Assembly: GCA_964599875.1 (NCBI GenBank)
Contig: CAZRHE010000001.1
Coordinates: 59,411-123,410, forward strand
Direction: 5' to 3'
Source: an uncultured Bacteroidaceae bacterium
GTDB taxonomy: Bacteria; Bacillota; Clostridia; Christensenellales; CAG-917
Length of the DNA stretch: 64,000 bases
Part shown: positions 1-64,000 of the stretch, piece after piece
How the letters are laid out: every line of letters begins with the position of its first letter
How positions within the stretch are numbered: the first letter of the stretch is position 1
The notes under the pieces: model-generated
Databases searched by the model: none
The model's input: only the letters and a program-made list of their open reading frames with translations
Told to the model about the DNA's origin: nothing
Program-made: the position numbers and the translations under genes

Positions 1-1080
1 GCATTCCCCGCCACCGATTTACCTTTCCCCGTATATTCGAATTTCGAGAATTGCCCGTTGGATGCGGACGTAATCATAGACTTCTCCGCTCCGTCTTCTC
101 TCGATTCCATTCTCGACTATGCGGTGAAAAACGGCGTCAGATGCGTCATCGCAACGACGGGACACACCGAAGAACAAATGAAACGCATAGAATATGCGTC
201 GAAATCTATTGCGATTTTCAAATCCGCAAACATGTCGCTTGGCATAAATCTTTTGTCAAACCTCTCCAAAGAAGCGACGAAATTCCTCGGTGAATCCTAC
301 GATATCGAAATCGTGGAAACCCACCACAACAAAAAACTCGACGCACCCAGCGGCACCGCGCTTTTAATCGCAAACGCGATTTCGGAAGCAAGACCCCTCG
401 TCCCCACTTTCGGAAGACACGAAAGCGCGAAAAGACGGGAGTCGAGCGAAATCGGAATCCACGCCATAAGAGGGGGCACGGTCGTCGGCAAACACGACGT
501 AATGTTCCTTGGCACGGGGGAAAGAATAACCCTTTCCCACGAGGCGGAAAGCAAAGAAGTTTTCGTGAAAGGCGCACTGCGCGCGTCCGAGTATCTTATG
601 ACCAAGCAAAGCGGACTTTACGATATGAATTCAATCCTCGGCAGTTACTACGCCGTCACGACGGTATCCGCCGAAGACAACGTATCTCTGATTGCATTCC
701 CGTCCATATCCTCGACCGACTTCCTCACCCTTTTGCGCAAGATAAAGGACTGCGACGTCAACATCGACATGATATCCCAAAACGCAAACGACGACGGCAC
801 TCTCGCCGTGTCTTTCAGCCTTTCAGACGACGACCTTGCAAGAGTGGAGAAGATGACGGATATCGAGCATAAGTGCATCGTCGGCACCGTAAAGATGACT
901 GCGGAAGGCGCGGGCATGGAACACCAAAGCGGCGTTGCTCTCGACGTTCTTTCTCAACTCAAAGGCGCAGGCGCGAAGATATACGCAATCACCACTTCGG
1001 AAACGAAAATCTCTTGCGCAATAAACAGCGACGCGAAAGCGGATGCGGAAATCGCGTTGCGCAATTATTACGGAATTTAA
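1..1080 (+). CDS. dapB: 4-hydroxy-tetrahydrodipicolinate reductase (DapB) fused to a C-terminal aspartokinase-type ACT-domain pair; 5' end lies upstream of the window
   Basis: Frame 1 is open from nt 1. DapB hallmarks are present: DVIIDFS, EIVETHHNKKLDAPSGTA, HAIRGGTVVGKHDVMF. Residues encoded after about nt 650 (DVNIDMISQ..., MTAEGAGMEHQSGVALDVLSQL...KIYAITTSETKISCAI) look like the LysC regulatory ACT pair. Confidence 0.85.
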   Translation, partial: AFPATDLPFPVYSNFENCPLDADVIIDFSAPSSLDSILDYAVKNGVRCVIATTGHTEEQMKRIEYASKSIAIFKSANMSLGINLLSNLSKEATKFLGESYDIEIVETHHNKKLDAPSGTALLIANAISEARPLVPTFGRHESAKRRESSEIGIHAIRGGTVVGKHDVMFLGTGERITLSHEAESKEVFVKGALRASEYLMTKQSGLYDMNSILGSYYAVTTVSAEDNVSLIAFPSISSTDFLTLLRKIKDCDVNIDMISQNANDDGTLAVSFSLSDDDLARVEKMTDIEHKCIVGTVKMTAEGAGMEHQSGVALDVLSQLKGAGAKIYAITTSETKISCAINSDAKADAEIALRNYYGI

Positions 1081-1147
1081 GGTTAATCTTATCAAAATCG
1101 ACTGTTAAACTATCGATTTTGCAATTATTCGATTTATTATGGCAATC

Positions 1148-1178
1148 AAAAAAACCGCGCGAAATCGTGCGGTTTTTT
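1148..1178. terminator. Bidirectional rho-independent terminator between dapB and cdd
   Basis: AAAAAAA-CCGCGCG-AAAT-CGTGCGG-TTTTTT. The 7-bp stem has one G-T pair and is flanked by an A-run and a T-run, between convergent genes. Confidence 0.7.
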
Positions 1179-1195
1179 ATATCGAAATTTACGGT

Positions 1196-1594
1196 CTATT
1201 TATTAAACCTATCGTATCCCCACCAGTCGGGAGTCAATTCTTTCAGTTTTACGGTTTTTTCTGTTTCGAGGTCAAGGAGAATTTCGATATCTCCGCTGTC
1301 CTTATCCAGTTGCATCATAAGTTCTCTACAAGCACCGCAAGGCGCGCCTACTCTGCCGTCGGGCATAACCGCCACAACCTTTTCTATCCTGCTCTCTCCG
1401 TGCGTAATCATACTTGCGATTGCGTTTCTTTCCGCGCACGTGCCGAGGGTCGACGCAGTGTCGATGCAAACGCCTACGTAAACATTTCCTTTCTTCGTGA
1501 GGATAGCCGCGGCAACGCCGCCCGCCTCTATAAACGGAGAAATAATTCGAGCGTTTTGAACCTTAACCGCCTCATCGTATAATTTCTTCCACAT
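1196..1594 (-). CDS. cdd: Cytidine deaminase
   Basis: 132 aa with zinc-ligand motifs CAERNAI and PCGACRE. GGAGGTG RBS upstream. Confidence 0.85.
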   Translation of the reverse strand: MWKKLYDEAVKVQNARIISPFIEAGGVAAAILTKKGNVYVGVCIDTASTLGTCAERNAIASMITHGESRIEKVVAVMPDGRVGAPCGACRELMMQLDKDSGDIEILLDLETEKTVKLKELTPDWWGYDRFNK

Positions 1595-1669
1595 AACGAC
1601 ACCTCCTCTGCCGTAATTGCCGTAACTTTCAAAGAGTTGTTATCTTTGAAACAAAATTATTATTGCAAG

Positions 1670-2614
1670 TTAAACGTTTTCAATTTTTATATTCTCTCCG
1701 AAGTGCTTATCCGCGTCCGCGTCAAACGCAAGAAAAACGCTCTCTTTGCTGAATCCCGCCGCAAACACCGCGATAAACACGAGCAAGCAACCAAGCAATT
1801 CTTTCGCAGTATTTTGTTCGTGCAAGATAAGCGCACCGCCTATAAGGCTGAACACGGATTCGAGGCTCATGATAAGCGTCGAGGTCGAAGGAGATACTCT
1901 CTTCTGCCCCGCAACCTGCAACGTGTAAGCGACCGCACTCGACAGCACGCCGAGATAAAGCAAAGGGATTATTCCGTCCGCTATCGCGCCTACTTTCGGA
2001 AAGCCGTTTGCCGCCATAAAGGGAAATCCTACGACTGCCGCCGTTGCAAATTGCACGAAGTTGAATTTGAGGGCGTCCGCTTTCCCCGCGTATAAATCGA
2101 TGAACACGATTTGCAAAGAAAACGCAAACGCGCACAAAAGGATTAAGATTTCACCTTTCGTGATTCCCGAGTCGCCGTTTATGCACATAAGCCAAAAGCC
2201 CGCTATTGCAATCACGATTGCAAACTTCCCCGCGGTCGTGGTTTTGCGCCCGATAAGGATACTCATAAAAGGCACGATTACTATATAAAGCGCGGTGATG
2301 AAGCCTGCCTTTCCCGCCTCGGTTTCTTCAAGTCCGAGTTGCTGTGAGAGCGTAGAAAACGTAAGGACTACTCCGCAAATGATTCCACCCACGATAGTGT
2401 CGCGGTTGAAACCTATTCTTTTCCGCCCTTTCTTTTTGGAAATAAGGTCGGAAACACCGACGAAAACGGCAAGCGAAATCGTCGCTATGACGTAGCGCAA
2501 TTCGCTGAAAGAATAACCGTCCAGCACTCCCGCGCCGTAGCGTTGCGCCACGAAAGCGAATCCCCAGATAAGCGCGGTTACGACGAGAATTATAGTCCCC
2601 GTGAATTTACGCAT
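1670..2614 (-). CDS. DMT-superfamily (EamA-like) transporter
   Basis: 314 aa, roughly 10 hydrophobic segments, EamA-like N-terminus (LIWGFAFVAQRYG). Start overlaps the birA stop by 8 nt. Confidence 0.75.
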   Translation of the reverse strand: MRKFTGTIILVVTALIWGFAFVAQRYGAGVLDGYSFSELRYVIATISLAVFVGVSDLISKKKGRKRIGFNRDTIVGGIICGVVLTFSTLSQQLGLEETEAGKAGFITALYIVIVPFMSILIGRKTTTAGKFAIVIAIAGFWLMCINGDSGITKGEILILLCAFAFSLQIVFIDLYAGKADALKFNFVQFATAAVVGFPFMAANGFPKVGAIADGIIPLLYLGVLSSAVAYTLQVAGQKRVSPSTSTLIMSLESVFSLIGGALILHEQNTAKELLGCLLVFIAVFAAGFSKESVFLAFDADADKHFGENIKIENV

Positions 2615-3389
2615 TTTCGGTTATCTCTCCCCAAAGGATTTTTTCTTCTTTGCCGCCCGACGAAATCACGAGAGTGCCGTCGTTTTCCACTCTGACGGCG
2701 ACTCCTTTGGAGGTTGTTCCGTCCGAGGAAATGCGGGAAACTGTTTTGCCGAGAGTGGATGAATAGAGGCAATATTCCTCGTTGAGTTCATCCGAAAACT
2801 TGCCGAAATACATACTTTCAATATCCGAAAGTGCGACGGCAAGCATAGCGCAAGCCTTTTTCACGTCGTAGCGTTTGCCGGTAACGGCGCGAAGAGAGGT
2901 TGCGATTCCGCCTAAAGACAGCAAATCTTTTTCCGCCGTATCCACGTTGACGCCGATGCCGACGACGACGTAGCGCGCGCCGTCCTTTTCCACGGATTCA
3001 GGCAAAATCCCAGATATCTTTTTTCCGTCGACGTTGACGTCGTTAGGCCACTTTATGGAGAGTTTGTCCGAGACTTCGGGTGCAAGTCCCGCAAGTGTAT
3101 TCACAACGGCAAGCGCGCTGTAAAGCCCGAAACCCACGAAATTCGCACCGTCGGGGACCTTGGTGGCGTACGTAAGATATACTCCCCCTTTCGGTGAGAG
3201 AAAGACTCTGTCATATCTTCCTCTCCCCGACGTTTGAGTGCTTGCGATAAACACCGCTCTATCCTCGACTTTGCCGTCCGCGATAAACGCCTTTGCAATG
3301 CGGTTGGTGGAATCCGTCGTCTTATAGCAAAAGCAAGGCAAAGTATTGCCCTGCTTTTTTTCTACGTAACTTTCTATGCTGCCAATCAT
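2607..3389 (-). CDS. birA: Biotin-[acetyl-CoA-carboxylase] ligase, group I (no N-terminal HTH)
   Basis: GRGRYDRVFLSPKGG (GRGRxGR-type biotin-binding loop) and KWPNDV motifs. The 260-aa length leaves no room for a repressor domain. Confidence 0.85.
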   Translation of the reverse strand: MIGSIESYVEKKQGNTLPCFCYKTTDSTNRIAKAFIADGKVEDRAVFIASTQTSGRGRYDRVFLSPKGGVYLTYATKVPDGANFVGFGLYSALAVVNTLAGLAPEVSDKLSIKWPNDVNVDGKKISGILPESVEKDGARYVVVGIGVNVDTAEKDLLSLGGIATSLRAVTGKRYDVKKACAMLAVALSDIESMYFGKFSDELNEEYCLYSSTLGKTVSRISSDGTTSKGVAVRVENDGTLVISSGGKEEKILWGEITENA

Positions 3390-3390
3390 G

Positions 3391-4584
3391 TTAACTGAAG
3401 ACTGCCATGAGGAAGCCTGCCGCGACTGCCGAGCCTATAACGCCTGCGACGTTAGATCCCATAGCGTGCATAAGCAAGTAGTTGTTCTTGTCGTACTGTC
3501 TGCCGACGGTGTTGGACACACGCGCCGCCATAGGAACGGCGGAAACGCCTGCCGAGCCGATAAGAGGATTGACTTTGCCTTTGGTGACGAAGCACATAAT
3601 TTTGCCGAAGAGCAATCCGCCGACGGTTGCGAACATGAACGCGCCGAGACCGAGTGCGATGATATACAAGGTTTGAAGTTTGAGGAAGGTTGCCGCTTGT
3701 GCGGTTGCGCCGACGGAGATTCCGAGGAACAACGTAACGATGTTCATAAGCGCGTTTTGCACGGTGTCGGACAATCTTTCGGTGACTCCGCATTCCTTCA
3801 AGAGGTTGCCGAACATAAGGCATCCGAGCAAACCTGCGACGGAGGGCAAAATGAAGCAAGTTGCGAGAGTAACGATGATGGGGAACAAAATCTTCTCTTT
3901 CTTGCTGACTTTGCGGGTGGGTTTCATGACGATTGCTCTTTCCTTTTTGGTGGTCATCAACTTCATGATAGGAGGTTGGATGAGAGGAATGAGAGCCATG
4001 TACGAGTACGCCGCGACCGCGATAGGGGCAAGGAGTTCGGGAGCAAGGGACTTGGTGAGCCAAATTGCCGTAGGACCGTCCGCGCCGCCGATGATACCGA
4101 TACTTGCCGCTTGAGGACCGGTGAAACCGATGCAGATTGCGAAGAAGAACGCAACGTAAACGCCGAGTTGTGCCGCCGCACCGAGAAGCAAGGATTTAGG
4201 ATTGGAAAGCAAGGGTTCGAAGTCCGTCATCGCGCCGACGCCCATGAAGATGAGGCAGGGATAAACGCCCGTCTTGACGCCGATATAAAGGATATCGATA
4301 AGACCGCCGTGTTTGAGGACGTTCAAATAATCGACGCCGTTTGCGACCGCCGCATCGCCCGTCCAGTATTCGGGGTGGAAAATCATATCTTCCGCACCGC
4401 CGACGGGGAGGTTTGTGAGAAGCATACCGAACGCGATACCGACGAGCAGTAGCGGTTCAAATTGCTTTTTGATAGCAAGCCAAAGGAATACGCACGCTAT
4501 AACGAGCATGACGGCGTTTTGCCACGTGAAGTTGGCAAGGCCGCTCGTATTCCACAAATTTCCAAGTATTTCGCCGTAATTCAT
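3391..4584 (-). CDS. oadB: Na+-translocating decarboxylase beta subunit (OadB/GcdB/MmdB family)
   Basis: 397-aa polytopic protein with a typical N-terminus (WQNAVMLVIACVFLWLAIKKQFEPLLLVGIAFGMLLTNLP). Sits in the operon with the carboxyltransferase, OadG and biotin carrier. Confidence 0.85.
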   Translation of the reverse strand: MNYGEILGNLWNTSGLANFTWQNAVMLVIACVFLWLAIKKQFEPLLLVGIAFGMLLTNLPVGGAEDMIFHPEYWTGDAAVANGVDYLNVLKHGGLIDILYIGVKTGVYPCLIFMGVGAMTDFEPLLSNPKSLLLGAAAQLGVYVAFFFAICIGFTGPQAASIGIIGGADGPTAIWLTKSLAPELLAPIAVAAYSYMALIPLIQPPIMKLMTTKKERAIVMKPTRKVSKKEKILFPIIVTLATCFILPSVAGLLGCLMFGNLLKECGVTERLSDTVQNALMNIVTLFLGISVGATAQAATFLKLQTLYIIALGLGAFMFATVGGLLFGKIMCFVTKGKVNPLIGSAGVSAVPMAARVSNTVGRQYDKNNYLLMHAMGSNVAGVIGSAVAAGFLMAVFS

Positions 4585-4592
4585 ACGTCACC

Positions 4593-4985
4593 TCAGATGA
4601 TTTCGACAAGGGGTGCACCGGTATCGACGGACGCGCCTTTCGTGACGAGGATATTGCCGATTTTGCCGCTGACGGGAGCGGTGATTTCGTTTTCCATCTT
4701 CATTGCTTCGAGAATGACGAGGAGGTCGCCTTCTTTTACGGTTTGTCCTGCAGTGACTTTGATTTGGTTGATAGTGCCGGGAAGAGGGGATTTGACGATT
4801 TCGCCGTTTCCGCTTGCGACGGGTGCGGCTTGAGGTGCCGCGGGTGCGGACGCTACGGGAGCAACGGGTACCGCCGCGGGTGCCGCTTGAGGAAGGGTCG
4901 CTTCATATTCCGCTTTGACGATTGCTTCGCCCTTTTCTACTTCTACTTCGTATATTTTTCCGTTCAAGGTAACTTTGTATATCAT
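4593..4985 (-). CDS. Free-standing biotinyl carrier protein of the decarboxylase
   Basis: 130 aa with an Ala/Pro-rich linker and the biotinylation motif EAMKMENEI. Confidence 0.85.
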   Translation of the reverse strand: MIYKVTLNGKIYEVEVEKGEAIVKAEYEATLPQAAPAAVPVAPVASAPAAPQAAPVASGNGEIVKSPLPGTINQIKVTAGQTVKEGDLLVILEAMKMENEITAPVSGKIGNILVTKGASVDTGAPLVEII

Positions 4986-4991
4986 AATTAT

Positions 4992-5378
4992 TTACTCCTG
5001 GTCGATTCTCTTAATGGATTTGAATTTGAGTTGATTGAGCGGAGTGCCGGTGGTATCCGCAACGATTGCCATAATCATAGCCGCGTCTCTCTCGTCGGTT
5101 TTGACGAGGACGAGATCTCCGCAAGAGCCGGGAGCGAGTTCTTGCTCGACGCTTTCAGCGGGAGCAGACTCCTCTGCCGCCTTCTTCTTGCCGAAATTGA
5201 ATTTCGGAAGTTTTGCCGCGATTTCAGGAGATTTCTCGCCGATTTTGCCCATAGCCCAGATGATGAACATCAAGATGACCAGCACGCCGAAAACTATCGC
5301 TATGCCGAGCAAGGACAGAATGAGCGCATCGAGAGCGGATATATTTACATTCGATAACGCAAGAAGATTTGTCATCAT
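4992..5378 (-). CDS. oadG: OadG-family decarboxylase gamma subunit
   Basis: 128 aa, single N-terminal TM (LILSLLGIAIVFGVLVILMFIIW), and the OadG-like tail ERDAAMIMAIVADTTG. Confidence 0.75.
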   Translation of the reverse strand: MMTNLLALSNVNISALDALILSLLGIAIVFGVLVILMFIIWAMGKIGEKSPEIAAKLPKFNFGKKKAAEESAPAESVEQELAPGSCGDLVLVKTDERDAAMIMAIVADTTGTPLNQLKFKSIKRIDQE

Positions 5379-5388
5379 ATTTTGCTCC

Positions 5389-6771
5389 TTATTCCTCGAT
5401 AGGTGCTATCGTGTATTTTACGACTTTTTCTTCCGCCGCCTTGCGTGCTTGGAAGAATTTTTCGGTGACGGTGGGGAACGCGATATAACTCAACACGTCC
5501 TCGTCGCTTCTGGCGACGTCGCCGAGTTCCGCTTTGGTCTTTTCAAACGCGGGTTCAAGAGTGTCTGCATATCTGCCTTCAATGGGTTTCTCGTCGCCGA
5601 GGACTTTCGCCATGACTTCGGGATTGATGGGTGCGGGCGTGGTGCCGTATTCGCCGAGGCAGTAAGACTTGACTTCTTTGGACACGTTTTTATATCTCTC
5701 TCCCGCAAGGACGTTTGCAGTCGCTTGCACGCCGACCATTTGGCTCATGGGAGTGACGAGAGGAGGATAACCGAGGTCCGCTCTTACCTTGGGAGTTTCG
5801 AGAAGGACTTCTTCGAATTTATCCATTGCGTTTTGCGCTTTGAGTTGTGCCACGAGGTTGGAGAGCATTCCGCCGGGGACTTTGTAGGTGAGTGCGTCGG
5901 TATCCGTCGCCATCATCTTGGGGTTAAGACCGCCACTTGCGATGAATTCGTCGCGGATGGGTTTGAAGAAATCGTTGACTTCTTTGAGGACGTCCGCGTT
6001 AAGACCGGTTTCGTAGCCGAGTTGACCGAGTGCATAGTTGAGGGTTTCGGTTGCGGGTTGAGAAGTGCCGCCGCTGAAACAAGAAGTTGCGGTGTCGATG
6101 ACGTCGACGCCCGCTTCCGCCGCCTTAAGATAAGTCATAAACGCAAGACCGGTGGTGCAGTGAGTGTGGAGCACGACGGGGACTTTGACTTCTTTCTTGA
6201 TTGCGGTGATGAGTTCTTGCGCCTCGAAGGGGCTCATAACGCCCGCCATATCCTTGACGCAGATGGATTGTACTCCCATATTTTCGAGTTCTTTCGCGAG
6301 TTTTGCAAAGGATTCGAGGGTGTGAACGGGGCTTTGAGTGAAGGAAAGAGTTCCCGAAACGGTTGCGCCTTTCTTTATTGCCTCTTTTGCCGCGACTTCG
6401 ATATTGCGAAGGTCGTTGAGTGCGTCGAAGATACGGATGATATCGATACCGTTATCCACCGACTTATCCACGAACGCGCGGACGACGTCGTCGGGATAGT
6501 GCTTGTAGCCGAGAAGGTTTTGACCTCTCAAAAGCATTTGCAATTTCGTATTGGGCATGCCCTTGCGAAGTTTGCGGAGTCTTTCCCACGGGTCTTCGTT
6601 GAGATATCTCAAACAACTGTCAAAGACCGCTCCGCCCCAGCACTCTACGGAATAATAACCCGCTTTGTCCATCGTAGGCAGTATGTCTGCGAATTTTTCA
6701 TACGGCAAACGCGTTGCAATCAAAGATTGGTTGGCGTCGCGCAGAACTGTTTCGGTAAAACCAATTTTCAT
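5389..6771 (-). CDS. oadA: Oxaloacetate decarboxylase alpha-subunit carboxyltransferase domain (pyruvate carboxylase subunit B-like), lacking a biotinyl domain
   Basis: MKIGFTETVLRDANQSL... is an HMGL-like TIM-barrel signature. Start re-set to the ATG at 6771, which has GGAGGC 4 nt upstream. The track start at 6870 adds 33 aa with no RBS. Confidence 0.85.
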   Translation of the reverse strand: MKIGFTETVLRDANQSLIATRLPYEKFADILPTMDKAGYYSVECWGGAVFDSCLRYLNEDPWERLRKLRKGMPNTKLQMLLRGQNLLGYKHYPDDVVRAFVDKSVDNGIDIIRIFDALNDLRNIEVAAKEAIKKGATVSGTLSFTQSPVHTLESFAKLAKELENMGVQSICVKDMAGVMSPFEAQELITAIKKEVKVPVVLHTHCTTGLAFMTYLKAAEAGVDVIDTATSCFSGGTSQPATETLNYALGQLGYETGLNADVLKEVNDFFKPIRDEFIASGGLNPKMMATDTDALTYKVPGGMLSNLVAQLKAQNAMDKFEEVLLETPKVRADLGYPPLVTPMSQMVGVQATANVLAGERYKNVSKEVKSYCLGEYGTTPAPINPEVMAKVLGDEKPIEGRYADTLEPAFEKTKAELGDVARSDEDVLSYIAFPTVTEKFFQARKAAEEKVVKYTIAPIEE

Positions 6772-6994
6772 TTTTGCCTCCATAATAGATATAAATATTG
6801 TTATTGTCGTGTTTCGTTGCGCTTCTCCGAGCACGGAAAACCGCGTTTTTTGTTCTCTCGGGCGTATCATAATTATGATATTGTCCGATTTTTGTCATTG
6901 TAGAGTATAACATATGCGCGCGCAAGTCGCAAGAGAAAACGGGAAAGTGTATTAAAATTAAATTAAAAAATTTAATTGTCATTCAAATTCCGCC

Positions 6995-7025
6995 CTAAAA
7001 ATAATCCGACGCATGCGGCGTCGGA
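6995..7025 (-). terminator. Rho-independent terminator after the ABC/FtsX gene
   Basis: Minus-strand TCCGACGC-CGCAT-GCGTCGGA followed by TTATTTTTA. Confidence 0.65.
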
Positions 7026-7070
7026 CTAAAAGACTTTTTTTGCGGATAACTTATCCGCTTACTCAAACGA

Positions 7071-9656
7071 TTATTCCCTTGCCTTGATTATATTCGCGGG
7101 TTTTATGAAGAGCACGCCGAGGAAAGGCATAAACGCGGACACGAGGGTGACTCCCAATACTATCGCGATACTCGTCCACATAACTCTGCCGTCGAATGCA
7201 AGCAAGGTGATGCCGCCTATCGAGGCGTTGTCCACGTATTCTATGAGGCTGTCCATCAAAAGATTGTTCGCAAGCGGCATGCCGAAATAGAAGAACAATC
7301 CGAACAAAATACATATGGAAAGTCCCACGCAAATTACTTGCACGAGGAATATGCCCGCGACGTTTCTCGTCCTTGCGCCCATAGCCTTCATGACGCCGAT
7401 TTCGTAGTTTCTCGAACGGATATTGCCAAAGGCAAAGAACGCCATAAGCAGAATCATAACTCCGCAAAGACCGACTGCTATCAGCATAAATATATCCTTG
7501 AAGACCGCGACGATTTTGGTTATCGACTGCACCGTTTTGAAAAACGCCGTCGCCGAATAGAAATTATTCTCCACCCCGACGTTGTAAATCTCCGAGATAT
7601 TGTCGTAGTTGTCGAAATACAGGGCCATCGGACATTGTAAATTCGCTCGCAACACCTTATCCAATATTGCTTTGTCGCGAACTAGTATTGAATAAGCGTC
7701 CTCGCGCAATCCTACGACGTGCAAGGTTATTGTTTCGTATACGTAATCCGAGCCGTAGCCGCGAATGTTAAACGTAATATCTATCGGTTCGAAATTCTCA
7801 TTATCCCCCGACGTATAAGAAGTACCCAAAATATCGTTTAAGGTGCCGCAACCCATTTCGCAATCATTTGTACCGTCACCGGGATTTTGATAGCAAGCGA
7901 AGTATTTCCCCGTGAAATTATACGTTTCGCCATTATACTCTGCAGACGACGACCTCAAAAACGCAAGTCGCGTAGCCGCTCTATTTATAAAGTGGTCGAG
8001 AAAATTCTCGTCGAGAGTATACATAACGGCAAGATAGTTATCGGCATATTCCTGAAATTCCGCAAGCGTCTGTTTGTCGATTTTCGCCTTTGATTGTATT
8101 TTCCATATATAATCGGCAAACTTCTCTTTGTAATCAGTTTTTATGACTGCGCACACGGTGCCGCGCGAACTTACGGTGCCCAAGCGTACGATATCGTCGT
8201 AAGATGCATTGTTCGAAATCGCTTTCCCCCAATGCAGCATACTGTCCGCCACGTAGTCCGTAATAATCACTCCGCCGTCTTCGCTATATATATCGCCTGC
8301 AAGCACTTCAAGTTTGCCGTTTTTGCCGAAGACTTTCGTCAAAAATTCTTCGTTACATTGCAATATTCCTCTCGTTTCGGTGGCGTAAAAATTAACAAAC
8401 ACACTCGTGCCGTCGATGATACCGTTTTCATATCCGTAAGTGGTTTCGGACAACGGATAACACCACGAGTATTTCTTAAAGATATTGCCCGTGTATCCCG
8501 CATCGTAAAACTTTTCTATATCTTCATCCGTGATTGCAACCGCATTACTTGTATTCAGGCTTTCGATAAGGTCGTCGTTTATATAGCCTTTGTTCATGAC
8601 GAAAGCGGGGTCGGTGGAGGTTTTCATCGCCTCGTTCATGGTCGCCGCGCCGTCGAATCCGACGAAAACCCGACTGAGCCCGAATAGCACCACCACGGCG
8701 GTGATGAGCACGGTCATGATTATGCTCGTGACGAGTTTCTTCCGCATAAATTTGCCCGACATTTCTATCGTGCGTTTGGTGGAAAGTTTGGATGGGATGA
8801 ATTTCATTTCCTCGCTTGCAGTGTTGTACACTTCCCCCGTATCCGCAAATGCGGTGTCCCTTTGCACGACTTTTTTGTTTCCGTCCGCAATCGCCTCGTT
8901 GAAAGCAAGCACCTCTTCATCCGTAAGTCTTGCTTTGTCGGGGATATAAATCGTATCCCCTTCTATTGCGAAAACGTTTTCGCCGAGTTCGTTTCTCGAC
9001 ACGTCGCGTATGACTTTGCCGTCCGCAAGTTCGATTATTCTATCCGCATACTTGTCCGCGTCCGCAATATTGTGCGACACGACGAGGACGAGGATTTCTT
9101 CGGACAATTTTTTCAAAAGTTCGAGCACCTGCACCGCAGTTTTGCTGTCGAGGTTTCCAGTAGGCTCGTCCGCAAGAATGAGTTTAGGGGATTTCACAAG
9201 TGCGCGCGCTATCGCAACCCTTTGACGTTGTCCGCCCGAGAGTTGAGTGGGTTTTCTGTGCGCGTATTCGGTGAGGTCGACTTTTTCAAGGATATCCGCG
9301 ATTTTTGCATTGCCGTGCTTCTCCCCTTGGAAGTCGAGGGCAAGACGCACGTTGTCTTCGACGGTCAGTTCGTTGATAAGACAAAAATCCTGAAATACGA
9401 AGCCTAAATAACTGTTGCGATAATTGTCGAAATCCGTGTTTGAAAATTGCGAAAACCTCTTTTCGCCTATGACGATATCCCCCGACGTGATTTCGTCGAG
9501 TCCGCCTATCATGTTGAGAAGAGTGGATTTTCCGCTTCCGCTTTTCCCTACGATGAACACAAGACCTTTATCGGGCAAAGTGAAAGATACGTCGTCAAGT
9601 CCGACTCCGTTCGTCCCCGTTGATTTATATATTTTAGTTAAGTGTTCGATTCTCAT
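7071..9656 (-). CDS. Fused ABC transporter ATP-binding / FtsX-type permease (MacB-like)
   Basis: N-terminus has Walker A GKSGSGKST, signature LSGGQRQR and Walker B LILADEP. After a TM at about aa 305 comes a ~400-aa extracytoplasmic region, then a C-terminal FtsX-like 3-TM bundle. Confidence 0.8.
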   Translation of the reverse strand: MRIEHLTKIYKSTGTNGVGLDDVSFTLPDKGLVFIVGKSGSGKSTLLNMIGGLDEITSGDIVIGEKRFSQFSNTDFDNYRNSYLGFVFQDFCLINELTVEDNVRLALDFQGEKHGNAKIADILEKVDLTEYAHRKPTQLSGGQRQRVAIARALVKSPKLILADEPTGNLDSKTAVQVLELLKKLSEEILVLVVSHNIADADKYADRIIELADGKVIRDVSRNELGENVFAIEGDTIYIPDKARLTDEEVLAFNEAIADGNKKVVQRDTAFADTGEVYNTASEEMKFIPSKLSTKRTIEMSGKFMRKKLVTSIIMTVLITAVVVLFGLSRVFVGFDGAATMNEAMKTSTDPAFVMNKGYINDDLIESLNTSNAVAITDEDIEKFYDAGYTGNIFKKYSWCYPLSETTYGYENGIIDGTSVFVNFYATETRGILQCNEEFLTKVFGKNGKLEVLAGDIYSEDGGVIITDYVADSMLHWGKAISNNASYDDIVRLGTVSSRGTVCAVIKTDYKEKFADYIWKIQSKAKIDKQTLAEFQEYADNYLAVMYTLDENFLDHFINRAATRLAFLRSSSAEYNGETYNFTGKYFACYQNPGDGTNDCEMGCGTLNDILGTSYTSGDNENFEPIDITFNIRGYGSDYVYETITLHVVGLREDAYSILVRDKAILDKVLRANLQCPMALYFDNYDNISEIYNVGVENNFYSATAFFKTVQSITKIVAVFKDIFMLIAVGLCGVMILLMAFFAFGNIRSRNYEIGVMKAMGARTRNVAGIFLVQVICVGLSICILFGLFFYFGMPLANNLLMDSLIEYVDNASIGGITLLAFDGRVMWTSIAIVLGVTLVSAFMPFLGVLFIKPANIIKARE

Positions 9657-9746
9657 ATAGTTCTCCCGAAATTAAACAAGTTAATTATACAATTTTTCAA
9701 AAAGAAATCAAGAGTATATTGTAAAAAACAAAATATCGTTTTATGT

Positions 9747-9774
9747 TTGATATTTTTCTTTCGTGTGCTATAAT
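9747..9774 (+). promoter_or_regulatory. Sigma-70-type promoter with extended -10, about 160 nt upstream of the Mrp gene
   Basis: TTGATA, 16 nt, TGCTATAAT. The resulting long leader has no structure I could assign. Confidence 0.45.
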
Positions 9775-9935
9775 GGCTTTCGGGCGCGACGCACTTTTTT
9801 TCCGTTCCCGTCCCGACGCAAAAATCAATCCATTTTGGTTTTTGCACAAAATGACTTTTATAAGCACGAAACGCACGGATAAACTATGCGTTTTGCAAAT
9901 AATAACAAAATTCCGATTTCGGAAAAGGAGTATAT

Positions 9936-10763
9936 ATGAGCGATTGCAATCACGATTGCAGCAACTGCGGAGAGAATTGTCCTTCCAAAAAACAAAGCCT
10001 TCTCGAACCGCAAAATCCGATGAGTAACGTCAAAAAGGTCATCGGCGTAGTCAGCGGCAAAGGCGGCGTCGGCAAGTCCCTCGTCACTTCCATGCTTGCG
10101 GTTTTATCCAATCGCAAAGGGTTCAAGACCGCCGTTCTCGACGCGGATATCACGGGCCCTTCCATCCCCAAGGCGTTCGGCATCAAGGAGAAGGCACCCG
10201 CTCTCGACGAGCATAACATTCTCCCCGTCCGCACCGCAAAAGGCATAAAGGTTATGTCCATAAATCTCCTTCTCGACGACGAAACAAGTCCCGTCGTATG
10301 GAGAGGTCCTATCATCGCGGGAGTCGTCAAACAATTTTGGTCTGACGTCGTTTGGGACGACATAGACTATATGTTCGTCGATATGCCTCCCGGAACGGGC
10401 GACGTGCCTCTCACCGTCTTCCAATCCCTCCCCGTAGACGGAATCGTCATCGTCACCTCTCCTCAAGAGTTGGTGTCTATGGTCGTCGAAAAGGCGGTCA
10501 ATATGGCGAAGATGATGAATATCCCCATCCTCGGGCTCGTCGAAAATATGTCCTGCTACGTCTGCCCCGATTGCGGAAAAGAAATCCCGGTATTCGGTGA
10601 AAGCAAAGCGGACGAAACCGCAAAACGTTTCGGCATAAAGAACGTCGCGCGCATCCCTATCAATCCCGAAATCGCGGCTCTGTGTGACAAAGGTCTTATC
10701 GAACTTTATGAAGGAAATTGGCTCGACGACCTTTCGGACAGCATAGAAAAGGTGACAAAATGA
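9936..10763 (+). CDS. Mrp/NBP35/ApbC-family Fe-S cluster carrier ATPase
   Basis: Cys-rich N-terminus CNHDCSNCGENC, deviant Walker A SGKGGVGKS, and CxxC (CYVCPDCG). Confidence 0.85.
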   Translation: MSDCNHDCSNCGENCPSKKQSLLEPQNPMSNVKKVIGVVSGKGGVGKSLVTSMLAVLSNRKGFKTAVLDADITGPSIPKAFGIKEKAPALDEHNILPVRTAKGIKVMSINLLLDDETSPVVWRGPIIAGVVKQFWSDVVWDDIDYMFVDMPPGTGDVPLTVFQSLPVDGIVIVTSPQELVSMVVEKAVNMAKMMNIPILGLVENMSCYVCPDCGKEIPVFGESKADETAKRFGIKNVARIPINPEIAALCDKGLIELYEGNWLDDLSDSIEKVTK

Positions 10764-11020
10764 AACATTTTTCCTATAGAACGCAGGGCGTTTGCTCTCA
10801 AATGATAGATTTCGACTTGGACGGCGACGTCGTGCGCAACGTCAAGTTTTTCGGCGGCTGCGACGGCAATCTAAAAGCGATCGCAATCCTCACCGACGGC
10901 ATGACCGTAAGCGAAATCGAATCAAAACTCAAAGGCAATAAGTGCGGCTTCAAGAACACCTCTTGCGCCGACCAATTCGCACGTGCGGTCAGAAAAGCAC
11001 TCGACTCCCCCGCAGAATAA
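10760..11020 (+). CDS. TSCPD-domain protein (TIGR03905-like)
   Basis: CSQMIDFDLDGDVVRNVKFFGGCDGNLKAI...KCGFKNTSCADQ. Start re-set to the ATG at 10760, which overlaps the Mrp stop as ATGA. Confidence 0.7.
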   Translation: MKHFSYRTQGVCSQMIDFDLDGDVVRNVKFFGGCDGNLKAIAILTDGMTVSEIESKLKGNKCGFKNTSCADQFARAVRKALDSPAE

Positions 11021-11064
11021 TTAGCGCCAGTCGCTTAAAGTACACACTCATATAAGAGGAAATC

Positions 11065-12090
11065 ATGCTTAACTTCTTTGAAGTCACAGGAACGGACTAC
11101 GAGATGGGGTTCGCCATCGGCAATAAGTTCAAAAACTACTTGCAAAATCGCATTGCGGAATTCGACGAAAAAGCGCCGAAGTACGCAAATTATATAAACG
11201 CTATCGAAGAGAAACTCGAATCGGGTTTCCCGTATCTTCTTCAAGAAATCTACGGTCGCGCGGACGGCGCGGAAATTTCAAGGAAGAGTTATCTTCTTAT
11301 GCTTTTCCCCGAACTATTCCGCAAAACCGAGGGTTGCACCACCCTCGTCGTCAAAAAGTCGGACGGCTCCGTCTTGTTCGCGCACAACGACGATAACGAG
11401 TGCTTCGATCTCGGCAACACCGCCCTCATAAAATATAATTACGGCGACCATTATATCATTTCCTATACTATGGTGGAAAGGCTCTCGGGTAGCGCGTTTT
11501 CGGTAAGCGGCAAAGGTATGGTTTTTTCAAGCAACTATATCTTCGGCAACAATCTCAACCTCGACAACCTCTCCCGCTATATCGTCGTGAGGGACGTCAT
11601 AAACTCCGCAAGCATAGACGAGGCACTCGAAAAACTCCACTCCACCGACGTGGCGTCCCCTTTCAGTCTTAATATGCTCGAACTCGGCACGGGTAGAGTC
11701 GTCAACGTCGAAAAGGACGTCCACTCCATCTATGTCACCGAAATCGACGACCGCTATGCAAGGTCAAACCACTTCCACACCAAAAAGGGCGATAGCACCA
11801 CCGCAACCGAGGATTCCAAATTCAGATACAAAAAAGCAAACGAACTCATCCGCACGCTTGACGCCACCGCCTGCTCCCTCGACGACCTAATCTCAATCCT
11901 CAGATATCGCACGGCAGTCTACAACGAGAGCATCTACAAGCAATACGGCGACTACGAAGGCATCTGGGTGACCGACGCAACCCTCGCAGTCGACACCTCC
12001 GACGACTTCTTCACCGTCTACGACTACATGGGAAACTCCGTCCTCAAAATCTCCCTCGACGGCACCCTCCTCTCCCAATCCGCCCTCTAA
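11065..12090 (+). CDS. C45-family peptidase / acyl-CoA:6-APA acyltransferase-like Ntn hydrolase
   Basis: 341 aa. The GCTTLVV nucleophile-Cys context followed by FAHNDD is typical of the family. Confidence 0.65.
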   Translation: MLNFFEVTGTDYEMGFAIGNKFKNYLQNRIAEFDEKAPKYANYINAIEEKLESGFPYLLQEIYGRADGAEISRKSYLLMLFPELFRKTEGCTTLVVKKSDGSVLFAHNDDNECFDLGNTALIKYNYGDHYIISYTMVERLSGSAFSVSGKGMVFSSNYIFGNNLNLDNLSRYIVVRDVINSASIDEALEKLHSTDVASPFSLNMLELGTGRVVNVEKDVHSIYVTEIDDRYARSNHFHTKKGDSTTATEDSKFRYKKANELIRTLDATACSLDDLISILRYRTAVYNESIYKQYGDYEGIWVTDATLAVDTSDDFFTVYDYMGNSVLKISLDGTLLSQSAL

Positions 12091-12172
12091 ATCATAACTC
12101 ACAAAAAAACAACGCCCCCGAATCAAACCTTTCGAGGGTGTTTTATTACCGCCGTATTACAAAATTCAAGAC

Positions 12173-12334
12173 GAAGTCGAGCAAGATTACACCCTATACG
12201 ACAAAATCATAAATAGCCTTAATTTGACGGACAACATGCGCGTTGCTTTAGAATGCCGTATAAAAGGTTTGAGTTACCCCGAAATAGGACGAGTTCTTTC
12301 ACACACAATCCACTGTATACGAATATTTCACTAA
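12173..12334 (+). pseudogene. Possible remnant of a sigma-70 region-4 / LuxR-type HTH gene (C-terminal fragment only)
   Basis: In-frame translation gives ...LNLTDNMRVALECRIKGLSYPEIGRVLSHTIHCIRIFH*. There is no usable start or RBS, and the upstream in-frame stretch runs into the C45 terminator. Confidence 0.25.
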
Positions 12335-12419
12335 AATGCGACAACGTTATATTGCGATTTATTGGTAATGAGATATTCGTTATAATTATTTTAACAAATA
12401 ACCTAATCAAGGGTATTTT

Positions 12420-12447
12420 ACTCAAAAGGCCCGATGGTGGTCGGGCC
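12420..12447 (-). terminator. Rho-independent terminator after the PHP phosphatase gene
   Basis: Minus-strand GGCCCGA-CCACCA-TCGGGCC followed by TTTTGAG. Confidence 0.7.
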
Positions 12448-12490
12448 TGATTTGATGTTACAATTCGTTAATTTTGTGGACGAACAAAAC

Positions 12491-13288
12491 TTATTCAATG
12501 GGGATTTTGGTTTCGACGTGCTTGTGAAAGACGCTGAAATGCGTGAATCCGATTTCTTTCAACAATTTGCACGTTTCGTCGTATTTTTTGACGAGTTCGT
12601 TTCGGTGGGAGTCCGAGCCGAAGGATATTTTTCTTCCGCCGAGTTCGTAATATCTTTTCAGGATTTCGACGGAGGGGAACAACTCCGTATGCGTATTGAC
12701 TTCGAGTGCCTTATTTCTTGCGATTATACCCTTCAAAATTGCGTCGAACTTGTCGGGATAATCCTGATAGCGCAAAGACTTATCTTTGTAAGGCGCGTTT
12801 CTCGTCACGTAGCCGATATGCGCGACGATATCGTATTCGTAAGGCGCGTCGAGGCTTTCCAAAATCGCGTCGAGGTATCCGCTGTACATTTTCGCCTTGC
12901 TCTTGAACCAAAACGCACGCGGGAAATACACGTCCCAGCCGTACACGAAATGCACGGAGTTTATGACCGCGTCGAAGTCGTAACGAGGGAGCAAATCTTT
13001 GAGCACGCTTTCGGCGGGTTTAGACCACCCCGCCTCTATGCCGAAACAAAAATCGAGCCCGTCGTCGGCAAGTGATTCTTTCACCGCAGTCCACTCTTTT
13101 TTATAATCGTCGAGATTGATATGTTTCCACGGAATAGGGGTATGTCCTCCGCACTTCAAATCCATATCCAAGTGGTCGGTTATGCAAAGATAGGACACGC
13201 CGTTTGCCTTCGCCTGTCTTACGATTTCGGCAATTTCGTCCTTGCCGTCCGAACTGTGGTGGCTGTGCACGTGGGAGTCGACTTTCAT
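12491..13288 (-). CDS. PHP-domain phosphatase (histidinol-phosphatase HisJ family)
   Basis: MKVDSHVHSHHSSDG...CITDH metal-ligand pattern. Start overlaps the alaS stop as ATGA. Confidence 0.75.
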   Translation of the reverse strand: MKVDSHVHSHHSSDGKDEIAEIVRQAKANGVSYLCITDHLDMDLKCGGHTPIPWKHINLDDYKKEWTAVKESLADDGLDFCFGIEAGWSKPAESVLKDLLPRYDFDAVINSVHFVYGWDVYFPRAFWFKSKAKMYSGYLDAILESLDAPYEYDIVAHIGYVTRNAPYKDKSLRYQDYPDKFDAILKGIIARNKALEVNTHTELFPSVEILKRYYELGGRKISFGSDSHRNELVKKYDETCKLLKEIGFTHFSVFHKHVETKIPIE

Positions 13289-15072
13289 TCGAGAACCGCC
13301 TTTATACGTCTGATTCCCGCCGATGAACTCTGCTCTTTGACGATACGGAATTTTCCGAGTTCACCCGTCGTAGCCGCGTGAGGACCTCCGCAAATCTCCT
13401 TGCTTGAACCTATCGTATACACTTTGACGACTTCGCCGTAGCGATCTCCGAACACGCCGACCGCACCTTGTGCGCGCGCCTCTTCAACGGACATCTCTTC
13501 GCATTTGACGGTAGCGTTTGCGCTTATTTCGCCGTTGACGACGTCTTCGACAGCCTTAATCTCTTCCGCTGTGAGAGGACGAGGGAAGTTGAAGTCGAAA
13601 CGAAGTCTTTCGGGGGTTATATTGCTACCCTTTTGCATAATGCTCTCGTCGCCGAGAACCTTTTTGAGGGCGTAGTTGAGAAGGTGGGTTGCGCTGTGAA
13701 GTCTTGCGGTTTGTTCGCCGCCGTCGGCAAGACCGCCTTTGAATTTTTGTTCCGCACCCGCTTTGGACTTCGCTTGGTGCTCTTCGAACGCCTTGTTATA
13801 TCCCGCCGTATCCACGTCGAATCCGTGTTCTTTTGCGAGTTCCGCCGTCATTTCGATGGGGAAACCGAAAGTATCGTAAAGTCTGAACGCGGTTTTTCCG
13901 GGGAATACTTTCATTCCTTCGGGAAGGTGAGAGAGGATTTTGTCGAATTCTTTAAGTCCTTGCTCGACGGTCTTGGAAAATTTCTCTTGTTCGAGGGTGA
14001 GTTCTTGTTGGATTCTGTCTGCGTTTTCAGCGATATTCTTATACACGTCGCCGTACTTTGCTGCGAACAAAGCGGCTATCTCGTTGATTGCGTCGTAACC
14101 TATGCCGAGAGTTCTGCAATAGCGCATCGCTCTACGAATAAGACGGCGGAGAATGTAGCCTTGGTCGACGTTGGAGGGAGAAATTCCTTTCACGTCCCCT
14201 ATCATAAAGGTTGCCGTACGAGTGTGATCCGCGACTATTCGCATAGCCTTGGTGATTTCTTCGGATTCCTCGTATTTCTTACCCGAAAGTTCTTCGAGTT
14301 TCTTGATTGCGAAATCGAAAAGGTCGGTTTCGTACACAGACTTATATCCGTTCAAAATGCAAAGCATTCTTTCAAAGCCCATACCTTGGTCAACGTTCTT
14401 TTTCTCCATAGGCGCATACTTGCCTTCGGCGTCCTTGAAGTATTGCATAAAGACGTTGTTGCCGATTTCGAGATATTTTCCGCAATCGCAAGCGGGCGAG
14501 CAATTATCGGAGCAAGCGGGTTTGCCCGTGTCGATGAACATTTCGGTATCGGGGCCGCAAGGACCGGTAACGCCGGCGGGACCCCACCAGTTATGTTTTC
14601 TGTCGAGGAAGAAGATTTGTTCTTCTTTGAGCCCCAAACTACGCCATATATTCGCACTTTCTTCGTCGCGAGGGCAAACGTCGTCGCCCGCAAACACCGT
14701 AACTGCGAATTTGTCGAGGTCGAATTCGAGAGTGTTAATCAAAAAGTCGTACGCCCATTTGATTGCGTCTTCTTTGAAATAGTCGCCGAGGGACCAACTG
14801 CCGAGCATCTCGAAAAACGTGCAGTGAGAGGGGTCGCCGACTTCGTCGATATCTCCCGTACGGACGCAAATTTGAACGTCGGTAAGACGGTTGCCCGCGG
14901 GGTGTTTTTCACCGAGAAGATACGGCACGAGGGGGTGCATTCCCGCCGTCGTAAACAACACGGTCGGGTCGTTTTCGGGGATGAGGGACGCCGCTTGAAT
15001 GACGGCGTGAGAATGTGCGCGATAAAAATCAAGGTATGCTTTGCGCAGTTCTACGGAATTGAGTTTTTTCAT
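13285..15072 (-). CDS. alaS: Alanine-tRNA ligase, compact 595-aa form with no C-Ala domain
   Basis: Class-II AlaRS motifs FTTAGM, FFEMLGSWSLGDYFK and GMGFERM. Editing-site zinc motifs HSATH (aa 459) and CGGPH (aa 561). The protein ends at IRRIKAVLE. Confidence 0.85.
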   Translation of the reverse strand: MKKLNSVELRKAYLDFYRAHSHAVIQAASLIPENDPTVLFTTAGMHPLVPYLLGEKHPAGNRLTDVQICVRTGDIDEVGDPSHCTFFEMLGSWSLGDYFKEDAIKWAYDFLINTLEFDLDKFAVTVFAGDDVCPRDEESANIWRSLGLKEEQIFFLDRKHNWWGPAGVTGPCGPDTEMFIDTGKPACSDNCSPACDCGKYLEIGNNVFMQYFKDAEGKYAPMEKKNVDQGMGFERMLCILNGYKSVYETDLFDFAIKKLEELSGKKYEESEEITKAMRIVADHTRTATFMIGDVKGISPSNVDQGYILRRLIRRAMRYCRTLGIGYDAINEIAALFAAKYGDVYKNIAENADRIQQELTLEQEKFSKTVEQGLKEFDKILSHLPEGMKVFPGKTAFRLYDTFGFPIEMTAELAKEHGFDVDTAGYNKAFEEHQAKSKAGAEQKFKGGLADGGEQTARLHSATHLLNYALKKVLGDESIMQKGSNITPERLRFDFNFPRPLTAEEIKAVEDVVNGEISANATVKCEEMSVEEARAQGAVGVFGDRYGEVVKVYTIGSSKEICGGPHAATTGELGKFRIVKEQSSSAGIRRIKAVLE

Positions 15073-15123
15073 ATATCCTCACTTTATCCTGTCGTTTTGA
15101 CAGTTAAACTATATTTTTCGTCG

Positions 15124-16377
15124 TTATATCTCTTCGACGCACGCACCGCATGCACCGAGGATTTCAAAGAAGTTTTTGGGCAAAGTATCTTCGACGATAC
15201 TTTTCGTAAACGAGAATAGCGTCCGTCCGCCCGTGCTTGTTACGCCCAAATTAACCTTAGCGTTTTTGGACACGTTGACGTTGAATATAAGCCTTTTCAC
15301 GCCAAGCGGTTCAGGCATATCCGTGCGTCCGAGATTGGAGAGAATTATGGTTTGTCGCGACTTCAAAAACACGCGGATAAACTTTGCTATTCCCTCTTTC
15401 AGCCACAACGGAGTCAAGCGCAAGAGCAAGGTTTTTTCCGCTCTCACCGTGGTCGAAATCATCGCTTGCAACTTATCTTTCGTCGCGTTTGCGGCAAGTT
15501 GTTTTTTCGCACTCGCAACGTATTCCTCTATGGACGCAAGGGCGCGCGGTTTGAACACGAGTCGCACGAAAGTCACGAAGTTGCGCACGTTGTTCGACGG
15601 AAAAATCGAGCGAAGATTGACGGGTATCATCATCACTATGGGACGACTACAATTCTCCGTTTTCTCTATCGCATAGGCAAGCGTGCCCGCCGTATAAGCG
15701 GTGAAAGTCGCGTCGTTTTGTTTGGCAAGTTTCGACACTTTTTCGTAGTCGCACTCCCCTTTCACGGAGGAATATCCGTTTTCGTCGATAGTGCCATTAA
15801 GAAGGTGGGGGGCGGAGCCCGTCAAACCCTTTATATCTATTCCGCCGAATTTTATCGGAGAGTAGTTCCTTTTAAACGCATCTTCGATTTCGTCTTCCCC
15901 CGCGATTTCGTCGAAGTCTATCGCGCCGTCCACGCCGTCAAAGGAACGACCTTGCAATTCGCGATATTTTTGAATTATACCTTTCAAAAACGTCGTCGCA
16001 CCCGTGCCGTCGCAAAGTCCGTGGAAGATTTCGAGAGAGATTTTATTGCCGTTATACGCCGCGCGAAAAAGATATCCGTTCGTTTTTTCGGGGTCTATGG
16101 GGCAAAGAAGGCTTCCGTCGTCCTCGAACACCTCGACTTTCTCGTCGTTTTGTTCGAGATAATGCCAGTTGTAGCCTTTTTTCAAGCGGACTTTAAAAGT
16201 AGGGAAACGCCCCATCGCGTCGTTTATCGCGCGCGACAGCAAATCCCTATCCACGATTTCGTCGATTTCCGCCTCTATTCTGAAAATACTCTGTGACTTT
16301 TTCGTCGCCATAATCGGATAAAACAGGGACGAATTGTCGAGAGCGTATCTTTTCGGCTTGCAGTCTTTCTTTGCCAT
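15124..16377 (-). CDS. HxxxD-motif acyltransferase (condensation / alcohol-acetyltransferase-like superfamily)
   Basis: 417 aa. FHGLCDGTG matches the HHxxxDG catalytic motif. GGGAGAA RBS upstream. Confidence 0.5.
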   Translation of the reverse strand: MAKKDCKPKRYALDNSSLFYPIMATKKSQSIFRIEAEIDEIVDRDLLSRAINDAMGRFPTFKVRLKKGYNWHYLEQNDEKVEVFEDDGSLLCPIDPEKTNGYLFRAAYNGNKISLEIFHGLCDGTGATTFLKGIIQKYRELQGRSFDGVDGAIDFDEIAGEDEIEDAFKRNYSPIKFGGIDIKGLTGSAPHLLNGTIDENGYSSVKGECDYEKVSKLAKQNDATFTAYTAGTLAYAIEKTENCSRPIVMMIPVNLRSIFPSNNVRNFVTFVRLVFKPRALASIEEYVASAKKQLAANATKDKLQAMISTTVRAEKTLLLRLTPLWLKEGIAKFIRVFLKSRQTIILSNLGRTDMPEPLGVKRLIFNVNVSKNAKVNLGVTSTGGRTLFSFTKSIVEDTLPKNFFEILGACGACVEEI

Positions 16378-16459
16378 AAGGTTCTCCCTTTCAAAGATTT
16401 ATTTTATTATCTTTTCAAAATTATGTCAATCGATAACCGCGCGCGCATATATTATTCGT

Positions 16460-16753
16460 ATGAAAACAGAAAAAAGAGAACTCTCTAACCCCTCGAAAAG
16501 CAAAAATCACCGCCTCGTCCTCGACAATCACAAATCTTTGTCGATAAGCGGAGTAAAAAACGTGCCTACGTTTACGGATAAAGGAATATCCGTCGAATTG
16601 GACGGAGAATCTCTTTTCGTAGGCGGACGGGATTTGCAAGTCAAACGCCTCGACGTGGAAAACGGCGACCTGCTCATCAGCGGATACGTCACTTCCCTCA
16701 AATACGGCGGGCAAAGTCCGTCGGGCGGATTTATAAAGAGGCTACTCAAATGA
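16460..16753 (+). CDS. yabP: Sporulation protein YabP
   Basis: HRLVLDNHKSLSISGVKNVPTF...LQVKRLDVENGDLLISGYVTSLKY is the classical YabP pattern. Start re-set to the ATG at 16460. Confidence 0.8.
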   Translation: MKTEKRELSNPSKSKNHRLVLDNHKSLSISGVKNVPTFTDKGISVELDGESLFVGGRDLQVKRLDVENGDLLISGYVTSLKYGGQSPSGGFIKRLLK

Positions 16754-17064
16754 CCCTCGGCGCATCTTGGAGCGGACAAGCGGCGTATGCGCTTATCTCG
16801 TTTGCTTTCGGAATCGCAGGCGGAATCCCCGCCCTGCTCTATTTCAGAAAATCCGGGAGGGCGGAAAGGTTTCTCACCGACCTTTTCGCTACGATTATAG
16901 TCGGCGGGATTTATATCGCGTCCGTCGAAATCGGCGGCAAGGGACAATTCGCGTGGTATTCCCTTATCTTTTATTTCGCGGGAATTTCCGTGCTATTCAA
17001 AATACGATTTTTTGTTCTTTCTATCCTCGAACGCCGTAGGGTTGGATGCAATGCGAGAAAGTAA
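16750..17064 (+). CDS. yabQ: Spore cortex biosynthesis protein YabQ
   Basis: 104-aa hydrophobic protein, ATGA-coupled to yabP, which is the conserved gene order. Confidence 0.65.
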   Translation: MTLGASWSGQAAYALISFAFGIAGGIPALLYFRKSGRAERFLTDLFATIIVGGIYIASVEIGGKGQFAWYSLIFYFAGISVLFKIRFFVLSILERRRVGCNARK

Positions 17065-17355
17065 TTCCCTTTTCATATCCACGTAATTCGCGCAAAGATT
17101 TATGACGTATCGTTGCCGTTCGTCGTGCGAAAGGCTTTCCATAAACTTTTTATCCGCCAACTGCTCGACGGGATTCGTCACTTCTTCTCCTCTTTCGTAC
17201 AAATCTCTCAACTTCAAAAACACCTCCCTTTCGGATGGTGAAAAACTTTTCGACGGCTCCAAAACGGACGGATAATAATCGTCCTCGATAAGCCGTTTTC
17301 TTGCCTCGACGGCAAGACTTCGGATTGCACATTTAGGGTGTGGAACGTTGCTCAT
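16993..17355 (-). CDS. Hypothetical protein (120 aa)
   Basis: ATG at 17355 is preceded by GGAGGACAAAA. No motif recognised. Its 3' end overlaps the yabQ 3' end by 72 nt (convergent). Confidence 0.45.
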   Translation of the reverse strand: MSNVPHPKCAIRSLAVEARKRLIEDDYYPSVLEPSKSFSPSEREVFLKLRDLYERGEEVTNPVEQLADKKFMESLSHDERQRYVINLCANYVDMKRELLSRIASNPTAFEDRKNKKSYFE

Positions 17356-17426
17356 TTTTGTCCTCCGCCGACATAATAGCACGATAATTTACCCGCGGAG
17401 CATACTCGACAAAACAAGACAATTTA

Positions 17427-18038
17427 TTATTCGAAATCCTCTTCGTCTTCGATAGCGACGGAAGTTTTCGGCGTTTGAATACGTTTTGAAATTTTCACGA
17501 GCCCGCCGTAAAGAGCGATTATCGTGACGAAAGAACTGACGACGTGCACAAGGTCGAACCACAGCCCTCTGACGTAATAAAGGAGCCAATAGGACGCAAG
17601 ATTTTCATCGGGAATAAGTCCTATGACGCAGAGAGTGTCCGTGCAAGCGGACATAACCCCGAACAGCACGCTCCCGACTACGCCTATAATAGTCGCAAGC
17701 CACACGCGTTGTTTTTTTCTGAGGCACGCCCACGAAACGACGGCGAGCAAAGGCCAATAAATGAAGTATAAAATTATCCAACTCGGATATCCCGCGCTCC
17801 CGTAAATTGCGACTTCGACGGCGCAAAATACGAGGGTTGCGGGAAGTGCGTAGCGAAGTCCCCACGCAGAGGCAAACACGATGATAAGCACCGTAACCAC
17901 CTCCACGTTAGGGATAAAAGACAATGCGAATTTGAACGCCGTCAGCATACCCGCCATCAGCGCAACGCGTGCGACGTAAAGCGCACCCGAGCGCGCTTTC
18001 GCCTTTTTGTTATTTTTTGCGTTGTTCACATTATCCAT
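17427..18038 (-). CDS. ECF-transporter S-component-like membrane protein, putative cobalamin or corrinoid transporter
   Basis: 203 aa with about 6 TM segments. Lies 33 nt downstream of the riboswitch-controlled lipoprotein gene with no terminator between them. Confidence 0.5.
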   Translation of the reverse strand: MDNVNNAKNNKKAKARSGALYVARVALMAGMLTAFKFALSFIPNVEVVTVLIIVFASAWGLRYALPATLVFCAVEVAIYGSAGYPSWIILYFIYWPLLAVVSWACLRKKQRVWLATIIGVVGSVLFGVMSACTDTLCVIGLIPDENLASYWLLYYVRGLWFDLVHVVSSFVTIIALYGGLVKISKRIQTPKTSVAIEDEEDFE

Positions 18039-18071
18039 AGTTTAACTATACAAAACAAATAGTTAAAATGC

Positions 18072-18635
18072 TTAATACGACATTTGCGCAAAGTAATAAC
18101 TTGCGCCGTCAACGATAGGAAGCGAAGACACGCCGACGCTCGAATAATAGAACGTAACGCCGCTGTGCTCAAGCGTCTGATAGCCGCCCGTAGGAGTGAA
18201 ATTCCAATCCGCGTCGTAAGTGCCGTTGAGTGTTTTATAGTTCGCGTCGTCTATCGTGTGGAACACGGATATATAATGCGTCGCATCGTAATAAAGGTCG
18301 TTGAGTTTGGTGATGAACGCGCCGTAACTTCCGCCTTGGAACGCAAACGCCGAAATCGAACTGCTCTCGACGAGGTCGCTCAAAACGTAGAACACTTTAT
18401 TTTCTTTCGTCGTCACGGAAATGGGGTCGTCGTCGCCGATATAAATCTTGATATTCTTTTCAAGGTCGTTCGCCTCGTATCCCGTAAGTTTGTCTTGCAG
18501 ACCGTTGATTTGTTGTTGAAGCTCGTCAATCTTGGATTGTCCGCCGTCGTTGCACGCAACGAAGAGCACCGAGCCCAAGCACAACACGAGTGCAAGCAAG
18601 GTTGCCACTAAAATTTTTGATAATTGTTTGGACAT
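18072..18635 (-). CDS. Lipoprotein under cobalamin-riboswitch control, possibly a DUF4430/transcobalamin-like corrinoid binder
   Basis: Lipobox VLFVAC. Start re-set to the ATG at 18635 (GGGAGG RBS). The GAFITKL...LPIVDGASYYF pattern is reminiscent of DUF4430 but unverified. Confidence 0.6.
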   Translation of the reverse strand: MSKQLSKILVATLLALVLCLGSVLFVACNDGGQSKIDELQQQINGLQDKLTGYEANDLEKNIKIYIGDDDPISVTTKENKVFYVLSDLVESSSISAFAFQGGSYGAFITKLNDLYYDATHYISVFHTIDDANYKTLNGTYDADWNFTPTGGYQTLEHSGVTFYYSSVGVSSLPIVDGASYYFAQMSY

Positions 18636-18720
18636 TAAAAAAACCTCCCGTCCTTTTAATCCGCTCCGAGAGGCAACGCGAAAGCGCACCTCCGCTTCCC
18701 TCCGAAACGGTTGTCTTTGT

Positions 18721-18875
18721 TTTCAGGCCGGTCTCCCGACTCGGACGACGTGGGTATCCGTCGGAGTGCCTTCCTCTTTCGAGTGGCATTATCTCATCAC
18801 TTCCTCACGGTAGCGGGGGCTGTGGCGGATTTGCACCGCTCTTCCCGATTATCTTGCTTTCGCAAGCACCTGAAA
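18721..18875 (-). promoter_or_regulatory. Cobalamin (B12) riboswitch aptamer
   Basis: Minus-strand sequence contains AATCGGGAAGAGCGGTGCAAATCCGCCACAGCCCCCGCTACCGTGA, then AATGCCACTC, then a B12 box GAGTCGGGAGACCGGCCTGAAA. P1 pairs TTTCAGG (18875-18869) with CCTGAAA (18727-18721). Downstream, CCUCUCG can pair with the RBS CGGGAGG. Confidence 0.9.
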
Positions 18876-18883
18876 CCTTATTT

Positions 18884-18912
18884 ATTCTATCACAACGCCC
18901 GATTCGTTGCAA
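18884..18912 (-). promoter_or_regulatory. Promoter of the riboswitch transcript
   Basis: TTGCAA, 17 nt, TGATAGAAT (extended -10). Predicted TSS lies a few nt before P1. Confidence 0.6.
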
Positions 18913-18965
18913 GCAAAGCGATATCGTTAAATAAAAACGCCGCCGTCATATAAAAATAAAAATCA

Positions 18966-18994
18966 TTGACACTGCCGACTTAAAATACTATAAT
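18966..18994 (+). promoter_or_regulatory. Consensus sigma-70 promoter for the zinc-ribbon membrane protein gene
   Basis: TTGACA, 17 nt, TATAAT, about 37 nt before the ATG at 19031 (AAGGAG RBS). Confidence 0.7.
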
Positions 18995-19030
18995 GTTATA
19001 GAAATAAATTTGTAATAAGGAGCGTCTACT

Positions 19031-19834
19031 ATGTATACGAGATGTCCAAGTTGCAGAGCCGAAATCAGTTTCGAGCCTCCCGCGAATGCGGCGAATCTCC
19101 CCGACGGCTACAAACATAAAATCAAATGCCCCAGTTGCGGCGTCACGATAGGCGTCAAAATCCCGAAAGTATCTTCGGATATTCAACCTACCTTTATCCC
19201 GCAAAATCCCAATGCGGTTTCTTCCGAGGCAACCTTTAGTGCAAACCTCGCACCCGTCGAAGAACAAACCGTACAAACGGCAATGCCCGCCGCAAAGAGA
19301 ATTTACGGCAGAGCGCGCAACGGCGTCATCATCGCGTTTTCCGCCCTCATCGCAATCATCTGCGCACTCGGCTATCTCGCCACGAGCGGCAAACTCGACT
19401 TCAACGGCTCGGCAGGCCTCGCGCTTTTCGACGGCGTCACCCCTATCATTCACCTGATAGACGGCAAATTCAGCGGAGTGGATGCAGTCCAAATCGTCAT
19501 CGCAATGCTCCCGTCAATCACTATGGTGCTTGCAGTCATCAACCTCATCGTAGCGATAATCTCCTGCTCCGTCGGCAAATACTGCAAACCGTTCAACCTG
19601 ATTTCGGGCTTGCTCATCGCGGTCGCATCCGTCTGCACGATATTCACCGAATGTCTGCTCTCAAGACTCACCGACAGCGTAAGTTCAATCGACTTCATCG
19701 ATTATCTCAAAAACAATATCATCGCGGACGGCAAGTATCTCGTCTTCGTCGGCGCCTTGTTCGGAATCGTGCTATTCGTTTGCTCCCTTGCATTCCTCTT
19801 CGTTTCCAACGAAAAGAAACCCAAAGCAGAATAA
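19031..19834 (+). CDS. Zinc-ribbon (MJ0042-type) N-terminal domain fused to a polytopic membrane domain; function unknown
   Basis: CPSCRAEISF...KCPSCGVTIGV, followed by 4-5 hydrophobic segments. Confidence 0.6.
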   Translation: MYTRCPSCRAEISFEPPANAANLPDGYKHKIKCPSCGVTIGVKIPKVSSDIQPTFIPQNPNAVSSEATFSANLAPVEEQTVQTAMPAAKRIYGRARNGVIIAFSALIAIICALGYLATSGKLDFNGSAGLALFDGVTPIIHLIDGKFSGVDAVQIVIAMLPSITMVLAVINLIVAIISCSVGKYCKPFNLISGLLIAVASVCTIFTECLLSRLTDSVSSIDFIDYLKNNIIADGKYLVFVGALFGIVLFVCSLAFLFVSNEKKPKAE

Positions 19835-19857
19835 TCCCCCCTATTGCAACCAAACCG

Positions 19858-19886
19858 CCCCGTCCTTCCCGACGGGGTTTTCTTTT
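19858..19886 (+). terminator. Rho-independent terminator
   Basis: CCCCGTC-CTTCCC-GACGGGG followed by TTTTCTTTT. Confidence 0.75.
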
Positions 19887-20154
19887 GCTCTCTTTTGGAA
19901 GTTGCATGCATTATGTGTCCACGACGCAAACCGACTGCCCAAAAAACGATTTGCCGCTAAAAGAACAAATGAGAAAAGGCAAGAATATTACTTGCTTTTA
20001 TTTTGCGACGCTTAATTTAAAACAAATTCACCCCTTCCGCTTTTCACCTGAAACGTTTTGTTTATGCTGTGAACGCTTTCTCCCCCCCCTTATTTGCGGT
20101 CGCCTACGATTGTCCGTGCGCAACGCAAGCAATGGTTAATTGACACTGCAAGGC

Positions 20155-20186
20155 ATAAAGGAAAGCCCCGAAAAATCGGGGCTTTG
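20155..20186 (-). terminator. Rho-independent terminator ending the glycan-utilisation operon
   Basis: Minus-strand AAAGCCCCGA-TTTT-TCGGGGCTTT followed by CCTTTAT. Confidence 0.65.
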
Positions 20187-20208
20187 AGGAATAAATTGCA
20201 CGAGGCTA

Positions 20209-22344
20209 TTATTCTGCGGTTTTGGGTTGAATGACGAGTTGAGTTTGGTCAATGACTTCATAGCGGACTTGGTTGTACGTCCAGCTTTGGCCGGCCTTGA
20301 AGAAAAAGTTTCCGTTTTGGAGATCGACTTTTTGATAATAACTTGCATTGTCTGCGGGTTCAATGTCGGAATACACGTAGATATGGAACCAGCACCAGGG
20401 AGTACCATTGACTTCGAGTTGAGTGAGGTCGAAACGAAGTTCGAACGCTCCGCCGCCTTCGGTCAAAACGGATGCGCCGGTGCCGTACCAGTGGGCGCTA
20501 TTGCCGTCTGCATGAATCTTGAGGCAAGGAATTTGATTACTGGTGCTACCCTTGACGACGAGAGTCAAACCGTTCGTGGTGTCAACGGAAATGGATTGAA
20601 CGTCGAATTGTGCATCGATGGTTTGAGGATAAATCTCCAAACCGTCGGCGGTATTGACACGATAACGCACGCCGTTGTATTCGACGTAGGAACCTGCCGT
20701 AATGAGTTCACCTCTTTGGACGTTTTCTTGTTCATGTGTTGCGTCATCTGCGGCATTTGCAACTTCGTAAGTCCAAGTATGGAAATAGTAAACCGAACTT
20801 TCGGTAGGCAAATCGGAGATAGGTGCTCTGAATTCGTATTTACCGAGGTCGGCTGCAACGTTTTCCCACCATCTTTCACCACCGCTGCTCAAAATGTGAA
20901 GTTTCACGCAAGGAGTGTCGGTAGGCATATCGCCTTTGACGACGAGAGTGGGAACGGTGCCCGTGGTGTCGAATTCGATGGAAGTGGTTGCCATTGCGGG
21001 AGTTGCTTTGGGTTGAATGACGAGTTGAGTTTTGTCGATAACTTCATAACGGACGCCGTTGTAGTCGACGAACGAACCTGCGGTGAATGCGGTTCCTCTT
21101 TCAAGGTCGAATCTGCCGTCGGGGTCTGCGAGTTTGTCGGCACCGGGATTTTCTTCGTTATAGGTGAAGATATGGAACCAGCACCAAGGAGTGTCGCTAA
21201 GTTGTGCTTCTACGACTTCTGCAAAGTCGAAACGACATTCGAATTTGCCGTCTGCTATGGTTCCGTTGTCGCCATAGAAATTCGCATCATTATTTCCGTT
21301 GGCATGAATTACGATGCCTTTCACGCTGGGTTGAGTGGTGCCTTTGACGACGAGTTCCGCTTTACCTTGAGTGAAATCGAGTTCGATGCTTTCAACGACT
21401 GCTTTGGGAAGTGCTTTCGCTTGAAGGACGAATTGATTTTGGTCTTGCACGGTGTATGCGACTTCGTTGTAAGTCACGCTCGTGCCGACTGCGACGTCAC
21501 CTCTTTGGAGGTTGCAAAGGTCACCGTCGGTGGTGAGAGGAGTGCTATCTTTGGTGGGATTTTCTTCCGCATACGGATAGATATGGAACCAGCACCAAGG
21601 AGTATCGTTGTGCACGGGGATTTCGGTGATTGCCATTTCAAAGCGATAGACGCCCGCGTACTTAGAGACGTTGTTGAAATAATAATTATATTTCGTGTCG
21701 TTGTAAGTTGCGTCGAAGTGAAGCATGACGTTGCCGATAGTTACGTCTTCGACTTCGGGAATCATACCCTCGACGACGAGAGTGGGAACGCCTTCGATGG
21801 TTTCGATTGCGATCGAATCTTCAACGACCTTTTTGACGTTCAACACGACTGCATCGACTGCGCCTGCCGCGATTTGGACGGTTGCATCGAAGTAACCGTC
21901 CGCCTTAACGGTGTAGGTGCCGAAAGGAACGATTTCGTTCGTGGTGAATTTGCCGTCCGCTATGGTTGCGGTGAAGGAATTCTTTTTGTAGCCGATGGTT
22001 ACGCTGACGCCGTTGAGTGCGGTTGCAGTGCCACCGTCGTTGCCACTGATTTCAAAACTGACGCCGATGCGGTCGATAACGTCGACTGCGTGTTGGCAAA
22101 CGTCGCATTTGCCGTCGCGATTTTCGTCTACGTGCGCGACTTTGGAATCGGGTTTGATTTCATCGTCGGCGGGGCAAGCGTACCAGTGATTGTCGCCATC
22201 GCTCTTGAGTTCGGTATAGTCGTGTTCATGCGCGGCGGGCGTGGGATCGGGAGTAGGATCTTTCGAATCGTTACACGCGAACAACACGCTCATGCAAAGC
22301 ACGAGGCACAAAACCAATACGAGTGCTTTAATTGTTTTTCTCAT
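20209..22344 (-). CDS. Surface lipoprotein: Ca-binding-like DENRDGKCDVC motif, CarboxypepD_reg-like domain, and four tandem PWCWFHIY modules
   Basis: Lipobox SVLFAC and AAAGGAGAA RBS. The 711-aa protein has four ~130-aa repeats, each ending in YNGVRYEVIDxTQLVIQPK-like strands. Confidence 0.8.
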   Translation of the reverse strand: MRKTIKALVLVLCLVLCMSVLFACNDSKDPTPDPTPAAHEHDYTELKSDGDNHWYACPADDEIKPDSKVAHVDENRDGKCDVCQHAVDVIDRIGVSFEISGNDGGTATALNGVSVTIGYKKNSFTATIADGKFTTNEIVPFGTYTVKADGYFDATVQIAAGAVDAVVLNVKKVVEDSIAIETIEGVPTLVVEGMIPEVEDVTIGNVMLHFDATYNDTKYNYYFNNVSKYAGVYRFEMAITEIPVHNDTPWCWFHIYPYAEENPTKDSTPLTTDGDLCNLQRGDVAVGTSVTYNEVAYTVQDQNQFVLQAKALPKAVVESIELDFTQGKAELVVKGTTQPSVKGIVIHANGNNDANFYGDNGTIADGKFECRFDFAEVVEAQLSDTPWCWFHIFTYNEENPGADKLADPDGRFDLERGTAFTAGSFVDYNGVRYEVIDKTQLVIQPKATPAMATTSIEFDTTGTVPTLVVKGDMPTDTPCVKLHILSSGGERWWENVAADLGKYEFRAPISDLPTESSVYYFHTWTYEVANAADDATHEQENVQRGELITAGSYVEYNGVRYRVNTADGLEIYPQTIDAQFDVQSISVDTTNGLTLVVKGSTSNQIPCLKIHADGNSAHWYGTGASVLTEGGGAFELRFDLTQLEVNGTPWCWFHIYVYSDIEPADNASYYQKVDLQNGNFFFKAGQSWTYNQVRYEVIDQTQLVIQPKTAE
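20212..21813 (-). repeat. Four tandem coding repeats (about 390-415 nt each) encoding the unassigned PWCWFHIY module
   Basis: Module boundaries are roughly 21813-21397, 21396-20989, 20988-20602 and 20601-20212. The near-identical nucleotide core ATGGAACCAGCACCA(A/G)GGAGT recurs at about 21583, 21182 and 20392. The third module is degenerate (YYFHTWTY). Confidence 0.8.
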
Positions 22345-22396
22345 AATTTGTTCTCCTTTATATTTTTTTATATTTTAGAGTTTAATCTCCAAATAT

Positions 22397-22903
22397 CTAT
22401 TGATTAACGTCGTTTTCTGCGATTTCGACATTTTCGGGCTCTTCGGATTCATCCGTATCGTCGGTGACGTCGGACAATGCGTACAAGCCCATATTCTTCC
22501 TCGACGCATACAGTGCAACCGCGCCTACCGCGTACGCCACGCCGATTACGAGCACGATGGAGGGCAAGAACCAATTCGTCCTTGTAAGCGTTATGGAGTG
22601 CGGATCGTCTTTGTATCTGCCGTTAAGCGTAGTGCCTACGCTGAAGTTCGACGGATAGTCTTCGAGTACAGCCTCCACCCTTTCGCCGTCCGCGTTTACG
22701 TATTCGACCTTTATGCTCTCTATCGTGACGCCCTCTTCTCCGTCCGCATTTTCGACGACGCTCACTTCGGTTATCGTGCAAGCGACTTCGACGTAACTCT
22801 TATCCTTTGCGGCGGTGAAAGAGAGGTACACTATTCCGCCTATGGTTTGAAGGACGGATATCACGATGAGGACTATGAACAAGGTCTTGAACCGTTTTTT
22901 CAT
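22397..22903 (-). CDS. Two-TM membrane protein with DUF3592-like topology and an acidic C-terminal tail
   Basis: Start re-set to the ATG at 22903 (ATGA overlap with the GH30 stop). N- and C-terminal TMs flank a beta-rich segment. Confidence 0.5.
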   Translation of the reverse strand: MKKRFKTLFIVLIVISVLQTIGGIVYLSFTAAKDKSYVEVACTITEVSVVENADGEEGVTIESIKVEYVNADGERVEAVLEDYPSNFSVGTTLNGRYKDDPHSITLTRTNWFLPSIVLVIGVAYAVGAVALYASRKNMGLYALSDVTDDTDESEEPENVEIAENDVNQ

Positions 22904-24225
22904 AGCAACACGGTGACTATGGATTGTCCTTCGAGTGTCAAACCGAAGACCTTTCCGTCCACGTCGATATTCGTTTTGACGTCGCGTTTGCCGACGTTCA
23001 AAATCACTATCGCAAGACTTCCGTCGGGGTTTTGATACGCGGTTTGATAAATCTCGCTCACGCCGCCCGAACTGAATACGCGTTTCGCGCCGGGTTCGAT
23101 GAATTTCGAGAAGTGCGCGATATGCCAATAACTCGGCTTGAAGTTGATTCCGCCCTTGCCGTCGAGCATAATCGGCGCTTCACAGAAGTTGCCTTTATGG
23201 TTGGGGCCGCCGTTTTCGTCGAGCACCAAATTCCAGTCGATATATCCCTCGGACCAGTTGTTGAGATCGTTGATGATTTGAAGTGCGTAACGCTGACCGT
23301 TTTCCCAAAGTCCCGCTTCGACGGGGAGCCCTGTCGTCGAGTCGTAAGCAAGTTCGACGCAACATTCGGTGAGAAGAATATGTAGGTCGGGATATAGCGT
23401 GTGCAAGTTGGATAGATTTTCGTATCTGTCGCAACAATACCAGTGATATCCAACACCCCAAACGTGTTCTTTCACGCCGTCGATTGAGAGGGTGTCTATC
23501 GTCCTGCGCACTACTCTGTCGCGGTTGTGGTCCCAAAGGTAGAATTTGACGTCAAGACCGTGACGCTTGAACGCAGGAGCAAGATATTCGCTTATTTCTC
23601 TACCCTCTTCGAATGCGTCCACTTCTCTCGATTCCCAACGCTGAATCGCCTCGGGTTCGTTTTGCACGGCGACGTATTTGACGTCTATTCCGCGTTTTTT
23701 GAGTTCGCATAGATAGCGAGAATAATATTCCGCCCAAAATTCGCGATATTCGTCTTTGAGTTTTCCGCCCTCGTTCATATTGCCGTTAGTCTTGGCAAAC
23801 GCGGGAGGGGACCACGGCGCCGCAAAAAAGGTAATTTCGCGTTTCGCCGTATCCATACAACGCTTGACGAGAGGCAATCTTGCCTTATCCTCGACTTCGA
23901 GGCTGAACGTGTCGATATCCTCTCCGTTCACGTAAACGTAACTTTCGGGAGAAAAGTCGGAGGAATGCACGGTGAGCCTTGCAAGGTTATAATTCAAGCC
24001 GTCTTCCGAGAAGTATGCGTCCACGATTTTTTTCTTCACGGCGTCGTCGCACGCCTCGTAGCATGCGACCGTCGAATCCGTGAACGCTCCGCCGAAACCG
24101 AGGTGCGTTTGATATTTGATATCCGTGCGCACGACGATATCGTTGACGATGCCCTCGAAGATATTTTCCGCGGGGACTTCTTTGAGCCTATCCCCGCTGT
24201 TTGAAGTTTTGATTATTTTTGCCAT
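22900..24225 (-). CDS. Glycoside hydrolase family 30, cytoplasmic (no signal peptide)
   Basis: FGGAFTDS, PWSPPAFAK, acid/base context VAVQNEPEA and nucleophile context LLTECC. Confidence 0.8.
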   Translation of the reverse strand: MAKIIKTSNSGDRLKEVPAENIFEGIVNDIVVRTDIKYQTHLGFGGAFTDSTVACYEACDDAVKKKIVDAYFSEDGLNYNLARLTVHSSDFSPESYVYVNGEDIDTFSLEVEDKARLPLVKRCMDTAKREITFFAAPWSPPAFAKTNGNMNEGGKLKDEYREFWAEYYSRYLCELKKRGIDVKYVAVQNEPEAIQRWESREVDAFEEGREISEYLAPAFKRHGLDVKFYLWDHNRDRVVRRTIDTLSIDGVKEHVWGVGYHWYCCDRYENLSNLHTLYPDLHILLTECCVELAYDSTTGLPVEAGLWENGQRYALQIINDLNNWSEGYIDWNLVLDENGGPNHKGNFCEAPIMLDGKGGINFKPSYWHIAHFSKFIEPGAKRVFSSGGVSEIYQTAYQNPDGSLAIVILNVGKRDVKTNIDVDGKVFGLTLEGQSIVTVLL

Positions 24226-24231
24226 AGTTTT

Positions 24232-25686
24232 TTAGTTCTTCTCCGCTTGGATTACGAGTTGCATGGAGCCGCCGCTTCTTATGGAATAACGCACTCCGTC
24301 GTACACGAAACTTTGATTGATTTTGAGTTCGCTGCCTCTCGACAATTCCGAAGAATTTTCAGTGCTGATGCCTTCCTTGTAGGTGTAGATGTGGAACCAG
24401 CACCAAGGAGTGCTCGAATTGTAAGGAATCTTGGTGAGTTGCATCTTGAATTCGAACTTGCCGCTTTCCGTGCTCACGTTTTCGCTGTAATAGTGATGCT
24501 TTACTCCACCGAACTCCGCGTCGAAGTGCAAACGAACGTCCACGATGCCCTCCGAAGTGATTTCGCCTTTCACGACGAGAGTAGGCACGCCGTCGGTACC
24601 GGTTTCGATATCGATATAATCCACTCTGCAATCGCTGAATTCATAGTTAAGTTTGAGAATTTTGTTCCATTCTTTGAACTCGAACTTGACTTTGTCGTAA
24701 TCAAGCGTTTGCCACATATCCGCGGCGCTATCCGAAATTTCGCAGAGGTTGCCGAACGAAGTCGTGAGTTTGATATCGTACCAAATGCCCGCGCCTTTTT
24801 CGCTGATGACTTGAGAAATATCAACGGTCACGCTGAAATCATCCCCCGCACTTCCGCTCTTTGCTTCCCCGATAATTTCGAGAACTTTGCCGAGTTTTTC
24901 GTCCGGGCTGTAAAGTTCGACCGCGACTTCGCCGTCAGTGACGAATTTGCCGTCCACTTTGATATAGGGAGTGCCGTTTTCACTCATCATTTCGACTTTG
25001 ATATTCGAATACAAATTTTCGATGGTCGTGATGGGTGCGCTGATATATTTCACGATGCCGTTCTTTGCCGAAAGCACGACGAAGTAATAAGGCTCGCTTT
25101 CGTCGGGACTTACGTCGGTCGTGGAATCCACGCCGAAAATATTGACGTTTTGCGCAATAAGCGTCGCGTCGTCGCCGAAAACGAGAGAGGCACTTCTATA
25201 TACGGATTTGCCCGTAGGGTCGCAGAACGAACTCCAAGAAGTGCCGCTGACAAAGTTGTAGGAAAGCACCGCCGTGTTTGATTCGGTTTTGCTGAGTGCG
25301 GGCGTCATTTGAGGACGGGTAAGAGGTAAATTCGCCGTGTTGGAGCCGTCCACGACGGTGATATAGTAGGAATTGTATTTGACCTCTTCGGTGAATGCGT
25401 ACTTGCCGTCCACGACAGTGTATTCGACGGGATTGGAATCCGCCGTGATTTTTTCGTATCTGGTCACGTAAACCTTTGCGGTTGCGGAGGGCGCGATATT
25501 GCTTTCCACGACGTATTCGTACGTATTCGTGCCTTTTTGCGTGATTTGTACGCCGCTGATATCAAAGGACGTGTAGGGCTCTACCGTGTAGGTAGGGTCC
25601 GTCTTATCTTCGTTGCAAGCGAACAGGCAAACGGATAATATCGCGATAAGTCCTATCAGTAATACTAAACTTATTTTCTTTTTCAT
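24232..25686 (-). CDS. Surface lipoprotein ending in one PWCWFHIY module
   Basis: Lipobox CLFAC. The C-terminal ~130 aa (VPTLVVKGE...TPWCWFHIYTYKE...YDGVRYSIRSGGSMQLVIQAEKN) are homologous to the modules at 20212-21813. Confidence 0.8.
   Translation of the reverse strand: MKKKISLVLLIGLIAILSVCLFACNEDKTDPTYTVEPYTSFDISGVQITQKGTNTYEYVVESNIAPSATAKVYVTRYEKITADSNPVEYTVVDGKYAFTEEVKYNSYYITVVDGSNTANLPLTRPQMTPALSKTESNTAVLSYNFVSGTSWSSFCDPTGKSVYRSASLVFGDDATLIAQNVNIFGVDSTTDVSPDESEPYYFVVLSAKNGIVKYISAPITTIENLYSNIKVEMMSENGTPYIKVDGKFVTDGEVAVELYSPDEKLGKVLEIIGEAKSGSAGDDFSVTVDISQVISEKGAGIWYDIKLTTSFGNLCEISDSAADMWQTLDYDKVKFEFKEWNKILKLNYEFSDCRVDYIDIETGTDGVPTLVVKGEITSEGIVDVRLHFDAEFGGVKHHYYSENVSTESGKFEFKMQLTKIPYNSSTPWCWFHIYTYKEGISTENSSELSRGSELKINQSFVYDGVRYSIRSGGSMQLVIQAEKN
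24235..24633 (-). repeat. Fifth copy of the PWCWFHIY coding module
   Basis: Same nucleotide core GTGGAACCAGCACCAAGGAGT at about 24391-24411. A more degenerate copy may precede it (IKVDGKFVT...WYDIKL...ILKLNYEF). Confidence 0.7.
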
Positions 25687-25698
25687 AATTCACCTCTT

Positions 25699-27198
25699 TT
25701 AGCAAACGAAGGTCACGATACTTTGAGGTTGAAGTTCGAAAGTAACGTTTTGACCGCCGATGACGACGTGAACGTTTTCGGAGAGTTGGTCGGATATGTT
25801 GACCGCGCAAACGACGATTGCTCCGTCCGCTCTGTAAAGCGCGCACGCCATGATTTGAGATTCGTTTGAAGATATGGTTTCGAGTGCTTTTGCATATACG
25901 CCGTCGATTGCGTATGCAAACTTGCCTACGTGCGCCATTGCGTAATACGCACTGCGTTTGAAGTAGCCGTATTCTCCGTTTTCGTAGTCCATATCGAGAA
26001 CGCCGTAGCATTCGTTGCCGTGAGATATAGGCGTAGGCGAGCCGTCGGGACGAAGAACGAGATTCCAGAACATTGCGCCGTTAAGTCCGTAGTTAAGCGG
26101 GTCAATGGTGACGTAGGTCGCCGCATAGGACAGGTTTTTCGCAAAGTCGTTGGAGCCCGTATGCTCGGTGATTTCGGTCATGAAGATTTCCTTGTCGGGA
26201 TAATTGGTTTTGATATAATCGCAACCGTCCGAAATCGTGTACTCTTCTACACTGCCGTATCCGTGATACGCAAAGCCGTCCGCATTGGAAGTGCCGTCAA
26301 AGAGAGTGTCCGCATAGTCGAAAGCCAAATCATCCACGTTGTGTTCCCAACCGAGTATTTTGACGTTAAGGTTTTTTTCGTCGAGTTTTTCGGAGAGTTT
26401 ATTCACGAGTTTGATTGCCACGAGTTCGTTTATCTCCATATGGGGATAACTCACGTTTTTAATGTTGGGCTCGTTGACAAGGGAGAGATAATCGATATCT
26501 ATGCCTTCCGCCTTGTACGCCTCTACGAATTTGACGAGATATTTCGCATATACGTCGTAGCAGGAAACGTCGAGTTCGCTGTCGGTTTTAAGGTTGCTGC
26601 TTTCCTTCATCCAAGCGGGAGCAGACCAAGGGCATGCGAAGATTTTGACGTCGGGATTGATTGCGAGAATCTTTTTGAGGACGGCGATTATATTCGCGTC
26701 GTGCTCGATCGAGAAATGCTCGAGTGCTCTGTCGTCATCGCTTTCAGGGTCGTCGATATCGTCGCAGGTGAAGAACTCGTTTCCTTCGATATAGTCGCTT
26801 GCACCGATGGGGATACGCACCAAACCGAGATTCGCGCCGTCCTTGCCGTAAAGTTCGTTGAGCATTTCATCCGCGGTTGCACTTGCACCCTCTTGCATAA
26901 GAAGATACGCGGAAGAGTGAGTGAGGGACGCGCCGTAGCCGTAGAAGTCTTGTTTCTTTTTTTCGGTGTCAACTTGAACGACGACACCCGTTGCTTCGAG
27001 GCTGTCGAGATTGTCGTACGCGCTGAATTTGAGTGAAGTTTGTCTTGCCATAAGTTTGGACATGGTGCCCGTAGTCACGTACACGTCCGCATAAGTGCGA
27101 CTGCGCGATTCTTTTTCGTTGCAACCCGCAAAGCACACCGCTATGCTCGTTGCAAGCACGAATACGCAGACAAGAAGTGCAATTCTTTTAAGTTTCAT
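25699..27198 (-). CDS. Secreted or lipid-anchored glycoside hydrolase family 30
   Basis: Lipobox CFAGC. YGYGASLTHS, PWSAPAWMK, acid/base context LSLVNEPNI and nucleophile context IFMTEITEH. Confidence 0.8.
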   Translation of the reverse strand: MKLKRIALLVCVFVLATSIAVCFAGCNEKESRSRTYADVYVTTGTMSKLMARQTSLKFSAYDNLDSLEATGVVVQVDTEKKKQDFYGYGASLTHSSAYLLMQEGASATADEMLNELYGKDGANLGLVRIPIGASDYIEGNEFFTCDDIDDPESDDDRALEHFSIEHDANIIAVLKKILAINPDVKIFACPWSAPAWMKESSNLKTDSELDVSCYDVYAKYLVKFVEAYKAEGIDIDYLSLVNEPNIKNVSYPHMEINELVAIKLVNKLSEKLDEKNLNVKILGWEHNVDDLAFDYADTLFDGTSNADGFAYHGYGSVEEYTISDGCDYIKTNYPDKEIFMTEITEHTGSNDFAKNLSYAATYVTIDPLNYGLNGAMFWNLVLRPDGSPTPISHGNECYGVLDMDYENGEYGYFKRSAYYAMAHVGKFAYAIDGVYAKALETISSNESQIMACALYRADGAIVVCAVNISDQLSENVHVVIGGQNVTFELQPQSIVTFVC

Positions 27199-27209
27199 AA
27201 ATTCCTCCG

Positions 27210-29045
27210 TTAAAAGAGTATTGTTTCGCCGCTCTCAACGCCGACGCGGGCGTTGTCGAGGTCTATTGCAAGGCGCGCGGTTTCACCGACGGTGAGTACG
27301 CCTTCGACGTAAATTTTTTCGTTGCCGATTTCGACGACGGAATACTTCTTTTCGCCGTAATCCGCAACCGACGCGACTTTGACGTCTATCGTGGGATAAC
27401 ATTCGTTTTCTCTTGCGAGCCTCACGTTAGAGGTTGAGAGATATAAGGAATATTTATCCTTGAATATCTTTTTGCCGAGGCGATACATTTTTTTGTTAAA
27501 TTCGTAATACGCCTCAATCTCTCTGCCGTCGCCGAAAACGAGATAGTGCTTTAATATAGTTTTGTTATCCTCTTTGACTTTGCGCTTTTCGTATTTGAAG
27601 ACGATGCGAGAAGTTTCGCAGACCGCCTCGACGACCGCCGACCCGATGATTTCGAGTTTGCTCACGTCAAGACCGAAAGAGGTTTTATCCGAGAAATCTC
27701 CGAGCGCAAACAAGTCTTCTCCGCCCGCGCGGACGATAGAAACTTTGCCGTCGGGCGTGCCGATAACTCGTTTCGTCGCAAGGGGAATATCTCCGTCCGT
27801 AAACGCACCGACGGGAACCACGACTTGCACTTTTCCGTCTTCGACAGCGCTTGCCTGTTGTTCCGCCAATTTAACGGTTCCGCCCAAAATATGCAGTTTA
27901 TCCGCCTTTTTCGTGCAGTTAATCGTCTTTTTCTGCGAATATTGCGGCATAAGCGTTTGTTCGGTTTCGCCGTCGAAAACGTGAAGTCTGCTCACGTCTG
28001 CATAAAGGGTCATGCTTTCGTCCGTCGCTTCCGTTCCGCTTGCGCCGTAGCCGACTATTTCCGCTCCGTTGATTCTTCCGTGGAGCACGGTATGCGTGCA
28101 AAGTTCTTCGACGACTTCAACGGGCACGTCGAGTTCGACGTCAGTCGCGCGTCTGCGAGAAGTCGTGACGTCTTCGGGGCGCAGACCGACCGTGATTTTT
28201 TTGCCGTCTATGAGCGCGCTTTCGTCGAAACGAAGTTTAAGTTCACCGTCGAGCGGGAAATCACCGACGACGGTTTTTGCGACGAGTCCGTTTTCGCCGA
28301 CGCTCAAAGTGCCGTCCCAAAAGTTCATTTGAGGACTGCCGATGAAACTTGCGACAAACTTGTTCGCGGGATAGTTGTATAGGTATTCGGGAGAGCCCGT
28401 TTGCATAATGCAACCGTCCCTCATCGCCACTATGATATCTCCCATCGTCATCGCTTCGGTTTGGTCGTGGGTGACGTACACGAAGGTCGCTTTAAGACGA
28501 TGATGCAGGGCAAGGATTTCTCCCCTCATCTTTGCGCGAAGTTTTGCGTCGAGGTTCGAAAGCGGTTCGTCGAGAAGGAACAAATCGGGCTGACGCACGA
28601 TTGCTCTGCCGAGTGCGACGCGCTGTTTTTGCCCGCCCGAAAGTTGGGAGGGCTTTCTGCCGAGATACTCTGTCAAATTGAGCATTTCGGCGACGTTTTC
28701 CACTCTCTCCTTTATGACCGCCTTATCCTCTCCGTGCATACGAAGTCCGAAAGAAATGTTGTCGTAGACGTTCATATTCGGGAAGAGTGCGTAACTTTGG
28801 AACACCATGGAGATATTTCTTTCCTTAGGCGGCAAGCCGTTTACAAGTCTGTCCCCGATATAGATATCTCCCGAGGTGATTTTTTCAAGTCCCGCAATCA
28901 TACGAAGAGCGGTACTCTTTCCGCAACCCGACGGACCGACGAACACGACGAATTTTCCGTCCTCTACGTCAAGGCAGAAATCTTTCAGTGCGTGCACTCC
29001 TCCGTCGTATATTTTGTTTGCGTGGAATAATTTTAATCTAGCCAT
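27210..29045 (-). CDS. MalK/UgpC-type sugar ABC ATPase with a ~235-aa C-terminal extension (611 aa)
   Basis: GPSGCGKST, LSGGQKQR and LFLLDEPLSNLD. The normal TOBE-type end (LHVFDGETEQTL at about aa 375) is followed by another ~235 aa ending in a TOBE-like ARLAIDLDNARVGVESGETILF. Confidence 0.8.
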   Translation of the reverse strand: MARLKLFHANKIYDGGVHALKDFCLDVEDGKFVVFVGPSGCGKSTALRMIAGLEKITSGDIYIGDRLVNGLPPKERNISMVFQSYALFPNMNVYDNISFGLRMHGEDKAVIKERVENVAEMLNLTEYLGRKPSQLSGGQKQRVALGRAIVRQPDLFLLDEPLSNLDAKLRAKMRGEILALHHRLKATFVYVTHDQTEAMTMGDIIVAMRDGCIMQTGSPEYLYNYPANKFVASFIGSPQMNFWDGTLSVGENGLVAKTVVGDFPLDGELKLRFDESALIDGKKITVGLRPEDVTTSRRRATDVELDVPVEVVEELCTHTVLHGRINGAEIVGYGASGTEATDESMTLYADVSRLHVFDGETEQTLMPQYSQKKTINCTKKADKLHILGGTVKLAEQQASAVEDGKVQVVVPVGAFTDGDIPLATKRVIGTPDGKVSIVRAGGEDLFALGDFSDKTSFGLDVSKLEIIGSAVVEAVCETSRIVFKYEKRKVKEDNKTILKHYLVFGDGREIEAYYEFNKKMYRLGKKIFKDKYSLYLSTSNVRLARENECYPTIDVKVASVADYGEKKYSVVEIGNEKIYVEGVLTVGETARLAIDLDNARVGVESGETILF

Positions 29046-29055
29046 ACTCTCCCCC

Positions 29056-29976
29056 TTAACCCTTGACGGCTCCGTCCATATTTCCGCCGAGAATGAACTT
29101 CTGCAAGAAGAAGAACGCGACTATCATAGGTGCGGACACCATGACCGCGCCCGCAAGCATGACGGGGAACGTGTTCGCGTCGTAACCGCCGTTGTACATA
29201 AGATTTCCGAGAGAAATCGCAAGAGTGTAGTTTTCTTCGCTCGTCAACGCAATCAACGGCCAGAGGAAGTTGTTGTAATTCCACATAAACGTCGTGATTC
29301 CGAGGACGATGAGAGTGGGTTTAACGATGGGCAGACACACCTTGAAGTAAACTCTGAAACTGCCCGCGCCGTCAATAAACGCCGCCTCTTCGATTTCCTT
29401 TTCGACCGCCATAAACTGCTGTCGCAGCAGGAACACGTTGTACACGCTCATCACGAACGGCAAAATTAACGCCCACAGAGTGTCGTACATGCCGAGGAAT
29501 TTGATGATGATGAAGTTGGGGATGAGCATAACGCACCCCGGTATCATCATAGACGTGAGGGATATAAGGAAAATTTTATCTCTGCCCGCGAATTTCATAC
29601 GCGCGAACGCATATGCCGAGAGAGAGTTCAAAAACAAGTTGACGACGGTGTTCACCACGCACACGATGATCGTATTCATGAACACCGTAGGAATGTTGAG
29701 TTCAATCCAAGCATCCTTGTAGTTGTCGAGGACAAAGTGGATATTTCCCAATTCATCTCTCGGCATAAACGAGAAAGTGTTGAATGCGTCGGGAGTTTTG
29801 AAAGAGGACAGCACGAGCCAGAGATAAGGAATGATGAACAGCAACGCGATAAAAATAAGCACGCCGTACACCCCTATTCTACCCAAAATATGGGATACGC
29901 TGTATCTTCTTTCAAAACGGAGTTTGCCGTATCTTTGAGGTGCGATAGGTTCCGCACAATTGAAATTATCTATCAT
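29056..29976 (-). CDS. Carbohydrate ABC transporter permease (MalG-like)
   Basis: 306 aa, 6 TM, with the EAA-type loop EEAAFIDGAGSFRVYFKVCLP. ATGA-coupled to the upstream permease. Confidence 0.85.
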   Translation of the reverse strand: MIDNFNCAEPIAPQRYGKLRFERRYSVSHILGRIGVYGVLIFIALLFIIPYLWLVLSSFKTPDAFNTFSFMPRDELGNIHFVLDNYKDAWIELNIPTVFMNTIIVCVVNTVVNLFLNSLSAYAFARMKFAGRDKIFLISLTSMMIPGCVMLIPNFIIIKFLGMYDTLWALILPFVMSVYNVFLLRQQFMAVEKEIEEAAFIDGAGSFRVYFKVCLPIVKPTLIVLGITTFMWNYNNFLWPLIALTSEENYTLAISLGNLMYNGGYDANTFPVMLAGAVMVSAPMIVAFFFLQKFILGGNMDGAVKG

Positions 29977-30893
29977 TTGGCAAACCTCCTTTTGTTTTTA
30001 GGCTTCGGATTCGCACCGATTACCGAGCGGAACTGGATGAGGGTAAGTCCCAAGAGTAGCAGGAACAAAATGAAGGACATCGCAGAGCCCGCGCCGATAG
30101 TGCCTATCGTGGGATTTATCTGCTCGTACACCCCGAAAACGAAAGTGTACGTCGAATAATTCGGCCCTTTCCCCGTCATCAAGTACATTTGTTCGAATGC
30201 TTGGAATCCGCCGATGATTCCCGTCACGGTGAAGAAAGACACCGTCGGCATAACGCCGGGGACTGTTATCGACCAGAACTGTTTGAACGCGCTTGCGCCC
30301 TCTATGGACGCCGCCTCGTACAAAGAACGGTCTATATTCTTCATCGCCGAAAGCATTATGAGGACGTTATATCCGAGTCCGCCCCATATCGACATAACCG
30401 CAAGGATTACAAGGTTCCAACCTTCCGTATACAGTAGGTTTATCTCCACTCCGAGCAGTTTATTGATAAGTCCCGCGCCCGGGTCGAGCATAAACGCCCA
30501 CAACGCGGTCACCGCAACGCTTGCGGTGACGGACGGGACGTAAAACGCCGTCTTGAAGAATCTCTCCCCTTTCACTTTCGTGTTGAGAAGAGCGGATACC
30601 GCAAGCGCAAGCAATATGTTCATAGGGACGGTCAGGAGGATATATTCCACCGAAACCAGTATGGATTGCCAAAAATGCTCGTGCGCGTTGTTTTTATTCG
30701 CCAACACCGCCACGTAGTTGTCAATGCCTACCCAATTGAAACTGCTGCTCACGCCGTTGTAGTCCGTGAAACTTATGATGAGCGCAATCAGCATGGGCGC
30801 CAATTGGAACACCAAAAAGTACGCGATGAGCGGCGAAACGAACAATAAACCTTGCGCGTTGCGTTTCAGTTTAATTTTCTGCTTCCTTTCCAT
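29973..30893 (-). CDS. Carbohydrate ABC transporter permease (MalF-like)
   Basis: 306 aa, 6 TM, with the EAA-type loop YEAASIEGASAFKQFWSITVP. Confidence 0.85.
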   Translation of the reverse strand: MERKQKIKLKRNAQGLLFVSPLIAYFLVFQLAPMLIALIISFTDYNGVSSSFNWVGIDNYVAVLANKNNAHEHFWQSILVSVEYILLTVPMNILLALAVSALLNTKVKGERFFKTAFYVPSVTASVAVTALWAFMLDPGAGLINKLLGVEINLLYTEGWNLVILAVMSIWGGLGYNVLIMLSAMKNIDRSLYEAASIEGASAFKQFWSITVPGVMPTVSFFTVTGIIGGFQAFEQMYLMTGKGPNYSTYTFVFGVYEQINPTIGTIGAGSAMSFILFLLLLGLTLIQFRSVIGANPKPKNKRRFAK

Positions 30894-30896
30894 AAA

Positions 30897-32153
30897 TTAC
30901 AGAGTAATGTTTTGTTTTGCAGTGCTTTGAGCCTTATCAAGTGCGGTTTTGACGTCTTTGCCGTTATCGATAATATCCGCGAGTGCGTCGGCAAGGTACA
31001 AGTCGTTGACCTTCATCCAGCCTGCCACGACGGGACGCGCGGACGCGCTTTCGAGTTGTTCGAGGACGACTTTCATGGTGTCTTGCAACGCTTGAGAATA
31101 TTTAGCACCCGTGATGGGGTCTTCGGTTCTGACTTTCGCATACGCCTTGATTGCGGAGAAGTTGTTTGCGATTGCAGTGTTCACGTTTTCTTCTTGGAGA
31201 AGGAATCTGATGAGTTGTTTGCATGCGTCGACGTTCTTTGTATTCTTGTTGATTGCGACGTTTTCTCCGCCGATGTTAGAATAACGTTCGCCGCCTTCAT
31301 TTTCAGAGATAAACAAAGACGCACCGAGTTTGTTTTCGCAGAAAGAGGGATTGTTGGTGAAGTAGTTGTAAATATCCGCGTTGTGCGCAAGCACGAACAT
31401 AACGTTTCCGTTGGTGAATGCATTGCTCGATTCACGCACGTTTTTGGGAGATTTGCTGTAAAGGTCTTTAATCATTTGACCCGCGCGGATCCCCGCTTCG
31501 TTGTTGAAAACGATTTGATTGCCCGAAATCATTTCTCCGCCCGCGCTCTTAAGGAATGCTTGGAAATACCAACTTGCATAACCGCCGGTGCCGATTCCGC
31601 CGAAGAGTGCCTTACCGCTACCGGGATTAAGCGAAAGCCATTCGCTCCAACTCTCGGGGACTTCGGTCACGAGGTCTTTGTTGTAAAGAATGATGCTCGT
31701 CGTGAGGGAGAAAGGCACTGCGTAGATATTGCCGTTGTATCTAATCGTATCCACAGCGACGTCGTAGAAATCGCTCAAATGCAATCCTTCTTCACCGTCC
31801 GCCGCGAAGAAACCTTCGTTGAGGTTGAGGCAGTACTCCGAAAAAGTGCCGAGCATGGGTTGGTCGAGGAAGAACACGTCGGGTTGTTTATCCGACATCA
31901 TGCTGGTTTGGATTTTCGTGTTGTAGTTATCCTTCGGCACGTAGGTAGGCACGACTGTGATTCCCGTTTGCTCGGTGAATTTTTCAAGCATTTCGTTGTA
32001 CGCCGTTTTCGCCTTGTTGTTCGCGGGAGAATACAACATAAGTCTGATGGTGTTGGGGTCGTTATCCGCGTCGTTGTTGCACGCGACGAGTAGCGTCGCA
32101 AGTGCGGCTACGACCATGATAATCGCAAGGAAAATTGCAATTTTTCTCTTCAT
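30897..32153 (-). CDS. Extracellular solute-binding lipoprotein of the sugar ABC importer
   Basis: Start re-set to the ATG at 32153 (GGAGGAAATT RBS). Lipobox LLVAC. The track start at 32423 adds 90 Arg-rich aa that overlap lacI. Confidence 0.8.
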   Translation of the reverse strand: MKRKIAIFLAIIMVVAALATLLVACNNDADNDPNTIRLMLYSPANNKAKTAYNEMLEKFTEQTGITVVPTYVPKDNYNTKIQTSMMSDKQPDVFFLDQPMLGTFSEYCLNLNEGFFAADGEEGLHLSDFYDVAVDTIRYNGNIYAVPFSLTTSIILYNKDLVTEVPESWSEWLSLNPGSGKALFGGIGTGGYASWYFQAFLKSAGGEMISGNQIVFNNEAGIRAGQMIKDLYSKSPKNVRESSNAFTNGNVMFVLAHNADIYNYFTNNPSFCENKLGASLFISENEGGERYSNIGGENVAINKNTKNVDACKQLIRFLLQEENVNTAIANNFSAIKAYAKVRTEDPITGAKYSQALQDTMKVVLEQLESASARPVVAGWMKVNDLYLADALADIIDNGKDVKTALDKAQSTAKQNITL

Positions 32154-32164
32154 AATTTCCTCCG

Positions 32165-33118
32165 TTAAGCCGAATGACCGACGGTCAGTTTCGGCAATAT
32201 TTTTATTTGTTTCGGCTCGTCGCCGTTGATCAACTCCATTATCGTGTCCGCAAGACGCACGCCGACTTCGTAAAGCGGTTGCTTGACGGTTGTCAGTTTG
32301 GGACTTGCGACCGCCTCGTGTCCGAATCCGTCGAATCCAACGACCGCCATATCGTCGGGGACGGAAATTCCTTCTTCGGACAGCGCGCGCATACAGCCTA
32401 TCGCCATGGTATCCGTCGCGCAAACTATCGAATCGAGTTTCACTCCTCTTTCAATCAGTTCTTTTGCAGCGGCGTATCCGCCCGCCTCGCTTGCGTCGCC
32501 GAACGAAATCTTGTTGTCGCGGACTTCGTATCCGCCGTTTTTCAAAGCGTCCTTATATCCGTTCAAACGCTCTTCGCCGTAGTGCATCTTTTGCGGAGCG
32601 CAGATTGCTCCCACGTGTTCGTATCCCTTTTCAAGAAGATATTCGACCGCTATTTTTTCTCCGTAGTAGTTGTCTACGTCCACCCACGAGGGATAATTTT
32701 CGTTGTTTCCGTACAGCACGACGGGCTTATCCGAACTTTTCATCGCAAGCAACGCTTTCTCTTCGTCGTGGGAGAGTCCCATCACGATTATCCCGTCGAA
32801 ACTCTCGTCGTCGGGCAGATTTCGGCTGAGTAGAATGGAATATCCGCATTCTCCCAGTCTTTCTCCGATTGCCGTAATCGTTTGCGACACGAATTGCTCG
32901 GTTGCGGACAACGCTTTCGGCACGTACACGAAGACGATATTCGTGCACTTGCGCGCGAGCGAGCGCGCAACCTTATTAGGATGATAGTTGAGTTCCTCGG
33001 CGGCGGACAAAATGCTTTCGAGGGTTTCGGGCTTGACAAGGTCGGGAGAATTGAACGCTCTCGACACCGTCATCACGGAAAAACCCGTCCTATTTGCAAT
33101 ATCCACTATCGTCGCCAT
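32165..33118 (-). CDS. LacI-family transcriptional regulator
   Basis: N-terminal HTH MATIVDIANRTGFSVMTVSRAFN followed by a periplasmic-binding-fold sugar sensor. Confidence 0.85.
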   Translation of the reverse strand: MATIVDIANRTGFSVMTVSRAFNSPDLVKPETLESILSAAEELNYHPNKVARSLARKCTNIVFVYVPKALSATEQFVSQTITAIGERLGECGYSILLSRNLPDDESFDGIIVMGLSHDEEKALLAMKSSDKPVVLYGNNENYPSWVDVDNYYGEKIAVEYLLEKGYEHVGAICAPQKMHYGEERLNGYKDALKNGGYEVRDNKISFGDASEAGGYAAAKELIERGVKLDSIVCATDTMAIGCMRALSEEGISVPDDMAVVGFDGFGHEAVASPKLTTVKQPLYEVGVRLADTIMELINGDEPKQIKILPKLTVGHSA

Positions 33119-33333
33119 ATCTTCCTTTGTCGAAAACGTATTCGTCTGTTGGATTTTTTCAACAGACGAAAGGGGCGCGCCCCTTTCCTCGATTTCACGA
33201 GCCTTGTTTATTTACTTTTTCCGTTAGTGCGAAAACCGCTTTTTCAGCCGTTTTTCGCCACCTTTCGTATATTCCCTCTCACGCCCTCACGCGAGGTGTT
33301 TTCGGAGAGAATTTTCACGACTTGTTCGCATTT

Positions 33334-33349
33334 ATGTTAGCGTTAACAT
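33334..33349. promoter_or_regulatory. Candidate LacI-family/cre-like operator
   Basis: ATGTTAGCGTTAACAT is 14/16 palindromic and fits TGnnAnCGnTnnCA. It lies about 215 nt upstream of lacI. Confidence 0.4.
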
Positions 33350-33539
33350 TTTTCGCTACAATAAATATATTTTCTGTCAAATATATCTTATATGTTTCCT
33401 CGTCTTTTGTCAATAGCATATTTTGGAAAAACTTGCAAAAACACACTCCGAAATCACTTTTCGATATTCTAACGGCATATTTTTTACAAGCGCATAAAAA
33501 ACCGCACACCCGTCGTTTATTTTTTGAAATTTGCGGCAA

Positions 33540-33570
33540 ATAGAAAACGGTTGCGACCGAGGACGCAACC
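33540..33570 (-). terminator. Rho-independent terminator after the MsmX-like ATPase gene
   Basis: Minus-strand GGTTGCG-TCCTCGGT-CGCAACC followed by GTTTTCTATTT. Confidence 0.65.
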
Positions 33571-33620
33571 GAAAAGATTGTCGAATTTTGTCTGAATTAT
33601 CAGAATATCGTCGTTTTTCG

Positions 33621-34805
33621 TCAAATCAAATTGACTTCGCTTTCTTTTCCGAAGAGGTGTAGCGCATCGCCGTCGAATTCAAACGAAATCACGCCGTTTT
33701 CGTCCACGAGTTTCTTGAAGTTGTCGTCCACGACCGCCATAGGAAGACAAAGGATAACTTCTTCTCCCTCGAAATCAACGTGCAAGTGATATTCACTGCC
33801 CATCATCTCCCCTACGATAATCTTTGCGCTGAACGCATCGTCGGAATTTGAAAGGACTATTTTTTCCGGACGCACGCCCAAAATAATATCCTGCGCCGCA
33901 ACTTCGTTTGCTTTGAGTTTTTCCACGATATCGTCGGACGGATAGATTGTCTTTCCCGCGATTTCGATAGAATAATTTTCGGTCAGTTTTGCTTGCAAAA
34001 AGTTCATTTTCGGAGTGCCGATAAATCCCGCAACGAAGAGATTGTGCGGATGATTAAAGACCTCTTTCGGAGTACCGACTTGCTGTATGACGCCGTCTTT
34101 CATGACTACGATTCTGTCGCCGAGGGTCATCGCTTCCACTTGGTCGTGAGTGACGTAAATGAAAGTCGTGTTTATGCGCTTGCGGAGCATGATAATTTCC
34201 GAGCGCATCTGGTGACGGAGTTTCGCGTCGAGGTTTGAAAGCGGCTCGTCCATAAGGAACACTTTGGGTTTGCGCACGATAGCGCGACCTATCGCAACTC
34301 TTTGACGCTGACCGCCCGACAGTGCTTTGGGTTTTCTGTCGAGATATTCGGTGATTTCGAGGATAGCCGCCGCCTCCCTCACCTTTTCGTCGATTTCCTG
34401 TTTCGTATACTTACGCTTGTAGATTTTGGGATTTCCGTTTTCGTCGAGAACGACGTTGCCGTTTTTATCCTTTTTGACGTCCTCTATGCGTTTCAGTTTC
34501 AACCCGAAAGCCATATTCCCGTACACGGTCATATTGGGATAAAGGGCGTAGTTTTGGAAGACCATCGCGATATCCCTATCTTTCGGCTCTTCGTCGTTGA
34601 CGAGTTTGTCGTCGATATAAATTTCGCCCTCGCTGATTTCTTCGAGTCCCGCTATCATGCGTAGCGTGGTGGACTTGCCGCAACCGGACGGTCCGACGAA
34701 AACCACGAATTCCTTGTCCGCGATTTCAAGATTGAAATCGTTGACCGCAGGCGTCTTACTGTTGTCGTAATACTTATAAACTTTTTTCAACGATACGTTT
34801 GCCAT
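33621..34805 (-). CDS. Stand-alone MsmX/UgpC-type sugar ABC ATPase
   Basis: Start re-set to the ATG at 34805 (GAAAGGAGAA RBS). GPSGCGKST, LSGGQRQR and VFLMDEPLSNLD. It carries a ~25-aa Lys/Asn-rich insertion (KRIEDVKKDKNGNVVLDENGNPKIYKRKYT) and has no adjacent permease genes. Confidence 0.8.
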   Translation of the reverse strand: MANVSLKKVYKYYDNSKTPAVNDFNLEIADKEFVVFVGPSGCGKSTTLRMIAGLEEISEGEIYIDDKLVNDEEPKDRDIAMVFQNYALYPNMTVYGNMAFGLKLKRIEDVKKDKNGNVVLDENGNPKIYKRKYTKQEIDEKVREAAAILEITEYLDRKPKALSGGQRQRVAIGRAIVRKPKVFLMDEPLSNLDAKLRHQMRSEIIMLRKRINTTFIYVTHDQVEAMTLGDRIVVMKDGVIQQVGTPKEVFNHPHNLFVAGFIGTPKMNFLQAKLTENYSIEIAGKTIYPSDDIVEKLKANEVAAQDIILGVRPEKIVLSNSDDAFSAKIIVGEMMGSEYHLHVDFEGEEVILCLPMAVVDDNFKKLVDENGVISFEFDGDALHLFGKESEVNLI

Positions 34806-34846
34806 AATCGTTCTCCTTTCAAGCGTCAGCCCTTGCACTTTTTCTC

Positions 34847-34867
34847 TTTCGACAAATTCTGCGTTTT
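34847..34867 (+). repeat. Copy 1 of a T-rich ~22-nt intergenic motif
   Basis: TTTCGACAAATTCTGCGTTTT, compared with TTTCGACAAAATTCTCCGTTTTT at 63846-63868. Confidence 0.5.
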
Positions 34868-34978
34868 ATCGTGCATTTTCGCATCTATAAACCGCGTTTT
34901 GCGCGTTTTGCCGAGTTTCGTTCCCGTTTCCGAGATTGGACTTTTATATTCTACGCGCCGCGGGAAGCCCGCCCCACG

Positions 34979-35014
34979 ACGTATTGTATCTCACAAACCG
35001 TCTTTATGCAAGAC
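34979..35014 (-). promoter_or_regulatory. Promoter copy A (drives the MsmX-like gene); 36-nt repeat shared with 37753-37788
   Basis: Minus strand GTCTTGCATAAAGACGGTTTGTGAGATACAATACGT. -35 TTGCAT at 35011-35006, 17-nt spacer, -10 TACAAT at 34988-34983. Confidence 0.6.
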
Positions 35015-35019
35015 TTAAT

Positions 35020-36378
35020 TTAATTTTCTTCGTACCAGCGTTTGATTTGTCCCCAATACACGTTGAGGTCGCGCTCGCTTTCGATAGAATCCAAAGCGTT
35101 TTTCATATCTTCCATGTAAAGCGACTTATAAGCCTTGTTTTCGTCAAGGGACAAGTATTCCGTCAGCGCAAGATAGTATTCCATGTTGAAAGTGTTGTAC
35201 AGTTTGGTGTCTATACTCCCCCTTTCAAAGTTCATTTTCATATTGTTTCTTTCTTGGAAAGACGCGTACAGATATTCGTTTGCGCCGTCCTCTTCGAAAT
35301 ACTTTTTGACGAGGTACATATTGCGGAAAACGTACGCCTTGAAGAGTGCAAGAATACCTATGCCGTCGTTGCTGTTTCCGTCCGAAACGCCCTTTGCTTC
35401 CAAAATTTCGATTTGAGCAATGGTTTTAAGTGCGTACTCTCTGCACTCGTTGACCCATTGATCTCTCTCCTCTTTTTTGACGAGCCCGTTTGCGTAGAGC
35501 ATGCACGCAAAAGCGAGTTGTTCGTAAATAAACACCTTTGCCCAACTTGCGAAAATTCCGCCGTCCCCCATTTTGTCGAGATCGGCGTCGCAAGACCTGT
35601 GCGTAAGGAAAATCCGCATAAAGTCGGCGTTTTTGATATAGTCGCGACCGGTTTCGGGGCTCACGGTTATACTCTGCGCCATATTGAGAAACGCTATGCT
35701 GATATTGACCGCAATTCCCAGTTCCTTCGAAAAACTCGTTTGGTGTTGTTTTTTGAACAAGGACAACTCTTCGCAAACTTCTTTTTCGTCCCCGAACATA
35801 TGCGCCGCCTGCATATAAAACAGCACGTATTGCGCAAGTTCGTAGTCCGAGCATTTCGAGCCGAATTGAGAATAATGCGCGGTTATTTTGTCGTGAATGA
35901 GATATCTGTTGTCTATCAAATTCATCTTGTTTTCGCCGATCGCCATTTTTTGTCTGCTCAAAAAGTACGCGACTATGCCCTTTGCAAAATCCTCTTTTTC
36001 CTGCCCGTCGATAGGCTCGACGAAAGCGTTGCTGAAATCGGACGGCAATTCGATGTGCTCGTCGCGGCGTTTGACGCAGTGCACCTTTTTGTTGCCGTAA
36101 CTCGCAAGCACGTATCCGAGTTCGAAGAAAGTATTATTGCTGATTGCGGAAATAACGTTGTTATTCTCCGCAATCCCGACTTTGTTTTGGAAAATGACTA
36201 TTGCCTGATTGCAACTTTTCATTTGTTCCACGACGGTGTCGAGAACGAACGGGCTATCTGAATTGTTGTCGTAATTTCCGCCGACGAAGCACACGTATCC
36301 CTCTTTCACCAAGTATTCTTTCACGAGAATCGCGACTTCGTTTCCGCCGCTCCAAGCGATAAAAACCTTATCTTTCAT
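35020..36378 (-). CDS. TIR-like (Cap12/PycTIR-type, PF10137-like) N-terminal domain fused to an unassigned ~300-aa helical C-terminal domain
   Basis: Start re-set to the ATG at 36378 (GGGAGGAATT RBS). KVFIAWSGGN...AIVIFQN...NNTFFELGYVLASYGNKKVHCVKRRDEHIELPSDF follows the family pattern KVFIVHG...AIVLLTPDD...NVxFELGY...xLPSD. The putative catalytic residue is Glu86 (codon 36121-36123). Confidence 0.7.
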   Translation of the reverse strand: MKDKVFIAWSGGNEVAILVKEYLVKEGYVCFVGGNYDNNSDSPFVLDTVVEQMKSCNQAIVIFQNKVGIAENNNVISAISNNTFFELGYVLASYGNKKVHCVKRRDEHIELPSDFSNAFVEPIDGQEKEDFAKGIVAYFLSRQKMAIGENKMNLIDNRYLIHDKITAHYSQFGSKCSDYELAQYVLFYMQAAHMFGDEKEVCEELSLFKKQHQTSFSKELGIAVNISIAFLNMAQSITVSPETGRDYIKNADFMRIFLTHRSCDADLDKMGDGGIFASWAKVFIYEQLAFACMLYANGLVKKEERDQWVNECREYALKTIAQIEILEAKGVSDGNSNDGIGILALFKAYVFRNMYLVKKYFEEDGANEYLYASFQERNNMKMNFERGSIDTKLYNTFNMEYYLALTEYLSLDENKAYKSLYMEDMKNALDSIESERDLNVYWGQIKRWYEEN

Positions 36379-36389
36379 AATTCCTCCCT

Positions 36390-37031
36390 TTATGCTTTGA
36401 ATCCGTTGATTTTTTCTTCCATTTTCTTTATGACTTTGACGATATGCACCCCGTCCGCAAGTGCGTGATGCGCCGAGATATCGAAAGCGATATCGTATCT
36501 GCCGTCGTGCTCTACGTACTTGCCCCAAAACACACGCGGAATACTGCATTGGTCGGGGTCGTCGTAATTATACGGATTGGACATAGTGACTATATCTATC
36601 CAAGGAAGACAGGACACGTAAATCTTGTCCACTCCGCCGTCGTTGTCGAATTTATCCTTTGGCGCGCCGTTTTTGATTTCGTCGATTGCGATTCTGACGT
36701 TTTTGCAAAACTCGTCGCAATCGTCCGTGATTTCGGTCAAACAAGTTTCGATGTTGTCGTCGTCGCGGATGACTATATAACTCGGATTTACCTTGTCGTA
36801 AAAAACGACTTTTCCGTCCAAAAGTCTATATCTGAATTCTTCCACCTCGTTCATACTCTTTGCCGCGACGTACAAAAAGGTTTCGAAAAAGGATTTATCG
36901 TTTTTCTTGCAATATTCGACCAAATTCGTCACGTCGATGCGGGTCGTCGTCGAAAAAATCGGATTGGTGTATCTGATAAAATTCTCGTATTGAGGTTTTC
37001 TTTTCCATGTGCTGATATCTATAACTTTCAT
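36390..37031 (-). CDS. Chloramphenicol-acetyltransferase-family (type-A CAT-like) acetyltransferase
   Basis: IDISTWKRK..., PRVFWGKY, and the catalytic HHALADG (compare HHAVCDG of CatA). 213 aa. ATGA-coupled to the HAD gene. Confidence 0.75.
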   Translation of the reverse strand: MKVIDISTWKRKPQYENFIRYTNPIFSTTTRIDVTNLVEYCKKNDKSFFETFLYVAAKSMNEVEEFRYRLLDGKVVFYDKVNPSYIVIRDDDNIETCLTEITDDCDEFCKNVRIAIDEIKNGAPKDKFDNDGGVDKIYVSCLPWIDIVTMSNPYNYDDPDQCSIPRVFWGKYVEHDGRYDIAFDISAHHALADGVHIVKVIKKMEEKINGFKA

Positions 37032-37690
37032 ACTTCCTCCAAAACTCGAAGTATTTCGCTCAATTTACAAATTATTTTCGCATTCTTTTTGCAAAACTCG
37101 TCGGGCGCAATCAAATCCACCGCCATAATCGGCAAAAATCCGCCCGCCGTCGCGCCTTGTATGCCGTTTATCGAATCCTCGACGACGCAACACTCGTCGG
37201 GACGCAAATTTAGTTTCTCTGCGGCAAGCAAGAATATATAAGGATCGGGTTTCGATTTCTCCCCCACTTCTTCGCCGAAAACTTCGGCGTCGAAAATCTC
37301 GTCTTCTTTCAAGTTTTTCACCCGAAACATTTTCTTCGCGCGCTCTCTTCGAGAAGACGTCGCAAGCGCGATTTTATATCCGTCCGCTTTGAGTGCGTTT
37401 ATGGTTTTTTCAAATCCGTCGTTTACGTTGAAATCTCCGTTTTCGACGGATTCCTTGACGAAAGTCAACATATCGTTTCTATACGTCGCGACGTCGAGGT
37501 CGGGGAATGCTTCGCGCAGGTCTTTTCTTATAAGGTCTTCGCTTTTTCCGCAAGTGCTTTGCCTATATTCTTCGGTAAGCCCCAAGCCGTATTTCTCGTT
37601 TGCGTACGTGAAAGCCTTTTGCCACAGCCGCTCCGTGTCAAAAATAACCCCGTCCATATCGAATATAATCGCACGAATTTTATCTTTCAT
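37028..37690 (-). CDS. HAD-superfamily subfamily-IA hydrolase (beta-phosphoglucomutase/phosphatase-like)
   Basis: Motif I IIFDMDGVIFDTE and a motif-III/IV region KPDPYIF...VVEDSINGIQGA. Confidence 0.8.
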   Translation of the reverse strand: MKDKIRAIIFDMDGVIFDTERLWQKAFTYANEKYGLGLTEEYRQSTCGKSEDLIRKDLREAFPDLDVATYRNDMLTFVKESVENGDFNVNDGFEKTINALKADGYKIALATSSRRERAKKMFRVKNLKEDEIFDAEVFGEEVGEKSKPDPYIFLLAAEKLNLRPDECCVVEDSINGIQGATAGGFLPIMAVDLIAPDEFCKKNAKIICKLSEILRVLEEV

Positions 37691-37752
37691 TTTCCCTGAC
37701 GCATTCTTTTATCGGTTATAATATAGTAATAACTATATATTGTTTATCCATA

Positions 37753-37788
37753 ACGTATTGTATCTTATAAACCGCCTTAATGCAAGAC
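37753..37788 (-). promoter_or_regulatory. Promoter copy B (drives the HAD / CAT-like / TIR-like operon); 36-nt repeat shared with 34979-35014
   Basis: Minus strand GTCTTGCATTAAGGCGGTTTATAAGATACAATACGT. -35 TTGCAT at 37785-37780, 17-nt spacer, -10 TACAAT at 37762-37757. 32/36 identical to copy A. Confidence 0.6.
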
Positions 37789-37915
37789 GTTTCTTTCGTT
37801 TTATGCCCGAAAATTATTATTTTTTCAAAGGAAATCGCCGCCTTATTCACTCGATAACGTTCGTTACTTGAAACAAAACGAGATATCGCGCGCCGCCGCA
37901 ATCGCACGCCGTGCA

Positions 37916-37958
37916 CGAAAAATGAAAACGAGGAGCAACCCGTAGGTCGCAACCTCGT
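37916..37958 (-). terminator. Rho-independent terminator after the DUF2130/acidic-protein operon
   Basis: Minus-strand ACGAGGTTGCGACC-TACG-GGTTGCTCCTCGT followed by TTTCATTTTTCG. Confidence 0.7.
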
Positions 37959-37997
37959 TCTCATTATACAAAGGAGCCGTATCGTCTATATTTTATC

Positions 37998-38330
37998 TTA
38001 GTCTTCCGCGCTGTCTGCGACTGCGGAAAAACTGATTTTTTCGTTGCCGTTTTCGTATTCCACTTTACCCTCGTTGTCTTCGGTCGGGAACAAATATTCT
38101 ACACTGACGTCGTCGCCGTCGTCTTCTTCCACTATTTCATCGTCTTCTTCGATATTGGACTCGAGATAAAAACTTGCGTGAAATCCTATCGTTTCCGCAT
38201 AAAAAGCGGCTTGGTCGAGAGTTATCGCCCCGTCAGAACACATTTTCAGCATCAATTTTGCTATTCTCGTTCTGCTTACGCCGTGGTCTTTGAGTTCTTT
38301 CAGCATTTTTTCCAATGATTCGTCCGTCAT
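37998..38330 (-). CDS. Small, strongly acidic protein (110 aa); function unknown
   Basis: Start re-set to the ATG at 38330, with GAGGAGG 5-6 nt upstream inside the end of the preceding gene and only 1 nt after its stop codon. It has a helical N-terminus and an Asp/Glu-rich C-terminal half (EEDDEIVEEDDGDD...). Confidence 0.55.
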   Translation of the reverse strand: MTDESLEKMLKELKDHGVSRTRIAKLMLKMCSDGAITLDQAAFYAETIGFHASFYLESNIEEDDEIVEEDDGDDVSVEYLFPTEDNEGKVEYENGNEKISFSAVADSAED

Positions 38331-38331
38331 A

Positions 38332-39591
38332 TTATTCCTCCTCGTCGTCGATATTTTCGACTGTTTTTTCAACTTGTCCGATGATTACGTCGTCTTCCTC
38401 GTCTTGCGCTTCTTGTGCAGAGGCAAACAATGCTTTCATGGTTCCGTTTCCGCGCGTGAGTTTTTTCACCGAGAGCGCGTCGAGTTTGTTTTCCGCCGCC
38501 CCCAAATGCTTTATCGTCTTGCGCAAATCTTCTTTCGTCTTTTCAAGATAATCGATGACTTTGTCGATTTTGTCGATTGCGTCCTCGAAACACTTATCCG
38601 CACTCACGACGCTTTTTGCGAATTTGTTTTTGATTTCGTCCACTTTACTCTGGAAATTCGTGACGTCGATTTCCTGCTGTCTGGCAAGTTCAAGGTCCTG
38701 TTTATACTTCAACGAATTCATCGCGGCGTTTCTCAAAAGCGAAATCACGGTGATGAAGAATTGCGGTCTTATGACGTACATTTTTTCATACTTGTACGAC
38801 ACGTCCACTATCCCGACGTTATATAGTTCGCTATCCGGCTCGAGCATGGACACGAGGATTGCGTATTCGCACTTCTTTTCCTTTCTGTCCTTGTCGAGTT
38901 CTGCGAAAAATTGTTCGTTTTTGTGCTTTTTGGAGCCCGAATCCGTTTCGTTTTTCATCTCGAACATTATGGACAAAATTTCAGTCTTTCCGTCCTCTGC
39001 GAATTCGCGATACACGTAATCCCCTTTACTTCCGCTTTTCGCATCGTTATCCTTGTCGAAATATGCGTTGGGGAATGCAAGCGCGCGGATTTCGTTGAAT
39101 TTGCTTTCGCAATGCTGTTCAAGGGATTCGCCCACCATTTTCGTAGACAATTTCGCCTTGTAGTCCTTGTAATAATCGATAGTTTCGTCTTTTGCGTCGA
39201 GGTCTTTTTTGTGCTGTGCGACGAGCATATCGATTTCGTTTTTGTGTTTCTCTTTGTCCGACTGCATAGCGGTTTTGAGTTCGAAAATCTTCTTATCCTT
39301 ATCCGCAATCGCTTTCTCGATTTGCAACGCCGTATTTTCGTCCTTTCCTTCGAGTTCCGCTTTTAGGCGTGCGATGACCTCGTCTTTTTCCGCGATGGCT
39401 TTATTCTTCTCCGCATCCGCTTTCATCAAGGCGATAGTTTCGTTTTTCTTCGCGGTTTCTTCCATTCTCTCTACTTCCTTTTCGAGTGCCGCGTTGAATT
39501 CTTTGTTTCTTACTTGTTCTACTAAACTTGCGTATTCGTTTTCGTCCACCGAAAACACGGTTCCGCATTTAGGGCATTTGATTTCTTCCAT
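38332..39591 (-). CDS. DUF2130-like protein: N-terminal zinc ribbon, long coiled coil, and a putative PD-(D/E)xK nuclease-fold core
   Basis: MEEIKCPKCGTVFSVDENEY is the typical DUF2130 opening. Next comes a ~150-aa Lys/Glu coiled coil, then GDYVYREF...ILSIMFEMKNE (possible D...ExK). Start re-set to the ATG at 39591. Confidence 0.65.
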   Translation of the reverse strand: MEEIKCPKCGTVFSVDENEYASLVEQVRNKEFNAALEKEVERMEETAKKNETIALMKADAEKNKAIAEKDEVIARLKAELEGKDENTALQIEKAIADKDKKIFELKTAMQSDKEKHKNEIDMLVAQHKKDLDAKDETIDYYKDYKAKLSTKMVGESLEQHCESKFNEIRALAFPNAYFDKDNDAKSGSKGDYVYREFAEDGKTEILSIMFEMKNETDSGSKKHKNEQFFAELDKDRKEKKCEYAILVSMLEPDSELYNVGIVDVSYKYEKMYVIRPQFFITVISLLRNAAMNSLKYKQDLELARQQEIDVTNFQSKVDEIKNKFAKSVVSADKCFEDAIDKIDKVIDYLEKTKEDLRKTIKHLGAAENKLDALSVKKLTRGNGTMKALFASAQEAQDEEDDVIIGQVEKTVENIDDEEE

Positions 39592-39747
39592 GATTTTTTC
39601 CTTTCCTTTTAGTTTTTGACCGGTCCGTTTTTTGTTTGCCACAAATAATACGGAAACGGAATCGAAATGTCAATAGGGGTTTCCGAAAATTTGCTCGTTT
39701 TTGCCGCTGTTTTTTGTTTACAAGTGCATTATAACAGCCTTGCGTTA

Positions 39748-39773
39748 CAAAAAAATACCCCTTCATAGGGGTA
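39748..39773 (-). terminator. Second rho-independent terminator downstream of hypA
   Basis: Minus-strand TACCCCT-ATGA-AGGGGTA followed by TTTTTTTG. Confidence 0.6.
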
Positions 39774-39865
39774 AAACGCACTTTTTTTTGAAAAAGTTTT
39801 TCTTTCGCAAATTTTCCAAAAAAATTTTTTTCTACGTCGAATTTTCGGGCGAAAAAACGCGCTCT

Positions 39866-39899
39866 TATAAAAATAGCGGCGCACTTTTTCGTGCGCCGC
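39866..39899 (-). terminator. Rho-independent terminator directly after hypA
   Basis: Minus-strand GCGGCGCAC-GAAAAA-GTGCGCCGC followed by TATTTTTATAAG. Confidence 0.75.
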
Positions 39900-39905
39900 C
39901 TCAAT

Positions 39906-40250
39906 TCATTCTACGAGGATTTCTTTGATTTTGACCTCGTTTCCGCGAAGAAGATAGGTCTTTTCGCTCTTGCAATAAGGACATATCTTGCCGTGCTCGA
40001 CGGTGGGATACTCTCCCCCGCAATCCTCGCAATAAGTCACCGCGGGGATCGTTTGGATTTCGAGTTCGCATCCTTTGAGCACGTCCGTGCGGTTTGCGTT
40101 CCAGTTCCAGCAATCGACGAGTTGGTCGTTGACGACGGTGGAAACCTCTCCTATCCTCATGACGACTTTTGCGATTTTGGACACGTCGTTTTGTTTTGCG
40201 ACGTCTTTTACTATATCCGCAATGTGGAACACCACTCCTAATTCGTGCAT
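39906..40250 (-). CDS. hypA: Hydrogenase/urease-type nickel incorporation protein HypA
   Basis: MHE N-terminal Ni-binding motif and two CxxC pairs (CEDCG, CPYCK). 114 aa. Confidence 0.85.
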   Translation of the reverse strand: MHELGVVFHIADIVKDVAKQNDVSKIAKVVMRIGEVSTVVNDQLVDCWNWNANRTDVLKGCELEIQTIPAVTYCEDCGGEYPTVEHGKICPYCKSEKTYLLRGNEVKIKEILVE

Positions 40251-40256
40251 ATGCTC

Positions 40257-43115
40257 TTACTTACCTTCTTTTTTTGCTTTTTTGACTTGTTTTTTGTATT
40301 CTTTGTGTTTCTTTTGGGACGCTTTTTCTTCCTCGGTCTTTTTGCCGAAAACAATCTTCATGCCGCGCTTAATCGCATACGGAAGGATCGCTTTGAACTT
40401 GTCCTCACTGCGAACCATAGTAGAACATTCGGGATGTTCTCTGTGGAGGTGAATCGCGTCGAAATCGCACTTCGTGGTGCAGATACCGCAACCGATACAT
40501 TTGTTTTCGTCGACGACGCTTGCGCCGCAACCGAGGCAACGGGACGCTTCGATTTTGACTTGTTCTTCGGTGAGAGTGCCGTGGAGATCTCTAAAGGAGA
40601 ATTTATCTCCTTCGAGTTCTTTTGCCTCTTGTCTGCCCGCGGTGTCGTAACTGTCGATGACGAGGTTGTCCTTGTCGAGTTCGATGAATTGACGACGATT
40701 TCTGCCGATGGTCATGCTTGTGCCGGGTTGTACGAACCGATGGAGGGATACCGCCGCGTTCTTGCCTGCTTCGATTGCGTCGATTGCGAATTTAGGTCCG
40801 CTGTACACGTCGCCGCCAACGAAGATATCGGGTTCTGCGGTTTGATAAGTGAGGGAATCCGCGACGGGATAATTGCCGTGATGGAATTCCACTTTCGTGC
40901 CTTTAAGGAGATCTCCCCAAACGACGGATTGACCGATTGCGAAGATAACGTTTTCCGCATCCACGGTGATAACGTCGTTTTCGTCGTACTTCGGATTGAA
41001 TCTCTTGTTTGCGTCGATTACGCTGACGCATTTCTTGAACACGACTGCTTTAACTTTGCCGTTTTCGTCCTTGACGATTTCCTTGGAACCCCAACCGTTG
41101 TTGATTTCGATTCCGTCGCCGAGGGTTTCTTCGATTTCGAGTTTGCTTGCAGGCATGGTGTCGCGGGATTCGAGAGAATACATTGCGACGCTTTCGCTAC
41201 CAAGACGAATTGCGGTGCGCGCACAGTCTACCGCGACGTTGCCGCCACCGATGACTACGGTCTTGCCGCTCATCTTTCTATCGTGATTTTCGGTTGCGTC
41301 GTGGAGGAAAGATACCGCCATATCCGTGCCGATTGCGTCCTCTCCGACGATTCCGGGGAGTCTGCCGCCTTGGCAACCGATTGCGATATAGAACGCCTTG
41401 TAACCTTGTTCGCGGAGTTCGCTTATGGTGACGTCTTTGCCGACTTCTACGCCGCACTTGAATTCGACGCCGAGTTCGCGAAGAACGTCGATTTCCGCGT
41501 CGATGACGTCCTTTTCGAGTTTATAAGACGGGATTCCGTAGGTGAGCATGCCGCCGAGTTTTTCGTTCTTTTCAAAAACGGTAGGCTTGTAACCTTTGGT
41601 CGCAAGATAGTATGCGCAACTGAGTCCCGCGGGGCCTGCGCCGACGATTGCGATTTTCTCGCTCCATTGCTTGTCGACGTTGGACGGAATGACGATTTCG
41701 GGGATATATCTGGTTTCCGCGTGAAGGTCTTGTTCCGCGATGAACTTCTTGATATCGTCGATTGCGACCGCCTCGTCCACCTTGCCTCTGGTGCACGCGA
41801 TTTCGCAACGCTTGTTGCAAACGCGACCGCAGATTGCGGGGAACGGATTGTCCTTTTTGATGAGTGCGAGTGCTTCTCTATACTTGCCTTCTTTCGCCTT
41901 TCTTATGTAGCCTTGAACCGCTATGTGTGCAGGGCAAGCGACTTTACAGGGGGACGTGCCCGTATCGTAGCAGTTGATACGGTTGTTATCTCTGTAATCC
42001 TCGTCCCACTTATCTTCGCCCCAACTGAGATTGTCGGGAAGTTCGTGTTTGGGATATTTGACTTCGCCTTGCTTGGTGCAGAGTTTTTGACCGAGTTTGA
42101 CCGCGCCCGCGGGGCAAAATTCCACGCATTTTCCGCACGCCACGCATTTATCTTTTTCAACTTTGGCAACGTACGCGCTTCTGGACATGTTGGGAGTGTT
42201 GAAAAGTTGGGACGTTCTCAACGCGTTGCAGATATTGACGTTGCAGTTGCAGATTGCGAAAATCTTGTTTTGTCCGTCGATATTGGTGATTTGGTGCACG
42301 AAACCGTTCGCTTCTGCGTTGCGAAGGATTTGCATTGCCTCTTCGTAGGTTATGGAGCGACCTTTGCCCGTTTCCGCGCAGTAGTCCGCCATATCGCCTA
42401 TGCCGATACACCACTCTTCGCAACTGTCGCCGCAACCCTCGCCGAGTTTGGAACGACCGTAACGGCAGGAGCAAATGCCGACGCCGAGGTGTCCTTCATA
42501 CTTCTTAAGCCAATAGGATATGTGTTCGATATCGATAGTGCCGTTTTCCATCTCGATTGCCTTCTCGACGGGGATGACGTGCATACCGATTCCCGCGCCT
42601 CCGGGAGGAACCATAGGAGTGACCATGGTGAGAGGGAGATAAGTCATGCGCTCGAAGAACATGGCAAGTTCGGGATGCTCGTCGAGTTGTCTTTTTATCA
42701 TGTTCGTGAATTCCGCGGAGCCGGGGACGAACATCGGGAGGACGTAACGGCGTTCTCTCTTCGCTCCGGGGATGGGACCGTTGTCGTTGTAATTGTCGCC
42801 GTAGTCGTATTCGAGGATACCAATATTGCTCATTTCGGTGAGCAATTCTTGAAGTTTCTCGGGTTTTATATCGGGATTGAGAGCCTTCATTTCCTCAAAC
42901 GTGTAGTGATGACGGACTTTCATCGTAAGAGCGACGTCCGCCATTTCTTCGGTTATGACGCAAGCAAGTCCCCAATATTCGGGGTCGTTTGCGGTCACAC
43001 CGAGAATTTTGTGGTCGACGCAGTCGGTGATTTTTCTTGCCAATTTGAGAATCTTTTCGTTGGGATTCGGATCGCCCATGTATTTGGGGACGAACGCTTT
43101 ACTCATCTCAGCCAT
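40257..43115 (-). CDS. Multidomain Fe-S flavoprotein: Cys-rich N-terminal domain, 4Fe-4S ferredoxin domains, and a GltD-like NAD(P)H/FAD oxidoreductase core
   Basis: CVACGKCVEFCP and CIGCGICTTKCD cluster motifs. CKVACPAHIAVQGYI...CGRVCNKRCEIAC is GltD/SudA-like. Dinucleotide folds KIAIVGAGPAGLSCAY and VVIGGGNVAVDCART. Lys-rich C-terminal tail. Confidence 0.75.
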   Translation of the reverse strand: MAEMSKAFVPKYMGDPNPNEKILKLARKITDCVDHKILGVTANDPEYWGLACVITEEMADVALTMKVRHHYTFEEMKALNPDIKPEKLQELLTEMSNIGILEYDYGDNYNDNGPIPGAKRERRYVLPMFVPGSAEFTNMIKRQLDEHPELAMFFERMTYLPLTMVTPMVPPGGAGIGMHVIPVEKAIEMENGTIDIEHISYWLKKYEGHLGVGICSCRYGRSKLGEGCGDSCEEWCIGIGDMADYCAETGKGRSITYEEAMQILRNAEANGFVHQITNIDGQNKIFAICNCNVNICNALRTSQLFNTPNMSRSAYVAKVEKDKCVACGKCVEFCPAGAVKLGQKLCTKQGEVKYPKHELPDNLSWGEDKWDEDYRDNNRINCYDTGTSPCKVACPAHIAVQGYIRKAKEGKYREALALIKKDNPFPAICGRVCNKRCEIACTRGKVDEAVAIDDIKKFIAEQDLHAETRYIPEIVIPSNVDKQWSEKIAIVGAGPAGLSCAYYLATKGYKPTVFEKNEKLGGMLTYGIPSYKLEKDVIDAEIDVLRELGVEFKCGVEVGKDVTISELREQGYKAFYIAIGCQGGRLPGIVGEDAIGTDMAVSFLHDATENHDRKMSGKTVVIGGGNVAVDCARTAIRLGSESVAMYSLESRDTMPASKLEIEETLGDGIEINNGWGSKEIVKDENGKVKAVVFKKCVSVIDANKRFNPKYDENDVITVDAENVIFAIGQSVVWGDLLKGTKVEFHHGNYPVADSLTYQTAEPDIFVGGDVYSGPKFAIDAIEAGKNAAVSLHRFVQPGTSMTIGRNRRQFIELDKDNLVIDSYDTAGRQEAKELEGDKFSFRDLHGTLTEEQVKIEASRCLGCGASVVDENKCIGCGICTTKCDFDAIHLHREHPECSTMVRSEDKFKAILPYAIKRGMKIVFGKKTEEEKASQKKHKEYKKQVKKAKKEGK

Positions 43116-43788
43116 TGTACTTTTCTCCTTGTTGATAAAAATTGATTTGTTTTTTTATTTCGTTTTCAAGCGCGGCAATTCCCTCTCCCGTCTTTGCGCT
43201 TACGGGGAAAACGCGCGCGTTTTTATTGAGATTTAACACCCTTTCGCAGAACTTGTCCTCGTCGAAATCGAAAACTTCCGCAACGTCTATTTTCGTGAGT
43301 GCGACTATATCGCATTTTTCGAACATAAGCGGATATTTGAGCGGCTTATCATCCCCCTCGGGAATGGACAACAGCATCATATTGAAGTGCGCGCCCGTAT
43401 CGAATTCCGCAGGACATACGAGATTTCCTATGTTTTCAAGGACGATTAGGTCGGATTCGGGAAATTCCGCCCGCGTCAGCGCATCCGCCGTCATAGTCGC
43501 GTCTATATGGCACAGTCCGCCGTTGTGAATTTGCACGCTGTCCACCCCCGTTGCGTCCGCTATGCGTTTTGCGTCGAGGTCGGTTTCTATATCCACGTCC
43601 ATCGCAACGATTTTGAGGTCTGATTTCAAGTCGTTTATGAGCCTTGTAAGAAGCGTAGTCTTGCCGCTCCCCGGCGACGACATGACGTTCATCATGACCG
43701 TGCCGCGAGAAGTCAGGCTCCGGCGCAACTCCTCCGCCACTCTGTCGTTAGGCGCAAACACGCTTTCTTTCACGGATATTACTTTCAT
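43108..43788 (-). CDS. hypB: HypB-type nickel-metallochaperone GTPase (copy 2)
   Basis: SSPGSGKTTLL P-loop, GGLCHIDA (CH metal motif), ENIGNLVCPAEFDTG. Confidence 0.85.
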   Translation of the reverse strand: MKVISVKESVFAPNDRVAEELRRSLTSRGTVMMNVMSSPGSGKTTLLTRLINDLKSDLKIVAMDVDIETDLDAKRIADATGVDSVQIHNGGLCHIDATMTADALTRAEFPESDLIVLENIGNLVCPAEFDTGAHFNMMLLSIPEGDDKPLKYPLMFEKCDIVALTKIDVAEVFDFDEDKFCERVLNLNKNARVFPVSAKTGEGIAALENEIKKQINFYQQGEKYNG

Positions 43789-44462
43789 TGCGCGTCACCA
43801 AACCTTTCGACGTATTTCCCTACGAGATAGTCCGCAAGGGATTCTATTCCCTCTCCGCTCTTTGCGGAAGTTTCGAAGACGATTGCGGTCGGATTGAGTT
43901 TTGCTATATACTCCTTGCACTTCTCGACGTCGAAATCGAAATACTTTGCCGTATCCGTTTTCGTGATGACGACGACGTCGCAAGTCGAAAACGTAAGGGT
44001 GTATTTCAGGGGCTTGTCGTCCCCCTCCGTGACGGACAGCAACGCCATCTTCAAATGTGCGCCCGTATCGAATTCCGCAGGGCACACAAGATTGCCTATA
44101 TTTTCCAAAAACACGAGTTTAGCGTCCGTTTTGAACGCATTAAACCCTTGTCTTGACATATCCGCATCGAGATGACACATTCCGCCCGTATGAAGTTGAA
44201 TGGCGTCCGCACCCGCGTTTCTTATTCTATGCACGTCGGGGTCGCCGTCTATATCCGCCTCCATAACGCCCACCGAAACTCTCCTTTGAAGAATCGGAAT
44301 AAGGCTTTCGAGAAGAGTGGTTTTTCCGCTCCCCGGCGACGACATAACGTTGACGTAATACACGCCCTTTTCGTCCAACTCTCTACGCAAAACTTCGGCG
44401 TCTTCGTCGTTGTTTTCGAGGATACTTTTTTTGAGTTCGACAATTTCGTTCAAGTTCATCAT
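43785..44462 (-). CDS. hypB: HypB-type nickel-metallochaperone GTPase (copy 1)
   Basis: SSPGSGKTTLL, GGMCHLDA, ENIGNLVCPAEFDTG. ATGA-coupled to copy 2. Confidence 0.85.
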   Translation of the reverse strand: MMNLNEIVELKKSILENNDEDAEVLRRELDEKGVYYVNVMSSPGSGKTTLLESLIPILQRRVSVGVMEADIDGDPDVHRIRNAGADAIQLHTGGMCHLDADMSRQGFNAFKTDAKLVFLENIGNLVCPAEFDTGAHLKMALLSVTEGDDKPLKYTLTFSTCDVVVITKTDTAKYFDFDVEKCKEYIAKLNPTAIVFETSAKSGEGIESLADYLVGKYVERFGDAQ

Positions 44463-44500
44463 TATATGCTCTCTATTATTATATAATAACGTTGGACCGT

Positions 44501-44520
44501 AACAAAATTAAAATTTTGTT
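44501..44520. promoter_or_regulatory. Inverted repeat upstream of the hypB operon (candidate operator)
   Basis: AACAAAAT-TAAA-ATTTTGTT, 8-bp perfect arms, about 40-60 nt upstream of the hypB start. Confidence 0.3.
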
Positions 44521-44750
44521 ATAACTATCGTTATCTTGCGCCTTGCTATTGCAATCCGCCGTTCTTGTTGTAATACGGCATTCGAAAACCCTTGCAAGCA
44601 AGTTTTCTTATTTGTATTATATCACAAATAAAATATAACGCAATAGTAACTTAAGTTAACTTTAACTTTTTACAAAATTTTACACGCCCTGACCGCCGCA
44701 TTTTCAAACAGGTATAGCAAAGAAAATATCTCGTTCTGCAGAAATAACGT

Positions 44751-44779
44751 TTGATTTATATTTTTGAGTGCATTATACT
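44751..44779 (+). promoter_or_regulatory. Candidate promoter of the NERD gene
   Basis: TTGATT, 17 nt, TATACT, about 65 nt before the GTG start. Confidence 0.45.
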
Positions 44780-44844
44780 TGTCTTGACCAAGCAAAGAAC
44801 GGCTTAATTTTGTTCTAACGTATCAAACAAAAAGGGGGAATATC

Positions 44845-45573
44845 GTGGTAGCCATTATCGTCGCAGCAATCGTTTTGTTTATACTTGTTTTCATTCTTTC
44901 CGCTTATTTCAAAAGTTCGAAGTATCGCGGTAAATGCGGCGAAAAGAAAGTCAGACGCATAATAGGAAAAACTATCGACGGGGAACAATACGTTATAAAC
45001 GATTTAACTTTGAAACACGGTGAAATGACGTCGCAAATAGATCATATCGTTATAAACAGAAAGGGCGTTTTCGTCATAGAAACAAAAAATCGAGGCGGTG
45101 AAATCTACGGCACGGAACAACAACGAGAATGGACGCAAGTGCTATCATACGGAAGAACCAAAAACACGTTTTACAATCCCGTCAAACAAAATGCCACGCA
45201 CATTTACAACGTACGACAAATCATCGGGAATCTCCCCGTTCATTCGTTGGTGGTTTTCGTTCAAAACAACGTTCAACATATCGATTCCGAACATGTCATT
45301 CCCCTATCGAAATTGAAATATGCTCTTGCTTTCGGCAACGACGTTTTATCAAGCACGCAAATGGAAAACGCTTATATGAAATTACTATCGCAAAGAGCGG
45401 AAGTGTCAAACAAAGAACACATACGAAATATTAGAAAACAACAACTCGACATAGAGAAAGGCATTTGTCCGAGATGTGGCGGAAAATTAGTTTTGCGAAA
45501 CGGAAAATACGGAGAGTTTTGGGGTTGCTCGAACTACCCTAAATGCACGTTCAAAAAAAGGACGGATGAATAA
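44845..45573 (+). CDS. Membrane-anchored NERD-domain protein with a C-terminal topoisomerase-type zinc finger
   Basis: GTG start preceded by AAAGGGGGAA. N-terminal TM, NERD core QIDHIVINRKGVFVIETKN, and C-terminal CPRCGGKLVLRNGKYGEFWGCSNYPKC. Confidence 0.8.
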   Translation: MVAIIVAAIVLFILVFILSAYFKSSKYRGKCGEKKVRRIIGKTIDGEQYVINDLTLKHGEMTSQIDHIVINRKGVFVIETKNRGGEIYGTEQQREWTQVLSYGRTKNTFYNPVKQNATHIYNVRQIIGNLPVHSLVVFVQNNVQHIDSEHVIPLSKLKYALAFGNDVLSSTQMENAYMKLLSQRAEVSNKEHIRNIRKQQLDIEKGICPRCGGKLVLRNGKYGEFWGCSNYPKCTFKKRTDE

Positions 45574-45594
45574 TCAAGTCCAAATTTTCAAATT

Positions 45595-45623
45595 AAAAAC
45601 GGGCGGAGTGCCCGTTTTGATTT
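45595..45623. terminator. Bidirectional rho-independent terminator
   Basis: AAAAACGGGC-GGAGT-GCCCGTTTT between convergent genes. Confidence 0.75.
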
Positions 45624-45624
45624 G

Positions 45625-46311
45625 TCATACGATATGGATTATGCTTTCGTAAAGAGCGGTCTTTTTGTCAGTCAGGTCGCCGTCTTCGTGATAATGCCCG
45701 AAATACCAATGACCGTAATCCACTCTCTCCTCTATCTCCGTGAGCAAGGAGTTTTCGGGATAGGCTTTGAGATACTTGAAAGGCGTTTTGAGAGGGGGAT
45801 AATAAAGCGCCTTTTCGTCGCAGGCGTGCGTGATGACGAAATCAACTTTGTCGCCGTATTTCGCAAGGTTTTTGAAACCCTCCTCCAAATCCGCGTAAGT
45901 CGGCAATTCGTCCGCCCACCAACTTATCCCTTCCTCGCGAAAGCACTTATCCGTGCTGGTTGCGCCGCCGAGAGTGAAAAAGGTTTTGCCCTCGATTTCG
46001 TAGACCTGACCGCGCATGAGATGAATGACGGAATTCGACAATTTATGCACTTTTCCGCCCTGCCATTCTTCGACGAGATAAGAGGAGAGGATATCGAAAT
46101 TCTCGTGATTTCCGTCCACGAATAAGGTCGTGAAAGGAAGCCTTGAATAGGCGTCCAACCTGTTTTGCAAGTCCGCGGGATTCCACGCAACACCGCAATC
46201 CCCCGCGATAATCATATAGTCGTTTTTCGTCAAATCCTTCCTATCCGCCGCAAACTCTTCCAGTCTTGAAAAAGACAAGAGTCCGTGTACGTCCCCTGTT
46301 ACGTAAATCAT
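45625..46311 (-). CDS. Calcineurin-like metallophosphoesterase
   Basis: GDVHG, IIAGDCG, DGNHEN and ITHAC motifs in the canonical order. Confidence 0.8.
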   Translation of the reverse strand: MIYVTGDVHGLLSFSRLEEFAADRKDLTKNDYMIIAGDCGVAWNPADLQNRLDAYSRLPFTTLFVDGNHENFDILSSYLVEEWQGGKVHKLSNSVIHLMRGQVYEIEGKTFFTLGGATSTDKCFREEGISWWADELPTYADLEEGFKNLAKYGDKVDFVITHACDEKALYYPPLKTPFKYLKAYPENSLLTEIEERVDYGHWYFGHYHEDGDLTDKKTALYESIIHIV

Positions 46312-46452
46312 AATTACTCCTTTGAAACCTATATCGTTTCCCCTACGCCGCGCCGCAAGCGGAGGTGCTTTCCGTCCCTTGCGACGCGCAAATTCGATAT
46401 TTTAACCACCGTTTATATCATGATAAACAGCCGTTTTGTTCACTTCCGACGA

Positions 46453-48012
46453 TTATGCGATAGCGGTTTCGCCATCGAAATCGACGACTTCCGCCTCGTC
46501 AGTGCCGTCGTCGGGTTGAGGACCACGTGCGTAACGAATCGCAAGACGGTCGTTCTTCGCACGCAAGAATTCCGTGTTGTCGATAACCTTCTTTTTGTTG
46601 AGGTTATAGACGAAAGCAAACGCTACGACCACGAGCACCGCACCCACCAAGGGAAGTGCTATGGACAGTTTGAGCAAGTTGTCCGCGACTTCGGGAGTCG
46701 TCGCCTGATAGTTTTCAGCCTCGTATCCGACCCAGCCTGCCGCCGCCGCAACGAACGCCGCGCCTATACCCTGCGCCGCCTTTCTCACGAACGAATAAGT
46801 CGCGTATACGCTCGCCTCGTCGCGATTGCCGAATTCGTCTTCGCGAAGATAGGTAGCGAACATATTTTTGCCGTCCGCTTTGGTTGCTTTGACCTCTTGT
46901 TCGTCGACGCAGTCCGCCACCATAGACCAAGTGCCAAGGCTCAAAGGCGCGGTTGCGAATTGTCCTACGCCAAGGCAAAGCGCATATACCCACATTGCCC
47001 AACTTTCACGCGGGAACGGTATAAACAACATGACGATAAACACGACGATAGACAGCAAATTCGGCCACATTGCGATTTCCTTTTTGCCGTACTTTGCGGA
47101 CAGTTTGCCCATGAGCGGGATGAAGATGACCATAGGCGCCATCATCACTATGCTGACCATACCCGAACTCTCCGCGTCCCCGAAAAAGAGTTGGCAAACG
47201 AGCGGTAAAGTCGTCGAGTAAGACATTATGAAAACGAGTTGGCAAAAAGACGCCAAGCACATGCCGAGCGCGGCTCTGTTTTTCAAGAAGCGTTTCAGCA
47301 TTTCGAGATAACTGAATTTGACTTTGGGTTTTTCGACTTGCTCTTTCTCTTTAGTGAGGAAGCACGTCAACATAAAGCCCGCGATTGCGATTATCGAGCA
47401 AACGAGCGCAACCCATACGAACGCTTCGGGAATGACCGCTTGAATACCGGTCGCGGGGTCCTTGTCGCCGTAGATGAAGAAAGGCACTGCAACCATAAGG
47501 ATGAGCATTGCGACGCCCGCACCTATACTTCTTAAAGAAGACAGCATGGAGCGCTCGCTCGGGTCGTCCGTAAGCGCCGCGTTCAAAGAGCCGTAAGGCA
47601 CGTTTGCCGCAGTATACGCTATCGACCACACGCAGTACATAAGGAGCACGTATACGAACCTACCCCAGTACGAAAAACCTCTGACGTCTATGAAAAGCAG
47701 AGTCGTCGTGATTGCGATTGCAAACGCACTGAAGAATATCCACGGAATATATTTGCCGTGTTTTCCCGCCTTTCTCGCGTCTACGATTGCGCCGATGATA
47801 GGGTCGTTGATTGCGTCGAATATCTTCGACAGGATGACCAGCAAAGACCAGTGAATCATTTTGATTTCCAGTCCCTGCGTGACGAAAGTTATGAGGAAGG
47901 TGCCGATGAGTTGGAAACTCATATTGCAACCGAAATCCCCCATAGTATATCCGACGAGGTCTTTGATGCCTAATTTGCCGCTATTGGCTTTTGCGGTATT
48001 TTCTTTTTTCAT
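46453..48012 (-). CDS. Glycoside-pentoside-hexuronide (GPH):cation symporter family transporter
   Basis: GYTMGDFGCNMSFQLIGTFL is a GPH-type N-terminus, with 12 TM segments. Start chosen at the ATG at 48012 (GGAGAGAACA RBS). Confidence 0.8.
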   Translation of the reverse strand: MKKENTAKANSGKLGIKDLVGYTMGDFGCNMSFQLIGTFLITFVTQGLEIKMIHWSLLVILSKIFDAINDPIIGAIVDARKAGKHGKYIPWIFFSAFAIAITTTLLFIDVRGFSYWGRFVYVLLMYCVWSIAYTAANVPYGSLNAALTDDPSERSMLSSLRSIGAGVAMLILMVAVPFFIYGDKDPATGIQAVIPEAFVWVALVCSIIAIAGFMLTCFLTKEKEQVEKPKVKFSYLEMLKRFLKNRAALGMCLASFCQLVFIMSYSTTLPLVCQLFFGDAESSGMVSIVMMAPMVIFIPLMGKLSAKYGKKEIAMWPNLLSIVVFIVMLFIPFPRESWAMWVYALCLGVGQFATAPLSLGTWSMVADCVDEQEVKATKADGKNMFATYLREDEFGNRDEASVYATYSFVRKAAQGIGAAFVAAAAGWVGYEAENYQATTPEVADNLLKLSIALPLVGAVLVVVAFAFVYNLNKKKVIDNTEFLRAKNDRLAIRYARGPQPDDGTDEAEVVDFDGETAIA

Positions 48013-48041
48013 TGTTCTCTCCGTCATTTGTTTTGCTACGC

Positions 48042-50309
48042 TTAAGGTTTCTTGATTTGGTTCAGCATTTCGTTGACCTTGAAAATCATCTCTGCGGGGA
48101 CTTTATCTCCTGCCATTCCTGCGATTCTTTCAATGGTCATTCCGCCGACGAGTTTAATCATGCCCTTGCTGATTTTGAAGTCGCCTTTGCCCTCTCCGTC
48201 GCCGTGCGAATTCATATACGCAACCACTTGTTCGATAAGGCTGTTGACGAGTTTTTCACCCTCTTCGGTCTTCATGATATCGTTGAGTTTGTCCTTTATC
48301 GAGAAATAACCCTCGGGGAACTTGAAATCGAATTCGCCGTTTTTGTCGAACCAGTTTTCAACGCCGTCCGCACTTCCGTCACCTTTAAGGGAATAGCCCT
48401 CGTAAGGTTTCTTGACGTATTTCAATTCGATTTCGTCTTGAACGCCTCCGCTAACCGCTTTGATTTTGGTGGTGCCGAGAGTTTTAAGCGGCACTTCAAA
48501 AGTGAAGACGTACTTGCCGTCCTGTCTTGCGATTTCCTTTTTGCCCATATAGAGGGCGACGGAATCGCAGTTGGAATAGACTTTAACGGTGGTCGTCTTT
48601 TCCGCACGGTAGTAATATCTCTTCGACGCGATATGTACGAAAGGTTCTTTCGTCCAATATGCCTTATAGATGAAATAACTGTCTTTCTTTATCTTTCTGT
48701 CGTAAGTCACAAGACCTTTATTGTTTCTGCCCGCTATTCCGCCTTCGTTTCTGCCGTCCACGCCGAAGTCGAACATATTCCAGACGTGCGTCGCCCAGAG
48801 ATAAGGACGCTCCGCGAAAATCTTCAACATATTCTCGTGATAATACGCTTGATATTCCTCGCTGTAATCACCTTGTTTAGGCTCGCTCGTATGCCAAGTG
48901 AGAATTGCTTCGCATCCGTATTCGGAAAAGCCTATCGTTCTGTCGGGATAATTCGCTCTGAAATCGTCCAGCCATTCCGCATTGCCGTTTACGTCCCCGA
49001 CGTACCAGCCGAAATAGTGGTTGTAGGACATAATATCCGAAAGCGACACCATAGGCGAGGACGGGTCGAGCATAGTCACGTGCGCCATAGTGGTGGGACG
49101 AGTCTTATCCATCTCGTGACAAAGGTCGTTCAACTCGTGGTGCAAATTCAAAATTTCGTCGCTTTCTCCCGTTATGGTGATTTCGTTCGAAAGTCCCCAG
49201 CAGAATATTGACGCGTGGTTATAATTTTGCGTTACGAGTTCTTTCATTTGACTTATCGCGTTATCTCTGCCGTTTGCAAGGTGAGAGGAAATGTAAGGGA
49301 TTTCCGCCCAAACGACCATACCGTATTCATCGCACAAATCGTAGAAATATTGGTCGTGCTGATAGTGCGCAAGGCGTATCGTATTGGCACCCATTTCTTT
49401 GATGAGGTCTATATCTTCCTTGTGCTCTTTTTCGGTTATCGCCCAACCCATATCCTGTCTGTCTTGGTGACGGGAAACGCCGTGTAGGGGGTATTTTCTG
49501 CCGTTGAGATAAAAGCCGTCTTTATCCGCTTTCATAGTTCTGACGCCGAAACGGATTTCTCTTTCATCTTCACCAATCGGGGTTTTAAGCGTCAATTTCG
49601 CCGTATAAAGTGCGGGATTGTCGATTCCGTCCCAAAGAACGGGGGTTTCGATATCAAACGAAAATGCCGTCGTTTCCTTCGCATCGGCATCCGCCGCGCA
49701 CACCTCTTCTCCCTCGAAATACAATCCGCAATTCACGGTTGCGCCGTCAAGGTCGCCCGTAAGATACGCTTCGACGTTTATCGTCGCAGAGCCGTCCTCG
49801 TTGACGACGGGGGTTATTTTAACACCCTCGCTTCCGAGGTGGTCGAGGTCGAAACGAGTGGTCGGCGTTTCGATTATATACACGTTTCTGTATATGCCAC
49901 CGAAGAAAGTAAAGTCCGCCATTTGAGGATAAACCCTGTCGTTTGCGGAGTTGTCCGCGGACACGATTATTACGTTTTCGCCATCGGTAAGTGCGTCGGT
50001 TATCTTCGCGCGGAAAGTGGAAAAACCGCCCTCGTGATATGCGACGGATTCGCCGTTTACAAAGACTTCCGCTATTGCGTTGACGCCTCTAAATTCGAGA
50101 TAATAGTCCTTGTTTTCCTTTTTTGCGACGGCTATTTTCTTTCTGTAAAAGCATTTTCCGCGATAGTAATCGCTGCCGCCGTCTTGTCCGTCGAGGTTAT
50201 TCCACGTATGCGGAAGATTTATCTTCACGCTTTCGGCGGAATCCATTTCTTCAATTGAAGAACAAGACTTGAAAAAACGCCATCCGTTATTCAACAAAAC
50301 TTTTTTCAT
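48042..50309 (-). CDS. Glycoside hydrolase family 2, probably a beta-glucuronidase by context
   Basis: Acid/base context WGLSNEIT and nucleophile context GFSEYGCEA. GRNNKGLVTYDRK resembles the GUS NxK glucuronate-recognition region. Sits between the GPH transporter and hexuronate catabolic genes. Confidence 0.7.
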   Translation of the reverse strand: MKKVLLNNGWRFFKSCSSIEEMDSAESVKINLPHTWNNLDGQDGGSDYYRGKCFYRKKIAVAKKENKDYYLEFRGVNAIAEVFVNGESVAYHEGGFSTFRAKITDALTDGENVIIVSADNSANDRVYPQMADFTFFGGIYRNVYIIETPTTRFDLDHLGSEGVKITPVVNEDGSATINVEAYLTGDLDGATVNCGLYFEGEEVCAADADAKETTAFSFDIETPVLWDGIDNPALYTAKLTLKTPIGEDEREIRFGVRTMKADKDGFYLNGRKYPLHGVSRHQDRQDMGWAITEKEHKEDIDLIKEMGANTIRLAHYQHDQYFYDLCDEYGMVVWAEIPYISSHLANGRDNAISQMKELVTQNYNHASIFCWGLSNEITITGESDEILNLHHELNDLCHEMDKTRPTTMAHVTMLDPSSPMVSLSDIMSYNHYFGWYVGDVNGNAEWLDDFRANYPDRTIGFSEYGCEAILTWHTSEPKQGDYSEEYQAYYHENMLKIFAERPYLWATHVWNMFDFGVDGRNEGGIAGRNNKGLVTYDRKIKKDSYFIYKAYWTKEPFVHIASKRYYYRAEKTTTVKVYSNCDSVALYMGKKEIARQDGKYVFTFEVPLKTLGTTKIKAVSGGVQDEIELKYVKKPYEGYSLKGDGSADGVENWFDKNGEFDFKFPEGYFSIKDKLNDIMKTEEGEKLVNSLIEQVVAYMNSHGDGEGKGDFKISKGMIKLVGGMTIERIAGMAGDKVPAEMIFKVNEMLNQIKKP

Positions 50310-50342
50310 ATTTTCCTCCGATATATTATCGTATTTTTTAAT

Positions 50343-51362
50343 TTAGCGTTGCACTCTTCCGCTTGCGTTGCCGCGCATAAGGCTTTCCACTTCTTCGACC
50401 GAAACCATATTGTAGTCCCCTTCGATAGAGTGTTTGAGGCAACTTGCCGCGACTGCGAATTCAATCGTATGCTGCCCCGAAAAATCGTGGGTAAATGCGT
50501 ATATGAGTCCCGCGCCGAAACTATCTCCGCCGCCTACTCTGTCTACGATATGGATTGAATATTTCTTGCTGAAAAACGCGCGCGACGCGACGTACAACAT
50601 TCCCGACCAATCGTTGTCGTTTGCGCTTATGCTTTCGCGCAAAGTGATTGCGACCGCCTTGAATCCGAAACGCTCGGTGAGTTGTCTTGCCACCGAAACG
50701 TATCCTTCTCTATCCAGTTTTCCGCCTTCGATATCCGAGTTTTCCGCCTCGATACCGAATACGTCTTTCGCGTCCTCTTCGTTCGCTATGCAAACGTCCA
50801 CGTACTTGCAAATCTCTCCCATGACTTCAGACGCTTTTTCCTTGCTCCAAAGTTTTTTACGGAAGTTGAGGTCGCAAGACACGGTCAGTCCTTTTTCTTT
50901 CGCCGCGCGGACGGCGTCGAGAGTGATAGCGGCAAGTTCGTCCGAGAGTGCGGGTGTTATGCCCGTAAAATGGAACCATTCCGCTCCGTCGAAAGCCTTA
51001 TCCCAATCGAAATCTTCCGCGTTTGCAGTCGCGATCGAGGAATACTTTCTGTCGTATATGACCTTGCTCGGTCTTTGGCTCGCGCCTTTTTCGCAGTAGT
51101 AAATGCCCACTCTATCCCCGCCGCGCGCGATATAGGACGTATCCACGCCGAATTTTCGAAGGGAATTTACCGCGCTTTGTCCGATTTCGTGCTCGGGAAG
51201 TTTGCTTACGAATCTTGCGTCCATGCCGAAAGAGGACAAAGACACCGCCACGTTTGCCTCCGCTCCGCCGAAAGTCGCTTCGAGTCTGTCGCTTTGCACG
51301 AATCTCAAATAGTTTTCGGGAGCAAGACGAAGCATTAGTTCACCAAAGGTTACAACTCGCAT
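50343..51362 (-). CDS. kdgK: 2-dehydro-3-deoxygluconokinase (PfkB family)
   Basis: VVTFGELMLRLAP...GGAEANVAVSL and DRVGGGDSFGAGLIY (PfkB signature 2). Confidence 0.85.
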   Translation of the reverse strand: MRVVTFGELMLRLAPENYLRFVQSDRLEATFGGAEANVAVSLSSFGMDARFVSKLPEHEIGQSAVNSLRKFGVDTSYIARGGDRVGIYYCEKGASQRPSKVIYDRKYSSIATANAEDFDWDKAFDGAEWFHFTGITPALSDELAAITLDAVRAAKEKGLTVSCDLNFRKKLWSKEKASEVMGEICKYVDVCIANEEDAKDVFGIEAENSDIEGGKLDREGYVSVARQLTERFGFKAVAITLRESISANDNDWSGMLYVASRAFFSKKYSIHIVDRVGGGDSFGAGLIYAFTHDFSGQHTIEFAVAASCLKHSIEGDYNMVSVEEVESLMRGNASGRVQR

Positions 51363-51925
51363 ATTCTCACAATCTCCTTACAGTTTGCGACAACGTCGCC
51401 TTTCATCATAAACGAACCGCCCACGGCGTACGTTTTGTCAAAGTCCAAATATTCCTTGAGGTTGCCAAGGTCTACGCCGCCCGTCGGAATAAACTTAATT
51501 TGCGGGAAGGGCGCGGATAACGCTTTCATCGCTTTCAGTCCGCCGAAAACTCCAGCGGGGAAAAACTTCACCACGTCTATCCCGTACGAAACCGCTTTCA
51601 TGATTTCGGTCGGAGTTACGCAACCTGGATAATAAGTCACGCCGTTTAACGTGCAATATTCTGCGACCTCGTCGCTGAATCCCGGGGATACGATGAATTT
51701 CGCACCTGCGTCGAGTGCGCTTTTCGCTTGTTCGAGGTTGATAACCGTGCCTGCGCCGATATTCATATCGGGAAACGCTTTCACACCTATTTCGATTGCT
51801 TCTCTTGCGCACGCCGTACGGAAAGTGATTTCCGCCACGTTCACTCCGCCCTCGCGAAGTTTCGACAGCACGTCTATGGTTTCGCTCGCGTCTTTTATGA
51901 CGACGACGGGGATGACTTGTTTCAT
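51350..51925 (-). CDS. eda: KDPG / 4-hydroxy-2-oxoglutarate aldolase
   Basis: EITFRT, GAGTVIN, FIVSPG and KFFPA motifs. Overlaps kdgK by 13 nt. Confidence 0.85.
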   Translation of the reverse strand: MKQVIPVVVIKDASETIDVLSKLREGGVNVAEITFRTACAREAIEIGVKAFPDMNIGAGTVINLEQAKSALDAGAKFIVSPGFSDEVAEYCTLNGVTYYPGCVTPTEIMKAVSYGIDVVKFFPAGVFGGLKAMKALSAPFPQIKFIPTGGVDLGNLKEYLDFDKTYAVGGSFMMKGDVVANCKEIVRICEL

Positions 51926-51926
51926 A

Positions 51927-52754
51927 TTACACCCCGCTGTATGCGGAGAATCCGCCGTCCACGGGAATAATCGTCCCCGTCACGAAACCGCTTGCCTTGT
52001 CGTCGGACAGCCAAAGCAAACAGCCGATAAGGTCGCTGATTTCCCCGAATTTTTTCATGGGAGTAGCACTCAAAATTTTGCCCGTCCTTGCGGTGGGAGT
52101 GCCGTCCTCAGCGTAAAGCAGACTTCTGTTTTGGTTGGTCACGAAAAATCCCGGTGCGATTGCGTTGCAACGGATATTGCAGGGAGCAAAATGCACCGCA
52201 AGCCATTGCGTGAAGTTGGATATGCCCGCCTTTGCCGCGGAATACGCAGGGATTTTTGTGAGGGGCGAAAACGCGTTCATGGAAGATACGTTGATGATAT
52301 TTCCGCCCGTTTCGACCATATCCTTTGCAAAAACCTGCGTGACGAGGAATGCGGATGTTATATTGAGGTCGAAAACGAATTTTAGTCCGCTTTCTTCGAG
52401 GGCAAAGAAGTCCTTGACGCCCGTCGTATCGGGAGTCATATATTCGTTATCCGTAGTTGCGCGAGGATTGTTTCCGCCCGCACCATTGATAAGGAAATTC
52501 ACCTTGCCGAATTTTGCGTTGATTTCCTCTTTCGCTCTTTCGATATCCGCTTTGTCAAGACAGTTACATTTGACTGCGACCGCGTTTTCTCCTATTTCGT
52601 CCGCGACTTTTTTCGCAGCGTCGTAGTTGATATCGAGAAGCGCGACTTTTGCGCCGCACTCTGCGAGCGCGCGAGCAAATTCGGAACAAATAATTCCGCC
52701 TGCACCCGTGATTGCGATTGTTTTTTCACTTAAATCCACACTGAACGGTATCAT
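51927..52754 (-). CDS. SDR-family oxidoreductase, probably D-mannonate oxidoreductase (UxuB/YjmF-like)
   Basis: TGAGGIICSE cofactor motif and YSAAK catalytic motif. Start re-set to the ATG at 52754 (ATGA overlap with the uxuA stop). Confidence 0.7.
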   Translation of the reverse strand: MIPFSVDLSEKTIAITGAGGIICSEFARALAECGAKVALLDINYDAAKKVADEIGENAVAVKCNCLDKADIERAKEEINAKFGKVNFLINGAGGNNPRATTDNEYMTPDTTGVKDFFALEESGLKFVFDLNITSAFLVTQVFAKDMVETGGNIINVSSMNAFSPLTKIPAYSAAKAGISNFTQWLAVHFAPCNIRCNAIAPGFFVTNQNRSLLYAEDGTPTARTGKILSATPMKKFGEISDLIGCLLWLSDDKASGFVTGTIIPVDGGFSAYSGV

Positions 52755-53788
52755 TTTTTCATCTCCTTTCTCACCGCCTCGAAAAGTCCCGTGAGATAGC
52801 ACGCGCCCATCGCTCTGTCGAAAAGTCCGTAGCCGGGTTTTGCGTCCTCTCCCCACACGTTTCTTCCGTGGTCGGGACGGACATAGCCGTCGAATCCGTT
52901 TTCTTCAAGAGCCTTGACGATGCCGTACACGTCCACGTTTCCGCAGTCGGTTTGGTGTCCGTTTTCATAAAAATTTATTTCTCCGTCATACTTGAGTTGA
53001 CGAAGGTGAGCAAAGTAAATTCTATCCGCGTACTTGCCCGCCATTTTAGGCAAGTCGTTGAATCTTCCCGCGCCGAGAGAGCCGGTGCAGAAAGTTATGC
53101 CGTTATGACGATTCGGCACCGCCGCGAACAGTTTGTCGTAATCCTCCTCTTTCGAGATAATGCGAGGAAGTCCGAACATATCCCAAGGCGGGTCGTCGGG
53201 ATGAATTGCCATATTCACGTCCGCCTCGTCGCACGCAGGCATAATCGCGCGCAAGAAATACACGAGATTGTCGAACAGTTTTTCGTGCGTCATCCCTTCG
53301 TATTCGTTAAGGAGTGCGTTGAGTTCGTCCGCAGAATAACTCTCGTCCCAACCGGGCAGATGAAGATTTTTCGGGTCGAGCGCAAGCAATGCGTCGTGGT
53401 CGTACGCAAGAGAAGTCGCTCCGTCCGCATGTTTGAAATATAAATCCGTGCGGAGCCAGTCGAATACGGGCATAAAGTTATAGCATATGCACTTGACGCC
53501 GACCTTGCCGCAGTTGATTATATTCTGCTTGTACGCCTCGATATATTTGTCGCGCGTGGGCTTGCCGAGTTTGATATCCTCGTGCACGGGGACGGACTCT
53601 ATGACTTCCATATCAAGTCCCGCGCCGTTTGCAAGGGACTTAAGTCTTTCGAGTTTTTCCATTTCCCACACCTCTCCGACGGGGACGTCGTACACGGCGG
53701 TAACCACCCCGCTCATACCTTGAATTTGTTTGATATGGTTCAGCGGAATACAATCCTTTTCGCCGTACCATCTGAAAGTCATTTTCAT
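52751..53788 (-). CDS. uxuA: Mannonate dehydratase
   Basis: MKMTFRWYGEKD...ICYNFMPVFDWLRTDL is the characteristic UxuA N-terminus. Confidence 0.85.
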   Translation of the reverse strand: MKMTFRWYGEKDCIPLNHIKQIQGMSGVVTAVYDVPVGEVWEMEKLERLKSLANGAGLDMEVIESVPVHEDIKLGKPTRDKYIEAYKQNIINCGKVGVKCICYNFMPVFDWLRTDLYFKHADGATSLAYDHDALLALDPKNLHLPGWDESYSADELNALLNEYEGMTHEKLFDNLVYFLRAIMPACDEADVNMAIHPDDPPWDMFGLPRIISKEEDYDKLFAAVPNRHNGITFCTGSLGAGRFNDLPKMAGKYADRIYFAHLRQLKYDGEINFYENGHQTDCGNVDVYGIVKALEENGFDGYVRPDHGRNVWGEDAKPGYGLFDRAMGACYLTGLFEAVRKEMKK

Positions 53789-54978
53789 AAGCCAAGCACC
53801 TCTTTAACGTTGTAATAGGCAATATTTTTCGCAATTTGAATCGCGGCGTTTTCGTCGTATTCTCCGCCGTCCACCTTGTCTGCGATAAAGGACGAAAGTA
53901 TGCGACGATAGAAGTCGAAACGCACGTATGAACTGAACGAACGGCTGTCCGTGAGCATGCCGAGATTGTTGCCGAGCACTGCGTATTCGGACACCGTTTC
54001 GAGTTGACGACGAATACCCGCCGCCGTGTCGTTGAACCACCAAGCAGAGCCGACGAGCACGTTTCTGAATGCGCCTGAAATCGCACAAACGGCTCTTAAA
54101 TACTCATCGTTGAGCGGATAAAGTACGATTTTGGGCAATCCGCCGAGTTTCGTATTCATCTTGTCGAGCAAAAGCGCAAGTTTATCCGTTTCGATTTTGC
54201 CGCGGAAAACGTCGAATCCGCTATCCCGTCCGATAGAGGCAAACGCAGTCGAATTGACGTTTCTGAAAGTGCCGAAATGCAGTTGCAAGACAACGTCGCG
54301 TTTATAACATTGTTCTATAAGCCACTCCGCGTTTTCGAGGTTATCGAAAGAGTCGAATCCGTGGTCTGCTATTTTGCAACCTTTCGATATAAAATAATCG
54401 AATCTCTCTTCGAGGGCCTTTTTATCCGTGCCGTCTAAAAAGCGCGCGTCGGGACGGAAAGTAGGACGGACTTTGACTCCGCCGAAATCTCCGTGCGATT
54501 CAAGAGAAGAAAACGGGTCGTCCGTCGTCGCGATATATTCAACCTTGAAATCCGAAAGCAGAGTGCCCACGGATATTCCTTTCAGTTTTTCGTTTGCTTT
54601 TTCCCATATGGACTTTGCGCTGTCCGCGTTGAGCGGCTCGTGAATATCGAATATCGCGCTCAACTCCATATGCGTCCAATAATAAAGGGGATTCCCGACG
54701 AGCATGGGCATAATCTCCGCATACTTCAAAAACTTTTCTTCGTAGGATTTTTCGCCCGTAATATATTCTTCGTCCACCCCACAAAGTCGCATCGCGCGCC
54801 ACTTATAATGGTCGCCCGACAGCCACAACTCCCCGATATTTTCAAAGCGTTTATTTTCTTTGATTTGTTTTTCGTCGAGGTGACAGTGATAGTCGATTAT
54901 AGGGAGCGCGGAAATTGCGGAATATATCCGCTTCGCCGTTTCTCCCGAAAGCAATAGATTTTCATCGAAAAATGCCAT
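53785..54978 (-). CDS. uxaC: Glucuronate isomerase
   Basis: LPIIDYHCHL and GDHYKWRAMRLCGV motifs. Rather short at 397 aa. Confidence 0.8.
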   Translation of the reverse strand: MAFFDENLLLSGETAKRIYSAISALPIIDYHCHLDEKQIKENKRFENIGELWLSGDHYKWRAMRLCGVDEEYITGEKSYEEKFLKYAEIMPMLVGNPLYYWTHMELSAIFDIHEPLNADSAKSIWEKANEKLKGISVGTLLSDFKVEYIATTDDPFSSLESHGDFGGVKVRPTFRPDARFLDGTDKKALEERFDYFISKGCKIADHGFDSFDNLENAEWLIEQCYKRDVVLQLHFGTFRNVNSTAFASIGRDSGFDVFRGKIETDKLALLLDKMNTKLGGLPKIVLYPLNDEYLRAVCAISGAFRNVLVGSAWWFNDTAAGIRRQLETVSEYAVLGNNLGMLTDSRSFSSYVRFDFYRRILSSFIADKVDGGEYDENAAIQIAKNIAYYNVKEVLGL

Positions 54979-55002
54979 TATTATACCTCTTAATATATTT
55001 AT

Positions 55003-55031
55003 ATTGTATCACTCAACATTTGTATAGTAAA
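55003..55031 (-). promoter_or_regulatory. Candidate promoter of the uxaC operon
   Basis: TTTACT, 17 nt, TGATACAAT (extended -10), about 25 nt before the uxaC ATG. Confidence 0.45.
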
Positions 55032-55087
55032 CCCCGATTTTTGCTATTTTACTTGCAAAAATTGCTGTATTGTAATATTATTGACTT

Positions 55088-55927
55088 ATGAGCGAAAATC
55101 AATTTATGACAAAAAAGACTTTCGAGGTCCGTCACCGCACGGATAAAGATTTCAAGACCGTGGAAATGCACTCTCACGATTTTTACGAAATCTACTTTTT
55201 TCTGAAAGGCTCGGCAAGTTACATAATCGAAGACTGCAAATATTCCTTGCGATTCGGAGATATCCTGCTCATTCCCCCCAACAAACTTCATCAACTCGAC
55301 ATAAAGGACTCGACGGAAACTTACGAAAGATACGTGCTGTGGATTGACGGCAAATATCTCAAAAAGATTTCCACTCAAAAAAGCAATCTCGGCACCTGCT
55401 TTATTAAGGCGACCGAAAACGACGCCTATCTTATCCGCAACGACGTTTTGTCAGAAAAGATACGCAGACTTCTTGAAGGAGTGACCGCACCCCAAACGGA
55501 CGCTTTCGGCGCAGACTTGGAGGCGGAAGAAAAAATCAAATCAATACTCTTAAACCTCGGCAGATTCTTTTTGCAAAACGACGGCAATCTCGGAGTCAGC
55601 GGAAAGACTAATCCATGCGTTGCGAAAGCAATGGATTATATCTCGGAGCATATATCCGAAGACCTGTCTTTGGACGTGATTTCATCCGCTCTTTTTGTAA
55701 ACAAGTATTACTTTGCGCACGTATTCAAGGAAACGACCAACACTTCCCCGCACCGATACGTTTTGAAAAAACGGCTCGTCCTTTCAAAGCAACTGATAGA
55801 GCAAGGATTCCCCGTGACAGAAGTTTATATCAAATGCGGTTTTTCGGATTACACGCACTTTTTCAGGGCTTTCAAAAACGAATACGGCATAACCCCGAAA
55901 CAATTCTACTCGATAATCAAACAATAA
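55088..55927 (+). CDS. AraC-family transcriptional regulator (cupin sensor plus HTH)
   Basis: N-terminal cupin (HSHDFYEIYFFL) and C-terminal dual HTH (...YFAHVFKETTNTSPHRY...FSDYTHFFRAFKNEYGITPKQF). Divergent from the uxaC operon. Confidence 0.85.
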   Translation: MSENQFMTKKTFEVRHRTDKDFKTVEMHSHDFYEIYFFLKGSASYIIEDCKYSLRFGDILLIPPNKLHQLDIKDSTETYERYVLWIDGKYLKKISTQKSNLGTCFIKATENDAYLIRNDVLSEKIRRLLEGVTAPQTDAFGADLEAEEKIKSILLNLGRFFLQNDGNLGVSGKTNPCVAKAMDYISEHISEDLSLDVISSALFVNKYYFAHVFKETTNTSPHRYVLKKRLVLSKQLIEQGFPVTEVYIKCGFSDYTHFFRAFKNEYGITPKQFYSIIKQ

Positions 55928-55939
55928 GGAAAACTTCAT

Positions 55940-55964
55940 AAAACGGCGTTTATAACGCCGTTTT
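55940..55964. terminator. Bidirectional rho-independent terminator after araC
   Basis: AAAACGGCGTT-TAT-AACGCCGTTTT. Confidence 0.75.
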
Positions 55965-56032
55965 GTGTTAATTAAATATCGATTTTGCAATCTACAATTT
56001 GTTTTATTTTGTTTGTTCTTCGCCTGAAAAGT

Positions 56033-56063
56033 AAAAAAAATAAAAGCCGCCGCAAGGGCGACT
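56033..56063 (-). terminator. Rho-independent terminator after trmO
   Basis: Minus-strand AGTCGCC-CTTGC-GGCGGCT followed by TTTTATTTTTTTT. Confidence 0.75.
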
Positions 56064-56080
56064 TTCTATTTTTATTCGTC

Positions 56081-56749
56081 TTATTCGTCGTCGACGGAAA
56101 GCACCGTTAGGGTGTTTCCCCTCACTTGAAATCTTACGTTGAATCCCGCGAACTCGAATCCGTAAATTCTGTTTTCGTCGTTTTGATAAGACGGACGCGG
56201 GTCGTAGGACAACACTTTCAAAAGGGTTTCTCTCTTGCTTTCGGGCAACGCTTCGAGGACGTAATCGTCCCCCAAAACAACGTCTAATACGTGTGCGTCC
56301 CCGTCAAAAGAATAACCGCAAGTTGCGTCCGAGTGAATATCCGAATAAGGCACGTAAGGTTTCACGTCGTAAATGCCCGTGCCGTCCGCAAGGTCTGCAC
56401 CCGAAACGCGCAGCACGACGCCGTGAGAAGCCGTCCTTTCAACGCCGAGGAGTTTGACGGACGACAAGCCTATCGGATTGGGACGATAGGGCGAGCGGGA
56501 CGCAAACACGCCTACCCTGACGTTTCCGCCGAGGCGCGGAGGGCGAACGGTCGAATTCCACTCCTCTTTTTCGTTATCGAATTTCCATATAAGCCACAAA
56601 TGCGAAAATCCCTCTATCCCGCGCAGTGCGTCGGGATTGCGAAATTCGGGCTCGAACACGACGACGGACTCCACTTCGGCAAGTCCGCTTTGACGCGGGA
56701 TGCCGAATTTAGAGGTGTAGTCGTTGTGTATGGTTGCGATTATTTTCAT
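56081..56749 (-). CDS. trmO: tRNA (t6A37) methyltransferase TrmO (TsaA family)
   Basis: FGIPRQSGL...FSHLWLIWKFD...RSPYRPNPIGLS are typical TsaA motifs. Confidence 0.8.
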   Translation of the reverse strand: MKIIATIHNDYTSKFGIPRQSGLAEVESVVVFEPEFRNPDALRGIEGFSHLWLIWKFDNEKEEWNSTVRPPRLGGNVRVGVFASRSPYRPNPIGLSSVKLLGVERTASHGVVLRVSGADLADGTGIYDVKPYVPYSDIHSDATCGYSFDGDAHVLDVVLGDDYVLEALPESKRETLLKVLSYDPRPSYQNDENRIYGFEFAGFNVRFQVRGNTLTVLSVDDE

Positions 56750-57792
56750 TTGGTTATAACTGCGTACGCGACTTCGGGATTGTCCGTAATGATTGCGTCC
56801 GCGCCGTTGTCGACGAGGCGTTTGACGTCGTCCGCGTCGTTAATCGTCCAATATTGCACCGCGATATCGTGCGCGTGTGCGTAGTCGCAAAACGCTTTCG
56901 TGCCGAGGTCGAAATAACCTTTGAGCCCTTGCGGAATTTGCAAGACGTCGAATTTGAAGTCCTTGTTATTGTTTCCGTAAAGGAAAGAGAAATAGAAATC
57001 CATGACTTCCATAATGCTTGCGGAGCGAGTGAGGTCGGGATATTGCTTGTCGATATATCTCGTCACGTTGTCCTTAAAAGTGCCGACGATGACGTGGTCG
57101 GTGATGCCGTATTGTTGCATTTTGGCATACAGGATATCCATGGCGCGCTCGCCGTCCTTGCCGCCGTTTTTGATTTCGATGATGTAGTTAAGGTCGGGAC
57201 GGACGGAAGTGAGATAGGTCAAAATCTCGTCGAGAGAAAGGATTTTGACGTTTTCGGGGATTTGATCTCCGCGGAGTCCGCGATAAGGATAATTGCCGTT
57301 GATATCCTCGAAGTTTTCACCGAAATTGAGTTGTTTTAGTTCGGCAAGGGTTTTGTCGATTACTTCGACGTCGTCGTCACCGTAAAACTCGGTCGCGTTC
57401 GAAGTGCGGTTGACGGTGTCGTCGTGAAGAAGTACGAGTTGGTCGTCCGCGGTGATATGCAAGTCGAATTCCACGATATCCACGACGTAATCGGTTGCTT
57501 TCATACATTTTTCAAACGCCATCAAAGTTTCTTCGGGCGCAAGGTCGCCGCCCGCGCGGTGAGCGGAAATGTAGGTACGCTCGTCGAAAGTGATATATCT
57601 GTTATCCCCTTCGTAGACTTTGATTTCGTCCACTCTTGAGTAATCCCCCGTCAAAGGCAACGCAAGGAAGTTGACGAGCACGACTGCGATAATCAGGGAC
57701 GTTATCGTCCATTTTACGATTTTGTTGATTTTGTCTTTCTTTTCGAGGTAGGCGAGGAACTCCCCTACCGACATTGCGGAATAATCAGCCAT
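56746..57792 (-). CDS. Membrane-anchored glycerophosphodiester phosphodiesterase
   Basis: ISAHRAGGDLAPEETLMAF and EFDLHITADDQLVLLHD are GDPD motifs. N-terminal TM. Start re-set to the ATG at 57792. Confidence 0.8.
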   Translation of the reverse strand: MADYSAMSVGEFLAYLEKKDKINKIVKWTITSLIIAVVLVNFLALPLTGDYSRVDEIKVYEGDNRYITFDERTYISAHRAGGDLAPEETLMAFEKCMKATDYVVDIVEFDLHITADDQLVLLHDDTVNRTSNATEFYGDDDVEVIDKTLAELKQLNFGENFEDINGNYPYRGLRGDQIPENVKILSLDEILTYLTSVRPDLNYIIEIKNGGKDGERAMDILYAKMQQYGITDHVIVGTFKDNVTRYIDKQYPDLTRSASIMEVMDFYFSFLYGNNNKDFKFDVLQIPQGLKGYFDLGTKAFCDYAHAHDIAVQYWTINDADDVKRLVDNGADAIITDNPEVAYAVITK

Positions 57793-57870
57793 TTTCTTCT
57801 CCGTTATATAATAATATTGACGCACGCACGTGCGAGCGAACAAAAACCCCGACTGACGTCGGGATTTAAG

Positions 57871-58272
57871 TCAGGATTTAATCGTTCCCGCGACGTTCAC
57901 TTTTGCATATCGTTTGAAGAGTTTGACGGGATTGAGCCACTTTCTCTCTATGTGATATGCGCTTGACAGCACGGTAACTTCGGTGACGCCGAGTTTTTCA
58001 AAGATTTGTCTGCAAAACTTTGCGTTTTCTTTGGTGGTCGTAGAGCGGTCCTCAACGACGATTTTACTCTCGTCGACGCCTTTTTCGAGCAACCACGCTT
58101 TCATAACCGAACCTTCGGATTTGCCCGCTTTAGGATTTGCGATTCCGCCCGTGAGGACGAGGATATCGTAATCTTTCTCGACGTCGAGAGTTTTTTGCAG
58201 TCTGCCGCGAAGATAATCGCTTATAGACCCGTCGTCGTTCAATCTGTTGCCAAGAGTTACGAGAACTTTCAT
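57871..58272 (-). CDS. YdcF/DUF218-family protein
   Basis: LTGGIANPKAGKSEGSVMKAWLLEKGV...VEDRSTTTKENA is the DUF218 pattern. Starts 1 nt after the stop of the giant gene. Confidence 0.7.
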   Translation of the reverse strand: MKVLVTLGNRLNDDGSISDYLRGRLQKTLDVEKDYDILVLTGGIANPKAGKSEGSVMKAWLLEKGVDESKIVVEDRSTTTKENAKFCRQIFEKLGVTEVTVLSSAYHIERKWLNPVKLFKRYAKVNVAGTIKS

Positions 58273-58273
58273 A

Positions 58274-61200
58274 TTACGCCTTCTTTACGTACTTGACGAC
58301 TTCGTAAGTCGCGCCGTCCACGGTGATTTCGGTCGCTTCTCCGTCGACCTCGTAAATTCCGAGGAATCCCGTATCCGTTACGGTTGCGGAAGAGATAACG
58401 TACACCACGTCGCGGTCGGAAGTTATTCCGCCTGCGTTTTCGGAGTTGTTTTCGCCTATCATCTTAATATTTTCCGCAACGTCCTTGCTCAAAACGTACA
58501 CGGTTTTGAGTGCCGACGTATTCGCGAATGCGTCCGTGCCGAGTCCGGAATATTCGTCCTCGCTCACTTCGACGCTTGCAAGAGTTACGTTTTCGGGGAT
58601 ATAAGCGGTCGTGAGTTTCGAGCAGTCCGCAAACGCGCGGTTGCCGATATAAATCACGTTCTTCATTCCGCTGACCGCGGTAAGTTCGGAACAACCCTCG
58701 AACGCGCCGTTGCCGATGACTTTCACGGTTTCGGGAAGAACCACTCCGACAAGTGCGGTGCAACCTGCGAACGCGCCGTCGTCCACTTCGGTGAGTTTGG
58801 TCTTAGAGAGGTCGAGAGATGCAATCGCGGTACAACCGTAGAATGCATTCATTCCGATTTCTTCGAGTGCGACGGATGCGCTGAAATCGATGGTGTTGTC
58901 TTCGGTTTCGGTGACGAGTCCGAGAGAGGTACAACCGTAGAACGCTCTGTCGCCGATGGACTTGACCGCCGCCGAGAAGTGATTTGCGGGTGCGTAAATG
59001 TAGTCGTCGGAAACCTTGTACACGTAGGTGATCACGTCGTAATAAGACTTGCCCGTGCCGTAGAGGTTGCCAAGGTTGCCGTTGTAGGATTCAATCGTGT
59101 TGGGGAAGCAGACTGCATCGTAATCCGTTGCGGTTGCAAACGCGCCTTCGTCGAATGCGGTGATGCTGTAAGTCTTCTTCATATCCGCCGTATCCGCATC
59201 CACGTATGCGGGGATGATGATAAGTCCGTCTATGACGCTGACGTTTGCATTGGAAATTATAGTCGCCTTGCCCGTTGCGTTTGCGGTGAGGTTATCGGGA
59301 TTCTCGTAATTGGAGAAAGTGAACTTCTCGACGGACGTGGTAACCGAATCGCTTTCCTTATAGAATTTTACGTTTGCATTGAGTTCTTCGTCCGTGGAAA
59401 GATATGCTTTTGCATATTCGCGGAAATACTCGTTATCGGGGAGATTGATATCGCCCGTGACTGCAGAGAGTGCGTCGGGGGCAAGATAAACCTTTCTCGT
59501 CCATTCTTCGACGAGGTCGCAACCGTCCGTGCCTTCTCCGTCGCGATAAATGGTTTCGGTGAATGCAACGGGGATATAAACGTTGAGGCTTGCTTTGACG
59601 ACGCCGGTTATGGTCACGTCGCCGACGTAATAGACGGTTTCTTCGGTTATTCTCAAAGAGTCGATGCCGATAGACGCGGTCTTGAGGTCGCCCTTATTGT
59701 CGAAAGAGCGGACTTGTTTGAGCGCGGTGCAGCCCGAGAATGCGTCTTCCCCTATCCAAGTGACGGAATAAGGAATATAGACGTATTCGACTTTCTTATC
59801 GTTCTTGAACGCGTTGTTCGCGATGCCGACTATGGTATATTCTTCGACGTCTTTCGTTGCGCTTGCGTTATATTTGCCTTGGTCGTTGAGTTTGACTTTT
59901 GACGGAACCGCAACGGTCGCTTGGTGCGCGCTGCTTATTCCGACGATAACCGCCTCGTGATTTGCCGCAGAGGTAATCTTGTAAGTGAAGGTGTTTGCGT
60001 CGGTGTCGAGGGTGACGGAGTAAATGAAGGTCGAATATACGAGTCCTTTATCCGCCGTGCCGTAGACGACGCCCGCGGTATGATAACCGAGTTCAGTCGT
60101 ATCGATATCGATTTTCTTCGAGCCGTATTTGTTTTCCGCATCCGTTCTGCTGATGACGGTCACGTCTTGGAGAGTGACGACTTTTTCTTTTCCGTCGTCC
60201 ATAACGACGAGGAATTTCGCCTCTTTATACTTCGACGTCGCGTCGCTGTTGACGGACAACGAGAATGCGGTTATAGGTTTGATAGATTTATTCTTGGGTT
60301 CGTCCACTCTGTATTCGAAAATCTTCGAATATTCCGCAAGACCTTGATAGTTGATCTTCACGGTCAAAGGTTTCTTGTCCCCGCGTTGAGGAGCGTAACC
60401 GCTACATTCGATTTGTTCGTCGTCGAGAGCGAGTTTGCCGTCCGTTCCGTCAACGTACTTGAACGTAACGCCGAGTCCTTTCTTCGGGAGAGAGTTTTGA
60501 GTGGTGTAGAAAGTGGGTACGCCGATTTGTTCGACGCCGTTGTCGTCGGTGTGATAGAACTTAATTGTGGAATCGTCTATCGCCATAAAGACTTCGTAAT
60601 TAAGAGTCGTGCTTACGACGTCGTAGTCCGCGCCGCTTGCATCGACGCCGCCGCCTATCGTGAAGGACAATGCGTGCACGCCTTTATCCCCTGCGTCGCT
60701 TGCGAAGATTATGGATGCGATAGGAAGATTTTCCGTTCTTTCAACGCCGTCCGTTCTGCGCACGATTGCGCCGTCGACGAAGTTAAGTCCGTCTGCGGTG
60801 AGAAGTCCTTGCGCCGCCCAAGCGGTCGAGAAATCGATTGCGTTGCCGTCCGAGAGATACTTCACGGGAATTTCGCTCGAGAATCTTGCGGATTCGGTTG
60901 CAAGGCGTTTGATTCTGTCCGCGTTGCCCGCCGCAAAGGTCTTCCAAGATTGGATAGAATCCTCGTCGCCCGCCGCGGACGTCGAAGTCATAATTCTGTC
61001 GTACGGCGTCTTGTAGAAGTAGAAGTTGAGGTTTGCGTTGACGATTTCTCCGTCCGAGCCCGAGAACGCGTTGTTTTCGATATACGGGAACGCAAGGTCG
61101 GTGTCTATGAAACTAATCGCCTTGAGGGTGGTCACTCCGTAGAACGCCTCGGTTTCGATGATTTCGAGAGCGGAATCGACGGGGATGATGATATTCGTGA

Positions 61201-63724
61201 TTTTCGCGTTGCTGGATGCGAACGCTCTGGACGCGATTTTCTTGATTTCCGCGGGGAAACTGAGAATAGAATCGTGTCCCGTGTAGTTGACCAAAGTGTA
61301 GTTGACGACGACGAAACCGTCCTTGATGAAGGTGCCTGCGTGGCCCGTGGATTCGGTGCCGATTTCGCTTCTTATCCACTTGGTGCTGGTGAACGCGGTG
61401 GAATCAACGCTAACGATTTCGGACGCGTCCATAAACTTAATGGAAGTCACGCTGTTTGCGCCGTAGAACGCGTTAGGTGCAATAACTTTGATTCCGGACG
61501 GAATGACCGCACTGCTCGAAGACGTCGCAAGGAATTTGTAGAAAATGCTACCTATACGGAGATAAGTGCTTTCGTCGACGTCCGTGGTTTCGGGATCGTC
61601 CGCAGGTTTGCTGTTGATAAACGCGGTTTCTTTGAGTGCGTCAGCCGCGATATATTCGAGGTTTGCACCGCCCTCTATAGTTTTGAGGTTGGTCGATTGG
61701 AAGAACGCGCAACTGCCGATTTCTTTGAACGAGTCGCCGATGGTTATCTTTTCGAGGTTGGAGAGTTTGTAGAACGCATATGGTGCAATGACGGTCAAAT
61801 TGTCGAATTCGGAACCGGACAAATCGAGTTCGGTGACGGTTTGGTCGCCGACGTAGCCGATGAGAACGGTGCCGAGAGATACGAACTCGGTGCCATTGTT
61901 TTGCGCGTAGTAGTTATACCATTCGGTGGACACGAACGCGTCTTTGCCGATAGAGGTAATTTTGGAAGTCGCGGGGTGTTTGATTTCGCGGAGGTTTGCG
62001 CAAGATGCAAACGCGGTTGCCCCGATAGTCGTGAGAGAGGTTGTTTGAGATGCGTCGATGACGTTGAGGAACATAAGGTTCAAACCTGCCGACGCACCGA
62101 TTTCGGTGACGGGAAGTCCTTCGATCGTATCGGGAATCACGAGCACGTTGACGGCAGCGTCTTTGACGAGGTCGATACGCACGGTGCCGTCCGCTTTCTT
62201 CGTGTAGTTGTAAAGATATTCGGTGAAATATTTTTCTTTTTGCGCAGAGGTGAGATCTTCTTTAAGAGTCCACTTCGCATAAAGTTCGATATCCGCAGTC
62301 AAGGTTCCGCCGGTGTAAAGTTCGTCTTCTCGATATGCAGACGAGGTGTACCAACCTTCGACGTAGTAGCACGCTTCGCCGTCGACGATACCTTTGACGA
62401 TTTGACCTTTGAGGATTTCGGGGTCTGCGGAAACGGTGACTTTCTTTTTAGAGTCTTTCGTTGCGGAGCAGGTCGCGTAATAGTCCGCAAGATTCGCGCC
62501 GTAGGAAAGTCCGCCGAACGAGAGTTGTATGGGTTTGTCGGTGAGGTAGTTTTGAGTGTAATTAGGGTCGTACTCCGCGTCGCCTGCGTGATAGCCGTTT
62601 GCATAGACGACGTCCATATCGAGTTGAGTTTTGTCGGTGTCGATTGCGTTATCGCCCTTGAATTCGCCGCCCATGAGATAGTAAGTCACGCTATATTCTC
62701 TGACTTCCCACATAGCGTAAAGGGTGAAGTTTTCTCCGCCGACTTTGGAGTTGAAGTTCCACACGTCGCCGGTCTTATCCGCTTTGGTGTTCCAACCTGC
62801 GAAGGTGTAACCGGTGAGAGTGTTGATATCGTGGACGTTGGGTCTGGTCACGACGCCGTTATATTTGACTGCGTTGACCGTCCAAGAACCGTTCTCCGCA
62901 CCATCGGGGAGAGTGTTGTCGGTTGCGGGTGCCCAAGTATCAACGCCTTCGGGAAGGTTGATATCGAAAGTCACGCCGATATACGCGTTCGTCCAAGTTG
63001 CGGTCAAAGTCGTATTTTCGTTGAAAGTGATTGCATCCGTCGTGGAAGAGTTGTAAACAGTGCTACCCTTCTTCCAACTTTCAAGAGCAAATCCCGATTT
63101 AGACACGGGGAATTGCGCGACGAGTTCGGACCAAGTGTAGGACGAGCCTTGTGGGACTTTTGCGGTTGCGACGTCGCCGTTGGTCGAACCGAATTGCGCC
63201 ACGCCGCCGTCGAGTTTGAAGGACAACTCGATAAGGCTTGCAGTCACCCTCTCTTGCAAGTGAAGGAAGAACGAGCCTCCGATTTCGTTGCCGTCCACCG
63301 TCTTATTGACGAAAATGCTGTGGTGTCCCGCGACTTTGATCAGTTTCTTGCTTTCCGCGGTGAGCATATCTTCGGTGAGCGGTTGACCTTCGCCGACCGT
63401 GTAAACGTTCTTCTTATCCACCGTCTTCACGTAGTTGACGTGATAGAGGACGTTTTCGAGTTTGAACTCGTCGACGTAAATGTCCATAAACACCGACGGA
63501 GCCTGCGTCACGTAAGAGAACGTGAGATAGACGGGTTCACCGGGATTCGTATCGACGTCGGGAGTCGGAGTAGTGTCCGAAGAAGTGCCCCCGCCGCCGA
63601 GAACGCCGTCAGGCAACGGTTGGGACATGTCTTGAGGTGTGGAATCGTTGTTACATGCGACGAGGACGCCGATCATGAGAACGATCAACACGAAAATTAC
63701 AGATAATTTCACGACCTTATTCAT
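58274..63724 (-). CDS. Giant surface lipoprotein (1816 aa) with Listeria-Bacteroides (Flg_new) repeats and BspA-type leucine-rich repeats
   Basis: Start re-set to the ATG at 63724 (GGAGGGTTAGT RBS). Lipobox VLVAC. TGYTFAGWNTKADKTGDVWNF...LYAMW is Flg_new-like. Many IG..AF..C..L segments (IGDRAFYGCTSL, IGNGAFEGCSEL, IGNRAFADCSKL) are LRR_5-like. Confidence 0.8.
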   Translation of the reverse strand: MNKVVKLSVIFVLIVLMIGVLVACNNDSTPQDMSQPLPDGVLGGGGTSSDTTPTPDVDTNPGEPVYLTFSYVTQAPSVFMDIYVDEFKLENVLYHVNYVKTVDKKNVYTVGEGQPLTEDMLTAESKKLIKVAGHHSIFVNKTVDGNEIGGSFFLHLQERVTASLIELSFKLDGGVAQFGSTNGDVATAKVPQGSSYTWSELVAQFPVSKSGFALESWKKGSTVYNSSTTDAITFNENTTLTATWTNAYIGVTFDINLPEGVDTWAPATDNTLPDGAENGSWTVNAVKYNGVVTRPNVHDINTLTGYTFAGWNTKADKTGDVWNFNSKVGGENFTLYAMWEVREYSVTYYLMGGEFKGDNAIDTDKTQLDMDVVYANGYHAGDAEYDPNYTQNYLTDKPIQLSFGGLSYGANLADYYATCSATKDSKKKVTVSADPEILKGQIVKGIVDGEACYYVEGWYTSSAYREDELYTGGTLTADIELYAKWTLKEDLTSAQKEKYFTEYLYNYTKKADGTVRIDLVKDAAVNVLVIPDTIEGLPVTEIGASAGLNLMFLNVIDASQTTSLTTIGATAFASCANLREIKHPATSKITSIGKDAFVSTEWYNYYAQNNGTEFVSLGTVLIGYVGDQTVTELDLSGSEFDNLTVIAPYAFYKLSNLEKITIGDSFKEIGSCAFFQSTNLKTIEGGANLEYIAADALKETAFINSKPADDPETTDVDESTYLRIGSIFYKFLATSSSSAVIPSGIKVIAPNAFYGANSVTSIKFMDASEIVSVDSTAFTSTKWIRSEIGTESTGHAGTFIKDGFVVVNYTLVNYTGHDSILSFPAEIKKIASRAFASSNAKITNIIIPVDSALEIIETEAFYGVTTLKAISFIDTDLAFPYIENNAFSGSDGEIVNANLNFYFYKTPYDRIMTSTSAAGDEDSIQSWKTFAAGNADRIKRLATESARFSSEIPVKYLSDGNAIDFSTAWAAQGLLTADGLNFVDGAIVRRTDGVERTENLPIASIIFASDAGDKGVHALSFTIGGGVDASGADYDVVSTTLNYEVFMAIDDSTIKFYHTDDNGVEQIGVPTFYTTQNSLPKKGLGVTFKYVDGTDGKLALDDEQIECSGYAPQRGDKKPLTVKINYQGLAEYSKIFEYRVDEPKNKSIKPITAFSLSVNSDATSKYKEAKFLVVMDDGKEKVVTLQDVTVISRTDAENKYGSKKIDIDTTELGYHTAGVVYGTADKGLVYSTFIYSVTLDTDANTFTYKITSAANHEAVIVGISSAHQATVAVPSKVKLNDQGKYNASATKDVEEYTIVGIANNAFKNDKKVEYVYIPYSVTWIGEDAFSGCTALKQVRSFDNKGDLKTASIGIDSLRITEETVYYVGDVTITGVVKASLNVYIPVAFTETIYRDGEGTDGCDLVEEWTRKVYLAPDALSAVTGDINLPDNEYFREYAKAYLSTDEELNANVKFYKESDSVTTSVEKFTFSNYENPDNLTANATGKATIISNANVSVIDGLIIIPAYVDADTADMKKTYSITAFDEGAFATATDYDAVCFPNTIESYNGNLGNLYGTGKSYYDVITYVYKVSDDYIYAPANHFSAAVKSIGDRAFYGCTSLGLVTETEDNTIDFSASVALEEIGMNAFYGCTAIASLDLSKTKLTEVDDGAFAGCTALVGVVLPETVKVIGNGAFEGCSELTAVSGMKNVIYIGNRAFADCSKLTTAYIPENVTLASVEVSEDEYSGLGTDAFANTSALKTVYVLSKDVAENIKMIGENNSENAGGITSDRDVVYVISSATVTDTGFLGIYEVDGEATEITVDGATYEVVKYVKKA

Positions 63725-63769
63725 ACTAACCCTCCGCGCGTAAGCGCGCAAATATAGTTATACGCTTAT

Positions 63770-63799
63770 AATATATCACTCGACTACCCCGCGTGTCAA
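63770..63799 (-). promoter_or_regulatory. Candidate promoter of the giant lipoprotein operon
   Basis: TTGACA, 18 nt, TGATATATT (extended -10), about 45 nt before the ATG. Confidence 0.5.
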
Positions 63800-63845
63800 T
63801 AATATATTTTTCGTTTTGCGCAAATTCGGCGTTTTGAAATCGCGA

Positions 63846-63868
63846 TTTCGACAAAATTCTCCGTTTTT
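63846..63868 (+). repeat. Copy 2 of the T-rich ~22-nt intergenic motif
   Basis: TTTCGACAAAATTCTCCGTTTTT. A partial third copy, TTTCGACAAATTTTTCC, lies near 63964. Confidence 0.5.
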
Positions 63869-64000
63869 CGCACCGCGATTTTTCTCCTAAAAAACGACGA
63901 GATCCGCCCTTTTTCGAGCGGATTTTTATGTGAATTTCAAGCGTTATTTTCGCGCTTTTTCGACAAATTTTTCCTTTTATTTTTTCTCTCTTTGCTTTGC

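Follow-up and report, generated by a model that had tools for sequence, protein, structure and literature searches.

The closest characterised analogue of the proteins described here is BT3313, the SGBP of the Bacteroides thetaiotaomicron beta-1,6-glucan PUL (PMC5481569). BT3313 is a lipoprotein with several Ig-like domains, is encoded beside the surface GH30 endo-glucanase BT3312, and binds beta-1,6-glucan with a Ka of ~5e5 M-1 (PMC5481569). The same locus contains a regulator, an importer and an exo-glucosidase. A second point of comparison is the GBS Bsp-like repeat (PF08481), a tandem surface repeat of streptococcal Bsp and of the Streptococcus suis autolysin Atl, for which no solved structure exists. 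In Atl, the GBS Bsp-like region is an adhesin that binds vimentin; in the literature found, this protein is the sole partner described from experiment for any GBS Bsp-like domain (PMC9377611).

A 64,000-nucleotide stretch of DNA (the window) from an uncultured, gut-type Clostridia bacterium has a locus resembling that of BT3313. Two proteins, A and B, are by their sequences probably lipid-anchored surface components of a sugar-harvesting gene cluster; B adjoins a surface GH30 enzyme whose closest solved structure is BT3312. There are also clear differences. No sequence relation to BT3313 is detectable, and neither A, B nor their modules have a DUF5016 or other Ig-family Pfam match at E<=1. BT3313 works with an outer-membrane SusC/D system, whereas an ABC transporter is encoded here, in a Clostridia-type cell (Gram-positive lineage). 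Finally, binding by BT3313 has been measured, whereas for A and B we infer it.

Gene content and conserved synteny

The operon genes, all on the (-) strand, are densely packed according to an ORF map and a promoter and terminator scan. The first is a LacI-family regulator (32165..33118, NCBIfam), with a promoter-like site at 33413-33385. It is followed by a solute-binding lipoprotein of 418 aa from MKRKIAIFL (30897..32153), which matches NCBIfam carbohydrate ABC substrate-binding protein models; by two ABC permease genes (29056-29976 and 29973-30893, spanning 29056..30893), identified from ORFs and synteny, whose homologues at the same position in syntenic loci are Pfam BPD_transp_1 proteins with 67-78% identity to the window proteins; and by a 611-aa ABC ATPase (27210..29045) with a MalK-type NBD and an OB domain in Pfam. 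The ATPase also has an unannotated C-terminal extension, ~240 aa by synteny, and is of the same length in the syntenic loci. Next come the 499-aa surface GH30 lipoprotein (25699..27198), gene B for a 484-aa lipoprotein (24232..25686), a 441-aa cytoplasmic GH30 without a signal peptide (22900..24225), and a conserved small membrane protein of 168 aa (ORF 22397..22903), the start of which overlaps the cytoplasmic GH30 stop (ATGA). Gene A, for a 711-aa lipoprotein (20209..22344), ends the operon, and a hairpin lies downstream at 19857-19878. Translations place lipoboxes on four products: A and B (LFAC in each), the surface GH30 (FAGC) and the solute-binding protein (LVAC). A sequence-only reading of this DNA had placed both lipoproteins between two GH30 hydrolases and an ABC sugar importer; of the two, only B lies between the GH30 genes, and A follows the small membrane protein.

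The surface GH30 (Pfam GH30, 7e-28) aligns with BT3312 (endo-beta-1,6-glucanase, 5NGK, 9e-44) at both catalytic-Glu motifs, NEP and TE. Its substrate, which depends on a GH30 subfamily that is itself tentative, would most likely be a beta-glucan, likeliest fungal-type beta-1,6-glucan. Against the NCBIfam BT3312 model the enzyme reaches 207 bits, under the cut-off of 700. The cytoplasmic enzyme matches Pfam Glyco_hydro_30 (2e-59) and GH30C. Among solved structures it is nearest to SrfJ (2WNW, 9e-73), then to human glucocerebrosidase (6e-57), and the enzymes it most resembles are exo-acting, of the glucosidase type.

Eleven further loci (L004-L007, L009, L011, L015, L017-L020) show the same order, GH30 (lipoprotein)-B-GH30. 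Where the contig reaches far enough, most of them also have the LacI and ABC genes upstream and the genes for the membrane protein and A downstream. The shared operon comprises LacI, the ABC importer, the surface GH30, B, the cytoplasmic GH30, the small membrane protein and usually A, so that the lipoproteins do belong to a GH30 and ABC importer locus, as had been proposed. The small membrane protein has a syntenic homologue in L004-L007, and in L009, L011, L015, L018 and L020 its place is taken by an unannotated gene of about the same length. In two relatives, P0025 (962 aa) and the product of a 1025-aa gene of L015, the surface GH30 continues at its C-terminal end into a B-type protein. This is where a CBM normally sits, and fusion to a GH30 is the behaviour expected of a CBM-like accessory module. 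Since the syntenic loci all come from one narrow clade, GH30 co-occurrence does not amount to many independent observations; the association is nearer to a single evolutionary event than to 11 independent ones.

Modules of A and B

Module positions and domain E-values were obtained with an HMM built from five copies, four in A and one in B. Protein A consists of a signal peptide with the lipobox Cys at residue 24, a Cys/His-rich motif, one small beta domain and four tandem modules; no Pfam or NCBIfam family reaches threshold. The ~50-aa Cys/His-rich motif, HEHDY...HWYACP...HVDENRDGKCDVC (A aa ~38-87, 22084..22233, read from the translation), occurs once or twice in all A-type homologues inspected and has no match in Pfam or NCBIfam. 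The four ~130-aa modules reported earlier were all recovered: A1 (aa 175-316, 21397..21822; hmmsearch domain E 2e-60; core TPWCWFHIYPY), A2 (aa 317-452, 20989..21396; 2e-58; TPWCWFHIFTY), A3 (aa 453-581, or 453-580 in the profile, 20602..20988; 1e-52; variant core SVYYFHTWTY) and A4 (aa 582-711, 20212..20601; 1e-54; TPWCWFHIYVY). The TPWCWFHIY pattern had been ascribed to every module of A. This does not hold for A3, which is without a Trp-x-Trp or Trp-Cys-Trp core, as are the same-position modules of P0005 and P0003.

Protein B has a signal peptide and four beta-sandwich domains, D1-D4, in a full-length AF2 model (pLDDT 90.8, pTM 0.80) whose top Foldseek matches are tandem FN3/Ig domain chains. 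D4 (B aa 355-484, 24235..24624; domain E 1e-56; hhalign against the family 100%; core TPWCWFHIYTY) is the terminal module that had been expected, and all five clear modules have E-values of 1e-52 to 2e-60. The degenerate copy suspected before it corresponds to D3 (B aa 221-352, 24631..25026), in which GAGIWYDIKL replaces TPWCWFHIY. While the family HMM alone does not detect D3 (domain E 3.5), profile-profile comparison supports its reading as a degenerate module (hhalign 94.1%, E 1.3e-7, 107 columns). D1 and D2 (B aa ~38-220, 25027..25575, from the alignment of B-type proteins) are unrelated to the module (hhalign 2.4% and 0.3%), have no Pfam match, and contain an almost invariant GTSWSSFCDPxGK stretch in an alignment of 54 B-type proteins. 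No further module copies were found in the other reading frames of the window.

Predicted fold

The AF2 model of A4 is all-beta, with ten strands (pLDDT 95.6, pTM 0.88), and the module is confidently predicted to be a discrete beta-sandwich-type fold, as the sequence-only reading had supposed. The model suggests an Ig-like sandwich (residues ~1-80) against which a C-terminal beta-meander of ~45 residues is packed. A conserved row of Trp, His and Tyr may lie buried between the two rather than exposed; such burial would count against a glycan-capture reading. Foldseek searches of PDB and BFVD with this model gave no match at E<=0.001, the matches being generic (Ig, FN3, C2).

Remote relatives and distribution

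The claim that the module could be assigned to no family stands insofar as searches against Pfam, NCBIfam and PDB sequence models gave nothing at threshold. Profile-profile comparison modifies it: the first ~75 residues match PF08481 with hhalign values of 94.5-94.8% (reversed control 0.1%) and are a probable remote homologue of that repeat, so that the module is not an orphan. The match covers module columns ~6-81, including the ...G.Y.tHvY.Y strand that corresponds to WFHIY.Y, and the module profile retrieves PF08481 proteins in an exhaustive search. PF08481 itself is a ~90-aa unit without the ~45-aa C-terminal meander (RG...G...YNGVRY...QLVIQP) and without the LHAD motif, and its partners are amidase or peptidase domains, whereas the module is found on lipoproteins of a GH30 operon. 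No module of the window proteins or the module set reaches the PF08481 Pfam threshold.

Other resemblances are more limited. A ~20-residue hairpin, [FY]tAG..V.YNG..Y, resembles the core hairpin of CBM5/CBM12 (PF02839); CBM_5_12 was matched by 5 of 66 modules (best E 1e-3), and a stretch of A2 (A aa 417-436) scored 25.8 bits against a cut-off of 26.2. Assignment to CBM5/CBM12 was rejected, since the resemblance is confined to the hairpin, the score is below threshold, and the Bacillus circulans ChiA1 ChBD (1ED7) gave E = 0.99; moreover, the stretch is an element of a larger fold, whereas CBM5/12 is a free-standing 45-aa module. The Pfam cut-off for the GlfT2 N-terminal beta-sandwich domain (PF17994, Glft2_N; 26.1 bits) was marginally exceeded by two homologues, P0006 (28.7 bits) and P0009 (27.9), in summed scores helped by the repeats; the match is partial (module residues ~30-75), the window proteins give none, and the list of 50 PDB matches from Foldseek does not include GlfT2. 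Modules of ~125 aa on Clostridia lipoproteins with Flg_new, GDSL/SGNH esterase-family or LamG-like domains (P0030, P0031, P0035-P0038, P0041) are likewise arrayed and without a Pfam model, and some align over nearly the whole module (profile positions 13-125). They diverge far more (their cores include WYNVRIY and YFIRLY) and accompany a different enzyme domain. That distant relatives are found on other surface proteins, namely GBS Bsp-like repeats on peptidoglycan amidases (P0032) and these modules on GDSL/SGNH esterase-family lipoproteins, counts in favour of a capture role.

HMMER, run exhaustively against 1.84 billion representatives, returned 53 proteins, of which ~28 are true family members. 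All those inspected are lipoproteins of uncultured Clostridia, and the family does not extend beyond one narrow clade and, in essence, a single type of locus. The most divergent member, P0028, lies among housekeeping genes outside any CAZyme locus. The GH30 co-occurrence seen in the 11 further loci is qualified by the single clade and by P0028. These two observations, the generic Foldseek matches, the lack of a match to any known CBM model, and vimentin as the described GBS Bsp-like partner count against a capture role.

Possible roles of the modules

The best reading, to which we give about an even chance, is that A and B capture glycan at the cell surface as part of a Gram-positive operon for polysaccharide utilisation. 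The surface GH30 would cleave beta-glucan, likeliest fungal-type beta-1,6-glucan, while the tandem ~130-aa modules would keep the polymer at the cell surface beside it, at a module site whose position we likewise infer; several weak sites together would give a useful avidity. Import of the oligosaccharides would fall to the solute-binding lipoprotein and ABC permease; the cytoplasmic GH30 would degrade them to glucose, with LacI regulating the whole set. The module would then be a good candidate for a new CBM family.

The main rival, possible though clearly less probable, is that the modules are passive Ig-like beads projecting another part through and beyond the cell wall. In B this part could be the conserved D1-D2 head, in A the Cys/His motif, and in the fusions the GH30, with any glycan binding elsewhere. 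B is a string of four beta-sandwiches whose best structural matches are tandem FN3/Ig chains, among them fibronectin, cytokine receptors and the adhesin extender region 6XI3; the almost invariant GTSWSSFCDPxGK lies outside the module; and A and B are lipid-anchored at the membrane, so that length would be required for reaching outside. Module number is also highly plastic, at 1-6 per protein in the census and about seven in a 1259-aa protein of L007. However, spacer repeats usually conserve core residues only, whereas aromatic and polar positions here (H30, Y39, N42, E54, W69, W71, H73, Y75, R96, Y109, N110, Y114) are conserved at 60-90% across 66 aligned modules. Array positions are also individually preserved: modules of A share 48-63% identity with the same position in P0005 (63% for A1, its best match) against 31-45% among paralogues. 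Moreover, D1-D2 is membrane-proximal, the wrong end for a projected head, and A has no recognisable head apart from its modules.

It is unlikely that the modules instead bind the cell's own wall polymers, holding the GH30 machinery in place, or act as an adhesin to a fungal wall or host surface. The remote homology to PF08481, a repeat of streptococcal autolysins, points this way, as do the PF08481 repeats beside Amidase_3 (peptidoglycan amidases) and Peptidase_C39-like domains in P0032 and P0027 and the vimentin-binding Atl region. That homology covers only ~75 residues, however, with no module reaching the Pfam threshold, and A and B are already fixed to the cell by a lipid anchor. Strict linkage to a catabolic operon and fusion to GH30 favour the substrate over the own wall, and binding of fungal-wall beta-glucan practically equals glycan capture. 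Least probable of all, and improbable in itself, is a cohesin-like scaffold in which the modules, without contacting glycan, draw the surface GH30, the solute-binding protein or one another into a complex on the cell surface: the four lipoproteins share a predicted operon, the fusions show B and GH30 working side by side, and the pTM of B suggests fixed interdomain contacts, but neither the GH30 nor the solute-binding protein showed a partner motif, and fused species keep their modules although fusion removes the need for non-covalent docking.

DNA repeats among module copies

The 21-mer ATGGAACCAGCACCAAGGAGT, encoding the Trp-Cys-Trp core, had been reported to occur four times. Four copies are indeed present at <=2 mismatches (0 expected), of which only those at 21172 and 21583 are exact; the copies at 20383 and 24391 have one mismatch. 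DNA repeats are confined to conserved motifs, with 69-88% identity over ~50 nt at one-module spacing, a pattern of old tandem duplication and not of recent gene conversion.

Module copies in two surface lipoproteins

Lipoproteins A (711 aa) and B (484 aa) share a ~130-aa beta domain with a TPWCWFHIY-type core, referred to here as the module. The module is a real domain family without database annotation; its predicted fold is confident and has no close analogue among solved structures. A profile built from five copies placed modules at aa 175-316, 317-452, 453-580 and 582-711 of A (modules A1 to A4) and at aa 355-484 of B, with domain E-values of 1e-52 to 2e-60. This confirms the proposal, made from the sequence by eye, that A carries four tandem modules and that B ends with one; other copies are absent from every remaining reading frame of the window. 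A second, degenerate copy had been suspected in B, and profile comparison supports it, with hhalign aligning aa 221-352 to the module at 94.1% (E 1.3e-7, 107 columns), although the family HMM alone scores this region at only E 3.5. For the two N-terminal domains of B, profile-profile comparison found no relation to the module.

The module core was also thought to be conserved at the nucleotide level, as a 21-mer occurring four times. Four sites do exist, with none expected, but the match is exact at only two of them and has one mismatch at the other two, and module A3 lacks the Trp-x-Trp core altogether. Recent duplication or gene conversion was rejected as the source of the shared 21-mer, since DNA-level similarity between copies is confined to conserved motifs. 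Judged from sequence comparison, the tandem array is an old duplication. In the homologue P0005, the best partner of each A module occupies the corresponding position (48-63% identity), and paralogous copies are 31-45% identical. Because the same-position partners are closer than the paralogous copies, the array predates these species, and each position has been kept.

Both lipoproteins have additional regions outside the modules. Following the lipobox of A is a Cys/His-rich motif of ~50 aa (aa ~38-87; window ~22084-22233, minus strand) with the pattern H.H.Y...HW..C...H.D.N.DG.CD.C, for which there is no Pfam or NCBIfam model; one or two copies occur in every A-type homologue read. The first two domains of B (aa ~38-220; window 25027-25575, minus strand) contain a near-invariant GTSWSSFCDPxGK stretch and have no Pfam match. 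The family they define comprises ~55 clusters when grouped at 90% identity, and in every locus inspected the domains are encoded between two GH30 genes.

Distribution of the module family

When 1.84 billion representatives were scanned exhaustively with HMMER, 53 proteins matched; ~28 of these genuinely belong to the family and carry between 1 and 6 modules. Every member read has a lipoprotein signal at its N-terminus, and those that are named are called “hypothetical protein”. The genomes are MAGs labelled by their depositors as Oscillospiraceae, Christensenellaceae, Christensenella sp. or “Clostridia bacterium”, with one odd label of Corallococcus sp.; Logan contigs contain copies 99% identical to the window proteins. 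The family is limited to uncultured Clostridia of one narrow group.

Weaker matches from the scan fall into two groups. The first consists of proteins with the GBS Bsp-like repeat (PF08481) and an Amidase_3 or Peptidase_C39-like domain. The second consists of large lipoproteins (P0030, P0031, P0035-P0038 and P0041) in which several divergent ~125-aa modules are arrayed after Flg_new, LamG-like and GDSL/SGNH esterase-family domains; these modules are distant relatives of the one studied here and likewise have no Pfam coverage.

A word-index search with the five modules found a single fragment, P0001 (161 aa), which covers modules 3-4 of an A-type gene on three Logan contigs (L001-L003; SRR33013283, SRR33013275 and SRR33013278). 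P0001 was called as a separate ORF, with more A-like coding sequence past its stop, which suggests a frameshift, a pseudogene or a misassembly.

Predicted fold and relationship to known families

Evidence for a beta-sandwich-type fold, as suggested by the sequence-only reading, came from an AlphaFold2 model of module A4. The model, built from a 66-sequence alignment, is all-beta with ten strands (pLDDT 95.6, pTM 0.88). Foldseek searches of the PDB and BFVD returned nothing at E<=1e-3, and the best matches were generic Ig/C2/FN3-type sandwiches over ~85 residues with TM <= 0.43. A model of full-length B (54 sequences; pLDDT 90.8, pTM 0.80) consists of four consecutive beta-sandwich domains, and its best Foldseek matches are tandem FN3/Ig chains, again generic only. 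Conserved positions in the 66-module alignment form an aromatic row (W69/W71/H73/Y75/Y77, A4 numbering) and two polar rows (K28/H30/D32 and E54/R56/D58). In the model, these rows may be buried against the C-terminal meander instead of being exposed.

The module had been described as unassignable to known families, and database searches agree. No Pfam or NCBIfam family reached threshold for A, B or any of the 66 single modules, and neither the profile of the whole module nor that of its C-terminal third matched anything beyond noise among PDB sequences. These searches matched no known CBM model. CBM5/12 (PF02839) was considered for A and rejected: the score was 25.8 bits against a cut-off of 26.2 for a ~44-position model, and the match is confined to profile positions 5-24, a 20-residue hairpin ([FY]tAG..V.YNG..Y). 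The best single module gave an E-value of 1e-3, and the Bacillus circulans chitin-binding domain 1ED7 gave 0.99; an hhalign comparison with the ChiA1 chitin-binding domain serves as a lead only. For the GlfT2 N-terminal sandwich, two homologues exceed the Pfam cut-off on summed score, which the window proteins do not.

A further relationship is that with the GBS Bsp-like repeat. The gathering score of PF08481 was not reached, with no match at E<=1 for A, B or the 66 single modules. Because near-identical repeats add up in the whole-protein E-values of repeat proteins and inflate them, profiles were compared directly. The module and PF08481 align by hhalign at 94.5% (E 8e-8) and 94.8% (E 5e-8), compared with 0.1% for a reversed control. 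The alignment spans ~72 columns, corresponding to module columns ~6-81, and therefore covers only the N-terminal 60% of the module; it pairs the WFHIY.Y of the module with the ...tHvY.Y strand of PF08481. The PF08481 unit (~90 aa) ends after this strand, whereas the ~130-aa module continues with four further strands (residues 90-128) that are predicted with high confidence. A sequence search found no solved structure for PF08481 proteins. On our reading, the N-terminal ~80 residues of the module would be a divergent member of the GBS Bsp-like Ig-type superfamily, and the C-terminal ~45 residues (DL.RG...G...YNGvrY.V...QLVIQP) would be an addition specific to the module family and some GDSL-linked modules.

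Two features that bear on classification as a CBM are a catalytic domain in the same protein and a module that folds independently. A and B of the window have no catalytic domain, and the AlphaFold2 model of a single module predicts independent folding. Fusions of GH30 with B-type sequence occur in relatives: in P0025 and in a 1025-aa gene of locus L015, B is joined to the C-terminus of the surface GH30.

The locus and its parallel with Bacteroides

ORF calls and Pfam and NCBIfam scans place A and B in a tightly packed minus-strand cluster spanning ~33.1 kb to 20.2 kb of the window. The cluster begins with a LacI-family regulator gene (32165-33118), identified by NCBIfam/Pfam scan and preceded by a promoter-like site in a promoter scan of the window. 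Genes for an importer follow, encoding a solute-binding lipoprotein (30897-32153), two ABC permeases (29973-30893 and 29056-29976) and a 611-aa MalK-type ABC ATPase (27210-29045). Next are the surface GH30 lipoprotein (25699-27198), B (24232-25686), a cytoplasmic GH30 with no signal peptide (22900-24225), a 168-aa membrane protein (22397-22903) and A (20209-22344). A terminator scan identified a GC-rich hairpin (19857-19878) between A and the convergent upstream gene. Signal peptides ending in a lipobox cysteine are present in A, B, the surface GH30 and the solute-binding protein; the lipobox of both A and B is LFAC, with Cys24.

Two members of the cluster have poorly annotated regions. Pfam covers only aa 1-293 of the ATPase (NBD and OB domain), and its C-terminal extension of ~240 aa (roughly aa 370-611) is unannotated; total length is 609-616 aa across syntenic loci. 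In a Christensenellaceae MAG (L005, 5603-7439), the ATPase is split into ORFs of 400 and 190 aa, probably by a frameshift in the assembly. The 168-aa membrane protein has hydrophobic segments at its termini and only a weak Pfam match, to DUF3592, and its start overlaps the GH30 stop (ATGA). Confirmed homologues of this protein occur in L004-L007; in L009, L011, L015, L018 and L020 its position is taken by an unannotated gene of about the same size.

The best PDB match of the surface GH30 is the Bacteroides thetaiotaomicron endo-beta-1,6-glucanase BT3312 (5NGK; 9e-44), with the NEP and TE catalytic-Glu motifs aligned; the NCBIfam BT3312 equivalog model scores 207 bits against a cut-off of 700. 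The enzyme is a candidate member of GH30 subfamily 3 (endo-beta-1,6-glucanases). For the cytoplasmic GH30, the nearest matches are SrfJ and glucocerebrosidase-type enzymes. BT3313, encoded beside BT3312, is a lipoprotein with several Ig-like domains and a Ka of ~5e5 M-1 for beta-1,6-glucan (PMC5481569). The window locus resembles the Bacteroides beta-1,6-glucan PUL: each pairs a surface GH30 of this type with a neighbouring multi-Ig lipoprotein, and each has an importer and an exo-enzyme, but the window locus is built of unrelated parts.

The sequence-only reading had proposed a check for co-occurrence with GH30, and the order GH30(lipoprotein)-B-GH30 recurs in 11 further loci (L004-L007, L009, L011, L015 and L017-L020). 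On contigs long enough to include the flanks, the LacI/ABC genes are found upstream and the gene for the small membrane protein downstream. A is missing from two loci, which have a GH3 nearby instead, and the B-type gene of L007 has about seven modules. The sole exception is P0028, the most divergent member, which is found among housekeeping genes beside another unannotated protein. The GH30 association is strong but phylogenetically shallow.

Candidate functions of the modules

Far less is understood about how gut Clostridia retain polysaccharides at the cell surface than about the Sus paradigm of Bacteroides, and the window locus, in uncultured Christensenellaceae/Oscillospiraceae-like bacteria, offers a clean parallel to the Bacteroides beta-1,6-glucan PUL. 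Because its operon logic is that of this PUL, with an ABC importer, we favour, at roughly even chances, a model in which A and B would be multivalent surface glycan-capture proteins that supply the surface endo-GH30; the likeliest substrate would be fungal-type beta-1,6-glucan. The analysis shows the anatomy of the locus, the predicted fold, the synteny and the fusions, and from the parallel we infer the substrate and glycan binding. Like surface glycan-binding proteins (SGBPs) of the SusE/F/BT3313 type, A and B have lipoprotein signals, with a lipobox in all homologues read, and are encoded beside the surface GH30 of a catabolic locus in the window and the 11 further loci. One difference is that the partner in Bacteroidota is a SusC/SusD outer-membrane importer, whereas Pfam and NCBIfam show an ABC system with a solute-binding lipoprotein and no SusC/SusD pairing in the window, and its relatives are Clostridia MAGs.

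A broader proposal, which we advance tentatively, combines several of these elements. The module might be the founding member of a new CBM family. Its composite fold would join a GBS Bsp-like Ig sandwich to a C-terminal beta-meander, and its specificity would be for beta-1,6-glucan or for a different substrate of GH30 enzymes. In that case no surface lipoproteins that capture glycan would have been described before A and B from a beta-glucan utilisation locus of the Gram-positive (Clostridia) type and, by extension, the whole GBS Bsp-like superfamily might be a glycan-binding fold.

A rather unlikely alternative is that the modules form a passive stalk. The beads-on-a-string model and the plastic module copy number fit such a role, as does the lipid anchor, from which the wall must be spanned; the conserved polar and aromatic positions and the positional orthology of the modules fit it less well. 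The GBS Bsp-like relationship would instead favour binding to the cell wall or a function as an adhesin, which we consider improbable; the sole experimental data found for a GBS Bsp-like domain describe binding to host vimentin (PMC9377611). A role as a protein scaffold is without specific support and very improbable.

Glycan-utilisation loci whose surface lipoproteins carry tandem beta-sandwich accessory modules are already familiar; what is new is the module family itself and its putative place as a Gram-positive counterpart of an SGBP. The module is a good candidate for a new CBM family and is cheap to test. If it does bind glycan, it would found that family, provide a probe for fungal-type beta-glucans and open a first way into the function of the GBS Bsp-like superfamily, for which functional evidence so far is anecdotal only. 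If it does not, it would be a well-defined new Ig-like stalk repeat, useful for annotation and otherwise ordinary.

A separate feature of the window is a cobalamin riboswitch (RF00174, 97 bits) at 18709-18888 on the minus strand. It lies directly 5' of genes for a ~187-aa lipoprotein (18072-18635, minus strand) and a 203-aa multi-pass membrane protein (17427-18038, minus strand), which may be a B12-regulated uptake pair.
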